DNA of 64,000 nt from Paramoeba atlantica (taxonomy: Eukaryota > Protista > Discosea). The notes beneath the pieces were generated by a model that had not been told where the DNA came from, did not search any database, and worked only from the letters and a program-made list of their open reading frames with translations. Below, one piece after another: positions 1-64,000 of this stretch. A program made the position numbers and the translations under genes. Location: NCBI GenBank assembly GCA_977017575.1, contig CDRNVI010000023.1:310001-374000 (forward strand), written 5' to 3'. Numbering within the stretch: position 1 is the first letter of the stretch; every line of letters begins with the position of its first letter.

Positions 1-501
1 GTGGAAGAGTTCACAATCTGACTCCTCCGTCAGAATGGCCTGGAATTCCACCTTTACCAGTACAGAGTCAAGAAAGAGTTGAGAGAGGCATGGGGAGTCG
101 TAAGTTCTTATCAAACACTGGTACGGGCTTCGCTTCCCTTCACCCTTCTCCCCACCATCTTCAGCAGCACTCGATTCCTTCGGTGCCTTGCGCTCGGCTT
201 TGGTGGCGTGCTGCCGCTTCAGCACTATGCCAGCTATGGCCAGCAGAAGCTCTCCCGTAATCTTTTTATGAGCAGAGTTGCCCTCTTCCGTTAAATTAGC
301 AACTTTCAACTTTTCTCCCTGGGGAACCACATCACCAACCGCTTCTAGCACGGCAGAAGGGAAATTCAGGGCTTCTGCCCGCTTGCTGTGCCTTGCTTCG
401 AAAAGTGGTTGAAGAAGCATTTTGTCTTTGATTTTCAGTATTACGTATTTTCGAATGAGGCTGAACTCCCCTTCAAGGGCATCCACCAACGTATCAATCA
501 T
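1..501 (-). CDS. Partial ORF of unknown function running off the window start (possibly TE-derived)
   Basis: My translation from the minus-strand ATG at 501 (MIDTLVDALEGEFSLIRKYVILKIKDKMLLQPLFEARHSKRAEALNF...) has no stop down to base 1. It is antisense to the host genes and shows no recognisable domain. Confidence 0.3.
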   Translation of the reverse strand, partial: MIDTLVDALEGEFSLIRKYVILKIKDKMLLQPLFEARHSKRAEALNFPSAVLEAVGDVVPQGEKLKVANLTEEGNSAHKKITGELLLAIAGIVLKRQHATKAERKAPKESSAAEDGGEKGEGKRSPYQCLIRTYDSPCLSQLFLDSVLVKVEFQAILTEESDCELFH

Positions 502-804
502 GAGGAAAAAATAGAACTACCGAGAGTATAAACCTAGGGACACGATAAGTCACCCCCCTCTAAATTTTGTGAAGTCTTCGTTTGGGCTAATTTTTGTTGC
601 ATTTTGCGGATCTCGGTGATGCTTGTTTGGGGTTTGCTTGTTGGGATTGCTTGTTTGCGTGTTTCGGTGTACGCAAATTAAGTTCAGACTCAATTTTTCT
701 CTTAAAACTACCTCTCTATCCTCGATTACCATTGGAAGACGCTTTCGCAATATTTTTTTTGTAAACGACTCCTTAAGTGATGAAAATGTCATGGAATAGA
801 AATG

Positions 805-861
805 CATTAAGGGGTAAAAATGTCATTAAGGGGTAAAAATGTCATTATGGGGTAAAAATGG
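805..861. repeat. 3 x 19-bp tandem repeat
   Basis: CATTAAGGGGTAAAAATGT at 805 and 824, with a variant copy at 843. Confidence 0.9.
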
Positions 862-944
862 CCGGGGAGCGGGGTTGGGTGTGGGCCTTGAAGGCACTCC
901 CGATCGCTCTCCCTTTGTAGTGAGGCCGCCAGGTTGCAAGTTTT

Positions 945-1009
945 GTCGATAGCGGGAATCGAACCTGCAGGTTGTAAGGCCCACCGTCTGCCAACTACGC
1001 CCGCACCGC
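945..1009 (-). pseudogene. Degenerate tRNA-like sequence (box A/box B)
   Basis: The minus strand has a D-arm-like CGT-AGTTGGCAG-ACG and a T-arm GCAGG-TTCGATT-CCCGC with box B GGTTCGATTCC. The anticodon region is about 7 nt too short and the acceptor stem pairs poorly. Confidence 0.35.
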
Positions 1010-1177
1010 AGTTTAGTAGTTTTTTGAACTATTTTCGTTATTTTTCGGAATTTTTATTGTACCTGTAGCCAATTATTGTGCCGCGGGGGTACATTAACCC
1101 GGACGGGTGTTTAATTGGGTCAACCGGAATTAGTTGCAAAGAAAAAGTCAGTAAAGTATTTTTTGGGCCTAAAATTA

Positions 1178-2155
1178 ATGATTTCACGTACGCGACTGTC
1201 AGACGTAGAAGCGCGGCCCACAAAGAAACGAAAAATAGATGACGGAAAGAAATCGTCTGTAGGGCAATTATCGGGAACAGATCTTCCGAAGTCGAATGCA
1301 ACAAACTGTAGGCCAGTGGTTACACGGAAGGGCAAAATCAGTAGAATCACATTACCCCAAGAATATACGTTAGAAGCTTTGGTAAGCGGACTGAGTGTGA
1401 AGCCAGAATGCTGGACCACTGAAACACCGGCTTGTGAGTGGACTGGAGTCTACTGCGATGAGGGTGGAAACGTTGAATCAATCCACTGGTCCTGGACACA
1501 TCTAGTAGGTTCACTTGATTTCGAACATATTCCCGCTACTGTGAAAGAGTTTGGAGCATTTTACTGTGGCCTCTCAGGTGACGTGAGTTTTGCAAATATT
1601 GCCACGGGAAGTTGCTTACACAGTTGCGTACTCAGCGATAACGCTCTGACCGGGTCGTTAGATCTGACTTTGCTTCCTGGTAGTATGAATGTGCTCAATT
1701 TAATGCGCAACTTTTTGACTGATTGTATATGTCTCGTAACTTTACCTCCCAACTTAGTGGAACTAAAACTTTCGTATAACGTACTGTCAGGAAAATTGGT
1801 ATTAACCAAACTACCCGGGACTCTTAAGGAGCTTCTCTTGGATCACAACGCGTTCGAAGGAAACGTAGATTTGCACCAACTCCCCCGTGTCATGACACAT
1901 CTCTTTTTGCATGAAAATAAGAAATTAAGGGGAAATTTGAGAGTGGCAAAGCTTCCTGTGGGAGTTCTTGACCACCTTGAGGAAGTATGGATGGGCACCT
2001 GTATATCCCTTGAGCGAGTCGCGTGCTCCTGTGTGCGGTCTTTTTTCAGTTTTGTGCAGAGTTTTTGGTTGGGTTTGCCTGGGTTTGCATTTTACTGGTT
2101 TCAGCCCTCTTACATTGCGCCCCAAGAAAAGGAAAGGAAAGAAAATTTCTCTTGA
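1178..2155 (+). CDS. Leucine-rich repeat protein (LRR-1)
   Basis: First ATG at 1178. It has the W..ETPACEWTGVYC cap, repeated LxxLxLxxNxLxGxL units and an N-terminal PTKKRKID. The C-terminal tail looks like read-through into repeat DNA. Confidence 0.85.
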   Translation: MISRTRLSDVEARPTKKRKIDDGKKSSVGQLSGTDLPKSNATNCRPVVTRKGKISRITLPQEYTLEALVSGLSVKPECWTTETPACEWTGVYCDEGGNVESIHWSWTHLVGSLDFEHIPATVKEFGAFYCGLSGDVSFANIATGSCLHSCVLSDNALTGSLDLTLLPGSMNVLNLMRNFLTDCICLVTLPPNLVELKLSYNVLSGKLVLTKLPGTLKELLLDHNAFEGNVDLHQLPRVMTHLFLHENKKLRGNLRVAKLPVGVLDHLEEVWMGTCISLERVACSCVRSFFSFVQSFWLGLPGFAFYWFQPSYIAPQEKERKENFS

Positions 2156-2182
2156 ATTGTAGTAACCCGGTCCCTAATATTT

Positions 2183-3148
2183 TAGGCTCTTCGTTAAACG
2201 AGGTGGTTGTTTTCAATTTAGAAGTTACTCATGCTGCGCGCTTAGCGTTGAAAACTACCACCGCGTTGAACGAAGAACCTAAAAAAGAAAAATGGCCAGG
2301 AAAGCCGAAGAAACTGGAAGGATTTGAGACAAAAATAGCCGATTTCTGGGGTAAAAATATGGGAATTTGTGTATTTTTGCTCTAAAATCGATATTTGCGT
2401 GCGGGAAATCACTCGTAGGCATGAATTCAAGGATACGATCAATAGCACGAAATTTTTTTGAAAAAATTATTTTTCGAAACAAACCCGCAGAAGCGGTAGC
2501 CGGGGTCTTGGCGCGCATTTTCCACTCCCCTACCCGGGGGTGACCCCCCCGCGTATCCGCAGGACGGGTCCGCCAAGTTCGGATTTTTTCGGAAAAAAAA
2601 ATTGAATAAAATTGCAACTTGGCGAAAAAAATAGCAAACAAATTATTATATATTTTTCCAAAATCGTTTCCCCTATTGTATTTTGAGAGTTTGTGACCTA
2701 TACTAGCTTTCTCCGCAGCTGTATTCGCAGGCTATCTCTTCTTCGAGCCGTGGTATGCCCGCGAAAATGGCCCATTTTTGACTAAAAAAGGTGAAAAAGT
2801 ATTTTTCGGACCCCAAGGGACCTTTTTGGGTCGAAAAAATGGTGTGGTTGGAGTCGTATTCTCTACCCAATACGTTTGGTAGGCTTTCATTCCTGCCTAC
2901 GAGTGATTTCCCGTACGCAAATGTCGGATTTAGTGCTCTGAGAGGTAAAATACGCAAAAATGGCCCCATTTTTACCCAAACATCGGCTATTATCATCAAC
3001 ATCGGCTATAATCATTCTGTTTTCTTCAGCTTTCCATACCAAATTTTCTTTTTTAGGCTCCTCGTTGGTGGTAGTTTTCAACGCGAAGCGCGCAGCATGA
3101 GTGACTTCTAAGTTGAAAACAACCACCGCGTTTAACGAAGAGCCTAAA
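2183..3148. mobile_element. Symmetric composite of the hairpin-ended element family (two large-hairpin ends in inverted orientation)
   Basis: Large hairpins at 2183-2281 and 3053-3148 lie in opposite orientation. The segment 2282-2440 is the approximate reverse complement of about 2880-3052. The middle matches the type-1 body at 60340-60900. Confidence 0.8.
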
Positions 3149-3569
3149 TTTGTAATGCATATAGCACATTTATAATGCTATATGCACTATAAATGTGCTA
3201 TATGCATTAGCAATGTGCAGCTTAATATGCATTATAATGTGCGGGTGCCAGGGCTTGATCATGACTGCAGAAGAAAACGGAATCGCCTACATCTGTTCAC
3301 CCTGTCCAAGTTTCAGTAGGCCTTTCCCGAAACCTTTCGTGGAGTCTTCTACAGTCCAGATTGTTGCCTCGCCACATTTTTTGCCACACCACCCGTCAGT
3401 AAAGTCCACTGTTCCACTAGGCAGCCGTATTCTGTTGCTTTTTTTGAAAAAATAAAAATAAAGTTTTTTAAAGTTTTATAGTAAAATAAAGTCAATAAAG
3501 TACTGTTTAGTAACTTTATTCGCAAACAAAAACTTTATTTTACTTTACTAAAGTTTCCGCGAATCCTGA

Positions 3570-4037
3570 AAAATAAACCATTTCGATAGGCGTACCACGG
3601 CTCCAAGAAGGGGTATCTTGCCAAAACAACCTCGTAGAAAGCCAGATAGCCTGCGAAAACAACTGCGGAGAAAGCTAGTATAGGTCCCAAACTATCAAAA
3701 TACAATAGGTGAAACGGTTTTGAAGAAATATTTTTGTTTACTTTATTGTTAAAGTGTGAGAAATTGGTCTCTTGAAAAATGTGAAGAAAGTGATAATCCA
3801 TCTATCGGATGCACGCATTTGAGAGCCTTGGTTCCATGCTATAACGCGCAAAGTCTTTGTGTTGGGAACAGCAAAATGCAACAAAAATGAGCTCAAACGG
3901 ACACTTGGCTGAAAAGTTAGAGGGGGGTGACTTTTTGCTGTGGGGGGGTTATTGCTGTGTTTCTCTTTATAATTTATTTTAACTGTTTCTATTCACTTTT
4001 TAATCGAGGGTAGAGCGATAGTTATACAACCACCGCA
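3570..4037 (-). mobile_element. Fragments of the hairpin-ended family (type-1 body piece and 5' small hairpin)
   Basis: 3570-3735 is the reverse complement of body sequence at 2660-2770. 4001-4037 is TAATCGAGGGTAGAGCGATAGTTATACAACCACCGCA. Confidence 0.7.
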
Positions 4038-4743
4038 AATTTTGCAGCTATGTTCACAAGGTAATTAAGTGCCAAGCTTGCACGCCATCCATCAGTTCTG
4101 GCCACTGAGCGTCCCAGTGGCCAAATTTAGCACATGCCAGTCATTATAGACTCCGATCGATTTGTTGGGTTCTTTAAAAAGGTTTTCTATGCCTGATCGA
4201 TCACTTTTGTTATCTCCAAATGATACAACTCGCGCGAAGTATAGCTTGACTTGCCCCGCTCGGGTGCCAGTCACGCACACTTCCTGTAGGATGGAAGGTC
4301 GGACGTTCCCTTGCAGGAGAATTAAGTGTACCTGTATTTTTTGTCATTACTTAGCTTTCCATTCTTTTCTTGGTTCATTTTTTGTTTGTTTGTTTGTTTG
4401 GTACAGGAGCGCCTGCAATTCCCACGTGCAGACGCCACAAGTACCACTCCGGCTCCCGACTGATTCCATGTACGGGGACGCAAGGCTCTCCCAGGGCGCT
4501 TCACCAGTGACACTGTACACTATGTAGTGAGCCTACTACACCCCCGTTCAGAAAAAATATTACAAAAGTTTTGAGAGCATGGAAAGAGCTTTTTAGTAGT
4601 CTTTTTCGTAGTTACTCGGATACGTTAGGATAACAACGGAAAAATAGTCAGAATTCATCATTTTGCAGTACGACCAAAAAAAATATTATCTTAAATTTTT
4701 ATCTGAAAATTGTCTACTTTCTGGGATTTGTTCTTATTTTTCA

Positions 4744-5694
4744 ATGTCACAAACGGACTCAAATCTCTCTGCGGAGAGTCTTTTCGTGTCTTCCGCAACG
4801 GATACAGACTGGGAAGCTTCTGAAACGGAGTATAATTCATCTTGCTCGACTACGGGGGATTCTGAAGAATCCGAATCTACCTACCACGAAAGTGGTTCAG
4901 ATATCGCTTTCGTTGTAGGTGAAGATATCGATTCGGAAAGTTGCGATTCCGAAGATACATGTATGACTCTCCCCTTTCTTTATCAAAAATCGAAACTGAA
5001 GCACCATTCAACGAAATGTATAGCGGATCACACTTTTCAAGCAGATCTATTAGAAATCACTCAGAGCATATCGAATCACTTGGCATCCACTTTAGAATCC
5101 CCCGCCTTAGAACCCCCAGAACTACAGATTCAGCAAAGTGGAGAAGTTCAGAAGACGTCTTCCGAAGTTTGTCTCGCACTCAGAGACTGCAACGAACCCC
5201 CGGACGTACAGGTGATGGAGCGAAGGGCAGTTGAGATTACCGGTGATTCGTTGGAATCCCCTTCCGAAATTGAGGCTTCTCATTCAACCACACCTTTAGT
5301 CACGCATAAAAAAAACAATTCGTTCGCTAAATCGAACTGTGCAGGCACAGAGAAATGCGATAAAGCGTTTAAAGAAGAGCCTGCGGATTCAAAGGGGGGT
5401 TATGCATCTGAGGAACGAGAGGCTCGTTCAAAAGAGTTCGTCCGTGTTTCTGTACTCGAATCTGACGAATGCAGGATAAGGTGCCAGATGCTTAGGCACG
5501 AAGTTCTTGAATATTCTCATAGACTTGATTCCCTAAAAAACTCATATTCTACACTGTTTGGAGAGCAGCAGCGAATTCTACGAAGCATGCGGGAGTTAAG
5601 AAAACAGATGGTCGAGGGGCCTACTGGCTTGGCTTTTATTTTTCCCCGCAGTGCATCGCTGATCAAGAAGAAATTCGTAGAAATCAGCGCATAA
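4744..5694 (+). CDS. Hypothetical acidic Ser/Glu-rich protein with a predicted C-terminal coiled coil
   Basis: 316-aa ORF from ATG 4744 on the host strand, with a heptad-like segment RHEVLEYSHRLDSLKNSYSTLFGEQQRILRSMREL. Confidence 0.6.
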   Translation: MSQTDSNLSAESLFVSSATDTDWEASETEYNSSCSTTGDSEESESTYHESGSDIAFVVGEDIDSESCDSEDTCMTLPFLYQKSKLKHHSTKCIADHTFQADLLEITQSISNHLASTLESPALEPPELQIQQSGEVQKTSSEVCLALRDCNEPPDVQVMERRAVEITGDSLESPSEIEASHSTTPLVTHKKNNSFAKSNCAGTEKCDKAFKEEPADSKGGYASEEREARSKEFVRVSVLESDECRIRCQMLRHEVLEYSHRLDSLKNSYSTLFGEQQRILRSMRELRKQMVEGPTGLAFIFPRSASLIKKKFVEISA

Positions 5695-6499
5695 TCACGT
5701 TTGTGGAGACAAAGGGACAGGAAGAATTTTCTCCAGAAAGTGCAGATCAACCTTTTGTACCTTAGTCCTCCCTTCATTACTCTATCATAGACTATGGGCG
5801 CTTAAGCAAATATTTATCGTTAATATCTCATAATTATCATCCTCGTTTATTCGCAATCTATCCTTACAGCGAAACAAATTGGTTCATCCTATCAGCTAAA
5901 GTGCTGTATATCACCCTCCTTCCACCTACCCTCTCTCATTAATTTTAATAAATATAAATTTTCATTTTTGTTATAATTTATATTTATAAAAATTAATGAG
6001 AGGGGGAGTACACTCTTTCTGAATGTCTGGACGGAGAGGTGAGGTGCCTAGTAACTTCAGTGCCTGGCATGCAAAGGGAATATGAGCGAAGTCGGAACTC
6101 ATTATTTTTATTCCCCCAACGTTTTGTAGGGGACAAAGAGGATCCCGATCATTCGCAAATGAACCTCGACCACGCCAAGCCGTGATTCCTTCATTGTGAT
6201 AAACATCCCCGCTTAAATCAGTGTCGATGAAGGAGTGCGCAATCATTCCTTGATATAGATTTTGAAATATGAAATGTGTTTATAAGTATGGAAGATGTGG
6301 CACAATTCGTCGTAGGCGTTCGTAGAACGCTCCTCATCTTAAACTAATGGAGTAGTATGTACACGGCGTGTAGAACAGTGGAGATGTGCAGTGACTGCAT
6401 CGAATAATTTAATTTTGTTCATTGTTTCAGCAATGTCGTACAACATGATTATGTCATGCTCCACAGATCTCCTGGATTACAAAATAAAGTAATTCTTTG

Positions 6500-6690
6500 T
6501 TAGGCTCTTCGTTAAACGCGGTGGTTGTTTGCAACTTAGAAGTTACTCATGGTGCGCGCTTCGCGTTGAAAACTACCACCGCGTTTAACGAAGAGCCTAA
6601 GAAAGAAAATTTGGCCTGGAAAGCCAAAAATATCCTATCTTCAAAAAATGTGGTCATTTTTGGGTATTTTTGCTCTCAGAGCACTAAATG
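6500..6690 (-). mobile_element. 3' end fragment of the hairpin-ended element
   Basis: 101-bp hairpin at 6500-6600, followed by the family subterminal sequence. Confidence 0.8.
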
Positions 6691-7121
6691 CCGGCGTTGG
6701 TAATACCTTCTCAGGATAATAGCAAAGCCACGTTTTCTCAGCCTCGGAAATGGAGCTTGCTTGCCTGAAATGATGAATATAACAAAAACATCAATGTCAG
6801 GTACTTCCCCTGAATAAAAGGGGGATGTTTTCATAGGCTAGTGATCTTTCGGGCAGCGAGCTGACAGAAAGGCTAGCAAATGAGAACTGTTTCACTTATA
6901 CCTAATAGGTTCTACTTAATAGGTAGCTGCCCACTACAGTAACCTTCATTTGCGGGTAACGGGATGGTCTTCTTGATGGGAACTGTTGACAAAATGTTGT
7001 TACAAAGGAGATGAAATACGTTATTTAAAACTATGAGGTTGAATAAAAGGCATATAAACAAAAATTCAATATACGCACGTCTAAATTAACGAATCGTTTT
7101 TTGTTTTTGTTTTGCGATAGA

Positions 7122-7554
7122 TTACGTTCGAAACTGCACGTGCAACTGTGCTTGTTGCACGGCATTAACCATTAACGCGTGATCCGTGCACAATCCTTTC
7201 TGTTGACGTGTAAGAGAATTTGCCGGATTTTCTTTAGAAGAAATGTAAAAGACATTAAAGCTCTTGCTATGAGTTTCTTGAAATTCAGAAAGTAACGTCA
7301 GTTGATCACATATTTCGTGCCGTACCGACGTTCGTCTCTGCAAAGCCCGTACAACATCCGTGTTGTCACACCCCAAAAGCACGTGGAGCCCGTAACCACC
7401 CGGAGTGTAAGGCATCGACTGCAGTTTCAAACTCCAAGGCGTATATATCGCATTTTTTAGAGACTACTCGGCTAACTTCCTCAATTATAGTATGATTGGG
7501 GTGAAGAACACAATAGCCCGTGTAACTCAAAGAAGCATCAGAGAAAGCTACCAC
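7122..7554 (-). pseudogene. RNase H domain of a DIRS/VIPER/TATE-type pol
   Basis: Motifs VAFSDAS, DIYALEFETAVDAL and LLGCDNTDVVRAL, spread over two frames. Confidence 0.7.
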
Positions 7555-8725
7555 GTGATGTGATGGGATGGTTGGAGGGTTTCGAGGTTGGAGGGATTCG
7601 GCTTATTGGCCACCACGCGAGATAAAGCGTCGGCAACGGGTTTTTCCTCCTTTTGTGTGATTGGATAGTATTTGTTTCCGACACAGCGTGCAAGACGTTT
7701 GCTGATTACTCTGATCTCGTAAATGCCAGCGAATGGAAAATCACTGACCAAAGTGTCCCAAACTACAATTCCAATTAGATGTTGCAAGAAACGCACTGTA
7801 GTGCAGCATCCTACCGAGAGTTGTGCCCAACGCTCAACGTTGGATACGCAATGTTTCCAATGCAATTTTTCCTCCACCCACCAATACGTGATCCCTAGGA
7901 ACGTGCCGGAAGATTGAGGTGGTTCCAGGTATTTCCACACAACACCACATCCTTTAGGTGGGGGCTTGGAGCAAGATTGCAATTTACGAAAGAGCTCCGT
8001 GAGAAATCCACCTCTATTTGAAACCACAAAAATATTATCATACCATACAAAAACAACGCCGATATTTTCCTCTTTGCTAATTTTTCGGATCCACACATAA
8101 GAAGGAAATGTACTCTTCCCTCCACCATCGATTCGTACCCCTGCGGTAGGATGGTTAACACTATTGCCCAAATTAAGCACTGGGAGAAATATGGGGCCCA
8201 AGAAAACCCCATAGGTAGCACTTTAAGTGTGAAAACCCTACCAGCGCATTGAAATGATACATAATTTTCTATTCTTGAGGGAAGGGGAATTTGGTGGAAG
8301 CCATGCCGCATATCTTCAGATAACATTTGTGCCTTAGAAAAACATGATATTGCGAATCTAATTTCCTCTAAAGGTGGTAAGTTCGCTGACAGGGGTTTCT
8401 TGCACAATGCATTTATGAGAGTATCATCAAAGATGCTGCGCGAGAAAGAGCAAGTTTTTGAAATTGCAAAATACCTTAGAAACACTCGAGAAACTCGGCG
8501 TGGATCTTTGATTTCCCTCAGGACTCCGCAGTTCACCAAGTCGAGCAGATGCTGTAGCCATTTTCTCTCTGAGTGCGAGCCGTGGCGGCTTTTGATAGGT
8601 CCCAGTCCGACCATTTCCATGAAAAAAGAACCATTTAGAAGAGCTTCGGACGTGTCCACTGCCCACTGATAACCAAATTTGCGCGCCATTGTATTGATGT
8701 GAGATATTTGAAGAACTCCAGACAT
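7548..8725 (-). pseudogene. Reverse transcriptase domain (DIRS/VIPER/TATE type)
   Basis: EDMRHGFHQIPL, VLPMGFSWAPY and, after a frameshift, VFVWYDNIFVV and GTFLGI. Confidence 0.85.
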
Positions 8726-9055
8726 AGTGATAGGATCTAGGGGAAGAGTCTTTTGAACTCGGTCTCCTAGTCGGACATTTTCCTCCGGAGGAGAGGAGTA
8801 CTATGTATAAGTCTATAATGTAAGAGGAGTATTATGTTGAGTTGTATTCATACGATCGATGTATACTGTTGATAACGCCTTGACAACTTTGTATTTTATT
8901 CCTCTCGATTTCGTGACTGTTAATGAGAAGAAACAGTCGCCCATTAGTAAAGATAAAATTCTTTGTTTTATTCATTCTTGTAGACATCGTAATACAGTAT
9001 ATAGTTTCTTCTACATAAGATTTGGGTGGGATCGGGTTAAACTGCATTGACTCGT

Positions 9056-9790
9056 TCAGTAGTTTAATGGAAGCGAAAATATAATTAAAGGAAATGCAAG
9101 CGCCCCATGGGGTACGCGCTGAAGTATCGAGCGAATTACAGTTTCTCCTTTTTGACTCAGTGGTTTAAACCTCGGTTTGTTAGACGTTACCTTCCTGGAC
9201 TTGTCGCATCGCAGAAGCAGATGAGCCGGACTTGCACCGCACAAGTCTCCCCCTCGTACGAGTTCCACCTCGCATGATCGTAGTGCTGCGTGGAACTGAA
9301 CTTGGACAGCATCACCGAGCTGCTTCCCATCTGGTAGAGCTCTCAACCACACAACCAGGTGACTTAACATACTTTCTGATATAAAACCACGTGGAGGTAT
9401 ATATAAAACCACGTGGAGGTACCGGAGTTCAATGTTCCTTGAAGAGCACACAGCTTCATCGCGAATCCAAAGTCTCCGCTTTGCGGGGCCACAAGCGCAC
9501 GGCGAATCGCTTGACCCCCCCGAGAGCTGTCGCCACTCCCACCATGAGCTGAAGCGCGCTCAAAAATGTCATCAATGCCATGCTTAACATGGCATTCTGA
9601 CCTTAACATGGCAGACTGCGCCGGAAATCGCATCAAGGATCTCGGGCCGCAAGGTGACCCCCATTCGTTTCATTGAACAGAGGCTCAGAAATGCTTGGTG
9701 AGCGTCTCCGATTCCTGAAATTGAGTCGGGAACCAAGTTCGGAAGAGCGTCGGGCATAGGTACTCAAAGATAAAATAGGATAGTAACTTT
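9056..9790 (-). pseudogene. Tyrosine recombinase, frameshifted and 3'-truncated
   Basis: Box-I-like QFHAALRSCEVELVRGGDL with the catalytic Arg, and LRCDKS downstream. The frameshift coincides with a duplicated TATAAAACCACGTGGAGG near 9380-9420. Confidence 0.6.
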
Positions 9791-10244
9791 CAGTCTCCTT
9801 GAAAACAAAAACATGTCATTTTGTTCGCTGCATGCTTAGCTTTTATTCACCTGATGATCACAATGACTTATATGATTGAATTGTCCTTTTCCATTGACGA
9901 ACGAAATTAATTGAATTAATTTCGTTATAGCCACATTTGATTGTCTTCACAATGTGTATAGTCTTCGAACTCATTGGAAGAGACGTCAAAAAACGGCGAA
10001 CCATTACCCAACATATCATTCACTACCTCGATATCAGGGGGCGTCAGAAGAAAGGAACCATCTTCACGACGTGCTGTCCACTTGATAAACCGGGGATTCA
10101 ACCATTGAATGGTCTCGAAAAAGTTACAGACATGCTCGCGGCGGAGGCGGGCTCGATGACGCTGGAAGGCATCTGATGTGATAGGCTCCGCTTGTAAGTA
10201 CCCTTCAAGTTCAAAAACACAAAAACAAAATATGTTTTAATTAG

Positions 10245-10429
10245 TACTATCCCCCCTCCCCTTAAGCGCACCCGGTCAGATCCCCCCTTTTAAGCGCACA
10301 TAGAGTTGAAGGGAAGAGACCGACGCCGCGAAAGGGCGCCAAATTTTTTTTACGTAGTGATTCAGACCCCCCCCCGTTTAAGCGCACTTTTCAGTGAAAA
10401 CGAGGTGCTCTTAAACGGGGGGGACAGTA
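10245..10429. mobile_element. MITE with TA|CT(A/G)TCCCCCC ends
   Basis: Ends TACTATCCCCCC and GGGGGGACAGTA. Internal TTAAGCGCAC occurs three times, plus one inverted variant. Confidence 0.65.
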
Positions 10430-10729
10430 TTTTAAATAGTACTAATTTTAGCATCTACATTCTAACCTTCAGGACAATTTCGTGCCACCCAAGAAATCGT
10501 CACCAGGAATACACCTGTAGGTTGGTTCAGTTGGTTCAATCGTGGTTCATTGAACCAAAAGGTGTGTACTATAGGACCAGGCCTCGGGGGGGGGGGTGTA
10601 AACCGCGGTTTCGCGCGGGTTCGTCGCGAGTTCGCTGGACACCACCCGCAGCCCCTCAAATATCGAAAGCGGGAAATTATGGCCCAAAGGCTTTTCTTCT
10701 TCTTTCTCAATTTTGTTTAACGAAGTCTT

Positions 10730-11732
10730 ATGATTGACAGGTTGCGATACGAGAATATATTACGAGCGGGTGTTTCGTATGCTTTATTGCGCATCTCCTT
10801 CACTACGAGTGTAGATGAGTGTCTTCAGCAACCGGCGCAAAAGAGACGAAAATTTGGAAGTAAGGTGAGCTTCGTAACTTTGCCTGAGATTGAAATGATG
10901 CGTCGGCTCGTCCAATATGTCAAAAAAAACCCTCCCTCATGGAAGAGCACGTCCGCGTGCTCTTGGGAAGGAGTGAAGTGCAACTCTGACTCACAAGTCA
11001 TACAACTCTGGTGGAATCATTTCGATCTTTCCGGAAACATTACATGGATTTTTTTACCTCCCCGCGTTGAAAAAGTTGGAGCTCAACGTCGTCCGAATAA
11101 TGGGCGACTCACAGGGACATTATCCTCCTCTGATTTCACTTCCTCATTGATGATTTTTTCTGTTGCTTATCATTACCATCAAGGAGTATTCGATTTCTCT
11201 ACACTTCCTTCTTCTATGAAAGATCTTATGATATCCTACAATCGTCTACAAGGCACCGTCGACCTGACTCAGCTACCCCCGAATATGAGCATTTCTTAAT
11301 GCTGATCACAACCAATTCGAGGGTACAATTCAACTTTCTTCGTTGCCCAAGACTATCGACTATATTAACTTGAGTTATAATCAATTAAGTGGTACACTTA
11401 ATCTTGATGGTCTCCCAGAGTCACTGTGGAAGTTAGAATTAGGAGGGAACATGTTTGAGGGCACAATTAATGTTTCGTCTCTTTCTCCAAGTTTTAGTGC
11501 TTTGGATGTTTCGAATAACAAAATCAGTGGGGTCGTGGATTTGACAGCGCATGGTCTAGAAGGGATAGGTATTAACCTTTGCGACAATCCTATTACGGCG
11601 GTGATCTACAAAGATTTGCTACCTGGGGTCAGTCAGTGTGGTTATCATCGTATAAACGATTCCGTTACTCGATATACCCCAGAAACGTACGCCGCTTTTA
11701 TGTCAGAAAAATCCGTCAAGAAAGGTGTATGA
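10730..11732 (+). pseudogene. LRR protein (LRR-2) with a single-base frameshift near 11292
   Basis: ORFs 10730-11299 and 11343-11732 are consecutive LRR halves. Removing one T from ATTTCTT restores L-N-A-D-H-N-Q-F-E-G. N-terminal PAQKRRKF. It could be an assembly indel. Confidence 0.75.
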
Positions 11733-12041
11733 CTCAAGTTTAATCTCACAAACGGGGGTCGTTTATTGTCAATATTCGACTATTGTTAGCAAAAAATATC
11801 CAAAAAAATTGTTAACAACACGCGAGCCCCCCCTTTACTCTAATGGTTTAAGTTGAGGAGCTGCGGGTGAGGTCCCGCGAGATCCTTCTAAACAAGCTCA
11901 GACATAGATTGTATGTAGTAGCGTAGTTTTTTTCAACGGGTTTGTCCTCACTTACATTTCCATTTTCTGGGTGCGTTTTTCATCATAAATTATGATACAT
12001 GTATTATGATACATGCTATAACTTTTATCATGCTAAAACTC

Positions 12042-13056
12042 GGACGGTAGGGACAAATATTTGACGAAAAATTGATTTTTTTCGTAAATGATTCAAAAGT
12101 CCTTTTAAATGTTTTTATGGCATTTGCAGGTTCATGCACCTATTTTAAGCGTTTAAAAGAGACATCACCGCCCGCCCAGCTACCGTCACCCATCCCAGCC
12201 AAGATCCCCCATCCAGCCACCCGCTCAGCCCCTCGAACTAAATCTCGCTTACTGGGGCCAAATCTCTCTTACGGGACTTACGGTAATAGTGGGCGGTCTA
12301 ACACTCCGAGAAATTCGACCAGTCAGATATCCACGAGGAAGAACAATGATCAGTGATCCACACAGCTGCTCCGAATCCACACAGACCCTCCGAATAGGTC
12401 TGAGGTCTGGGGGACCGACTCGGACCCCCCGCATGGAACCAACTCCCCTACCCGATGTGGTCGTTAAAAAACGTTAAACACGTCGGCAGAAACTGGTAGA
12501 GGCGTTCGGACCTCGCACCCCCAAACGTCTGTGAAGGGCCTATTGTGCCACCCTTGAAGGAGAGTGGCAACTTCCCAAAGGGGGAACATCCTGAGGGAGC
12601 CAGCGGCCAGCCGGGGCGACCCGATGCCCTTCATTCACTCAGAAACGCATTTGCCGTCCTGCGATAGTCAGCTGCGTTTGTCAGGTAAGAAAATGTTGAT
12701 TTCATGTGGATCAAATCGTCGAAACTTCCTTCAGATCGCCGGGAAGAAACAAAGTAACCGATCATTCCCAAGTAATCGTCAGGGGAGCTCAAGCGCCCAC
12801 AAGAACGTCTCGCCGCGCTGACTTATTGCACTCTCGACCAGAGTGTTGGATTTCTGGGTGATCTACCCATGGGAAAAGTTTCGATAGAGTGAATTACTAT
12901 GCCATGTTACTAAAGAAGTGTGGTGCAACAAGTTAATAAAATTATGCGCTCAGAGACGCTGAAAATGGCTGCATGAATACGAAAATGATTTGAAAACGTT
13001 TAAAAAATTATTTCGAAAAAAATCAGTTTTGCGTCAAATATTTGTCCCTACTGCCC
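12042..13056. mobile_element. About 1-kb non-autonomous TIR element, copy 1
   Basis: Ends GGACGGTAGGGACAAATATTTGACG and CGTCAAATATTTGTCCCTACTGCCC. The interior is nearly identical to the reverse complement of 61011-62122. Confidence 0.85.
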
Positions 13057-13146
13057 CTAAAACTCTAACTATTTATTGATAAAGCTCTTATCATGCTATT
13101 ATGACGGGAGTGCAAGTCACTGGTTTTCGTCTTTATCTCTTTACTT

Positions 13147-13818
13147 ATGCCGCGACTTGCTAAAGCGCGATCATCTTTTCATCCTCCCGAAGTTCGTTTG
13201 ATTTCCTTCTTGCAAAACGTATATAATACCGATCCTTCCTGGAACGTATTAACTCCATTGCTAAAGTGGAATAAAGTGCAGCCCGCATTTAGATCTCCAA
13301 ACCTCATCCGACTCGAATGGGCGATGATGAACCTGAGAGGAAATCTCACGTGGTGTTCTTTCCCCGTTGAGGTATACCGCATAGATATTTCGCACAACAA
13401 GCTTCAAGGGGAGGTTTCGTTAGGAAATGTGGGGAACGAACTCTTGGAAGCAAAACTTGAACACAATGAGTTTTCATCCGAACTTGATCTAACTTCACTA
13501 CCCTCCAACCTCAACTACTTTACCGTCAATGACAACTTTCTTAACGGAATCCTTGATCTGGCCTCCCTGCCAGCATCCTTGGCAAGACTTCATCTTAATC
13601 AGAACTATTTCATGGGTGTCGTTGATGTTTCTTTTCTTCCTACCTTCATCCGGGTCGACTTGCGAGGAAACAAAGTTCTCGTGTTTCCTGAAGATACTTC
13701 GGAGTCTGCTTGGCCTTCGATTTTGCACGATCACATGGACGAAATTTCTAAGCCACAACACTATTTTGGATGCGCTACGTTAATTACACTACTCGCGTTT
13801 CCTTTTCTTTTTGATTAA
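13147..13818 (+). CDS. Leucine-rich repeat protein (LRR-3)
   Basis: PSW..LTP...W cap variant and LRR units such as LxHNxFxSELDLTSLP. Confidence 0.85.
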   Translation: MPRLAKARSSFHPPEVRLISFLQNVYNTDPSWNVLTPLLKWNKVQPAFRSPNLIRLEWAMMNLRGNLTWCSFPVEVYRIDISHNKLQGEVSLGNVGNELLEAKLEHNEFSSELDLTSLPSNLNYFTVNDNFLNGILDLASLPASLARLHLNQNYFMGVVDVSFLPTFIRVDLRGNKVLVFPEDTSESAWPSILHDHMDEISKPQHYFGCATLITLLAFPFLFD

Positions 13819-14759
13819 TCACTATGCCCCCCATACCTACTTACCGTCGATCCCCCTAGCACTAAGAAACCCCCTAGTACGAGACATTGGGCCCTTTTGG
13901 GAAGACCGCTGGTAAGAGAGACTTGGCTCAGCAGGCTGGCTGGCTCGCCTTGTGGTCGTCCTGGGACCCTTGGATGGTCGGGTTCCTGAGGCCGTTGGCA
14001 AACGAGAAAATTCCGAAGAAATCACAGAAAACACGAAAATAATTGCGTGCCGCGCATTTTCCTTCAAAAAAGCATTCACCTCCCTTAAGAGAGATTAGGC
14101 TACTTGGTTCGAACTTCGAAAACAATTCTCTTACTGGGGTCTAACGGTAGGAGGCTAAAATATTTCACATATTAGAGGGGGGCTAGAGGCCAGAGGGGGC
14201 CTAGAGGGGCTAAAACATTTAGCCTCCTATTTAGGGGAAACGGTCAAATCTCCCTTTTTCCCCCCAATTTTTCAAAAATTTTGAAGGGCATCCTGAACAC
14301 TAAAATTATTTACTTGTATTTCGTCAGCTCATCTTCAAAGGCTGAAATAACGGCTATTCGTGTTTTCAATGTCCCATTTCGCTTATTCATGTGTTGTCCA
14401 TACAGTATCGACCCGAGCTACATACAGTCCATACAGTATACACCCGAGCTCTATATTTTTGTCACACCTTTTCTTAACCTGGTGTGCCACAATTTAGGCC
14501 CTAGAACTTTATTTTCTGTATATTCCCTAGAATGACTTGGTGTAAATAAGTCTCTGTCCTCTCTTTCGTTAATACCAATATTAAAGGACTGTTAAAATCG
14601 TTGAACTCGGAAAACGATTGAACAATTTCTTTTTTTTTGTGGGAAAAAAGGCAGATTCCACCATAGCGACAATTTACTTTGTCTGGGGTCTTGGCAGAAA
14701 TAAATTTATTATCCAGCATTCTACTTTTAGGAATTTCTTTGAAGTAATCTCCCTTTTAT

Positions 14760-17700
14760 ATGTCTTCAAAGAAGGAAAGAAATCATTCAGCTACAAAGGA
14801 ATTTAACTTGTCGACTTCTCAAGCCGAATATCCTTTCGAAAAGTTTAAGGAAAACAACCCCTTTGTGCAGGTTTACAATACAGATGGTGAGGAAGAACAC
14901 CACCAAAAGGACAACCGTTCCTGTGAGTTTTTGTCGCATCCACGCAATTTACCATTTGTCTTTACCGGAACAAAAAGCATGTCGAATTGGAGCACATCGC
15001 AGCCGAAAGAAGTTTTTACTCCATCGACCGTCAGCGCATCTTCTCGCACATCGTCGATGCAAAGTAGTAACACATTTCGTGAATATAATGTGAAAAGTCA
15101 ATATTCGGCCTCACAAGAGGTCTTTTCCGACTTCGCAGGTATTCAAACCGACTCCCCATCGCAACCAATTTCTTTCTTCAATGGCTCGCAAAAGCAAATC
15201 CGTGCTGTCAATCCGAATGTCGCTCTTCCTGTTTCTTGCACCGATAATGCTCCTTACACTAGTCATATCACACATGGATCTCCATCCGTTCCGCAAGACA
15301 ATTCAATTTGTGACAATCCCTTTTCACTATCTTCCGTCGTTGCACCAGCCCATCCGTTTACACCCCATTTTTCTTACAACCACAGCAGAGCAAGTTTTAA
15401 TTCAATCAACCCTCCCGAAGGTTCTTCACCAACCTCGACGCAAACTAACAGGGTTAACCAAAATTCATCTTCAGCAACCGACGGACTAACCTCCCTTTTC
15501 TCATCCCTCCAAGTCTCCTCTTCGGCGTCCCGCAACCCTCTCGCTCCCGCGAACTCCGAAAACCCCGCAACCTCCAAAACCCTCGCGGCGAGCCTTCAAT
15601 CCGCCTTCTACTCGACACCCCCCCAACCTCCACCCCCACCCCCACCCCCCTCCCCCCACCGTGGGAGGCTACCTCCCCCCACCCCCCTCCCCCACGACCC
15701 TCTCCCCATCGACCCCTACCTCCCCACACTGGTCCACACGATCCAGCACAACCCCGTGACCTGTGTGGTCGGGGAAACGGGCTGTGGGAAAAGTACCCAA
15801 GTCCCTCTCGCACTGTGGCGAAATCTTACCGAAATCTCCCCTCACACGGGAAGAGAGCCCCCATCCCCTGTGAGGGGCGAGACGACCTTTTCGGGGGGGG
15901 GTGAGTCGTCAGCGTACGACTAAGGGGGTAAACCCCCTTAGCCCACGTACTACGACTACTACGGCTAACACGCCCTATTTGGTCGTGACCCAGCCCCGAC
16001 GCTTGGCCGCCATCTCCCTGGCCCAGCGTGTCGCGGCTCTCCTTGGGGAGCCGCTGGGGCGCACGGTGGGGTATGCGATTGCCAACGACAGTGTCGGGGG
16101 GCCACACACACGAATTGTGTTCGTCACCACAGGGTACCTCCTGCAGTCGTTGCTGCATCACACCCGTCTGTGGGACCGTCTCACCCACCTGGTGTTTGAC
16201 GAGGCCCACGAGCGCGGGTTGGAGGAGGATATGACCCTGTTGGTGGTGAAGCTTAAGCTGGCCCGGGAACGGGAGGCGGCCGCGGTAAAAGGGTGGCACG
16301 GTGGACCCCCCCATGACACGTTGGACCCACAGCCTTCGGGTGTCCCTACAAACGCTAAAAGGCTTATCATCATGTCCGCAACGCTGGAGACGGAGCGTTT
16401 TGTGACGTACTTTCACTCGGTTCAAGGCGGACCCCCACCGTGTCTACAAGTCGGCACCCGCCGGTTTCCGGTCGTCGAGTATTATCTCGAGACACTCCCG
16501 TTGGAGATCACCTCCGGGCTCACGCGGGAGGGCACAGAGGCGATCCAGAACTGGGCCTCTCGCCTGGTTCGTCTCCCCCGTGAGCCTCCAGGGCTGGACG
16601 CGATGCATCGCCTGTTGCTTTGCCTTATCCCAGCGGTTTGTAAACCCATGGGATGTGTGCTCGTGTTCCTCCCGGGGCTACAGGAGATGGAACTGCTCTA
16701 CTCCGAGCGTGAGGTTCTACAACAACGTGCCGCACAGCGTTGGGCGGAGACCCCCGACGCCGAGTTGGAGCTTTCCTTCTTTTTGCTCCACTCCACGGTG
16801 CCGCTGGAGGAGCAGCAAAAGGCCACCCGACGGCTCTCCTCGACAAGTTCTCCCGTGTGTCGGGTAATTTTAGCAACGAATCTCGCGGAGACAAGTCTCA
16901 CTATTCCCGATGTCCACATTGTGCTGGACAGCGGGCTTAGTCGACGCGTGTGCTACGCGGAGCGGCAAAAAATGGCACGGCTTCAAACCGTGTGGTGTTC
17001 CCAGGGCGCCGCCCGTCAACGTGCTGGGCGAGCGGGACGTACCCAGACGGGGATCGTGTGTCGTTTATACAGCGAACGTCTCCACGACGTCGTGATGCCT
17101 CCGGTAGAGCCCTCAGAGCTCTACCCGCTGGAATACAGCGTGCTTCGTGCTCGGGTCCACCTGAGAGCCTTTGGGACTCCTCAGGAGGTAATGTCACGTT
17201 TTATCGAGGCTCCGGCCACGGGTGCGGTCGAGGACGCGCTGCGGGGACTGATACAGGCCCAGCTACTCGGCAACCCTCCGGGGTATGAAGTTCGCCCACT
17301 TGGGGTGGTGGTGAGCCAACTTCCATTAAGTGTCACTCACAGCGGGTGGCTCGTTTCGGCAGCGTATTTAGGGATTATCCCCGAGACCCTGGTAGTGGTC
17401 TGTGGGCTTTCACTATCAAAACCGCTGTTTAAATATCCTATGCGGGTGTTTTACGATAACAATGCAGATTATCACGCGGCGTTTGCACAGACCGTTGAAG
17501 GGGTGCGCTCTCTGTCAGCAGGCTTTGCTAATGATATTGTGGCCTTTCTGGTGATTTACCTGGAAGCAAGCACCTATCTCGGAATGGACCGAGCCCAGAC
17601 AAGAGAGGCCGGGCAGTCGAACGCACTGCGTGAGTTTTGTCGAATACACAGTCTGATCTACGCCCGGGTACGGTCCTTTGTGACAGAGGTCCGCGGAATT

Positions 17701-19917
17701 GCACAGAAACTGCTCAAGCTTATACCCACATTGCTCAGTGTGCGAGATCGCCAGCTCCTCGAGGTGATGGAGAAACTGCCCTGTTGTGGAACCTCCCTGA
17801 CGGCAGCCGAAACCACCCGTCTCCTTCGCATGCGTCGAGAAATCAACCCGAATGTTTTCCGGCCGCGTCGTCTGTCTCTGTTTATACTCCTCGCAAGTCA
17901 GTCTCATGTCTTAGTGATGCAGCCCCCACGAGAATCCGAGGCACACCGCGAGCTCAACCCCCAGGAAGTGGAATTCGGTTCCACCTCTCTTATTGTAAAA
18001 AACAGCACAGAAGCGAGTGTTCGGGCCCATTTTGAGGAACTAGGACCTGTGCGTCAGATTACCAAATCGCAGTACGGCAGTCATCTCAAAGTGGAGTTCG
18101 TCAATGACCAATTCTATCACGATGGGTATTTGGAAACAAATGTGGAGAAGGAGAACGATGATTCAGATGAGGAATACTCCTCCTCCTCAGAAGAGGAGTC
18201 CGAAATGTGCGAAAGCTTGAGCACGGTCGAAATCCCTCCTCCCCTTGTCTGTACCTTTTGTGACACCCCCGCACCCCATAGAGAGACCACTCTAGGATCA
18301 AATCCTAATGACAACGACCCCGACGCTAACTCGAATCCTTCCCTGGCCACCTTTTCTTCCTCCTCCTCCTCCTCCTCCTTCTCTCGTGGTTTCTGTTCCT
18401 CTTCCCGCCGAAAATTCTACGGCACGGAGCTCTGCGGCTACAGTGATGACGATGAGGATGCTGATGAAGAAATCGATCCCCAACCGACTAAATCGAGCCC
18501 CACCCCCTCCCCCCCTCCCCCCCTCCTTCGACGCTTCCCCCTCCCCGTCGACCTCCTCCGACGGCTCTACCGTAAAGAAAAAGGCAAACTCCAATCCGAG
18601 TTCGCTCACATCCAGGATAGCCACTTTCTCGGCTTCTCCTCCAAACCGAAAGTTTTGTATCAACTGTTAACCAACCCCAATGCCGGGGTCTTGTTTTCGT
18701 CCTCTTCTTCTTTTTCACAAGATGAAAGCGAAAACAACGAAAACAACAGATTCGTGGGAGGAAAACAAAAGCCACACAAAAGGAGTCCCGCACACGGGGA
18801 CGCCCGTGTGTTTCTCGACAGCTGGAGTGTCGTGGAGGGGTACTACGACAGCTCACCCTACGGTGGGCCCCACCGAGGGGACCACGGCCACGGGGCCAGC
18901 CCCCGGGGCCTGGCCTACCCTCCATTTCCCTCCCCCTTTCCCCGGGCCGCCCCGCCCCGGTACGGGTACGCGCTCCAGACCCAGGCGGTGGGTCGCGAGG
19001 CCCACACGTCCTATGTGGTCACCAGCGCCCTGCTGCCGGGGGTGGAGACCGGGGAGGAGTTCCTGTGCTTTATGGTGTCGCAGTTTAGTGGGCCCCAGGC
19101 CCGGGGGGCCACGGTGTGGGGCGCGGGGCTCGACCCTTCGGGGTTTGTGCGACACTGGGGGTACGGGGACCCCCGGGTCCCGGGCCAGGGTCACGGGTTC
19201 CACCATGTGTACCTCCCCCTGTGGGGGGTGATGGTGATGAATGGGCTGCGGGTGGTCCTCGCGCTGGGGGCGGTGATGGCCCCGATGGTGGGGGGGATGG
19301 GACGGGTGCGACGGCGGGTGAGGGCCTCCCTGGAGGTGTTAAACCGGTTTATGCAGGCCAGGAGGGGGGGGGTGCTGCGTTGTGCGGCGAGGGGTTGTCA
19401 GAGCGTGACCTCGGGTTCGTACGCGAGGGGGACTCACTTTTGTGGGGGGCAGAAGGAGAAGCGCATGACGTTGCGCTTGCCCAACCTTGCGGCGTGTTTT
19501 CAAGCGATGGGGATGAAGGCGCCGTGCTCAGAGAGTGCGGTGGGTTCCCGGGAGGAGCAGCCCAAGCAAGCTCTTCCTTTGATGGATTACGGTGCTCTTT
19601 GGGACACGTTTAAAAAGACGTTCAAAAAACCTTTGAGGAAAAAAGAGGAGAGAAGAGAGTGGGAAGAGGACGGAGAATGGGAAGAGGACGGAGAATGGGA
19701 AGAGGACGGAGAATGGGAAGAGGACGGAGAATGTGAAGCGGAAGGGGATGAGGAAGATGGAGAAGAGGGGGACGAGGAAGAGGGGGACGATTCCTGGATA
19801 GAGGGTCTTCCAAGTGTTCCGAAACCTGTTTTAGAACTCGGCGCCATGTTGTATCCTCTTTTTGAGAATCCCGATGCGAAGAACGTAATTCTGGGACCGC
19901 ACGCATGCTATTATTGA
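14760..19917 (+). CDS. DEAH/RHA-family ATP-dependent RNA helicase, split by a +1 frameshift at a G9 run (15893-15901)
   Basis: Motif I GETGCGKST is in the first ORF. TQPRRLAA, DEAH, SAT, LATNLAETSLTIPDV and QRAGRAGR are in the second ORF, followed by HA2-like sequence. Confidence 0.9.
19657..19728 (+). repeat. 4 x 18-bp coding tandem repeat (EWEEDG)
   Basis: GA(G/A)TGGGAAGAGGACGGA repeated in the acidic helicase tail. Confidence 0.9.
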
Positions 19918-20184
19918 ACTGGGACCATGTGAACCGCTTCCAAATTGAAACTTCGTGTTGGCAATCTTGATCTTCATGCACGTATTCTTCGTAATATCCT
20001 ACGTATGCATGAAATATATTTTCTAGTAGCACTTAATACTGTGCTTAATCTATTGAGAACTACTTAGAGTACATCTACTTAGAGCTAAATTAGTTCTTTG
20101 TTCTCTTGATTAATCTAAAACTCTTTCACACAGTACGGAAATTTCATGCAGATTTGATATGAACCAGAAGCGTCTCGCGGTATT

Positions 20185-20245
20185 TCGTCTCTTTCCTTCA
20201 TTTCCATGTTTTATACCTATTCGAATTCTTTTTTATTATTTTTAG
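20185..20245 (+). promoter_or_regulatory. Predicted trans-splice acceptor (polypyrimidine tract plus AG) for the SET gene
   Basis: A long pyrimidine-rich tract ends in TTTTTAG at 20245, 33 nt before the ATG. The kinetoplastid interpretation is inference. Confidence 0.45.
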
Positions 20246-20278
20246 TACCGTTTTCTTGCTACTCTTCCCTTCAACTCC

Positions 20279-21328
20279 ATGACCTCTACCGAGACCCTAC
20301 CTACCCCCCATGAACTCCTCAAGGAGGCACAATCCATGACCGTGGAAAAATTCCTCAATCTCTCCTGCGACTTTCGCATTGCGGTTATCCCCTACTGCTC
20401 CACCGAGCTCCGTCGTGAGATTGCCTCCATGGCGAACGAGACCCCTGAAGAAGAGAAAGTAGACACCTCCGCCGAAACCTCCGAGTCTCCTTCAAAAAAT
20501 ACAGAATGTAAAAGCCCTGCACGTAAGATGGCCAAATCCGCCGAGGAGAACAACACAACCTGCGAAACAACCCCTAAAAGCCAAACCAAAATCTCCCTGG
20601 CGAATTTTAACAAGTACCCCGACAAAGTCGCGCTTCGTCGAGGTCCCATGGGGATCTCTCCGGTCGCTGCGGTGGATCTCGCGGAGAACGAGGAGATCTA
20701 CACGCTCCGTGGACCCATCCTCCCCTACGCGACGGTATTTACCATTCAAGTCACCAAGGAGCTCCACATGAACCCCTATGGGGGATCTGAGTTCCTGGCC
20801 CACAGTTGCCGCCCCAACACCAAGGTGGTGATTGAAAAATTAAAAGGGGAACCGGAGTGTGAGATTCCGGAACAGAAAAAAGAGGAAAGTTCTGCCCAAG
20901 AGGGGGGGGAGAAGAACGAAAACGGGACGCCTAGAAATGAGACCAAAGATTTTATGGTTGCCCACCCCTATGTGCTTCGGGTGATTACGATTGCGGCGAT
21001 TCCCGCCGGGGAGGTGTTGAGTTTCAACTACCTCACCACGGAGTACGCCATGGATGAGCCCTTCGAGTGTGTGTGTGCGGCCCAGGACATGACCACCGGG
21101 GCTGTGATCGGGTCCGTCCCCCCGGACATGACCCCACCGCGGAAACGGAAAGGGTCCCAGACCCGCGCGGGGTCCCTCTCCCCGAGTATCTCCCCCGCCC
21201 GGCTGTTTTGTTTCGGCAAAATCAGCGGGTTCAAGGATTTGAACTCGATGGAGCGGGAGGAGTTGGCGCCGTACTGCACGGAGGTGGTGAAGCAGTGCGC
21301 AATGGAAAACGGGCTGTTGAAACCGTAA
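20279..21328 (+). CDS. SET-domain protein with a post-SET-like Cys motif
   Basis: FLAHSCRPNT (NHSCxPN-like), AIPAGEVLSFNY and FECVC. Confidence 0.85.
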   Translation: MTSTETLPTPHELLKEAQSMTVEKFLNLSCDFRIAVIPYCSTELRREIASMANETPEEEKVDTSAETSESPSKNTECKSPARKMAKSAEENNTTCETTPKSQTKISLANFNKYPDKVALRRGPMGISPVAAVDLAENEEIYTLRGPILPYATVFTIQVTKELHMNPYGGSEFLAHSCRPNTKVVIEKLKGEPECEIPEQKKEESSAQEGGEKNENGTPRNETKDFMVAHPYVLRVITIAAIPAGEVLSFNYLTTEYAMDEPFECVCAAQDMTTGAVIGSVPPDMTPPRKRKGSQTRAGSLSPSISPARLFCFGKISGFKDLNSMEREELAPYCTEVVKQCAMENGLLKP

Positions 21329-21944
21329 ATAAATAACAGCCAGCGGAGGGGGGAACGAATGAGGGAGGAAGGTTGATGTAATGTGGTGAAAAAGGGGATA
21401 GATTTTAATACATTTTTTCTTAAATTCCTGTTCTTGTTACGACAGTCACTTTTCCTACTGGTATTTTTACAGTTCGTTTTAAATGTTGTTTGCGTTTTTG
21501 AGGTAGATCACCCTGGTTTCTATTACTTATTATTCGAATGAATGAATATTGTCTACTTTTTATTGGGAAATCCTTGTTCTGTTTACGGGGTTCGTTTAGA
21601 ATTGGTGTTTTCTTCTAGTGTGTTTTGAATATTTTAAGTGAACGTTTCGGAACTGTTTTTGGTCCTATTAATTCTAATAAATGTTATTTCAGATTGCAAT
21701 TAAGTGTTTTTCGTTGTAAATGAATGTTTTTGCTACCTTTTTCGTTATCTGTATCACTGATTCTCATACACTACTAATCTTAGTATCCGAGATCACACTA
21801 AAAATGTATTCGATCTTGATTCTTTTCCACAGACTTTTCCATTCTCTGGCAGTGTTTTAGGCGTAATAGTAATGTTTGTCGTAAAACGCAGTATCTCTTT
21901 TTATTCTTTGTGTTTCCTACAAGCTATTCTATATTCTATTTTTC

Positions 21945-22547
21945 ATGTCTCTGGTACGCACATCCCTGGCATCAGATGCGCAACCGACTGTACGTCCAGG
22001 TAAGGTTACTGGAGCGTCGCTACCCGCGGAATATGATTTAATGCGGCTCTTACAAAAGGTAGAGAATCTTGACTCTACCTGGAGCACGAATACACCAGCG
22101 GGTGAATGGGATGGTGTCGAATGCGATAAAGCTGGCAAGGTGGTCTATATAGATTGGTCGTATTTAAATCTTCGTGGTGAACTGAATCTGAAATATTTGC
22201 CCGTCACATTGGTGGCTCTACTTCTTCATGACAATGAGTTTTCGGGAAATTTCCCTTTTGAAGCTTTTCCTAGAACGTTAAAAACTATTACTTTATCTAG
22301 CAACCAATTTACGGGCACCCCAAACCTGTGTAATTTGCCGCCCATGCTAAAGCAAATCGCATTCGGTCACAACGAATTTGATGGCTGTGTTGATTTTTCT
22401 TCACTCCCGCTAACTTTGAGAGAGTTATATTTGAATCGTAACATAAACTTGGAAGGTTACTTGGATGTAGATGGCGTACTAAAGAATTTGTGCTATAATG
22501 TTGAATGGACGCGAATTACGGTGAGTAATGGAATACTAAAAACTTGA
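21945..22547 (+). CDS. Leucine-rich repeat protein (LRR-4)
   Basis: GKVTGASLPAEYDL...WSTNTPAGEWDGVEC cap followed by LRR units. Confidence 0.9.
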   Translation: MSLVRTSLASDAQPTVRPGKVTGASLPAEYDLMRLLQKVENLDSTWSTNTPAGEWDGVECDKAGKVVYIDWSYLNLRGELNLKYLPVTLVALLLHDNEFSGNFPFEAFPRTLKTITLSSNQFTGTPNLCNLPPMLKQIAFGHNEFDGCVDFSSLPLTLRELYLNRNINLEGYLDVDGVLKNLCYNVEWTRITVSNGILKT

Positions 22548-22926
22548 ATCAAACGTTTCGAAATTAGGGAAAGTCTAAACTTATAAATAGAACTTACAGT
22601 GCATCCAATATTTCATATCTATCTGATCTACACTCTTTATGTGTACACTCTTTATGTGTACTCTTTATGTGTATGAAGAGTCTTTCTGTTCAATTCATGA
22701 AAAAAAAATAGATTATGTGTATGTGATTATTTTTTTCTTTATGAACCTGTTTATTTTGTATTCATTAAAACGTTTTTTTTCAGGGTTCGCAGAAACTATA
22801 AAACTATCAATATAGTACTATATAGTTACTATAAACGTTTTTTAAAAACTATAAAAAACTATGTTTTTTTGTTTCACTTTTTAAACACTCTTGAGCTCAC
22901 CAACACGCCTTAAATACACAGAGAAT

Positions 22927-23400
22927 TCATTTGTGTCCAATTCTTCCTATTTTTAAACCCAAAAATTGATGCCCGAAATAAAAGCTAAGAGGGGTAATTT
23001 CTGCTCCACGAATATCATGTGTTCCTCTACTTCCAGCTCCCTTGAGCATCTTTTTTAATATGTCAGAAAGCAGCCACGAGCATTCGTGTCCTGCACGTCG
23101 TTTCACAAATATTAGTGCACTCCAAATACCTGCAGGTGAGCACATGCCTTGATTGTACCATTCCACAAGAAATGACATGAACTCTTCCTCTGAACACGTC
23201 TCGATTTTAATACTCTTGACTTTTCTCACCCTCTTTAGGAAGCTTTCAAGGGGATTCAAAACTCGCTCATAAGTCTTTAAGGTAGTAGGCTTCACAGATG
23301 CATTCACGAGAACCATGCGTGCTGTGCTGCACCTAATTAGCTTAGCGCGCGAAGGCTTAAACTTACGAGACATACGATATACACTAATGAAACGACTAAG
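22927..23400 (-). pseudogene. N-terminal (core-binding) fragment of a DIRS/VIPER-type tyrosine recombinase
   Basis: ASVKPTTLKTYERVL..LESFL and FMSFLVEW...WSAL resemble retroelement YR N-termini. No catalytic part is present. Confidence 0.5.
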
Positions 23401-23603
23401 AGGGGTGAACCGGGATCGGTGCGAGCGGGTGCGGCTCAAAGTAAAAATGCAGTGCCCCGAAAAAGATCACTCCTAGATATTCAGGAGTTAAGCAATTTTA
23501 TACACCCTCTTATCAGTTCAGAATTTTGAGATGTACACGTTCCCGTTACTTTTAGTGAAATGAAATTTTGATGAAATGCAGTCGAAATGTATCCTAAAAA
23601 AAT

Positions 23604-23799
23604 TAAACCACTCCGGGTTAATATTCCTATACCCTTGTATTATTCCTACCAGGAATATTACCGTCCCCCCTCCTATTTACTATTTAGTATCTTGCCCCCC
23701 GGCGCGAAAAACTTTTTGGTCCTTTTCTGCTAATTTTTTTTTAATATTCATATACCTCTTAATATTCCTACCAGGAATATTAACCCGGACAGTGGTTTA
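23604..23799. mobile_element. Small inverted-repeat element
   Basis: Ends TAAACCACTCCGGGTTAATATTCC and GGAATATTAACCCGGACAGTGGTTTA, with internal ATTCCTACCAGGAATATTA twice. Confidence 0.55.
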
Positions 23800-23834
23800 G
23801 TTCCAAAATTTACTTTAAGCTTGCAAATCTTTTG

Positions 23835-24659
23835 ATGGATCTTCTACCTGACGACACTGTGTTTCTCGAAGACAAGTATGCTAGCTCTTCTTCACCCAGT
23901 TATGACCGTTTACGCAAGTGGGTAGGCCACAAGTTGCGCGAAACTATGATTGTTCCTTTAACACGAAAAGAAATTGTAAACTTAAAATTTGCTGGCCTTT
24001 CTGATATAGAAAAGAACAGGATCAAGTACGCAGACACACATCTTCCTGCGCCGGAAATAATGGAACGCATGGAGGAGAACATATTGGATAATTGCGCTGA
24101 GTGGTTGTTGAATCGTCGTCAGCAGCTTCTAAACGGATCAGAAACCTGCTCAAAGACGCTTTTTGAAGTGTCAATCGATGAGACTATCCTGCTTGAGGCA
24201 TTGGTCATGAAGGCCCGGGACACGGGACTCATGTTCTACAAAGATGCCATGAAATCTGAACTTCATGGCGTCAAGGAGCATGAGATGGACAATTTTTGGC
24301 GATGGAATAGTCCGGAGGAGAAATGGAAACTTGTTATACAAGATTTGCCTGTGGAATCGTTGGCTAAGGATATGAGTGACTTCCTTGGGAAGTACTATGG
24401 TGGGAAATATGAGCATTCTCCTCGCTCCTTAGAAGCTATGGCAGAATGGTTTCGCACTATGCGGCGAAGTTTGCGTGGGGACACGGTGGAAGCGAGCAAG
24501 AAGCACCGCGACCGTCACGGAGACCTTAAGCAGGTCGTTTGTGGAACGCAAGTGGAGACAAAAAAGGCTGCTGACGAAATTATAGTTCTACATCAGCAAG
24601 TACATGACCTCGAAAGCAAAGTGAAGAAGTTGAAAGCATACAAACGTTCGCGTCATTGA
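23835..24659 (+). CDS. Hypothetical protein with a C-terminal coiled coil
   Basis: 274-aa ORF on the host strand. It has no recognisable domain and ends in LHQQVHDLESKVKKLK. Confidence 0.55.
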   Translation: MDLLPDDTVFLEDKYASSSSPSYDRLRKWVGHKLRETMIVPLTRKEIVNLKFAGLSDIEKNRIKYADTHLPAPEIMERMEENILDNCAEWLLNRRQQLLNGSETCSKTLFEVSIDETILLEALVMKARDTGLMFYKDAMKSELHGVKEHEMDNFWRWNSPEEKWKLVIQDLPVESLAKDMSDFLGKYYGGKYEHSPRSLEAMAEWFRTMRRSLRGDTVEASKKHRDRHGDLKQVVCGTQVETKKAADEIIVLHQQVHDLESKVKKLKAYKRSRH

Positions 24660-24765
24660 GTGTCATTCACCTCAATTTAAGCTATGAGCAGGCTGCGGCC
24701 GTCCTACTTCCCTATCTCGGTAAATTGAAACTACAGGAAAGAAATTATTGACTATCTGCGAAGTC

Positions 24766-24850
24766 CAAGGTCGGGACTGTCCCTCTTGTCGATGAAGCAG
24801 GGGACGCACCTTCACCCCTCCCCGGCTCGCTCCCCCGGAGTGAGTTTTCT
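24766..24850 (+). repeat. Core fragment of the SL-associated element family
   Basis: AAGGTCGGGACTGTCCCTCTTGTCGATGAAGCAGGGGACGCAC matches 37477-37510 and 58982-59025. Confidence 0.7.
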
Positions 24851-25582
24851 TCCCCCTCGGCTTAATAAAAGCGCGCGTACCTCTTCGAACGACCTAGGCA
24901 TCACGTTAGTGAGGTAGCGACAAAAGGAAAGCAACATTTCAAAAACTCAAGAAACACTCAGACCATATGGACAGGTGTCGAAAAATTCTCCAAGTATTTT
25001 CGCCCGTTGAAACAGCTTCGCTTCAGCGGGTGCGGCCGGGTGCGCCAAGTAATCGTAATTTCGCCGGTCCACCCCTCTAATTACAATTTTAGTTAATAAA
25101 GCTGTATCCGTTTCTCCACTTCTTTTTTTTTTGCTGTCTAATATCTCAACTTGCTTTCCTTTCTCATCTTAGTTGTACTCGTCTTACTTGCACTTCTTTC
25201 CCGTGCTTCTCACGCCTACCTCTTCAATCTATGAAATTACCCGAGTCTGCTGATCAGTGAACTATTTTGTAGTCTTTTCTTGTAACGAAACCTATCTTGT
25301 GCTTTTCTTAAAAACAAAAAAAAATTACAAACTAATTGCCGCAGCAAAATTATAATATTAAACATGCCCACTCTCAGTCTTCCTTAAAATCCAAGCACTG
25401 AAGACGTTTTTCAGAACAACACTAGTCCTGACAACAAGAAGCCATAAGGCCTAGTAACTTAGCCCACCAAAAATAATAGTAACTATAAGAAATAATGATA
25501 CTAACACTTTATTCGCGATGTATGAAAAAAAGGAGATTTAGGTTTGTAATTCAAAAGGAATATACGGAAGTCTATCTTGAAT

Positions 25583-26280
25583 TGCGGTGGTTGTAAAATT
25601 ACCGCTCTACACTCGATTATTGAAAACAAAGTGAACAAAAACAGTGAAAATATAAAGAGGAACACAGTAATATAATAGAAGAAAAAATATAAAGGGGGGC
25701 CCCGGTGGTCCAAAACTGAAAAAAAGCATCAAAAAAATGGGGGGTCCACGGGGGGGGCATACGTCGCGAAATTTTTTTTCGAATTTTTTGCTTTGCAAAA
25801 TCGAGCGCAGGGAAGTGGTAGAGTAGGCCGCGGCGATAATTTTCCACCCCCCCTGCGGGTACCCCCCCTGGTACGCGCAGGAGGGGTCCGACAAGGTCAA
25901 AATTTCCGAAATTTTTAGGGTGACCAAAAAAAAAAATTTGACGCAAAAAAAAGGAAAAATATTATTTTTCCACAATCGACTCCTAAATCGTATTTTAAGA
26001 GTTTGGGACCTCAGCTACTAATCTACGGCGTTTTTTGCGACAGATTCGACTCCTGCCCCTACTGGGAAGGCATCCAAAACGGCCCAAATTCGGTGTAAAA
26101 TTTCGCAATTTTTGCCGAAAAATCGAGCTTTTACTCCCAAAAAAGTAGATTATTCATCATCTTTTTGCGATTTTCTTTTTTAGGCTCTTCGTTAAACGCG
26201 GTGGTAGTTTTCAACGCGAAGCGCGCAGCATGAGTGACTTCTAAGTTGAAAACAACCACCGCGTTTAACGAAGAGCCTAA
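25583..26280 (+). mobile_element. Full-length hairpin-ended (HINE-like) element, type-2 body
   Basis: Starts TGCGGTGGTTGTAAAATTACCGC and ends with the 101-bp hairpin at 26180-26280. Confidence 0.85.
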
Positions 26281-26300
26281 TAATGTCTTATCAGAAACAT

Positions 26301-27409
26301 TTATTGCTTTTTATCTGCAGATCGGTCTTTTGCGTCGATTGAGGGACAATCCGATTTGTGATGACCTGCACCGCCACAACCGTAACACAGAAACGGACGA
26401 CCACGTTCTTCAAAGCCGCGCGACCAAGTGCGCCGCGGAACATTGTCTGCAAAGCATTGAACTTCTTGTTTCTGCTGCTGTGGAAGCGTTGTCATGGGAC
26501 GGAGAGAATATGCTTCACTCACTGGTTCCCAACCCTTTATCATAAAGGAGCCCTTTATCGTACGTGCGCTTTCTTCAAAGCGCAACTTGAGGTCTAAGAG
26601 GTGATGTAGATGTTGTTGTTGCAGTCGACGAGCTTGTAGCTGCCACTTATACTCCAATTTTATGGATGTTGTTTGTTGCTTATGCCGAGCGATTGCTTCT
26701 TTAAGCGTCGAGTCGGCTGAACTTGTTTTCTGAGGAAGGATATTATTCTTGAGATCTCGTCAAATGTTTTTGGGGAATTACCCGTTGCGTTCGAGATTTC
26801 TTGCTTATCCCTCCCTGTAAGTATCTTGGAATAGGTTGGACGCATTCGGTCAACGGCCGCAAATTTCGTAAAAAGGCTGGAAGCATGGACCCGAAAGGGA
26901 CCAGTCCAAATACTAGGGGGCTTTGGACGAAGGGCAGCTCGTTTGCTAGTTGCACATTCTCCTTTTAGGAAGTCCTTGTGTGGGGTTGTATGCGGTGATT
27001 TCGCGTTTTTAGACCCTGTAACCGGGAAAGGGCTCCTTATGCTCGCAGGGCCCGCCTTATCTCGCTGGGCATCACGGTTACTGGATTTCCTTGACCAAGA
27101 CTTCTCCCTGGCTTCTTGATTGTTTCCTGATTTATCATGTAGTGGAAGCTTCTCGCTCGGCTTTGCACCCTTCTGGAGAACGCGGATACGATGCTCTCCT
27201 GGGCAATACCGCCCTGTCCTTTCGCTGTCTTTAAACGTAGAAACAAATGACGCCAATGGCTTGAAAAGTTCTGCGTTACTCATCCCTACATTCGAATCAC
27301 GGTTCATTACGGTATAGCACCGCTCGCACTGCTTGTGGAAGCTTTTACTAGGTCGAAAACGACGTCCGCAATCACGACAATTCCACTTGGGAATTCCCCA
27401 AGCGGACAT
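26301..27409 (-). pseudogene. Gag-like ORF with a CCHC zinc knuckle, frameshifted near 26658
   Basis: CYGCGGAGHHKSDC fits CX2CX4HX4C. There is an N-terminal CRDC-x13-CERC and a basic low-complexity middle. Confidence 0.55.
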
Positions 27410-27423
27410 TTAATAGGAATTTC

Positions 27424-27965
27424 AGTGGTTGTAAAACTGCCGCTCTACCCTCAATTATTAAAAAAAAAAGTGAACAAAAACAGTGAAAATATAAAGGGGA
27501 ACACAGTAATATAATAGAAGAAAAAAATATAAAAGGGGGCTCCGATGGTCCAAAATTGAAAAAATTGAAAAAAATGGGGGGTCCAGGGGGGGGGTCATGG
27601 TCGAGCAATTTTTTTCGAAAAAATTAGTTTTCGAAAAAAAAACCGCAGAAAGGGTAGCCGGGGTCTTGGCGCACATTTTCCACCCCCCTACCCGGGGGTG
27701 ACCCCCCGCGTATCCGCAGGACGGGTCCGCCAAGTTCGGATTTTTTCGGAAATGTCGGATTTAGTGCTCTGACAGCAAAAATACGCGAAAATCACCCCAT
27801 TTTTACCCGAAATTCGGCTATTTTTGGCTATAATCTTTCCGTTTTCCAGGCTAAATTTTCTTTTTTAGGCTCTTCGTTAAACGCGGCGGTAGTTTTCAAC
27901 GCGAAGCGCGCAGCATGAGTGACTTCTAAGTTGAAAACAACCACCGCGTTTAACAAAGAGCCTAA
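27424..27965 (+). mobile_element. Hairpin-ended element, type-1 body, internally deleted
   Basis: Degenerate 5' small hairpin at 27424 and the large hairpin at 27865-27965. Confidence 0.85.
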
Positions 27966-28504
27966 AAAAGAAATATAAAATTATGTAACACAACAAATAG
28001 TCAACAATTTATATACATTGTATATGTACATTGTATATAAATTATAGTGCTTAGAACGACTTTTAATGGAAATTTGGTCGAAGGGAACATTTGTTTTGAA
28101 AACGCGTATTTTTGGGTACAGTTTGAGTGCAGGTGACCCAAAGATTTTTTTTCTACATATTTTCTATTTCTTGTCAACGTTCAACGTCAAAATCAACGCG
28201 AAAATGAGAATAGAAATAAAACAAATCCTTTCAATGTTCAATTACGAGTTATGAGAATAGTGACGACCACTGTAAAGTGGAACACTGTACTCCGCCTTTC
28301 ATGTCCACCCACATGTCGTATACTCCCCCTTTCATAATTCTTTATAAGTGCGAGCCCAAGATGATTCATCGTTTTATATAAATTTATATAAAACTTGAAG
28401 GCGATTGCAAAACACTAAAAGAGCAGGATAAAAAACGGAGCCCGCGTATTTCTCATCCTTGATGGATCGATTCGCGTATCAAGAATATACATTTTAATAT
28501 CATG

Positions 28505-29190
28505 GTTGAGCAATTTTTTTTTTTTTAAAATTGGTTTTCGAAAAAAAACCGCAGAAAGGGTAGCCGGGGTCTTGGCGCGTATTTTCCACCCCCCTACCCG
28601 GGGGTGACCCCCCCGCATATCCGCAGGACGGGTCCGCCAAGTTTGGATTTTTTCGGAAAATTCTTTTTGCAAAAAAATTCAACTTGGCGAAAAAAATGGT
28701 AAAAAAAGCATATTTTCCCAAAATCGTTTCACCTATTGTATTTTGAGAGTTTGGGACCTATACTAGCTTTCTACGCCGTTGTTTCGCAAGATATCACTTC
28801 TTGGAGGCGTGGTACGCCTCCCAAAATGGCCCGTTTTTGACCACCAAATGCGAAAAAAGTAATTTTCGAACCCAAAGGGGTCTTTTCGTGTGGTAACAAT
28901 GGTGTGGTTGGATTCGCATTATCTACCCATTACGTTCCGTAGCCTTGAATGCATGCCTACGAGGGATTTCCCGCACACTAATGTCGAATTCAGTGCTCGA
29001 TACGATAATATGGCCCTATTTTTTCCTAAAAATTGGTTATTTTTGACTCAAATCCTTCCGGTTTCTTCGGCTTTCCTGGCCAATTTTTTTTAGGTTCTTC
29101 GTTCAACGCGTTGGTAGTTTTCAACGCGAAGCGCGCAGCATGAGTGAATCCTAAGTTGAAAACAACCACCGCGTTTAACGAAGAACCTAA
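28505..29190 (+). mobile_element. 5'-truncated hairpin-ended element, type-1 body
   Basis: The body matches 60340-60900, with the large hairpin at 29090-29190. Confidence 0.85.
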
Positions 29191-29276
29191 TATAATTAAA
29201 CATTCAATAATATTAGTCGGCAGTATATCTTAACAATTTCAACAGTCACCTCACAGATTTCTATGAATTATTATTC

Positions 29277-29897
29277 ATGCTTCTGCTTCTTGCACTTCAC
29301 ACATCGGATACACAATCGACACATGCTGTACATCGAGGAAAGGTTACCGGAGCTTCACTACCAGTGGAATTTGATTTAATGCGACTCACACAGAATGTTG
29401 AGAATCCCGACACTACATGGAGTACGAATACAACAGCGTGCATGTGGCGGGGGATAGCGTGCAATACGGCTGATGAGGTGATCACTATTGACTGGATAAA
29501 CTTCAAGCTCCGCGGTGAGCTTCACCTGAAATATTTTCCCGTGACTTTGAAGAGGCTCTATATCCATCATAATATTTTTTCAGGAGATTTTTCCTTCGAA
29601 ATATCACCTCCAGTACTCGTATCTATGATAATAGCGGGTAACAATTTCAACGGCACTCCAAATTTTTGTAGCCTGCCTCCTATGCTAGAATATCTTTCGA
29701 TGAGTAATAATAAATTTGAAGGTCGCGTTGATTTTTCTTCCCTTCCTTTAACCTTGAATGAAATGTATCTGAACTCTAATCTGAAGTTGCAGGGAACTTT
29801 GGATGTTAGCGGAGTATTGAAGAATTTGTATTACAATGTTCAAGCGACACAAATTAAGGTCAGTAGTGGAAACCTTTATCGCTTTAAATGGTCGTAG
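29277..29897 (+). CDS. Leucine-rich repeat protein (LRR-5)
   Basis: Close paralogue of LRR-4 (GKVTGASLPVEFDL...ACMWRGIAC). Confidence 0.9.
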   Translation: MLLLLALHTSDTQSTHAVHRGKVTGASLPVEFDLMRLTQNVENPDTTWSTNTTACMWRGIACNTADEVITIDWINFKLRGELHLKYFPVTLKRLYIHHNIFSGDFSFEISPPVLVSMIIAGNNFNGTPNFCSLPPMLEYLSMSNNKFEGRVDFSSLPLTLNEMYLNSNLKLQGTLDVSGVLKNLYYNVQATQIKVSSGNLYRFKWS

Positions 29898-30114
29898 TCG
29901 GGTTATATTGCACCCTCAGCCTAGTATTTCACTCCTTAGAGCTTTTGTGAACTTTTAACATAAAATCCGGATTCTTGTTAAATAAGAACAAAAGATGTTT
30001 GCTATCCTTCGTAAAATCTTTCCTAGTACGAAAGTTCTCTTTTCTTTAGAAAAGAACTTTTTTTTACTTAAAAGGAACTTTCCTAAAGGGGGGTCTCGTC
30101 TATTATTAACAATT

Positions 30115-30670
30115 TTAGGCTCTTCGTTAAACGCGGTGGTCGTTTTCAACTTAGAAGTCACTCATGCTGCGCGCTTCGCGTTGAAAACTACCACCGCGTT
30201 TAACGAAGAACCTAAAAAATAAAAATCGCCAAAAGATCATCAACAATCTATTATTTCGAGTGAAAAAGCTCTTTTTTCGGCGAAGATTGCGAAATTTTAC
30301 ACCGAATTTGGGCCGCTTTGGATGCCTTACCAGTAGGGGTAGAATGCGAATCTGTCGAAAGAAACGTCGTAGAATGGTAGCTGAGGTCCCAAACTCTCAA
30401 AATACGTTTTAGGGGTTGATTTTGGAAAAATATTGTTTTTACTTTTTTGGGATCGAATTTTTTTTTTTGGTCATTCCAAAAATTTCGGAAAATTTGACCT
30501 TGTCGGACCCCCCTGCGCGTACCAGGGGGGGTCACCCCCAAATATGGGGGTGGAAAATCATCGCCTCGGCCTACTCTACCACTTCCCTGCGCTCGATTTC
30601 GAAAATCAGGATTCTGAAAATTTCAAAAAACGACGTACATATACCCCCCCTGGACCCCCCTTTTTTTTGA
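30115..30670 (-). mobile_element. Truncated hairpin-ended element, type-2 body, reverse orientation
   Basis: Large hairpin at 30115-30215, followed by the reverse complement of the 25730-26180 body. Confidence 0.85.
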
Positions 30671-31123
30671 ATACTTTTTTATTAGAACGATTATCTATTT
30701 GAAGCGCTTATTTGTGAAATTGTGATGGCAAGTATCTAAGATAACAACTTTTACTCCCCTCCAAGTTCACCAGTTTCACATCCATAAGTAATTATAATTA
30801 TAAATTCAAAAAAATTATAATTTATACTTATAATTACTTATGGAGGGGGGAGTAGGTACGCCGGCCCCTCACGCACGACCTACCCAGACCAAGCAAAATC
30901 TTCATCACAGGTTTAGTGTTTCCACGCGACGCTAAGATAAGCTCCGACTCGAACGAACTTACAAAGCGCCCGCACCGCCCCTCTCTATAATTCTCTATAA
31001 TTTCAATAAGGTATCTTCTCACCTTTATACTCAATAACCATTCTCAGTCGCTTTTGAAATGACGCGTGGAGTTTGGCGCACTTCGTCCGACGCGAAGTAA
31101 GCATTACATGATTCAATAATTTC

Positions 31124-31561
31124 TTACCTAGTTCGTGGCCGCTTCTTATTTTTGAAGCGCTTTACTACGTCCCAAAGATTCTCTATCGGGTTGAGATCAG
31201 GGGAGTCCGCTGGCCAACGAAGAAAAGGTCCATCTTCCTCTGCTTGCAGTAAGCGTAGCACGGTAAGATCCCCGCGAGCTTCCCACCACTGCATCGTATC
31301 CTTCGCTCGATGCCCAGGGGCTCCATCATCCACAGGAACAGAATTACGGTCTTGGGCCCATGGCGAATAGGTTTTGTCTAATATTTCCTTGCGGTAATAC
31401 AAACTTCCCAAGCCCTTGTTCGGTGGAATGGCTTCTGTTCCTCCTGATGCAATGTAGGAACAATAAAATTCTTCGAACGCGCACCAATGGTACGTGTAAT
31501 TTCCGAATCTATCAAAAGCTCCCCACACCATAACTTGCGTTGGGTGATGAGTGCGATCCAT
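31124..31561 (-). pseudogene. Tc1/IS630 (DDE_3-like) transposase C-terminal remnant
   Basis: VMVWGAF, DDGAPGHRA and WPADSPDLNPIENLW. Confidence 0.85.
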
Positions 31562-31662
31562 AAAGACGGGAGCGTCAGGGTGCTGCCATGCCTCTTGGTC
31601 TTTTTAGGACTCCCGCGCTTCACAGTTTTTTTCTCACTCGTTTCACTAGCGTTTGAAAAAAT

Positions 31663-32202
31663 TTACTGTTTTTGAATTTTTCCGAGGACTTCCAACAAAT
31701 GCTTTTCATGTAGTGCCTTGGAAGCGCACTCTGCTTCTATGAGCCTATTTCGCTCTTCTAATTTCTTTTTAGTGTTGGCTGAAATGACGTTCTCTTCTCG
31801 CAAAGTTGCTAGGTTCTCTAGCGCAATAGCAAAATTTTTGCAGTTTTTTTCTATCTTCGTTTCAAGACGTTTGATTTTGCTTGACAAACGTCGAATTTTT
31901 TTCACATCTGCATATTTTCTTTGCGTGTTATGTTGCGGAGCCTTGTGAACGTCAAGCGACCCTCTTGCCACTGAAGCAGGGATTGGATCGATACTGTCCC
32001 CCCCCACGCGGGTTCCGATTGAAGTTGTGATAATCGGTTTATCGTAGTCGGACAGCTCACCGACAGCAATCAGACCGGTGATTTCCTTTTCTACGCGGGT
32101 TGCAACTGATGTTGTAATTCTCGGGGTGTCGTACAGCCCGCAGTCAGAAACCTCATTCTGTGTGACCTGTGGGGCATCATACCCGTCTGCATCAAGACAC
32201 AT
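31663..32202 (-). CDS. Hypothetical antisense ORF with three YDxPx(V/I)T repeats and a coiled coil
   Basis: 179-aa ORF next to the Tc1 remnant. Function unknown. Confidence 0.35.
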   Translation of the reverse strand: MCLDADGYDAPQVTQNEVSDCGLYDTPRITTSVATRVEKEITGLIAVGELSDYDKPIITTSIGTRVGGDSIDPIPASVARGSLDVHKAPQHNTQRKYADVKKIRRLSSKIKRLETKIEKNCKNFAIALENLATLREENVISANTKKKLEERNRLIEAECASKALHEKHLLEVLGKIQKQ

Positions 32203-32960
32203 GAGTTTTCCATTCAGAAGGCGGATTAGACCATCTTCTGGATGATATTATTATTATTGGTCAAATGGCGTACGAAATAAAGTCTTATAAAAAAAATGCG
32301 AAAATCTTGAAAAATACGAAATGTGAGCATAGAAAAATGGATAAAAATCACGCAAATATATTCTAGCTGAGTTAATATGGAGATAATGAACGAAAACGCA
32401 CCTTTCTAAGGTGCACAACGGACGTACATGTCGTATCGCGAAGGAATTAGTTAAAAAGCTCCCACGAGCCGCTCAATCAATTGCGGGCAGTGAATGTGAA
32501 CGGGGTGTATATTCGTTTATGGAAATGTTTTATGATTGTTGTTTGGATAGTAGTATCTCGTATGATGTCATGGAAGAAGAAAAAGCATTTTAGTCTAATT
32601 TATGTTAAGATGTTAAGACATCTCAAACGGGGGGTTCAAATGAGGTGCATCATTCAATCGAAATGCAACGTACTAACTCTATACAAAATACAGTTCTGGA
32701 CAATGTACCGTTACAATCTTTTTGTTTCATGCACAGTGATAATCATACATCTTTTTAGAAGTTTTTGCTAAATATCAACAAACTACATAGTTTATGACAC
32801 CGGTTGCGAGGGGTTTCACGGGGAGTGTCTTTATGTCGTATCGGTCCTTCTTTTGCCTGCCTTAATCATGTCCGAAACTGCTGCTCCACACTCTCAAAAG
32901 GAGCATGTAGTAATCGACGTAGCAATCAGTATTCGGTGTAGTAATCAGTAACCAAAATGT

Positions 32961-33135
32961 TGCGGTGGTTGTATAACTACCGCTCTACCCTCGATTATTG
33001 CAAAAAAAGTGAACAAAAACAGTGAAAATATAGAGGAACACAGTAATATAATAGAAGAAAATAATATAAAAGGGGGCTCCGGTGGTCCAAAATTGAAAAA
33101 AATGGGGGGTCTAGGGGGGGTTCATGGGGGGGGTC
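32961..33135 (+). mobile_element. 5' fragment of the hairpin-ended element
   Basis: TGCGGTGGTTGTATAACTACCGCTCTACCCTCGATTA followed by the family A-rich tract. Confidence 0.85.
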
Positions 33136-33746
33136 TAGTTTTGACATAGGGGAGCTCGCTTCGTATTTCAGAAGATCCTACTGGTGGTCGGTTTTCTTCG
33201 TCCTCTTGGATAAAAGTCAGAAAGCGCGAAGTTGACATGTTCATTTTGCTCGCGAAAAGTGGAAGTTGCGTTCGGAAGAACTTATCATGGTCCTCGGAAG
33301 CCATTACCTGATTTACAGGTTTCCCTCCTTTGGGATGCAGAACATTGGGCGATGGAGGGGGGGGTCTATGAGTACTCACCGAACGTGGAGCCCCTTCGGT
33401 AAATAATTCATTGAACCGACAGTCGACCATAAAAAAATCCTTTTTGCGCCTTTCAAGCCGCGACAGTTGCGTCCTAGTTTACCTGTATGAAGGCAACGCC
33501 CTACTGTGAGCGTTTTTAAGTGTGCGCCGCTGAATTTAATCTCGAAGGCATTGGCGATCGATTCCTTACATGAATAATTTATACCAAACACATCGTAAAA
33601 AGCTAACACATCTTCTTCCGGCTAACCCGATAGCCGAAATGCAGTACATCACGCGATAGTATTGTTATCTTTAATAAATCTTTATATAAATTATACAAAT
33701 TATTTCAACAATTCAGGTTGTTCGCTTCACATTTTCTAAACGTTAC

Positions 33747-34904
33747 ATGTCTCCTCTCCTGCGTCTCAATGTCGGGGGAAAGTTCTTTACCACGCTACGC
33801 AGCACCCTGGAGCGTAGCCCTGTGCTGCTGGACCAACTCGCCCACCTCCCCCGGGACCCGAGCAACCCCTCCGTACCTTTCCTCGACATGGACCCAGCTG
33901 TCTTTCGTTACGTGCTGCACTACTTGCGTACCGGCGACCGTGCCGCGCTTCGTCCTCGAACCCCGCTGTTGGCTTCTGGGATTTACCACACCCTCGCGGC
34001 TTGGGAGATTTTACCGAAATGTATGAAAACAAGCCATGAAAAAACGAGCGAACAGCAGCCCCCGAATCGTCTCGTCGTACATCTCTGCGACCAGTTTCAA
34101 CAAGATGTGGGGGTGAAACGACATGGGATTAGTATTTGCTACGGCTCCCCCGGGTTTGCGGTATCGGCGCTCACCCGGAGGATTCGAAAAGAGCTTCGAT
34201 CACAGCTCGCGAGTACGTACTGGCAGATTCACAAAACCCACGAGCGGGCGGCGTTTTTCCAATGCACGAAGATACCGACCGGAACTGCGGATTTGCTGCT
34301 CACGACGGTGACGCAGCAGGTGATTGAACATACCGAGTCCCAGGGGTACTCGCTGGATAATTCATACGTGACCATGACCCCGGATCCGGGACATTTACAA
34401 ATTCGTCTGATTCTGCATTGTTTGTTGTTTAAACGAGACCGCCCATTGGTACTCGGTGGAGGAAGGGAGGAGATGGAGGACATGAAGGCATCGAGTTTGT
34501 TGGAAACAACGTCAGCACAAGAAGAAGGGGTGGGTGGGGAAGCCAACCCGATTGAGGGGTGGAAATTGGATGATAATAAGGGGACAGAAGAAAACAACAA
34601 AGAATATAGGGCAGGCAGTTCTGAAGCTGCAACGGGCAATGGCGCGCTGCATTCGGATTCCGAAAATATTTATGATGAAAATGGAAATGTCATTCATCCT
34701 GGATCGCTTCCGCTTCCAAGTGGTGCCCCGCAGTCCCCCAAATGGGCGACGCTTGAATCAAAAGACGAAACAAAAGATGTTGTGAAAAAAGAAGGTAGCG
34801 GGATAACGGGTATTGCCCCCACTCTTACTGACGTCGGTCATCAAATTGGGCCCATTCCTCCCAAGATTATGTCCGATCGGTTGGAAGGCATTTGGCCGGA
34901 ATGA
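33747..34904 (+). CDS. BTB/POZ (KCTD, T1-type tetramerisation) domain protein
   Basis: LRLNVGGKFFTTLRSTL...PFLDMDPAVFRYVLHYLRTG is the T1/BTB_2 signature. Confidence 0.9.
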   Translation: MSPLLRLNVGGKFFTTLRSTLERSPVLLDQLAHLPRDPSNPSVPFLDMDPAVFRYVLHYLRTGDRAALRPRTPLLASGIYHTLAAWEILPKCMKTSHEKTSEQQPPNRLVVHLCDQFQQDVGVKRHGISICYGSPGFAVSALTRRIRKELRSQLASTYWQIHKTHERAAFFQCTKIPTGTADLLLTTVTQQVIEHTESQGYSLDNSYVTMTPDPGHLQIRLILHCLLFKRDRPLVLGGGREEMEDMKASSLLETTSAQEEGVGGEANPIEGWKLDDNKGTEENNKEYRAGSSEAATGNGALHSDSENIYDENGNVIHPGSLPLPSGAPQSPKWATLESKDETKDVVKKEGSGITGIAPTLTDVGHQIGPIPPKIMSDRLEGIWPE

Positions 34905-35081
34905 CGTTGCTGTAGTGCTGTGCTGGAATAAACTATGTTGAGATAGTGTGCTTTCAACTTACAGGAAATACAGAACTTAGCATTGTTGTGCCCCCCCCAA
35001 CAGAAAAGAGTTCTCAACGCATTTTTTGACCCTGCTGCAGACCAGGCACGTACGATATTGAGGTAGTCAAAACACTATTTA

Positions 35082-35716
35082 CAGTGCTCGCAAAAATTAG
35101 TAAAACTTTTATTGTAAAATATATAAAAACGTTTTACTAATTAAAAATTCACTAATTTTTGTTTTACTAATTTTTGCACTGCCCCAAAAAATTTGCCAAC
35201 TTGATAAAATCAATTTTTACAGAAACGGTATTTCTGTCGTTTGAGTAGGTTGTCTCCTCTAAGGTCGGCGTTAGTACCATCTGCAAAATGGTAATGCTAG
35301 GGAAGGCCGCGAGGAGGTCCCGACCATGCTTCCCCATGCTGAGTGTGTCAGTCTTCAGTGAAGCGTATTACAAAGAAAATCCTTACAAAGAATATTCCCC
35401 AAAAAGGGATTGACTTTTACCCCCTCCCATACAATGTCCCTACATGAGCATTTTCTTCAATATGAAAAAAATCTCTTAAATACAAGAGAGAAAAACACCC
35501 AAAGAAAATAATATTAATAAAAATCTTGCTCACAGAAATCTTGCTCGCTTTCGTGCGACATAGTAATCTGAAAACTTTTCGTAAAAAAAATAGCATTCCG
35601 AAAAAAAGAAAAAAAGGTAAGGTGTAAAACCTGAATTTTTCAAAATGTTTTACTAATTAAAAATTTACTAATTTTTGTTTTACGAATTATTGTTACACTA
35701 ATAATTGTGTGCACTG
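35082..35716. mobile_element. Tc1/mariner-type MITE
   Basis: TA|CAGTGCTCGCAAAAATT ... AATAATTGTGTGCACTG|TA, with repeated TTTTACTAATT subterminal motifs. Confidence 0.65.
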
Positions 35717-36071
35717 TAAATCGAAAAAATCATCACAATGGATTAGCTTTCACATTTCAGAGGTATTTTACTTACCCTATTTCATACCCTGGATGTGGTA
35801 ATGTGGTAATTTACAACATGTGTGGTAATAGGTGGTAATTACCACATTTTAATTACCCGATTATCACATTCGAAAGCTACTCGAGATTTGACGCGCATTC
35901 GTCGACGTAACAGCTGCAGGAAGCACAGATGGAGTAACCTTTGCCCATGTTCCAATTATTTTACGCATATCTTTGAAAGCAAGCTCCCGTTCGGTTTGAA
36001 CTAGCACAACTTTTTTATAACTATACTGCATGCTTCAATATAATGAATTCTTGAAAAATACAAACATAATA

Positions 36072-36383
36072 CAGGGGGGAAATTAAGTTGTGTCAGCAAA
36101 AGTCGTGTTAATTTCTGGGATTAACACGACTTTTGTTGACACAACTTTTGTCCCCTCCATCAGTGCCAGAGTGTCATGTAATACCCCTGAAACCGCACTC
36201 TCGATGGTCAAGTGACCTTCGCTCCAAAGGAAAGGAGTGAGTATGCACCCATTTTACCAAAAATAAAGAACCATTCTATTTTTTAACATATTTTTTTTCC
36301 TCACCAGGTTTTCGCATTAACACGACTTTTGTTGACACAACTTTTGTTGCCTAGACTTTGGTTGACATAACTTTTCCCCCCAG
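36072..36383. mobile_element. MITE with an internal 27-bp-arm hairpin
   Basis: Ends CAGGGGGGAAA.. and ..TTTTCCCCCCAG. The hairpin at 36088-36148 has arms matching at 26 of 27 bases, and one arm is repeated near 36316. Confidence 0.6.
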
Positions 36384-37360
36384 TGACTCGACATGTACAA
36401 CCTACTCGCAGAACATCATTGATACGAGCTCAGAAACCTGAAGGGACCACTTAGAACCCGTGGTGTTACAATGAAGATACATGTATAGAAGACAAGCGCT
36501 TTTTTTCAAATGATACATTTCGCCCCTCTAAAGTGGGAGAACTGCTACCCTAGTCGCCCAGTCCAAACGGGATATCCAACCTGAAGTTTCGCGAGTATTT
36601 CGGGATCAGGGACTATTTTTCCTATGCGCCCAACTGAGGAGTCTCACGTAGTTCACGAATCAACTCGCGAGGTTTTTATTCGCCAGAGATTCAATCCAAA
36701 CCTCCCATGCAAGAGGAACATGCGGAAATTTTCGCCGGGTCAGCTATCTGCAATTCCTGCATCGACGCCTAATGGTCATCTTCCCCCAGATCTTGCTTTG
36801 TAAGTCTCCACCTGTAAGTAAAATCATGGTCTGCAGCTTAGGATACAAAAAAGCTCCGAATCAGAATTTCATTTTTCGCTCAAATTAGTACATATAGATA
36901 ATGAGGTAATGAAAAAGTGTTAATTACCACTTTAGCACATATTCTGTAATTACCACATTAGCACATCCAGGGTGTGCTTTAATGTATCTCGAAGACTAGC
37001 ATAAAAGAAGCTTTGCACTTTCTACTCCGAATGTTTCGTATCTTGTCTTTCTTATGGTTTTTGATTTCTATACAACATTTTTCATGTCTCTCATACGCAC
37101 ACTCCTGGCATCAGATACACAATCGACTGTACGTCTAGGTAAGGTTACTGGAGCTTCACTACCAGTGGAATATGATTTAATGCAATTCTTACAAGGCGTA
37201 GAGAATCATCATTCTACCTGGGGTACGAGTACGCCAGCGTGTGAATGGAAACATATCGATTGCGATATATCTGGCAATGTAGTCGATCTGCAGTGGTCGC
37301 ATTTACACCTTCGTGGTGAGCTGAATCTGAAATATTTGCCCGTCATATTGGTGAATCTAC

Positions 37361-38097
37361 AATAAAAATACAGTTTCTGTACCTTGTTGGTACATTTTCC
37401 TAGCTCATCATTTCTCTCCCGGAAACGGGCATATTTTTACTATGTTAATTCCCGTTTCCGGATGGCGCTAGGAGAGGAACTGTCCCTCTTGTCGCAAAGT
37501 AGGGGTGCGCCTCCCTTCCCTCATCTCCCAGCACCCCGCTCGGAACACGGTTCCGAGTCCCCATGCGCTGCAGGACCCTACTACGGGACCACGCGTCGTG
37601 CCTCCACCATCCGGCGACACCGGTACTGCTGCGCGCAGGAGGCTTCCATATACCGGAAGTCTCCTACACGGCGAGCAAACACGTTGTATGCGTGTTCTAG
37701 AGGATGCTCTATGCACCTCTCTTGCTCACCAGCCGTGGCGGATTCTGTGGGACCCCGATGCCCATGATGCATCATGAACCATGACTCCATTTGCCAGCAT
37801 GCATCCATGGCCCTGACCATGTTGTATCATGAACCATGGAAGTTATTTGTAGCATGTACGATGGGAATACCATTCGCGTCCCACAAATCCGTATGTCTTC
37901 CCTGGCAGGACTGCGCTCTCTTCCCGTCTCGGGACATCTTATCCCGATGAAGCCGTTCTTTTCGTTTCCCCAGGAGGATATGCCGTGCTTTTCCCGGTGT
38001 CGTAGAGTGAGGCGACAGGTTCAGCAGGGAGCGCCCTTTGCGTCACCCCTGCTGAGCCCAGTATCTCTACAGGTTTTCGCCCTGTATGAATAAAACC
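37361..38097 (+). mobile_element. SL-RNA-like-headed insertion element, longest copy
   Basis: Begins AATAAAAATACAGTTTCTGTACCTTGTTG|GTAC and has AATAAAA at both ends. 37390-37812 is homologous to the reverse complement of 49017-49447. Confidence 0.75.
37368..37465 (+). ncRNA. Spliced-leader RNA-like sequence (3' part of exon, 5' splice site, hairpin)
   Basis: Core ACAGTTTCTGTAC at 37370-37382 and TTG|GT at 37387-37391, with the canonical 7-nt spacing. A TGTACC/GGTACA stem spans the splice site. No clear Sm site or T-tract. Confidence 0.6.
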
Positions 38098-38739
38098 TTT
38101 CATCGTAATGAATTTTCGGGAAATTTTGATTTTGAAGTACTGCCTCCAAGATTAGAAATAATTTCTTTATCTGGCAACCAATTTACGGGCACCCCAAACC
38201 TCTGTAATCTGCCCATGCTAGAATACGCCTCCATCAGTCACAACGAATTTCAAGGTTATATGAACTTTTATTCGCTCCCGCTAACCTTGACCCATTTGTT
38301 TTTGAAATTTAACAGTAAATTGGAAGGTTACTTGAACGTAGGTGGTGTACTGAAGAATTTGTATTACAATGTTGGGGGGACGCGGATTAAAGTGAGTAAT
38401 GGGAGACTAAAACAAGTAATGAGATCATACAAATAAATATGTTTTACTTAGGTAAGTCTTTAGTGGCAGAAATGGTCCTGATTTATTTTAAGATAGTAGA
38501 CTAGCTTACTGGCAACTTCTTTCCTTTTTCGGTCAAACTAAAGCAAATTCGGCCCTTTTGTTCAATTATTGTTAAATATTCTCACCGCTAAATACCGTCC
38601 GATCCATAATTGAGGAATAACTTTAAATAGTGCGCAAGATTTTAAGAGATTAAGTATTGCACTAATTGAATGCGAAAGACATTATAGCTATGTGAAAGAT
38701 ATAATGTGAAAGACAATGTACATCTCAATGTACATCTTA

Positions 38740-39234
38740 ATGCACACTGATAATGTATATAGGCACACTGATAATGCATAAAACTCGCACACTGATAATA
38801 CATAATGCACATTGATAATGCATAATTGACACTGATAGTGCATGAAGACTATATTCATACAAAGACTGTTTTTTCTGATAATTTTTGCTGCATTTTAGTA
38901 TGAGTGAACCGCGTGTACGGTGGAATTGTTGGGCTTCGCAAATTGCTTCCCACTAACGTCAGACGTTTTTGTCCTGCAGACGGGTAAACAAGGTCTTATC
39001 ATCATTACGGGTTGGGTATGGTGGAATTGATGGGCCTCGCAAATTGCTTCCCACTAACTTCAGACGTTTTTCTATTGCAGACGGGGAAACAAGGTCTTGG
39101 CTTTACTACGGGTTGGGTATGGTGAAATTGTTGGGCTTACCTTTGAAGGGCTTACCCAAAATATGCATTATCAGTGTGCGAGTTTTATGCATTATCAGTG
39201 CGCGAGTTTTATGCATTATCAGTGTGCGAGTTTT
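38740..39234. repeat. Inverted arrays of a 24-bp motif framing a tandem repeat of about 101 bp
   Basis: ATGCATTATCAGTG(T/C)GCGAGTTTT x3 at 39163-39234, with degenerate reverse-complement copies at 38740-38845. The 101-bp unit occurs about 2.2 times at 38919-39138. Confidence 0.8.
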
Positions 39235-40153
39235 TATCCCCGCCCCCCTGGACCCCGCCCTGGACCCCCTGGTTCCCCGAGTCCAAAATACATCGGGGGT
39301 CATTTTTCTAAAACACATCATTTGTTCTCCCTTTTTTATGCTTTGTTACATGTATAATATTTTCTTTCGCGTTTTAGCTTGTTTTCTTTGTGTTTGATAG
39401 ATCTCGTTCCTTTATTCCTTTTTTTTATGGAGAAATCTTTGCCACAACCCGCTCGACCACCACCCAGTGTCCAACCGGCAGGCTTTTCTTGATCGAGTAA
39501 GCTGGCCACCTTCCAGTGGTAAGATGAATGATTATTTCCACTCACGCACCTCCCCCCAACCTGGACCCGGCTTCGCCCTCCCCTATACCTTCCATATGTA
39601 ATATCCTTCGGTATGTGTTTATATCCCCCTGGAGTCCCCTAGACCCCCCACCCGGATTCTCCAGCGAACTCCATAGCCGAAAAAACGACAAGTACCTTTG
39701 CCATTGGTGTCTCCTGGGACCTGACTGGGTTTGCATTTTACTGGTTTCAGCCCTCTTATGAATCGGACGGTAGGGGAAATGTGGTAGTTGTAGGGTGGTG
39801 TATATGGAGGCCTTCACGCAACTCGTGGGCCTCACCAGTAGTACAAGTGAGGTTACCTATTTTTTATGTTAACTATTCTGCAAAAACGTAAAAATTTTAG
39901 GGGTTGAATTTTTTTAGCGATCCAGTTTTTTTCAAAAAACCAAACAATGTGCAATCTTCGCTGAATTCCACCTTATTTTATAATAACACTCAATGGGTTA
40001 AGGTGTTAAATGAGATCATGTTATTTTTCACGTGAGAACATGTGAACTCTTCCTCATAGTTTGTCACCGCAAATAATGTATCCGCATATTTCCTCCTAGG
40101 GACGATAATATTGTGTTGCTTTTTGCTTCATAATTACTACTATAGTAACATTG

Positions 40154-41701
40154 ATGGAATCGCATTCTGCATCACAAAGCTTTTCTCCGGAGCCGTGCGA
40201 GCCGCCGCCTTCCCGCACGTTACATCCCAACCCACCTGTCTTCTCCCCTGAACTCGAAACAAACCATCCAAACGCAGCTCACGAAGGGTTTCCCAATTCT
40301 GATAATCCTTCCGGTCACGTCTCTTCCGAGGAGACCAGCCATTCCGAACCATTTCTTGTGGACCCTGTCCCCACAGAACACTCCTCACAAAACCGAGCCT
40401 CTCACTCAACTCCCACGTTCGAAAATCATCCACCCCCTCCTGAACCTCCTTTCCATGATTCTTTTTTCGACCCCCCGCACCCTCCTCAAGATACGAAAAA
40501 GAGCGAACAGCCCTCCCCCCTTTCTACCCGAGAGTTTCCTCCCCGACGTCTTCGCTCCTTATTCTCCTCTTCCTCCTCCTCTCAACCCCTCAAACGGTTG
40601 GCTTCCCTTTCCCACCCTCTCCGCCGACCCCTCCCCACCTCCTCTCATCATGGATCACATTACCCCACACGTACTCGGGTGGCCTTGCAGCCTTCTGCTC
40701 CTGCCCCTGCTCCTTCACGAGAGTCTTCTGCTGCTGCTGCTTCCTTATCCGACCCTGCTGCTTCTTTTTCTTCTTCTTCTTTTTCTTTTTCTAATCCCAC
40801 TACAAATTCTTTATTCTCTCCACAACAACAACAACAACAACATGACCAACAACAAAAGAATACCAAACAACAGCAACACGATTTCTTCTTTTCTGAAATC
40901 CGTGACGCCCTTCGTCGTCTCGACAACGCCTCCGAGAGCTGTTCCCAGGACCTGGCCTCGATCCACACCCAGTTCGAGGGGGTGCTGGTCCACCAGGAGC
41001 AGCTCACGGGGCGGATGGCAGAGAACACCCAGCACGTGCGGTACATCCTCACACGGCTGTCCGCGCTGCAGCAGTCCCAGAACCGGCTGAAGGGGAAAGG
41101 GGGGCTGCTGCGGGGGGTGCTGGGCTACGCCTACTCCCCGTTGGTGTTTTGGTTTAAAGGGGTGTGGCTGGTGGTGCATTTCGTGCTCGGCACCCTGAGG
41201 GGGTTGTGGTTGTGGCAAAGGGGGGTGAGAGCGCTCACGGGAGGGGGCGGGGGGAGCAAGGAAAGAGGGAAAAGGCAAGGGAAGGGGGAAGAGGGGGTGG
41301 TGCGCCATTTTTGGACACACCCGTGGTGGAGCCTTTGGCGGCGTTCGGGGAGTAATCGGACTTCGGAGTCGGGAAAAGGGGGTGGGGAGATCGGCACGGC
41401 GGTGGGAAAAGAAGGCTCGGGTTTCCAGGTTTCGGATCCTAGAGTTTCGTTGCCGAGCGTATTGGAAGGCGAGAGCGCAGAAGGAGGTCGCGAAGGAAAC
41501 TCTTCAACGCCCTTGTTGAGAAATGTAGAAGAGCGCGTTTCGGATGAGACCGCCCCACTTAATCTTAAAGTATCAGAGGCGGAGAATAGTGAATTTCGAC
41601 CCTTACCCCGTCGTTTGAGCACTCACTCGCTAAGCACTCGCACAGATTCCGATGCTCATTCTCTTTTATATCGGTTGAAAGGGGTTCCTTTGGAGTCCTG
41701 A
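40154..41701 (+). CDS. Hypothetical protein (Pro/Ser-rich N-terminus, coiled coil, hydrophobic segment)
   Basis: 515-aa ORF with coiled-coil-like IRDALRRLDNASESCSQDLASI and hydrophobic LVFWFKGVWLVVHFVLGTL. Confidence 0.75.
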   Translation: MESHSASQSFSPEPCEPPPSRTLHPNPPVFSPELETNHPNAAHEGFPNSDNPSGHVSSEETSHSEPFLVDPVPTEHSSQNRASHSTPTFENHPPPPEPPFHDSFFDPPHPPQDTKKSEQPSPLSTREFPPRRLRSLFSSSSSSQPLKRLASLSHPLRRPLPTSSHHGSHYPTRTRVALQPSAPAPAPSRESSAAAASLSDPAASFSSSSFSFSNPTTNSLFSPQQQQQQHDQQQKNTKQQQHDFFFSEIRDALRRLDNASESCSQDLASIHTQFEGVLVHQEQLTGRMAENTQHVRYILTRLSALQQSQNRLKGKGGLLRGVLGYAYSPLVFWFKGVWLVVHFVLGTLRGLWLWQRGVRALTGGGGGSKERGKRQGKGEEGVVRHFWTHPWWSLWRRSGSNRTSESGKGGGEIGTAVGKEGSGFQVSDPRVSLPSVLEGESAEGGREGNSSTPLLRNVEERVSDETAPLNLKVSEAENSEFRPLPRRLSTHSLSTRTDSDAHSLLYRLKGVPLES

Positions 41702-42576
41702 AGATAGGATGCAAAGAACGAAAATTAGCTGTTTTTCCAAACACATTGAGTATTTGCACTCATAGTAGTCCTGTAACGTCGCTGTGGTAGCTGTTTCGTA
41801 AAACATGGTGGTTGTTCGGGTTCGCGAATTGCTTCCCATGAGCGTTACGTCGGATATGGATCCGGGTATTCAACTTGTTAAAATGTTCAAACAGATCGTT
41901 TGTCGCCGAAGCAATGTGGTCTTATCCCTCTCTGGCACCGAAGCCTGTACCAGCGGGACGTAGGCGCCCGTGCAGATGACAAGTCGTTCACACGGAAAAC
42001 ACCTCGAAAGGTTCCAAAGGGAGTGCTTTCCGCTGTGTGGGTCAGCTATGAAAATGTTGTGTTGGCGCCGGATGGCCCAGTCAGCAAATTGTTTAGGTCT
42101 GCGTTTTGGGTTTTTCCGCCGGCCCGCCGTAAGAAGACACCGGTTTTTCTCTTAGCACACGCCGAGTCAGGACGGTGTATTCCTGGCCTGTAGTAAAACC
42201 TCATAAGGTGGCCGAAAACGGCTGGATGATTAAATGATGTGTGATTAAATGATGTGTCGCGAAGCGTGTGTGTCGCGCGAATTCTCTTGTAACTGCAATA
42301 GAGTTGCAGGCGTTCCCGTAGTCGAGCCCTGGCCGTCCACGTAGTATTGGCCCACATCTCCTACTTCTATTTAACTCTCCTGCTGCTATTCTTTCTTCTG
42401 GTGTTATTTGATTGAGATATCTCCACATATCTCCGGCTATCTGCAGCTATTCTCCATTGTAAGGGGCAGAATGAAGTAGGGACTTAGTTTCGGTTTGCGG
42501 AGATAGGATCTTTCATGTTTGTATACCGTAATAGTTCACTTAAAAAATAGTTCTAAATGCCTGTTCAATCATTTTC

Positions 42577-43347
42577 ATGATTCTCTTGACCACTTCTCAC
42601 GACGTTTCGGCTAAGAGACGTAAAATCAGTGCCATCGACCCATCTACGCCGGAATCTGATTGCAGAATCTCAGTAGCACGTACTGGAAAGATAAATCAGG
42701 CTATGCTACCGGAAGAATATAAGCTCGCACGACTAGTCGAAGAGCTTGAAAACTTGGACTCATCCTGGATCACCGATACGCCCGCGTGTGAGTGGTTCGG
42801 TGTAAAGTGTAACGAGCGCAGTCACATTACTGAAATTCATTGGGACGAGAAGCACTTATCCGGAGAATTATTTATTCATCATTTTCCAGAAACTCTGTTC
42901 CTCTTTAGTGCACGAAATAATAATATGACGGGACGCGCCTTACTGGGTGATCTTCCTCCAATTCATGAGACTTTTATTATTACAAAGAATCATTTTCATG
43001 GAGAACTAGACTTAACTGTTCTTCCGCAAAGTATGAAGGTTCTCCGACTGAGCTGTAATGATTTCGCTGGAGAAGTCTGTCTCACAAGTCTTCCTCCGCG
43101 ATTGGAAAAGCTCTTCCTTTCGCGCAATCGTCTGTGCGGAACTCCCAACCTTACAGCCCTTCCCCCATTGTTGCTTCACTTGGGATTAAGCAGCAACGCA
43201 TTTTCTGGTACTGCTGATCTAAGTCAGTTGCCTCGATCTCTTAGAGAAGTCAGCTTGTCAAATAACCCGGATTTACTATGTCGTATGAAGTACGTAGATG
43301 AGCTACAAAACGCAGGGAGTTTTGCTTTTACGTACAGAAATCAATAA
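42577..43347 (+). CDS. Leucine-rich repeat protein (LRR-7)
   Basis: SAKRRKIS, TGKINQAMLPEEYKL, TPACEWFGVKC cap and regular LRR units. Confidence 0.9.
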   Translation: MILLTTSHDVSAKRRKISAIDPSTPESDCRISVARTGKINQAMLPEEYKLARLVEELENLDSSWITDTPACEWFGVKCNERSHITEIHWDEKHLSGELFIHHFPETLFLFSARNNNMTGRALLGDLPPIHETFIITKNHFHGELDLTVLPQSMKVLRLSCNDFAGEVCLTSLPPRLEKLFLSRNRLCGTPNLTALPPLLLHLGLSSNAFSGTADLSQLPRSLREVSLSNNPDLLCRMKYVDELQNAGSFAFTYRNQ

Positions 43348-43677
43348 ATTTTGTTGAAATTTTATCCTTCCGAAAAGCACTGACATATGCAATTTCCTAA
43401 TACGTGTGCATGATTATTATTCCAGAAAACAAGTTCACATTACTATTACAATTTAGTCACATTACATTATATGTAGTCTAGAAAATAATAGACAACAAAG
43501 AGTTCTTAACACAAAAAAAATCGTACTTATAGGTAATGGACTACTTATGCGCTATTCAGAGCAAACGCTGTGCCACGCGTGCTTCTATTGTGTGGCAAAA
43601 TAATATTATAAACTTTATAAGCTCTAAATTGATTTTTTTCTTCTGGTTTTACGTGTGTGTTCTTCCGTAGGTTCGTA

Positions 43678-44300
43678 TCATTGATTTTCCTTATCGATTA
43701 AAAAAGGACATGGAATTGCAGCTTGCAGTTCCTTACGGTTTGTGGGACGGAGAGTAAATTTGATGTGGTGGTCCATCATGCTCCACAAATTTTCGATTAG
43801 TAAATTTAAATCCAGGGACTTGGTAGGCCAATCCGGAATGCTAATACCCATGTCTGCCGACACGGCGAGTATGATTATGGCCCGTAGCGTTGTCCATGAT
43901 CACTGTAGTCGCTGGTTTACGCTTTAACCAGTTATAGAAACCATTTCGTTTTGTCATGACAGAGAGAAAGTTTTCATTAGTTACCGTCTCGTTCTCTGCA
44001 AACTCATGAAAGCAGTGAACCTTGGGAACCCCCCTTTCAAGGCTCACCGCCATCGAAATATGAACCCCCTTTTCCCCACAATATTTCTCAAAATCTTTTT
44101 GTGCCTCAAGGGGTTTATCTGACCTTTTGCAAATGTACCAAATGTTGCGTGCGTGGTACCCGCATTTAAAAAAAAAATCATCCGTCCACAGAATACGGGC
44201 GTATTAAAAAAGGGTGGGCCTCTCCAAACGATTTACCAACTACAGGCGGTTGAATTTGTGCTGAGGCGTAAGGTGAGGAACTTTTTCACATATTAAAGAG
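43678..44300 (-). pseudogene. Degenerate Tc1/IS630 transposase
   Basis: KVPHLTPQHKFNRL...ILWTD, then IMDNATGH and WPTKSLDLNLLIENLW across frameshifts. Confidence 0.75.
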
Positions 44301-44739
44301 AGCATGGGTACTTGGTTTGATCGATTTGGCGGTGAACCCACCTCCAAGATGGACAGCCAATGGGACTACGTTGATTTTCTTCATCTACAATAGATCCTAA
44401 CATTATTCGAAACTCCACCTTATCAATTGCATTTTTACCTATATATTTTATACCTACGTCCTAACCCTCCTGTCTCCCGGTGGCGTTTAACCCATCCAGA
44501 GACAGTAGATTCACTGCATTTCATAAGAGCAGAAGTGTCTGTAATTTAACGTCCCTGGTTTTGGACGTCATTGACGCAAATTACACGTGTTTCATAAGTG
44601 ATTTGTTGCACCGAGAGGGTGCATAGTTTGATGCAATAAAATCCGAAAAAAGGATAAAAATCTAACTTTAGAAGAATAAAAATCTGAAGAGAGTGCTATT
44701 ATAAACCGTTTCTGTAATTCCATGTTCTGACTTTTTTTG

Positions 44740-44872
44740 TGACAGACCCCCTCCCTAGTTATCTGTCGCACACTGATCCGCCTAGTTATCTGTCGCACCC
44801 CTACACCCCCCCCTAGTTATCTGTCACCTTTTCGCGAAAAGTAGTGACAGATAAGTAGGGGGGGGTACAGTA
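44740..44872. repeat. MITE end with CTAGTTATCTGTC repeats and a terminal hairpin
   Basis: Three direct copies and one inverted copy, ending in GGGGGTACAG|TA. Confidence 0.55.
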
Positions 44873-45122
44873 CTATCCTAGTACGGATAGTACGGTAGTT
44901 AGTGCGTACTAGTACGAAAATAAAGGTCCGTACTAGATTTAGTACATCGTACCGTAGGCTCGGAAAGTGAAATTTCGAGAAAGTGTGTTAATAGGCGTAC
45001 ATTTCACGTAGTATCACGTTTGGGTTGCATATTTCGATTTTTTGACCTAAACTATGAAATATTGATATGCAGACTCAGCAAGGGTTGGGAGTGCCTTGGT
45101 CATGGGCGGAAAGAATAATGAT

Positions 45123-45515
45123 TACTGCCCCCCCTTTATACTTCAGGGGGGGTGAACCCCCCCCTTTATATGTACCGTTTTCATTCAGATAAAAAATCAG
45201 CACCCCCCCTTTATACTTCCGGTCAAAAAACTACAGAGCGCGTGGTATGTACAGAGCAGCAATCCAAGAGAAGAATCAAGGCAGGTTTTGTTCAGTTTGT
45301 AAAATATGTCCCCCCACATGGCTTTTATACAAATGCCCACAGCGTTCATAAAGATATATCCCCAACCGAGTGAAAAAAATACTATAATCATGGTTTTGAA
45401 AACAATACGCCGCGAAGCGGCGCTCTTTCTTTTGAGGGGAGGAGATTTTTTACCCCCCCTATTTAGTGTTGAATTTTTCCGAATTTCACTCAAAACTAAA
45501 TAGGGGGGGGCAGTA
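45123..45515. mobile_element. MITE of the CCCCCTTTATACTTC family
   Basis: TA|CTGCCCCCCC ... GGGGGGGCAG|TA. The left part matches the reverse complement of 53935-54034. Confidence 0.75.
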
Positions 45516-45662
45516 ATTATGAATCCAAAAGTTCTATATTTTATAATTTAACTTTCCCTATTTACCTATTTAACCTTATTTACCCACTTATTTACCCACT
45601 TAGAAAGAGGGAAAGAGGGAAGAAAGAGGAAGAAAGGGGAAGACCTTTTACCCCCCCCCCTA

Positions 45663-46852
45663 CAGGTCTTGTATTTTGTCCGATTTTGGAAATATTTGGT
45701 ATAACACCGTTTTTCGACCCAATCGTTCCGAATCCGAGATCCTTTTCACTCGAGCGACCCCCTACCCCCCCTAGCCAGGTAGGGGTCAAAAAAGCTAATT
45801 GCGACTTTTTTCGGGGCATTTTTCCGAATTTTTCGGATGAATGTCAGTAGTAAAGTAGGTCAGAAGACATGGAAAAAGAGTACAAAGTAATCTCTAGCAT
45901 TTAGTCATATGCCCTTTGGCCTCCTTGACCAAAAGTAAAGTTTACGATAGTTCCGGAAGATATTCAGAAGCACCCTGTTCTCCCTCAAAGATGAAGAAGA
46001 ACAGACCGTAGTTATAGGAATACCCCATCCACACCATTATCCCCCTCCCCCCAAAATGTTTTCCCCGCCAGTCCGATTGCCTCAGACGAGGTGCTCGCTT
46101 GCGACCGACGTAAAAGTCGGCATTTGACCCCGCACAGCAACTGAACAGTTTTTCGTAGGTAAAAACAGTGTTCAGGCAGTCAGCGTCACTCCACTTAAAC
46201 ATGTCCTTCACATACTTAAGACGGAGTTGAATGTGACGCGGTTTGAGACCAAGGTCTTTGGCCTTGCGAAGGCGCCGATAATCCTTAAAATTAACAGCTC
46301 GCCGGACACTACTCAGGGAGCCTCCGTGATTGCTTCGCACCTCGCGATGCACGACAGAGAACGTAGGACAACCCTCCACGGTATCCGACACTCTCCAGCA
46401 CGCAGAAACACATGCTTCAACGTACCTTTGTGTAAGGACCGTACGCACCCCCTCGCGAGGTGGAGTACTGACATGCCCGTGCTCCTCATACTTCCGCACC
46501 CAATACTTTACAGTCCTGGGGGCAAGTTTATGGAGTTTTGCGACTGCCTTATAGGACTTAAGTCGCTCGTCATCGATTACGAGTGCCGTGCGCATCTCGG
46601 GGCGCACGCGGGAGGAAGGTAAACACAGGGGGCGGTGCCTCTTCGTCATGAATAAATTCGTCACCAATAAATGTACCAATTTTGAAAAACAAATGTACTC
46701 TGTGAAAACAAAATCGACTTTTTTGCAGTTCTTTTTCGGTTTAGGTATGATACAGGTGTCCATGAGTGAAAAGGACCTCGGATTCGGAACGATTGGGTCG
46801 AAAAACAGTCCCATACAAAATATTTCCAAAATCAGACAAAATACAAGACCTG
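45663..46852 (-). mobile_element. Tc1-like element with long TIRs and a 3'-deleted transposase (ATG 46649 to 45942)
   Basis: TA|CAGGTCTTGTATTTTGTC.. TIRs of about 90 bp with TA on both sides. The ORF has HTH-like VKYWVRKYEEHG, RLKYVKD..W, VFTYEKLF (FSDEK-like) and IMVWMG. Confidence 0.85.
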
Positions 46853-46909
46853 TAGGGGGGCGGGGGGGGGGGGGGGGGGGGGGGTAAAAGAGGCTGAACA
46901 CTACTGTAC

Positions 46910-47609
46910 TTGGCGAGCTGGGCGGGATGACAGCCAGCGCGGACATGCGCCTGCTGCAGCAAAGGCGAATGTGCATCGTTTCAAGGACTGTCCCATGAAG
47001 CTTCTAATGGTAGATCGTCCCGACACATATTCACTACAGCGTAATGTACAGCGTATGTTGATTATGTGCAAGAGGAACGCGGAAGCAAACATTATGCCCT
47101 GCATGTTTGGAGATTAGATGACTGATTTTTAGCTAGAATAATAGAAAACCAGCGCCGCGAAGCGGCGCATTTTTTTTGCCCCTTTTCCAAAACATTTGCT
47201 TCTCGGATTTTTCAAAAAATCAGACCCCCCCTTTATACTTCCAAAAGTACCGAAACCGTCGGAAGTATAAAGGGAGGGTGACATTACTTAGTAATTATAA
47301 ATTGCCTGAAAATGCCAAAAAATGACGAAAAATAATTATTCCCTTAATTAGCGTTCCTTTAATTGCGGTGGATGTATAACTACCGCTCTACCCTCGATTA
47401 TTGAAAAAAAAGTGAACAAAAACAATGAAAATATAAAGAGGAACACAGTGATATAATAGAAGAAAAAAATATAAAAGGGGGCTCTGGCGGTCCAAAACTG
47501 AAAAAAAAAATTGAAAAAAATGGGGGGTCCAGCGGGGAATCCAGGGGGGGGCATACAGTGCGCCCAGATAGTAAAGTTTTTTTTTGGTAGTTACCACCGA
47601 CTTTGGGTA
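46910..47609. repeat. About 700-bp near-identical inverted duplication of 52736-53434
   Basis: Base-by-base reverse-complement match spanning an element end, the unique spacer and the 5' part of a hairpin-ended element. Confidence 0.9.
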
Positions 47610-48182
47610 ACTACTAAAAAAACCTTTACTATTTGGGAAAACCGTTTTTTGGGACATTACTAACTGGGCGCACTGTACGCCGTTTTTTGAAATTTTCAAA
47701 ATCTTGATTTTCGAAATCGAGCGCATGGAAGTGGTAGAGTAGGCTGCAGCGATGACTTTCCATCCCCCCACCTGGGGGTACCCCCCCTGGTACGCGCAGG
47801 AGGGGTCCAACAAGGACAAAAATTCCGAATTTTTTGGTATGACCAAAAAATAAATTTGACCCAAGAAAAAGGAAAAATATCATTTTTCCAAAATCGGCTT
47901 CTAAAACGTAATTGGAGAGTTTGGGACCTCAGCTACCGTTCCACGACGTTTGTTTCGACAGATTCGCCTCCTGCCCCTGCTGGTAAGGCATCCAAAACGT
48001 CCCAAATTCGGGTTTGGATGAATCGAACTTTTTCACGCAACAAAACTAGATTATTCATGACCTTTTGGCGATTTTGCTTTTTTAGGCTCCTCGTTAAACG
48101 CGGAGGTAGTTTTCAATGCGAAGCGCGCAGCATGAGTGACTTCTAAGTTGAAAACAACCACCGCGTTTAACGAAGAGCCTAA
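47364..48182 (+). mobile_element. Full-length hairpin-ended element, type-2 body, carrying a nested MITE
   Basis: 5' small hairpin at 47364 and large hairpin at 48082-48182. Confidence 0.85.
47556..47675. mobile_element. 120-bp Tc1-type MITE nested in the hairpin-ended element
   Basis: TA|CAGTGCGCCCAG ... CTGGGCGCACTG|TA. It is absent from the sister copy near 25760. Confidence 0.8.
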
Positions 48183-48273
48183 TTGGCGTTCCCTTATTTA
48201 ATCTGTCTTTTAATGAATGTTTCCACGGTATTATCATTACATCACTTAGGCACGATATTAAATACTAACAACA

Positions 48274-48828
48274 ATGTTCGTCGCTCTCTTCACTCTGTTG
48301 GTAACAATACCGCCTCAACTTTATTTTGAGGACACAGCACCTCAGTTATCTCGATTAGGAAAACCCCTTGCGGCTATGTTGCCCGAAGAAATTTTGCTTG
48401 TTCAATTTATTTCCAATCTCACCAACACAGACCGTAGTTGGCGAGCGACGAAGAAAAATATATTTTACAAGACAAAAGTTGTGTCAGCTTGCACGTGGAG
48501 GGGTGTTCAATGTACCTCGGAGTCCAAAGTACAAGGATTGTGGTGGAATTACTTCAGTCTGTCTGGAGAGCCAAACTGGCATTCGCTTCCGGCACATCTT
48601 CGTGATATTGATTTATCTTTTAATAGATTAACCGGCGAAGTACCATTTTCTGTTCTCCCACCGAGCCTGCGGATACTCCATTTACAGAATAACCAGTTTG
48701 TTGGTGAATTACGCTTAAACGATCTTCCGTTCGGTATACGCAGCGCTGATCTGCAAAACAACGAATTCATCAAAACCAAGGGCTTCGCAGACAAATATCC
48801 GGAATCTCTCAAAGACCTTCACTATTGA
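48274..48828 (+). CDS. Leucine-rich repeat protein (LRR-8)
   Basis: Hydrophobic N-terminus, SACTWRGVQC cap and four LRR units. Confidence 0.85.
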   Translation: MFVALFTLLVTIPPQLYFEDTAPQLSRLGKPLAAMLPEEILLVQFISNLTNTDRSWRATKKNIFYKTKVVSACTWRGVQCTSESKVQGLWWNYFSLSGEPNWHSLPAHLRDIDLSFNRLTGEVPFSVLPPSLRILHLQNNQFVGELRLNDLPFGIRSADLQNNEFIKTKGFADKYPESLKDLHY

Positions 48829-49016
48829 AGTTATGAACCCTTTTCACGCAAACAAAATGATTCTACTGATATGCATTGTACACCATTGTAATAATTTTCA
48901 ATGATTTGGAAAACATTTTTATGGGTCGACTTTAATACGCTGCGTTTTATCACATAATACCGGGCAAAACAGGGAAACGGGGGTGTAGTGCAGAGGTTTT
49001 CTTAACCAATATTAAC

Positions 49017-49447
49017 CAGGGCCATGGATGCATGCTGGCAAATGGAGTCATGGTTCATGATGCATCATGGGCATCGGGGTCCCACAGAATCCACCACGGC
49101 TGGTGAGCAAGAGAGGTGCATAGAACATCCTCTAGAACACGCATACAACGTGTTTGCTCGCCGTGTGGGAGACTTCCGGTATATGGAAGCCTCTTGAGCG
49201 CAGAAGCACCGGTGTCGCGTTTGTGCGAAGGGTGTGGCACGCCGCGTGGTCCCGTAGAAGGGTCCTGCAGCGCTCGGAGGACGGTTCCGAGCGGGGTGGT
49301 GGGAGATGAGGGAAGGGAGGCGCACCCCTACTTTGCGACAAGAGGGACAGTTCCTCTCCTAGCGCCATCCGGAAACGGGCATTAACATAGTGAAAATATC
49401 CCCGTTTCCGGGAGAGTAAAGATGAGCTAGAAATAGATAGAAATGTA
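49017..49447 (-). mobile_element. Second copy of the SL-associated element, with the exon portion degenerate or missing
   Basis: Reverse complement is highly similar to 37390-37812. Its 5' end reads GATAAAGATACATTTCTATCTATTTCTAGCTCATC. Confidence 0.8.
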
Positions 49448-49883
49448 TCTTTATCACTTATGAGATGTACTCATGTTGACACATTACAATGGCAGGCGTC
49501 CTTTATCCGAAATGGGCTACGGCGTTTGTGTAGGCAAAGAAGTGGTAAGGCAAGGGGTATATAAAAAGCGAAGGGGTATATAAGGTAAGCAGAAAAAGAA
49601 TATAATTTGAGGATAACTTGTTTATTTCTCTTTCCCAAATAAATTTTTTATCGCATGTGACGACGCTACACTAAAATATATTTTAAATAAAAAATATTTT
49701 TTTATCTGTTCTTGGCGATATTTTCATGAGCTTCCGCCCAAATAATCTTATTTGTGTCGATTGCTTTCTTTAAGTTTTTTAAACGGAAGCTCGAAAATTG
49801 TAGCGCCTTTTACTAGTTTACTAGTCCAAGCTATGACCAAATTGTTTCACCGGTAATGTTTTCACGGTAAAATACTTTTATTT

Positions 49884-50534
49884 ATGACTGCTCTTGCTCA
49901 TCTCCTGAAGCTACATCTTACAACGTTTGCTGTGATCCGCACTGCCGACTCGCACATGTCTACGTCGCGTCCTTCTAAGGTGAGAAACACAGAACTTCCA
50001 GATGAATACAATCTGGAGCGTTTTCTTAGAAATGTGGGGAAGCAGCATGATTCGTGGAGGGTTGAGAATCCTGTTTCTATGTGGGATGGCGTCACATGTA
50101 ACATGCTGGACATTGTGCATAGTATATGTATCTCGTGGACAAACCGCGACCTTACTGGAACTTTTCTGTGGGAATATATGCCGAAATCGACCGTTGCATT
50201 CGACGTTCAACAAAATAGACTAAGTGGTGAAGTGCGCTTCGAACTTTTGTCACCTAGTCTAGAATCGCTCAATTTAGCTCAGAATCTGTTTTTCGGTCCT
50301 ATTGATCTCAGATTTGCTCCGGGCGCTCTCACTGTGTTTTTCGGTGCGATGAATAAGTTCAGCGGCGAAGTTCTTCTTGGTAGTTTAAACCAAAACTTTC
50401 AGTATTTATACCTAATGAATAATCCGGATCTCAAAGGAACAATTTACAGATCTGAACTACCCCGTAGGCTTAAAACAACTGGGGTACTTCCGGGTCTTGA
50501 TGTGGGAGGCACGAACATTAAACTAATTCCATAG
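49884..50534 (+). CDS. Leucine-rich repeat protein (LRR-9)
   Basis: SKVRNTELPDEYNL...WDGVTC cap followed by LRR units. Confidence 0.85.
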   Translation: MTALAHLLKLHLTTFAVIRTADSHMSTSRPSKVRNTELPDEYNLERFLRNVGKQHDSWRVENPVSMWDGVTCNMLDIVHSICISWTNRDLTGTFLWEYMPKSTVAFDVQQNRLSGEVRFELLSPSLESLNLAQNLFFGPIDLRFAPGALTVFFGAMNKFSGEVLLGSLNQNFQYLYLMNNPDLKGTIYRSELPRRLKTTGVLPGLDVGGTNIKLIP

Positions 50535-50610
50535 AAGATTTCCACATCGATATATGAGTTTCTATTATTGCGGAGCCTGGAATTGAAAAAAAGAGTGAAT
50601 ACGTCCAGAT

Positions 50611-50915
50611 TGCGGTGGTTGTATAACTACCGCTCTACCCTCGATTATTGAAAAAAAGTCAACAAAAACAGTGAAAATATAAAGAGGAACACAGTAATAT
50701 AAATTTAACAGAGCAAATAATTATTTTTAGTGGCTTCGTTAAACGCGGTGGTTGTTTTGAACTTAGAAGTCACTCATGCTGCGCGCTTCACGCTGAAAAC
50801 TACCTCCGGGGGGTTTCCTACCCCTAGGGGTGGTCTGGACCCCCCATTTTTTTCAATTGTTTTTCAGTTTTGGGCCATATTCTTTTTATTATATTACTGT
50901 ATTCCTCTTTATATT
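50611..50915. mobile_element. Rearranged fragments of the hairpin-ended family
   Basis: 5' end at 50611-50700, a truncated TTAGTGG-variant large hairpin at 50727-50807 and an inverted 5'-tract fragment to about 50915. Confidence 0.75.
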
Positions 50916-51457
50916 GAGGGAGATACTACTCCCTCGCTACCGTAGGTTAATTCGTCGTGCCCGATTTGTGGCCCGATTTCGTGCCCGATATCGTTTCAGG
51001 TGAGTTTTCGAAAAAAATGTTTACAAAGACGTATGAATCGAACTTAGTGACAAGACCACTAGTTTTTCAACAATTCCGATGGGTTCCCCCTGCCCCCTCC
51101 CCTCCCCACCAGGGTGATCATAGCAATTTCTGAAATTTTGAAAAAAAAACTGAAAATTTATGGGTGAAAGTGAAAAATTATATTTTTCCCGAATCAACTC
51201 CTAGACTGCTTTTTGAGCGTTTGGAGCCTTCTATACCTGTATACGCTTTGGTTTCATTCGATATTTCTCCACCCTGTGCCGGTAATTCACCTATAAAGGC
51301 CAAAATTTACCTGGAAGTGTGTGACACGCAAGGCCGTAGAGGAAGGAGGAGGCGCAAGGCAGAAGGCGTAGCCTTCTGTCTTTTTGCCGCGGCGACGACG
51401 ACTTCCTCGCGTGGGAAGCTGTAAGATTTCCTAGTGGGCATCTTTCGATGGCTATGT

Positions 51458-51651
51458 AACCCAGGCTAAAGTGGACGAGGGAGATACTAAAGGCACCTTT
51501 GGCAAACTACCACAAAACTGGAACGGTATCTCCCGGTTTGTAGAGCACTCTGATGTGACAAAAGGGTCTTTAACGGGAGATACCGTTCCAGTTTTGTGGT
51601 AGTTTGCCAAAGGTGCCTTTAATATCTCCCTCGTCCACTTTAGCCTGGGTT
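51458..51651. repeat. 78-bp near-perfect inverted repeat with a 38-bp spacer
   Basis: Arms 51458-51535 and 51574-51651 differ at one base. Confidence 0.9.
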
Positions 51652-51789
51652 TTCAATGTTTTTGTTCACTTTTTCAATTATCGAGGGTAGAGCGGTAGTT
51701 ATACAACCACCACAATGTACGTTAAAGTGAAACTTTTCAGTAATTTTTAATTTTAATCCTTGATATGAGTGATGTTTCTAGGATTATTT

Positions 51790-52428
51790 GCCGTTTGTTT
51801 GCCCATCACCCCTCCTGGGTCATGGGTGGGCATGGTCAAAGTTGGCAAAATTCAAAAAAAAAATTGAACGGGGGTAGAAAATGGAAAAAAAAAGTTTATG
51901 AATTCCTATGTAAATTAATTTACATTTATTAATACCCACCATGGTCTCCTTGAACGCTCTGCACTATTCGCAAGCGTTTAGGTACTGAACTTAAACTATT
52001 TAAGACTTGGCGTCGATAATGGTGACGCTTAAGTATCAGAAAGGCTTTCTTTACTGCCTTCCGGAGCTGTGTTTCAGTCTCTAGCTTCAAAATTTCTTTC
52101 ACAATTCGGTCCATTATTGACCAGACATTCTCGATCGGATTGAGGCCAGGAGAGAGTATATTGACGGACAATTTCAAGGCGCTCTGGGAGTGTACATCGC
52201 GACGTTTTATGGGTAATAGTGGGTGTCTTATTTTTCGGCGAGTTGGAGTACTGGCCTTTAGTAGATTTAACGGGGGTGTCCCTCAAATTCATAGAATAAG
52301 AAACCATATTTGAATAAAAAGCTCCTAAATTCTTGAAATATTGGGACTTTTCGGTAAAATTATGCTATTTTTTCGTATTTATTTCTATATATTTTTGACC
52401 CAGGGGGGGGGATGGGCAAACAAACGGC
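51790..52428 (-). mobile_element. Internally deleted Tc1/IS630-like element
   Basis: TIRs of about 32 bp (GCCGTTTGTTTGCCCATC..CCTGGGTCA) enclose LSPGLNPIENVWSIMDR at 51929-52177 and an N-terminal fragment. Confidence 0.7.
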
Positions 52429-52644
52429 GGGAAATGCTCTAGTTTTTCGAGATCTGCTGGATGTCGAAGGAATTAGGTCAAAAGTTCTTACGGTGTGTTC
52501 TGGAGCCTGGGGGACCAGTACTTGGACTGTATACATGTACATGTATCTCCAAGTATCTGCAGCTACTGACAGCATACTCTCCAATGATCTAACCTGCAGT
52601 GTGATCTGCAATGTTGATTATTAACATCTACTTACGCAAAATAC

Positions 52645-54034
52645 TGTCACCCCCCCTTTATACTTCCGCCGGTTTCGGTGCCTTTGGAAGTATAAAGGGG
52701 GGGTCTGACTTTCGGAAGTATAAAGTCGGGTGGTATACCCAAAGTCGGTGGTAACTACCAAAAAAAACTTTACTATCTGGGCGCACTGTATGCCCCCCCC
52801 TGGATTCCCCGCTGGACCCCCCATTTTTTTCAATTTTTTTTTTCAGTTTTGGACCGCCAGAGCCCCCTTTTATATTTTTTTCTTCTATTATATCACTGTG
52901 TTCCTCTTTATATTTTCATTGTTTTTGTTCACTTTTTTTTCAATAATCGAGGGTAGAGCGGTAGTTATACATCCACCGCAATTAAAGGAACGCTAATTAA
53001 GGGAATAATTATTTTTCGTCATTTTTTGGCATTTTCAGGCAATTTATAATTACTAAGTAATGTCACCCTCCCTTTATACTTCCGACGGTTTCGGTACTTT
53101 TGGAAGTATAAAGGGGGGGTCTGATTTTTTGAAAAATCCGAGAAGCAAATGTTTTGGAAAAGGGGCAAAAAAAAATGCGCCGCTTCGCGGCGCTGGTTTC
53201 CTATTATTCTAGCTAAAAATCAATCATCTAATCTCCAAACAAGCAGGGCATAATGTTTGCTTCCGTGTTCCTCTTGCACACAATCAACATACGCTGTATA
53301 TTACGCTGTAGTGAATATGTGTCGGGACGATCTACCATTAGAAGCTTCATGGGACAGTCTTTGAAACGAGGTACATTCGCCTTTGCTGCAGCAGGAGCAT
53401 GTCCGCGCTGGCTGTCATCCCGCCCAGTTCGCTAAGGAGGAGTTCGTCAATTTTTTCGCATCTCGACATGTTTGTCCTTGTGCAAACCCCATCGCGCTTG
53501 CGACTATGATAGATTTACTTTTTTCTGGAAAAATCCGATACCATTTTTCCGGATGGAGCGGATGGTTCGAGATCAGACGCCGTACTTCTCGCTGATTTGT
53601 GGAGCACTGCTACTTTCATTTATTCTCGAATGACACGCATTCAACTTCTCCTACATTGTTGGGTTCTTTCCTTCCTGGGGTGAACCGACGGACACTTGTA
53701 ATGTGCAGGCTCCGCGCAGGCTCCGCGCTTGAAACCATTATTTCGTTGGGAGGCCGAACGCGATGAAGAGGGGAATAAAGCTTAACCCACTGTGAGTATT
53801 GACATGGGAAAAAATACGGCAAATAATTTAAATGTATATCTAGCAATATCTCTACACACATCTCTAACGTTTAATAAAAAAAATGTAGAAAATTGTTGAT
53901 TTATGTAGAAAATTTGTTGCTTCGCGGCGCATTTTTTTTGGGACCGGAAGTATAAAGCGGGGGTGCTGATTTTTCATCTGGATGAAAACGGAAAAAAAAA
54001 ATTGACCCCCCTGAAGTATAAAGGGGGGGTGACA
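52645..54034. mobile_element. Composite non-autonomous TIR element (CCCCCTTTATACTTC family) with two left ends and captured flank
   Basis: TIR TGTCACCCCCCCTTTATACTTC at 52645, inverse at 54034 and a second left end near 53062. It contains a hairpin-element fragment at 52738-52980. Confidence 0.7.
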
Positions 54035-54557
54035 CTTCCTAAACGAAAAATAGAATAAAAATCAGAAGTTTCATCAATTTTTGCGCCACAAAGACAGGAG
54101 TGTGCACTGCAAAGGGAGGAAAACACTCATCAAATATTTTCAATAAGAAAATTAATTTTAAGTAATTTTAGAATTAATTTTAATTTAGACTTTAAAAATT
54201 TTAATTAAGAATTTATTTTAGGTTTACATTTTACCGTCAAAGTGCTAATTAACAGAAGAAATATCATTGGAATAGTAATTAACGGAATAATAATTAACGG
54301 AATATTTATCTTTTTTTAGATTTTCACCAAAATCTTCCCAAACATTTTAGCCAGTGAGCGGTCTGTTCATCGACGAAATTCGAAGCACTTCTCTCCTGAA
54401 GAAACAAAAGCGACGTTACCACGAAAAGATGAATCGATTAAGCCGTATCAGCGGAGCGTTTCTCTTAACGTTTAAAGTTTTGTAGAAATTTAGTAAAAAT
54501 CATTGGAATAGTAATTAACGGAATAATTTCAGCCCAAAAAAACATTCCGTTAATTTT

Positions 54558-55340
54558 TTAGTGGCTTCGTTAAACGCGGTGGTTGTTTTCAACTTAGAAG
54601 TCGCTCATGCAGCGCTCTTCGCGTTGAAAACTACCTTCGCGTTTAACGAATCCACTAAAAAAGAAAAATTCCCAAAACATTGTGAATAAACAATTTTTTC
54701 GGGCAAAACGGCCCGATTTTTCGGCGAAAATGGCGAAATTTTAACCGAAATTTAGGCCGTTTTTGATGCCTGACCATTAGTGGTAGGAGGCGAATCTGTT
54801 GAAAAAAACGTCGTAGAATGGTAGCTGAGGTCCAAAACTCTTAAAATACGTTTTAGGAGTCCATTTCGGAAAAATAATATTTTTCCTTTTTTTTGGGTCA
54901 AAATCTTATTTTTGGGTCATCCCAAATATTTCGGAAATTTTGACCTTGTCGGACCCCTCCTGCGCGTACCAGGGGCGGTCACCCCCAAGTGGGGGGGGGG
55001 ACTTCTTTAGGGGGACTTCTTTAGGGGGACTTCTTTTAACTCTACCACTTCCCTGCGCTCGATTTTAAAAAGCAAAAAAATCGAGAAAAAATTGTGACGT
55101 ACGCCCCCTGGACCTCCACCTGGACCACCCCCTGGATATGCCCCCCATGGACCCCCCCATGGACCCCCCATGTTTTTGAATTTGTTTTTTTCAGTTTTGG
55201 ACCACCGGAGCCCCCTTTTATATTTTTTTCTTCTATTATATTACTGTGTTTCTCTTTATAAAATTTCTCTTTATTTTCACTGTTTTTGTTCATTTTTTTT
55301 CAATAATCGAGGGTAGAGCGGTAGTTATACAACGACCGCA
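54558..55340 (-). mobile_element. Full-length hairpin-ended element, type-2 body, TTAGTGG/CCACTAA variant
   Basis: Large hairpin at 54558-54658 and small hairpin ending at 55340. VNTR-like expansions lie near 54996-55036 and 55100-55170. Confidence 0.85.
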
Positions 55341-55976
55341 ATTATTATTATTGTTAATAACTTATTAACAATGCTTATTAATAATAAGCACTTTGACAGT
55401 AGTTTAATTTTTTAGGAAATTATTATTGTGTATGTTCTGAATGGATCATCCGCGCAACCATGCAGCGAAACTTCGCTCTCAAAAGCCTCCAACAAACTCG
55501 TCCCTTCTGGGATTTTTCACCTCGTATCGCACAGTTCTTGTGCTTACCACAAGCGTGTTCGCGTTTCTTACCATGGCTTACAACGTGCAAGAGCAGATGC
55601 ACTCCGAAAGAAGGTGTGTAAAATGCAAAGCGCAACCTTATAGAGGTTGAAAAAGAAAACATGGCACAAACGTTGGACTACGATTTAAAACGCCATACTA
55701 GGCGTAGATCCATCTTTGCTTCTAGGCGAATTAGCACTAGACAATCTAGTTGAATTAAGATCGCGTCGTAAAATACTTTTTTATTGCACGTTTATCCACT
55801 TTTGCACTACGTCTATTGTAAGAGTGGCGGTGCCAAAGATCTCTATGGAACCCTCTTATTATTACATATTTTTTGTTAGAAAACATTTCTCACTAAAGAA
55901 ATTACCTAGTCATCAATTTCTTTTGTGCACTTCCTTTGATCAAACTGGCGAAAGCGTATACCTACGCTTAATAAAA

Positions 55977-58382
55977 ATGTCGGCTAATAGCTGTTCGTTG
56001 GAAGCTGACAATCACATGTCAAACAGCGTGGAATTGCACCTCAGTTCCGCGCACAATCCATTAGACGGGTATGACCCGCACTCGAGTTCAACACCAGCTC
56101 TTTTTAGCCAACCCCACGAAATAAGTAAGTCAACGTCCAATCACCCTTTTCCAGGTGAGCACAATACCTCGCATTCTACCTCCACGACCTCAAACCCATC
56201 TCCACTGCATATCGATCCTGTTTCCGACCCCCACCTGGACCACATTTTGGAAAGTCCCACACTTCCGATCAGTGACAGCGCATACTCCCCTGTAGCGGAG
56301 CACGAACTACCGCCACAGCCTACCGATCTTCCTGTACCAGGATCCTCGCATGAAACCGATCCCTCCTTCGGCTCTCTTCCCCCTCATCCCTCTCTACCCT
56401 ATCCTCCTCCCGGGTTCTACCCCCCGTACTACGATCCCATAGAGTCCGCCAAATGGGGTACCCCCGGAACCACCGCGGAGCCAAGCGGTTTCCTATCCCA
56501 ACCCTGCCCCTTTACCGACCCCTCGGGGTTCGACCCTTCCTCCCTGTACGACCCCAACATGGGGTCCTACCCACCCCCGTTGGATCCACACTACCTGAAC
56601 CCGGAGACGGGTCTCCCGTACCCCTACCCCCCAGAGATGTACTCCGGCTCAGCGAACTGGGCCATGACGGAGGGGGTTGTGGGGTCCGTGGAATCTCCCT
56701 GGGCCGCCGGGGATGCCTATCCCCCCGTCCCCCCCATGGACATCACACCCGGGCCACCCTCCATGTTATCCCCTATGATCTCCAATACAGGGGGTTCCTC
56801 CTCCTACCTTCCCTCCCACCTACCCCAGGGAACTGTCCCGGAGCCCTACTCCCCGACGGTAAACCCCTTTTACCGTCCCAATGAATCGTTTCCCCCTCCC
56901 AGCGGTTCAGCAGAGCCGGTAGATGAAATGGAACAGATTCCTAGTAAGCCTAAAAAGAGAAGCTCGTCACCTCTTTTTGCTGCTACAGCAACAGCCCCTC
57001 CACCCACAATATTGCCTCCCCTCCCCCCTAACCTCTCCCTCCCCCACTCCGGGTCTCTTGTCCCTCGGGCGCCTCTCCTGGAGGAGAGTCCCTTTATGGA
57101 ACCACTACGTTCTCGCACCGGCGCCTCCCTGTCTCACATTAAACTCGACCAACGCTACGGTTGTAAAGGGAGTCACAAAGAAAGCTCAAACAAAAACGCG
57201 TTCAAAGAAGAAACCCAAACCCCTACCGAAACGAACACCTTCGCCAAACCCACGTTTCACGAAAAAAATGAAAACAAACCACCGCAACATGGGTTTCCTA
57301 CCGAAACCCCCCAAAACACAACTCTACCCCCACCTCTTTTGCGGGAACAAAACCTTAACCCTTTTCCTCTCTCAAAACAAACCAACCCTCCTCCTCACCA
57401 CAACCACAACAACAACAAAAGGGTTTCCCCATCGCCTCCCCCCTCTCCTCGACCCTCCCGGGACGCCCTCCCCCACTTCCTCCTCTCCCCCACCACCCCC
57501 CCCTCCCCCCCCCTCCACTTCCACGACCTCCCCCCCGGGGACCTCCTCGAGTACCACTACGACCTCAGCCTCATCCTCCACACCATCGCGACCGCCCACA
57601 CCCTCGCCCTTGTCTTCGGCCCCGAGGGTAACCCCCACGCCCTCCCCCCCCACGCCTACCTCTGGTGCGCGGACTACGCCGCGGAGGTGAGGGCGCTGGT
57701 CCCCGGGGCCGCGGTCAACGCCCGGGAGGAGGCCGTGGGGGAGGGGGACACGCTCAAGGAGGTCACGGGGGCCTTGCTGTCGCGGGTCCCCGAGATGGGG
57801 TTCCTGCGGTCCATGTCGCTGTACCAGGCGATGGCGACGCGGGTGGATCTCACGCCGCTGTACAGGGCGGTGTGTGAGATGTTCGCGGGGGGGCTGGGGA
57901 GCTACGAGGTGCAGTTCCGGGGGCTGTTCGGGGTGCCGACGAGGGTGGTGGTGAGGACGGGAGGGGGGGGGGAGGGATCGGGGGGGGGACCGAGGGTGTT
58001 TCGGGGAAAGGTGGCGTGGGAGAGCCTGCCGGAGGCCCCGGCGATGTTTAGTAATGGGAAAATGGTGGAGGAGATCGTTTCCGGGGAAAGGGATTGTGGG
58101 GTAGATAATGAGGTAGGGGTAGGGGAGGGTAGAACAGAATGGGATAGGACGGCCTCATGTGACGCGAATGTCGTGTCAAAGTCGGAAGCCAGTGCCAATG
58201 GAAAAAGCGAGGTGAGGGGTCTCCCATTGGATAAGGGAGAGAGGGGTGAGACACAGGTAAGATCCGCGTCAGTAAGACGCGGCTTAATGTCTTCGCGGAT
58301 GCGGCGGATGAGGCTCAGTCTTCTATTCGGAATGCTTTCGGTCTCGGCAATATGTTTTTGGGCACGTCGGAAGAGAAATTAG
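55977..58382 (+). CDS. Hypothetical Pro-rich protein with a possible C-terminal membrane anchor
   Basis: 801-aa ORF from ATG 55977 with a globular-looking segment near the C-terminus, ending in LSLLFGMLSVSAICFWARRKRN. Confidence 0.75.
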   Translation: MSANSCSLEADNHMSNSVELHLSSAHNPLDGYDPHSSSTPALFSQPHEISKSTSNHPFPGEHNTSHSTSTTSNPSPLHIDPVSDPHLDHILESPTLPISDSAYSPVAEHELPPQPTDLPVPGSSHETDPSFGSLPPHPSLPYPPPGFYPPYYDPIESAKWGTPGTTAEPSGFLSQPCPFTDPSGFDPSSLYDPNMGSYPPPLDPHYLNPETGLPYPYPPEMYSGSANWAMTEGVVGSVESPWAAGDAYPPVPPMDITPGPPSMLSPMISNTGGSSSYLPSHLPQGTVPEPYSPTVNPFYRPNESFPPPSGSAEPVDEMEQIPSKPKKRSSSPLFAATATAPPPTILPPLPPNLSLPHSGSLVPRAPLLEESPFMEPLRSRTGASLSHIKLDQRYGCKGSHKESSNKNAFKEETQTPTETNTFAKPTFHEKNENKPPQHGFPTETPQNTTLPPPLLREQNLNPFPLSKQTNPPPHHNHNNNKRVSPSPPPSPRPSRDALPHFLLSPTTPPSPPLHFHDLPPGDLLEYHYDLSLILHTIATAHTLALVFGPEGNPHALPPHAYLWCADYAAEVRALVPGAAVNAREEAVGEGDTLKEVTGALLSRVPEMGFLRSMSLYQAMATRVDLTPLYRAVCEMFAGGLGSYEVQFRGLFGVPTRVVVRTGGGGEGSGGGPRVFRGKVAWESLPEAPAMFSNGKMVEEIVSGERDCGVDNEVGVGEGRTEWDRTASCDANVVSKSEASANGKSEVRGLPLDKGERGETQVRSASVRRGLMSSRMRRMRLSLLFGMLSVSAICFWARRKRN

Positions 58383-58883
58383 TCTGTGAAGCACAGTCGA
58401 ATCTGTGTGGTCTCACACACTTTTATAGGTTCCAGTTAACGGGTATTTGATGACTGTTCTTTTTATGGGGCCCGGAGTACTGACTTGACATAGGATAGGG
58501 TGAGCTCTCTCTAACGTTGGAGTCATATAACAAGATGGGTTATCGTTTCAATTTTCCATCCATGAATGCGACGATTTCGCAATTCAGATCCACGTTTTCT
58601 CTTTCAAAAAGGTTTTCTTTGACATTGATAGCTGGACAGTATGCACTTATCTTTCGAAATCAACAATTGTTACCTTTTCGAAGCTTCTATACATGAAGCT
58701 TCTGTATGTGTACCGTTTCAGCTCAAGATTGATGTATGAAAGGTATTTATTTTCTTTCAATTCTCTTATTTGCATTACAGAATGGCGTTTCTTTTTTCCT
58801 AACGGTGCTGGTATCTCTCGTACTTTACAAGCGAGGATTTCGGTGAGAAGCAAAAGGTCAGTTCAGTTGGTGTGGGTTTCCAA

Positions 58884-59100
58884 AGTAAACTTCGCATCGG
58901 ATACAGTTTCTGTACCTCGTTGGTACATTACCTTAGTTCATCTTTTTTATGCCCGGAGACGGGCATACTCTTACTGTACCTAAGGTCGGAACTGTCCCTC
59001 TTTATTACTGAAGCAGGGGACGCGCTTCCACCCCTTCACGCCTCCCCGACTCGCTCCCTTGGAGTGAATGCTTCCCTCTCTTTGCTTCTTTTTCTCCTGC
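58884..59100 (+). ncRNA. Spliced-leader RNA-like locus with the downstream family core
   Basis: GATACAGTTTCTGTACCTCGTTG|GTAC (core 58903-58915), then the hairpin ATGCCCG-GAGA-CGGGCAT and the shared GGAACTGTCCCTCTT..AGCAGGGGAC core. Confidence 0.6.
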
Positions 59101-59359
59101 GATTACCGTATACCCCCCAGTAAGATACCCCGCCAGTAAGAGAGATTTGGCCCTTTTTGTGTTGACCCCCCGTAAGAGAGATTTCACTCGGGAGCCCCAC
59201 AGGAGGTGTATAGGGCGTAGGTGGTGGGTGTCCGCATGTCGGGGGCCTCGGGGGTATCCCAAATAAGCGTTTAATCACATTTCAAGAAGAAAAAATAGAA
59301 AACTTCGCTTAAAAAGTTGGGAGAAAAGAGAAAACTGGCCGAAAGAGCGTACCCCCCAG

Positions 59360-59888
59360 TAAACGGGGGTACGACTTAATGTACCGGGTACCCTTTTATA
59401 TACCGGGGGGCATAATCGCTACCCAATATACCCCCCCCTGGGCACTGTGGAAAACAAGGGGGTGGGGGGTATAAACGCTCAAAAAAAAATAGAGCGTTTA
59501 TACCCCCCACCCCCTTGTTTCCCACGGTGCCATCATGTATTGCCCCTTTTAGCCTCTTTGGTTACCGCAAAAAAACATTGGAGCTAATATATCCCCCACC
59601 CCCACGCATTATACCCCCCACCCGGTATAAACGGTGAGCGAATATACCCCCCCTTAATATACAGGGTACACTTTATTATACCCCTGTACATTAAGTCGTA
59701 CCCCCGTTTAAGAGATATTTGGCCATTTTGACCCAAAACCCATTCTCTTACTGGGGGGGATACGGCGTCTTCTTTTGTTTTTTTAAGGAAATTCTAAAAC
59801 AAATTTAGATTAAATTTTAGTACCGTACCCACTTACCGTGGACCCCCCAGTAAGAGAATGGGTTTTGGGTCAAAATGGCCAAATCTCT
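59360..59888. repeat. Cluster of nested and adjacent palindromes (foldback-like)
   Basis: Inverted repeat of about 30 bp at 59360/59710, a 40-bp-arm hairpin at 59441-59531 and an inverted repeat of about 40 bp at 59717-59759/59843-59884. Confidence 0.85.
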
Positions 59889-60146
59889 TTGACTGGGGGA
59901 GGGCAGTAGGGACCAATATTTGACGAAAATTTGTTCTTTTTTCGAAATTGCTCACAATGATTTTTCTCTTTTTCTCCACTTTTTTTGACGAATTTTTCTA
60001 TTTTTGCTTCTGAAAACGTGTTAAAATGCTAATTTAGGGTACCCCCGAGGCACCCGACATGTGGAGACCCACCCCCCTACGTCCTATGCGCATCCTCTGG
60101 GTCTCACGAACCGAATCTCTCTTACTGGGGGGGAGGGGGGGGGGGG

Positions 60147-62122
60147 GGCAGTAGGGAAAAATTGCGCTGGTTGTATAACTACCGCTCTACCCTCGATTAT
60201 TGAAAAAAATTGAACAAAAACAGTGAAAATATAAAGAGGAATACAGTAATATAATAGAAGAAAAATTTATAAAAGGGGCTCCGGTGGTTCAAAAATTTTC
60301 AAAAAAAATCGGACCCTTGAGGGGTCCAGGGGAGGGGGGCGTACCGCACGAATTTTTTTTGAAAAAATTACTTTTCGATATAAAAGCGCAGAAAGGGTAG
60401 CCGGGGTCTTGGCGCGCATTTTCCATTCCCCTACCCGGGGGTAGAAAGAGTTTTCGGATTTTTTTTTGGAAAAAATTTCAACTTGACGAAAATAATGGTA
60501 AAAAAAATATTTTTCCAAAAATATTTTTTCGCCTATTGTATTTTGATAGTTTGGGACCTATATTAGCTTTCTACGCCATTGTTTTCGCGACATGTCGCTT
60601 CTTAAAGCCGTGATACGCCTTCCAAAATGACCCACTTTTTACCAAAAAATGCGAAAATGTAATTTTCGGACCCAAAGGTGTCTTTTTGTGTCACAAGAAT
60701 GGTGTGGTTGGAGTCGCATTCTCTACCCAATACGTTTGGTAGCCTCGAATACATGCGTACGAGTGATTTCCCACACGCAAAAGTCGAAATTAGTGCTCTG
60801 AGAGCAAAAATACCCAAATATCACCCCATTTTTACCTAAAAATCGGCTATTTTTCGCTCAAATCCTTCCGTTTTCTTCAGCTTCCCTGGCCAATTTTTCT
60901 TTTTTAGGCTCTTCGTTAAACGCGGTGGTAGTTTTCAACGCGAAGCGCGCAGCATGAATGACTTCTAAGTTGAAAACAACCACCGCGTTTAACGAAGAGC
61001 CTAAAAAAGAAAAATATTTGACGAAAATTTGATTTTTTTCGAAATTGCTCACAATAATTTTTTAAACGTTTTCAAATCATTTTCGTATTCATGCAGCCAT
61101 TTTCAGCGTCTCTGAGCGCATAATTTTATTAACTTGTTGCACCATACTTCTTTAGTAACATGGCATAGTAATTCACTCTATCGAAACTTTTCCCTTGGGT
61201 AGATCACCCAGAAATCCAACACTCTGGTCGAGAGTGCAATAAGTCAGCGCGGCGAGACGTTCTTGTGGGCGCTTGAGCTCCCCTGACGATTACTTGGGAA
61301 TGATCGGTTACTTTGTTTCTTCCCGGCGATCTTAAGGAACATCCCTCTTATAATCTCTCTCTTTCGGGTGCTCGAGAGCAGTTTCGACGCTTTGATCCAC
61401 ATGAAATCAACATTTTCTTACCTGACAAACGCAGATGACTATCGCAGGACGGCAAATGCATTTCTGAGTGAATGAAGGGCACCGGGTCGCCCCGGCTGGC
61501 CGCTGGCTCCCTCAGGATGTTCCCCCTTTGGGAAGTTGCCACCCTCCTTCAAGAGTGACACAATAGGCCCTTCACAGACGTTTGGGGGTGCGAGGTCCGA
61601 ACGCCTCTACCAGTTTCTGCCGACGTGTTTAACGTTGTTTAACGACCACATCGGGTACGGGAGTTGGTTCCGTGCGGGGGGGGGCCGAGTCGGTCCCCCA
61701 GACCTCAGACCTATTCGGAGGGTCTGGGTCCCTAATGTGAGGCCGCCAGGGAAACTGGCATACCCCGGGCTTGGGCGTTTCTTGGATAGCAGCAGCTGTG
61801 TGGATCACTAATCATTGTTCTTCCTTGTGGATAGCTGACTGGTCGAATTTCTCGGAGTGTTACCGTAGACCGCCCACTATTACCGTAGGTCCCGTAAGAG
61901 AGATTTGACCCCAGTAAGCGAGATTTGGTTCGAGGGGCTGAGCGGGTGGCTGGATTGGGGATCGTGGCTGGGATGGGTGACGGTAGCTGGGCGGGCGGTG
62001 ATGTCTCTTTTAAACGCTTGAAATGGGTGTATGAACCTGCAAATGCCATAAAAACATTTAAAAGGACTTGAATCACTTTCGAAAAAAATCAATTTTTCGC
62101 CAAATATTTGTCCCTACCGTCC
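60147..62122. mobile_element. About 1-kb TIR element, copy 2 (inverted), with its end split by a hairpin-ended element
   Basis: 61011-62122 is the reverse complement of 12042-13045. The terminal GGGCAGTAGGG is displaced to 60147-60157. Confidence 0.8.
60163..61004 (+). mobile_element. Full-length hairpin-ended element, type-1 body
   Basis: 5' TGCGCTGGTTGTATAACTACCGC and large hairpin at 60904-61004. Confidence 0.85.
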
Positions 62123-62397
62123 TACTGGGGGTGAGCCTAAAAAGATCCACATCTCTCTTACTGTGGGGGGTCTCTTACTGGGGGGTCTACGGTAGTATCC
62201 GTACCCATTTTAAAAAAATGCCCCTTTTGGGGGGAAAATTTGCTTTGTCTATACCTAGTTACTATGTCTATGACCAGTTACTGTGTCGTGGGGGCACAGT
62301 AAACTGCACGGGAGTTTAGTATACCTATCAGCTATACTATTCTGGAATATGGTTTAATTTGTTCTTGGAATAATTATTTCTTGAATATAGCAATATC

Positions 62398-63120
62398 ATG
62401 CTTATCACCAAGTCTTCCGACTCACAACAAGTGAATTCTGTGAGTAGATGTACTCGTCCTTCCAAAGTACGAGGTGCTTCCTTGCCACAAGAATACGAAC
62501 TGGCGCGACTTATACAAAATGTAGAAAATCAGCATCCCTCCTGGAGTACCGCAACACCCGCTTGTGAATGGTGCTACGTAGAATGCAATCAAGAAGAAAA
62601 GGTAGAAGAAGTTTCTTGGTCGCATACGTCGTTGAGCGGTGAACTTCATCTGTCTTATCTTCCGTTTTCAGTCAAAATCTTCGACGTTTCAGACAACCAA
62701 CTCACAGGAAGCGTAGATCTTACGCATTTGCCGGAAGCAAATTGTAGATTTAATCTTTCACGAAACCGCTTTTCAGGTCAGGCAGATCTCACAAAACTAC
62801 CGAATGAAATGGAAGAACTGTATTTGATACAGAACCAGTTTTCGGGAAATGTCTGTCTCACTCAACTACCCATACATTTCCTAATTTTGGCCTTGAACGG
62901 AAATCAATTTGAAGGAACTTTGGACTTGGAACATCTTCCCATTAAAATGGAAGCTTTGTATCTTGAGGAAAATAAGTTTCGTGGAACGGTAATCTTGGAT
63001 ACATTGCCGCCAAACCTACACGATCTGTGGTTAAATGACAATACAGAGCTTTGCGGCACATTAGACAAAAAGGAGACCGGGTTTGCCAGGATTCAGAATA
63101 CGAAAATAATTGCAGAGTAA
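62398..63120 (+). CDS. Leucine-rich repeat protein (LRR-10)
   Basis: SKVRGASLPQEYEL...TPACEWCYVEC cap and regular LRR units. Confidence 0.9.
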   Translation: MLITKSSDSQQVNSVSRCTRPSKVRGASLPQEYELARLIQNVENQHPSWSTATPACEWCYVECNQEEKVEEVSWSHTSLSGELHLSYLPFSVKIFDVSDNQLTGSVDLTHLPEANCRFNLSRNRFSGQADLTKLPNEMEELYLIQNQFSGNVCLTQLPIHFLILALNGNQFEGTLDLEHLPIKMEALYLEENKFRGTVILDTLPPNLHDLWLNDNTELCGTLDKKETGFARIQNTKIIAE

Positions 63121-63546
63121 TTTTTTCACACTAATATTTGGCGGCCACAGAGTCGTTTATCTGTGGGCCCAGAATTCATTTATTTGCAGATCGATTTATT
63201 TGTGGATAATCTACTCAAGGGTCAAATCATCAATTTTTTATCCTTAATACGTAAGTACTTCCGTAAATACCCCTCCACCTGTTTCGTTCCAAATTTTTAT
63301 GAGTCATATTGTCAATATGATTGACTCAATCATTGAGTCAATTTCATGTGGTGGGATTCTCCTTTTCTTATTTTCCTTCTTTGCTTCTTAATTTTCTTTC
63401 TAAAGATTCTCCACTTTACTACTTTTCGACTATTTTATCCCCTATCCTTTTCTTCCTCTCTCTACCCACTCCTCTTCCACCCCACCCCCCTCCTTAAGAC
63501 TATAAGAATTGTATTTCTAAAGAGGTTTTTAACGAATAATACATTT

Positions 63547-64000
63547 ATGTTTATTACACAGTCTTCCGACACACCCCAAGCGAATTCTGTGAGAAGCTGT
63601 ACTCGTCCTTCCAAAGTACGAGGTGTTTCCTTGCCACAAGAATACGAACTGGCGCGACTTATACAAAATGTAGAAACTCAACATCCCTCCTGGAGTACCG
63701 CAACACCCGCTTGTCAATGGCACCGTGTAAAATGCAATCAAGAAAAAAAGGTTAGCGAAATTTCTTGGTCGCATAGCTCGCTGAGTGGTGAACTTCATCT
63801 GTCTTGTCTTCCGCTTTCCACTACATTATTTAGCGTTGCAGACAACAAGCTCACAGGAAGCGTAGATCTTACGCATTTGCCGGAAGTAATGCATAGACTC
63901 AATCTTTCACGAAACCGCTTCTCGGGCCATCCAGATCTCACAAGACTACCGCACAAAATGGAAGAATTGGAAGGGGACGCACTTCGCACTCTTCACCCCT
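63547..64000 (+). CDS. LRR protein (LRR-11), tandem paralogue of LRR-10, partial and probably interrupted near 63970
   Basis: Open from ATG 63547 to the window end and collinear with LRR-10 until ATGGAAGAATTG. It then switches to a sequence resembling the SL-element core. Confidence 0.75.
   Translation, partial: MFITQSSDTPQANSVRSCTRPSKVRGVSLPQEYELARLIQNVETQHPSWSTATPACQWHRVKCNQEKKVSEISWSHSSLSGELHLSCLPLSTTLFSVADNKLTGSVDLTHLPEVMHRLNLSRNRFSGHPDLTRLPHKMEELEGDALRTLHP

Follow-up and report, generated by a model that had tools for sequence, protein, structure and literature searches.

R2-type elements, the reference system for target-primed reverse transcription, are under development for gene insertion; they normally carry a 5′ ribozyme and have rDNA as their target. 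R2 SIDEs are short, internally deleted, non-autonomous R2 elements: non-coding hitchhikers of a site-specific R2-type LINE that keep its 3′ RNA signal for target-primed reverse transcription, use its target site, have variable 5′ junctions and no regular target duplication, and take their 5′ end from an HDV-like ribozyme on a 28S co-transcript (Eickbush & Eickbush 2012, PMC3414825). Within the Euglenozoa, the CRE/SLACS/CZAR LINEs of trypanosomatids have a restriction-like endonuclease and a close link to the spliced leader (SL); their site-specific target is the SL RNA gene, at the nt 11/12 boundary of its exon, and they end in poly(A) (PMC12278014). Kinetoplastids also harbour the non-autonomous retroposons RIME, NARTc and SIDER of the ingi/L1Tc (APE) clade, which have a conserved 5′ module across families, Pr77, acting as an internal promoter and yielding unspliced RNA (PMC8190864, PMC2323293). 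In dinoflagellates a DNA-encoded 5′ leader marks the copy of a trans-spliced RNA; in that case the recycled sequences are host genes, and relicts become stacked via an AG inside the leader (PMC6050394, PMC5585692). In a partial literature search we did not find leader-headed retroelements or LRR-targeted R2-like elements described for kinetoplastids or diplonemids, and the sequence of the leader described below was not found in the literature searched.

The insert considered here lies within an LRR gene of the window (the whole 64,000-nucleotide stretch of DNA analysed) and belongs to a dispersed non-coding repeat of about 735 nt that we call family A. Most likely it is a SIDE-like hitchhiker of an R2-type LINE, unusual in having the host SL for a 5′ end and in aiming at a codon-specific site of LRR genes. 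The non-coding nature, the 3′ RNA signal, the target site held in common with the partner, the variable 5′ junctions and the lack of a regular target duplication are all as in R2 SIDEs. In contrast to these, however, the family A body is not an evident internal deletion of its putative partner (the RT element at locus L043), its 5′ end is the host SL rather than a ribozyme product, and its target is a protein-coding LRR motif rather than rDNA. Unlike CRE/SLACS/CZAR, which it resembles in its SL link and site specificity, family A has the SL as its own 5′ end, and its tail is a hairpin with a short A-rich run; the insert sits within an LRR gene and not inside an SL RNA gene at nt 11/12. It has a 5′ module conserved across families, like RIME, NARTc and SIDER, but these do not begin with SL. 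Whereas the carriers of dinoflagellate relict leaders are host genes, here they are mobile elements, the 16-nt stacked relict is absent from family A, and the head forms part of a conserved predicted fold. Newly seen in this work are compensatory evidence for a terminal hairpin, an empty site supplied by paralogs, head starts that are specific to families, and a predicted pairing of leader with body.

The insert occupies window positions 37363–38097 on the + strand, its start being placed to within ± 2 nt, and coincides with a GC-rich block (37361–38097) in a surrounding LRR gene that is AT-richer. Its SL-derived head (37363–37389) corresponds to host SL exon nt 12–38 with one G>A at SL nt 16; counting the two A's at 37361–37362 moves the head start to SL nt 10/11. 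The original prediction started from the geometry of an SL core, 7 nt ending in TTG and then GTA, and this is indeed what is found at 37370–37390: the 13-mer core ACAGTTTCTGTAC at 37370–37382 is followed by CTTGTTG and then by GTAC at 37390. Matches to ACAGTTTCTGTAC number two in the window (37370 and 58903) against 0.06 expected. Behind the head, all on the + strand, come a conserved 5′ module common to the sister families B and C (37390–37490, recognised by paired-cell and compensatory analysis and by folding), a GC-rich, non-coding body specific to family A (37491–38017, 87–99% identical among copies), the family A 3′ stem-loop (38018–38058) and a 3′-terminal module (38063–38097) made up of ATCTCT, a 5-bp hairpin (38068–38072/38082–38086), TGA and an A-rich tail ending in CC. 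Elsewhere in the window, GC-rich islands (58–61% GC) at 15901–19917, 40151–41701 and 55716–58382 carry long ORFs, namely a 1338-aa helicase-domain protein and ORFs of 516 aa and 888 aa without Pfam match.

That the insert is non-coding, as first proposed, is borne out by substitutions without codon-position bias in any open frame (40/41/29, 29/22/31 and 39/46/44 changes by codon position in the three longest frames of family A), and there is no conserved Pfam-sized ORF among family A copies. A search of Rfam, at the gathering threshold and also at E ≤ 1, returned no SL, ribozyme or other family in the element, and a tRNA search gave no match. The head of a canonical SINE comes from a Pol III gene (tRNA, 7SL or 5S), whereas the head here is the Pol II-transcribed SL exon. 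The AATAAAA present at both ends is not a target duplication, in line with the original prediction, because the left copy is a substituted form of SL nt 10–16 (GATAAAG) and the right copy is the element's own tail, a region that reads GAATAAAACC in three of four subfamily members.

The true SL RNA genes of the host lie in tandem with 5S rRNA. On contig C3 the repeated unit is 1454 bp long, with the 5S rRNA gene on the strand opposite the SL gene (L031:1230-2700; G000:C3:~780.7–782.2k), and a second array type, with a unit of about 2.56 kb, is found on C97 and C107 in at least 12 and at least 9 repeats. Canonical SL genes were assembled 38 times; the one at L032 begins AGCTTT and the others AACTTT. 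The host exon is 38 nt long and ends in ...CTGTACCTTGTTG, the intron beginning with GTATGAGAAGC (SL gene at L031:1230-1340), and it has the same ...CCTTGTTG end as the head of the element, which reproduces exon nt 11/12–38 except for the one G>A. Comparison with these SL genes thus upheld the identity of the head but left no variant leader of the kind originally proposed: the head is the normal SL of the species, as in the 38 canonical genes, and the bases taken for element-specific substitutions are the same in the host's own leader. Beyond GTA, local alignment against shuffles detected no SL intron similarity in the element body (score 16, shuffles 16.8 ± 2.1). The element does have a helix across the exon end, like the gene at L031:1230-1340, but the 5S-linked tandem arrays, the intron and the two further stem-loops belong to the SL RNA gene only. 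With no SL intron, an exon that starts at nt 11/12 and LRR coding sequence as its upstream flank, the insert is neither an SL RNA gene nor a retrocopy of one.

Across the 45.7-Mb assembly the SL core occurs 811 times, against two occurrences of the reversed control, and no more than 38 of the 811 belong to SL genes. In about 140 of these heads the core is followed by GTAC(A/T)TTTT and the GTAC 5′ module of three non-autonomous families, while most of the remainder (more than 600) continue into unrelated non-GT sequences, for example AATTATTT or ATTATTTAC; some heads with other downstream sequences front RT-encoding elements. As expected of a retrocopy, the leader is joined exactly at the last base of the exon in most of the first 100 places listed, the junction varying by 1–4 nt (GGTAC, GTAC, TTTTT) in a minority of copies. 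The same leader ending at the same exon base in unrelated elements points to acquisition from the host at the RNA level, and the unrelated non-GT followers indicate that the SL was joined as in spliced RNA and not copied from a gene with its splice site. Judged from sequence, the leader was therefore probably acquired from the host via RNA, not inherited from a common element ancestor.

The heads also differ in where they start. Those of the GTAC module mostly begin at SL nt 10–12, 8 of about 17 at nt 11 (examples are L036:600, L039:650, L043:3048 on the − strand and window 37363), as do most heads of the LRR-site RT element, and RT elements behind A-runs have near-full heads with errors in the first 3–4 nt. 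The frequent start at nt 11 may match the CRE/SLACS cut at nt 11/12 by coincidence. Stacked partial leaders were also seen (G000:C1:65003, C2:405026, C3:727101; L051:4204; L055:57), in which a full SL is followed by a 7-nt or 10-nt repeat of its own end with no preceding AG; in a second stacked form a partial 5′ SL piece lies ahead of a full SL, also without an AG acceptor. Among other SL-headed sequences, the one at L034:2178-6865 (G000:C1:~227.7k) has an intact 1551-aa ORF with RVT_1 (2.6e-21) and no APE domain, with another SL-headed element 5.3 kb downstream. L035 (G000:C1:8000-17999) contains a 5093-bp tandem repeat with an SL head on the minus strand of each unit, and its 514-aa and 166-aa ORFs are without Pfam match.

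The prediction of a mobile, SINE-like, structured element headed by SL exon sequence is supported by a dispersed, multi-copy family. A 737-base query found 50 places in the 45.7-Mb assembly, about 20 of them near full length at 87–99% identity. We counted 36 family A 3′ ends, constant in form (...CCCTG(T/C)ATGAA and then a short A-rich run), whereas the 5′ ends vary from SL nt 4 to about nt 30 and beyond, with ten extra bases at one 5′ junction. A constant 3′ end with variable 5′ starts is the signature of target-primed reverse transcription. Five pairs of copies with identical flanks represent duplicate or allelic contigs. C73 repeats the insert locus at 98.5% with the insert in place, and this contig (L002, G000:C73:25193-28928, and L028) duplicates a part of C23 at ~98.5% with both family A copies included; many other insertions are paired in this way, which indicates that the assembly contains both haplotypes or recent segmental duplicates. 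An internally deleted variant of family A at L043:558-968 (− strand) has about 346 nt replaced by 35 other bases, and contigs of two public runs show this variant as well (joint 37437 to 37784). At L041 the element ends lie 4.8 kb apart around an interior without RT, which we read as a nested or rearranged copy.

The repeats noted earlier within the window turned out to be of several kinds. The one at 49017–49433 (− strand) is a second family A copy, 91.5% identical over element positions 36–455, with its 3′ part missing and its SL head damaged. Those at 58900–59088 and 24767–24863 (both + strand) belong instead to the sister families: the former is a family B/C SL-headed fragment with a head from SL nt 16, a T>C in its SL tail (the C variant at 58903) and a partly deleted hairpin, and the latter, placed by sequence comparison, is a headless fragment of the family B/C 5′ region. 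The stretch at 63972–64000 resembles the 5′ module by eye only. Families B and C are each about 580 nt long and share roughly the first 150 nt after the leader with family A at ~81% identity; the tail motif of B is present in about 70 of the first 100 places listed.

At the insertion site the LRR gene is split into a 5′ half of 92 codons (37087–37362, + strand), running from ATG to the codon CAA at position x9 and defined by its translation, and a 3′ half (38098–38436, + strand) that starts FHRNEFSG in the same frame. Both halves are open, with weak LRRNT_2 and LRR matches (LRRNT_2 in the 5′ half), and the frame stops at TAA 37363–37365, the first three bases of the insert. The empty site is supplied by two uninterrupted paralogs in the same window, at 21945–22547 (+ strand; 69% and 61% amino acid identity to the two halves) and at 29277–29897, both collinear with the left and right halves with exactly one codon between the matches. 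This supports the original view of a precise insertion without true target duplication, the net gain being 735 nt, or 737 nt with a 2-nt target loss. Contigs of four public runs, none on record as RNA, were compared with 36400–39000, where their short unitigs broke at the repeat and no empty-site contig was found; a long joint from 37183 to 38347 in the run contigs, with 27 letters on its shorter side, looks like a paralog artefact. A fifth run, possibly of RNA, covers next to none of the stretch.

The same point is used repeatedly. Of about 24 independent family A insertions, eight hit LRR genes, each time in the sense direction and at the boundary of codons 9 and 10 of the LRR unit (LPxxLxxLx|LxxNxFxG); two of eight family B copies, one copy of family C and the L043 RT element occupy this boundary as well. 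The eight family A insertions were cut short at different 5′ points and are thus separate events. Even under the extreme null of an all-LRR genome, correct orientation and 3 of 72 positions accepted, the chance of 8 in 24 is about 5e-6. Two thirds of family A copies lie outside recognisable LRR sequence.

The L043 RT element (flank ...LPSKMRHLN|) stands directly ahead of a family B copy that precedes LRRNEFSG. It carries RVT_1 (1.6e-34) and zf-RVT, and the Pfam search found no APE domain; the best solved relatives of its RT are the R2 proteins 8gh6, 8ibw and 9nl3, with 1.7e-30 for 8gh6 (R2 of Bombyx). By eye, CPIC..H..C (CCHC) and then RPD..E..K can be made out in a shifted frame, where phmmer against solved structures gave no R2 match. 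Copies of L043 type were located at 19 places. What this element has in common with families A, B and C, and with a truncated RT relative in L050, is the terminal module, the last ~35 nt sharing one design: ATCTCT, a 5-bp stem, a 5–9-nt loop, TGA and an A-rich run. In an alignment of 17 sequences the hairpin is paired in 97.6% of cells against 11–64% in slid controls, four of its five pairs show compensatory changes, and its covariation score was reached by none of 500 shuffles. By analogy with R2 and SIDEs, we read this hairpin as a 3′ signal used by the partner enzyme. A partner search using the last 198 nt of the element matched only family A itself, and the L043 RT element shares with family A neither the 5′ module nor any of the 3′ UTR beyond the ~35 terminal bases; from these terminal bases and the common target we infer the pairing of family A with it.

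The RT at L039, whose coding sequence begins right after a family B copy (649–1228), was rejected as a partner, as it ends in poly(A) and has no 3′ similarity to family A. At the DNA level, loci with AATTATTT heads have nothing in common with the L043 RT element except the leader. An ORF at L038:4716-5627 has a DDE_3/Tc3-type transposase domain (1.8e-11), which means that DNA transposons are also present.

Several helices proposed originally are upheld. The helix TGTACC (37378–37383)/GGTACA (37389–37394) across the SL junction is present in the sequence, appears in the predicted minimum-energy fold of each of the three related families and is kept in ~140 copies. The stem at 37419–37461 is real: the family consensus has a 14-bp hairpin here, which has decayed in the insert through one G>T, and the allelic copy on C73 has a different disabling change in the same hairpin, as expected of dead copies; on this sequence evidence the insert itself is taken to be a dead copy of a non-autonomous, non-coding retroposon. 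Twelve copies retain the 3′ stem-loop at 38018–38058, which shows two compensatory pairs and a fold z of −5.1. In the 5′ module, compensatory pairs across families A, B and C support an outer 7-bp helix (37399–37404/37467–37472; three pairs) and an inner hairpin (37419–37429/37451–37461; one pair), and the module consensus is paired in 97.4% of cells against 33–42% when slid (fold z = −5.9). In this module only these two helices have compensatory pairs; because the helices formed with the SL are invariant, covariation can lend them no support.

Folding also predicts that the head pairs with conserved sequence of the element: leader nt 28–32 with the first bases of the body, GGUAC; leader nt 19–26 with a conserved octamer that lies about 90 nt further downstream and reads GAAACUGU in families B and C and GGAACUGU, with one G·U, in family A; and leader nt 14–17 with UCUU just past the octamer. 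In the insert this anti-SL block lies at 37476–37483 (and 37487–37490). The true SL RNA is predicted to form the equivalent stem-loop I using intron bases. By chance, 4.5% of shuffles contain an 8-nt anti-leader match, and anti-SL 7-mers in other families, which fall within T-rich leaders, were set aside as probable chance. A head that pairs with the element and so mimics stem-loop I of SL RNA is at this stage a lead, not a result. Extending it, the leader might be a working part of the GTAC-module elements, which would rebuild stem-loop I with the element in place of the intron, pairing-guided trans-splicing or template jumping then renewing the leader. GGUAC and the anti-SL block, complementary to SL nt 13–26, would pair with the leader, and the resulting 5′ domain may let each generation regain or keep it, replacing the 5′ ribozyme of R2; this may also explain the frequent DNA head start at SL nt 11, where the pairing ends. 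We regard this extension, which draws on modelled folds, as tentative and rather doubtful.

What the evidence favours is that family A is a SIDE-like retroposon of about 735 nt, copied from SL-bearing RNA and mobilised in trans by R2-like retrotransposons that have no APE-type domain and that, in this genome, favour a single fixed position in the LRR coding repeat; we consider this likely. The family is dispersed with a constant 3′ end, is non-coding, and has its 3′ signal and its target in common with an RT partner, and the free-standing SL-derived system of the original prediction gives way to one of several hitchhiker families of an R2-like retrotransposon. The template would be an RNA headed by the host SL, for which normal trans-splicing is the simplest source; the partner protein would recognise the terminal hairpin and prime reverse transcription at a nicked LRR site, with variable loss of 5′ ends, often up to SL nt 11. 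In RNA, the SL head and element sequence would close a 5′ domain resembling stem-loop I of SL RNA. Simple trans-splicing leaves the renewal of the leader unexplained, since daughter copies of family A have TTG and not an AG acceptor ahead of the body, and the junction variation, the stacked leaders without AG and the differences in head start likewise make plain trans-splicing at one acceptor insufficient. The variety of heads may owe something to template jumping by the R2-like enzyme or to a small number of master copies. Template jumping is an established property of R2 enzymes, and one could suppose that the element RNA is unspliced and that the reverse transcriptase adds the head by jumping to a free SL exon or another SL-capped RNA, with the anti-SL block as guide. 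Junctions that have lost 1–4 bases on either side, partial leaders of 7 or 10 bases stacked without AG together with the 5′ stacked forms, and extra untemplated bases at one 5′ junction would all suit such a jump; however, the exact fit of the junction to the end of the exon in most of the first 100 places listed calls for a template ending there, which only a short-lived splicing intermediate would offer, and we think it unlikely that jumping accounts for the head.

Much further from the data is the idea of an element that arose from an SL RNA gene, taking its exon together with the 5′ splice site, and behaves as an SL mimic; its own RNA, or read-through RNA from each copy, would donate the leader in trans-splicing, or the donor site would serve the element's propagation. 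TTG|GTAC in 140 heads and a predicted head pairing with the topology of stem-loop I, in which intron bases form the 3′ strand in the true SL RNA, speak for it, but the missing intron similarity beyond GTA, the lack of any SL-family or other Rfam match, a flank of LRR coding sequence where an SL promoter should be, heads that mostly start about nt 11 without the capped 5′ end, copies without GT and whole SL-headed families without any GT make it highly improbable. Two further ideas are that repair or misassembly displaced a single unit of the ordinary SL array on one occasion, and that the insert is an introner spliced from the LRR mRNA; the insert does add an exact multiple of three bases and has a GT near its start and a CAG 25 nt before its end. 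Yet at least 36 dispersed copies, each with its own flanks, and the absence of SL intron and 5S stand against the former, and copy number and junction anatomy rule out misassembly or a displaced array unit; the ends are TA...CC rather than the GT...AG of an introner, the only GT close to the start comes after a TAA stop, and the CAG near the end is a piece of the conserved terminal hairpin. We give these explanations next to no weight. A SIDE-like retroposon copied from SL-bearing RNA thus remains our preferred reading.

For the biology of these elements, the lineage appears to define its own 5′ end through the host SL where R2 uses a ribozyme, and its target is one codon boundary of a protein repeat, unlike the rDNA of R2. 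In the literature searched, the writing of trans-spliced RNA back into the genome is described for dinoflagellate genes and not for kinetoplastid mobile elements; the ~770 dispersed leader copies are a direct record of this process in a euglenozoan genome. When such genomes are annotated, dispersed leader sequences should not be taken for SL genes. RT elements and their hitchhikers repeatedly break or truncate genes of the large LRR family, and are thus a likely driver of its turnover.
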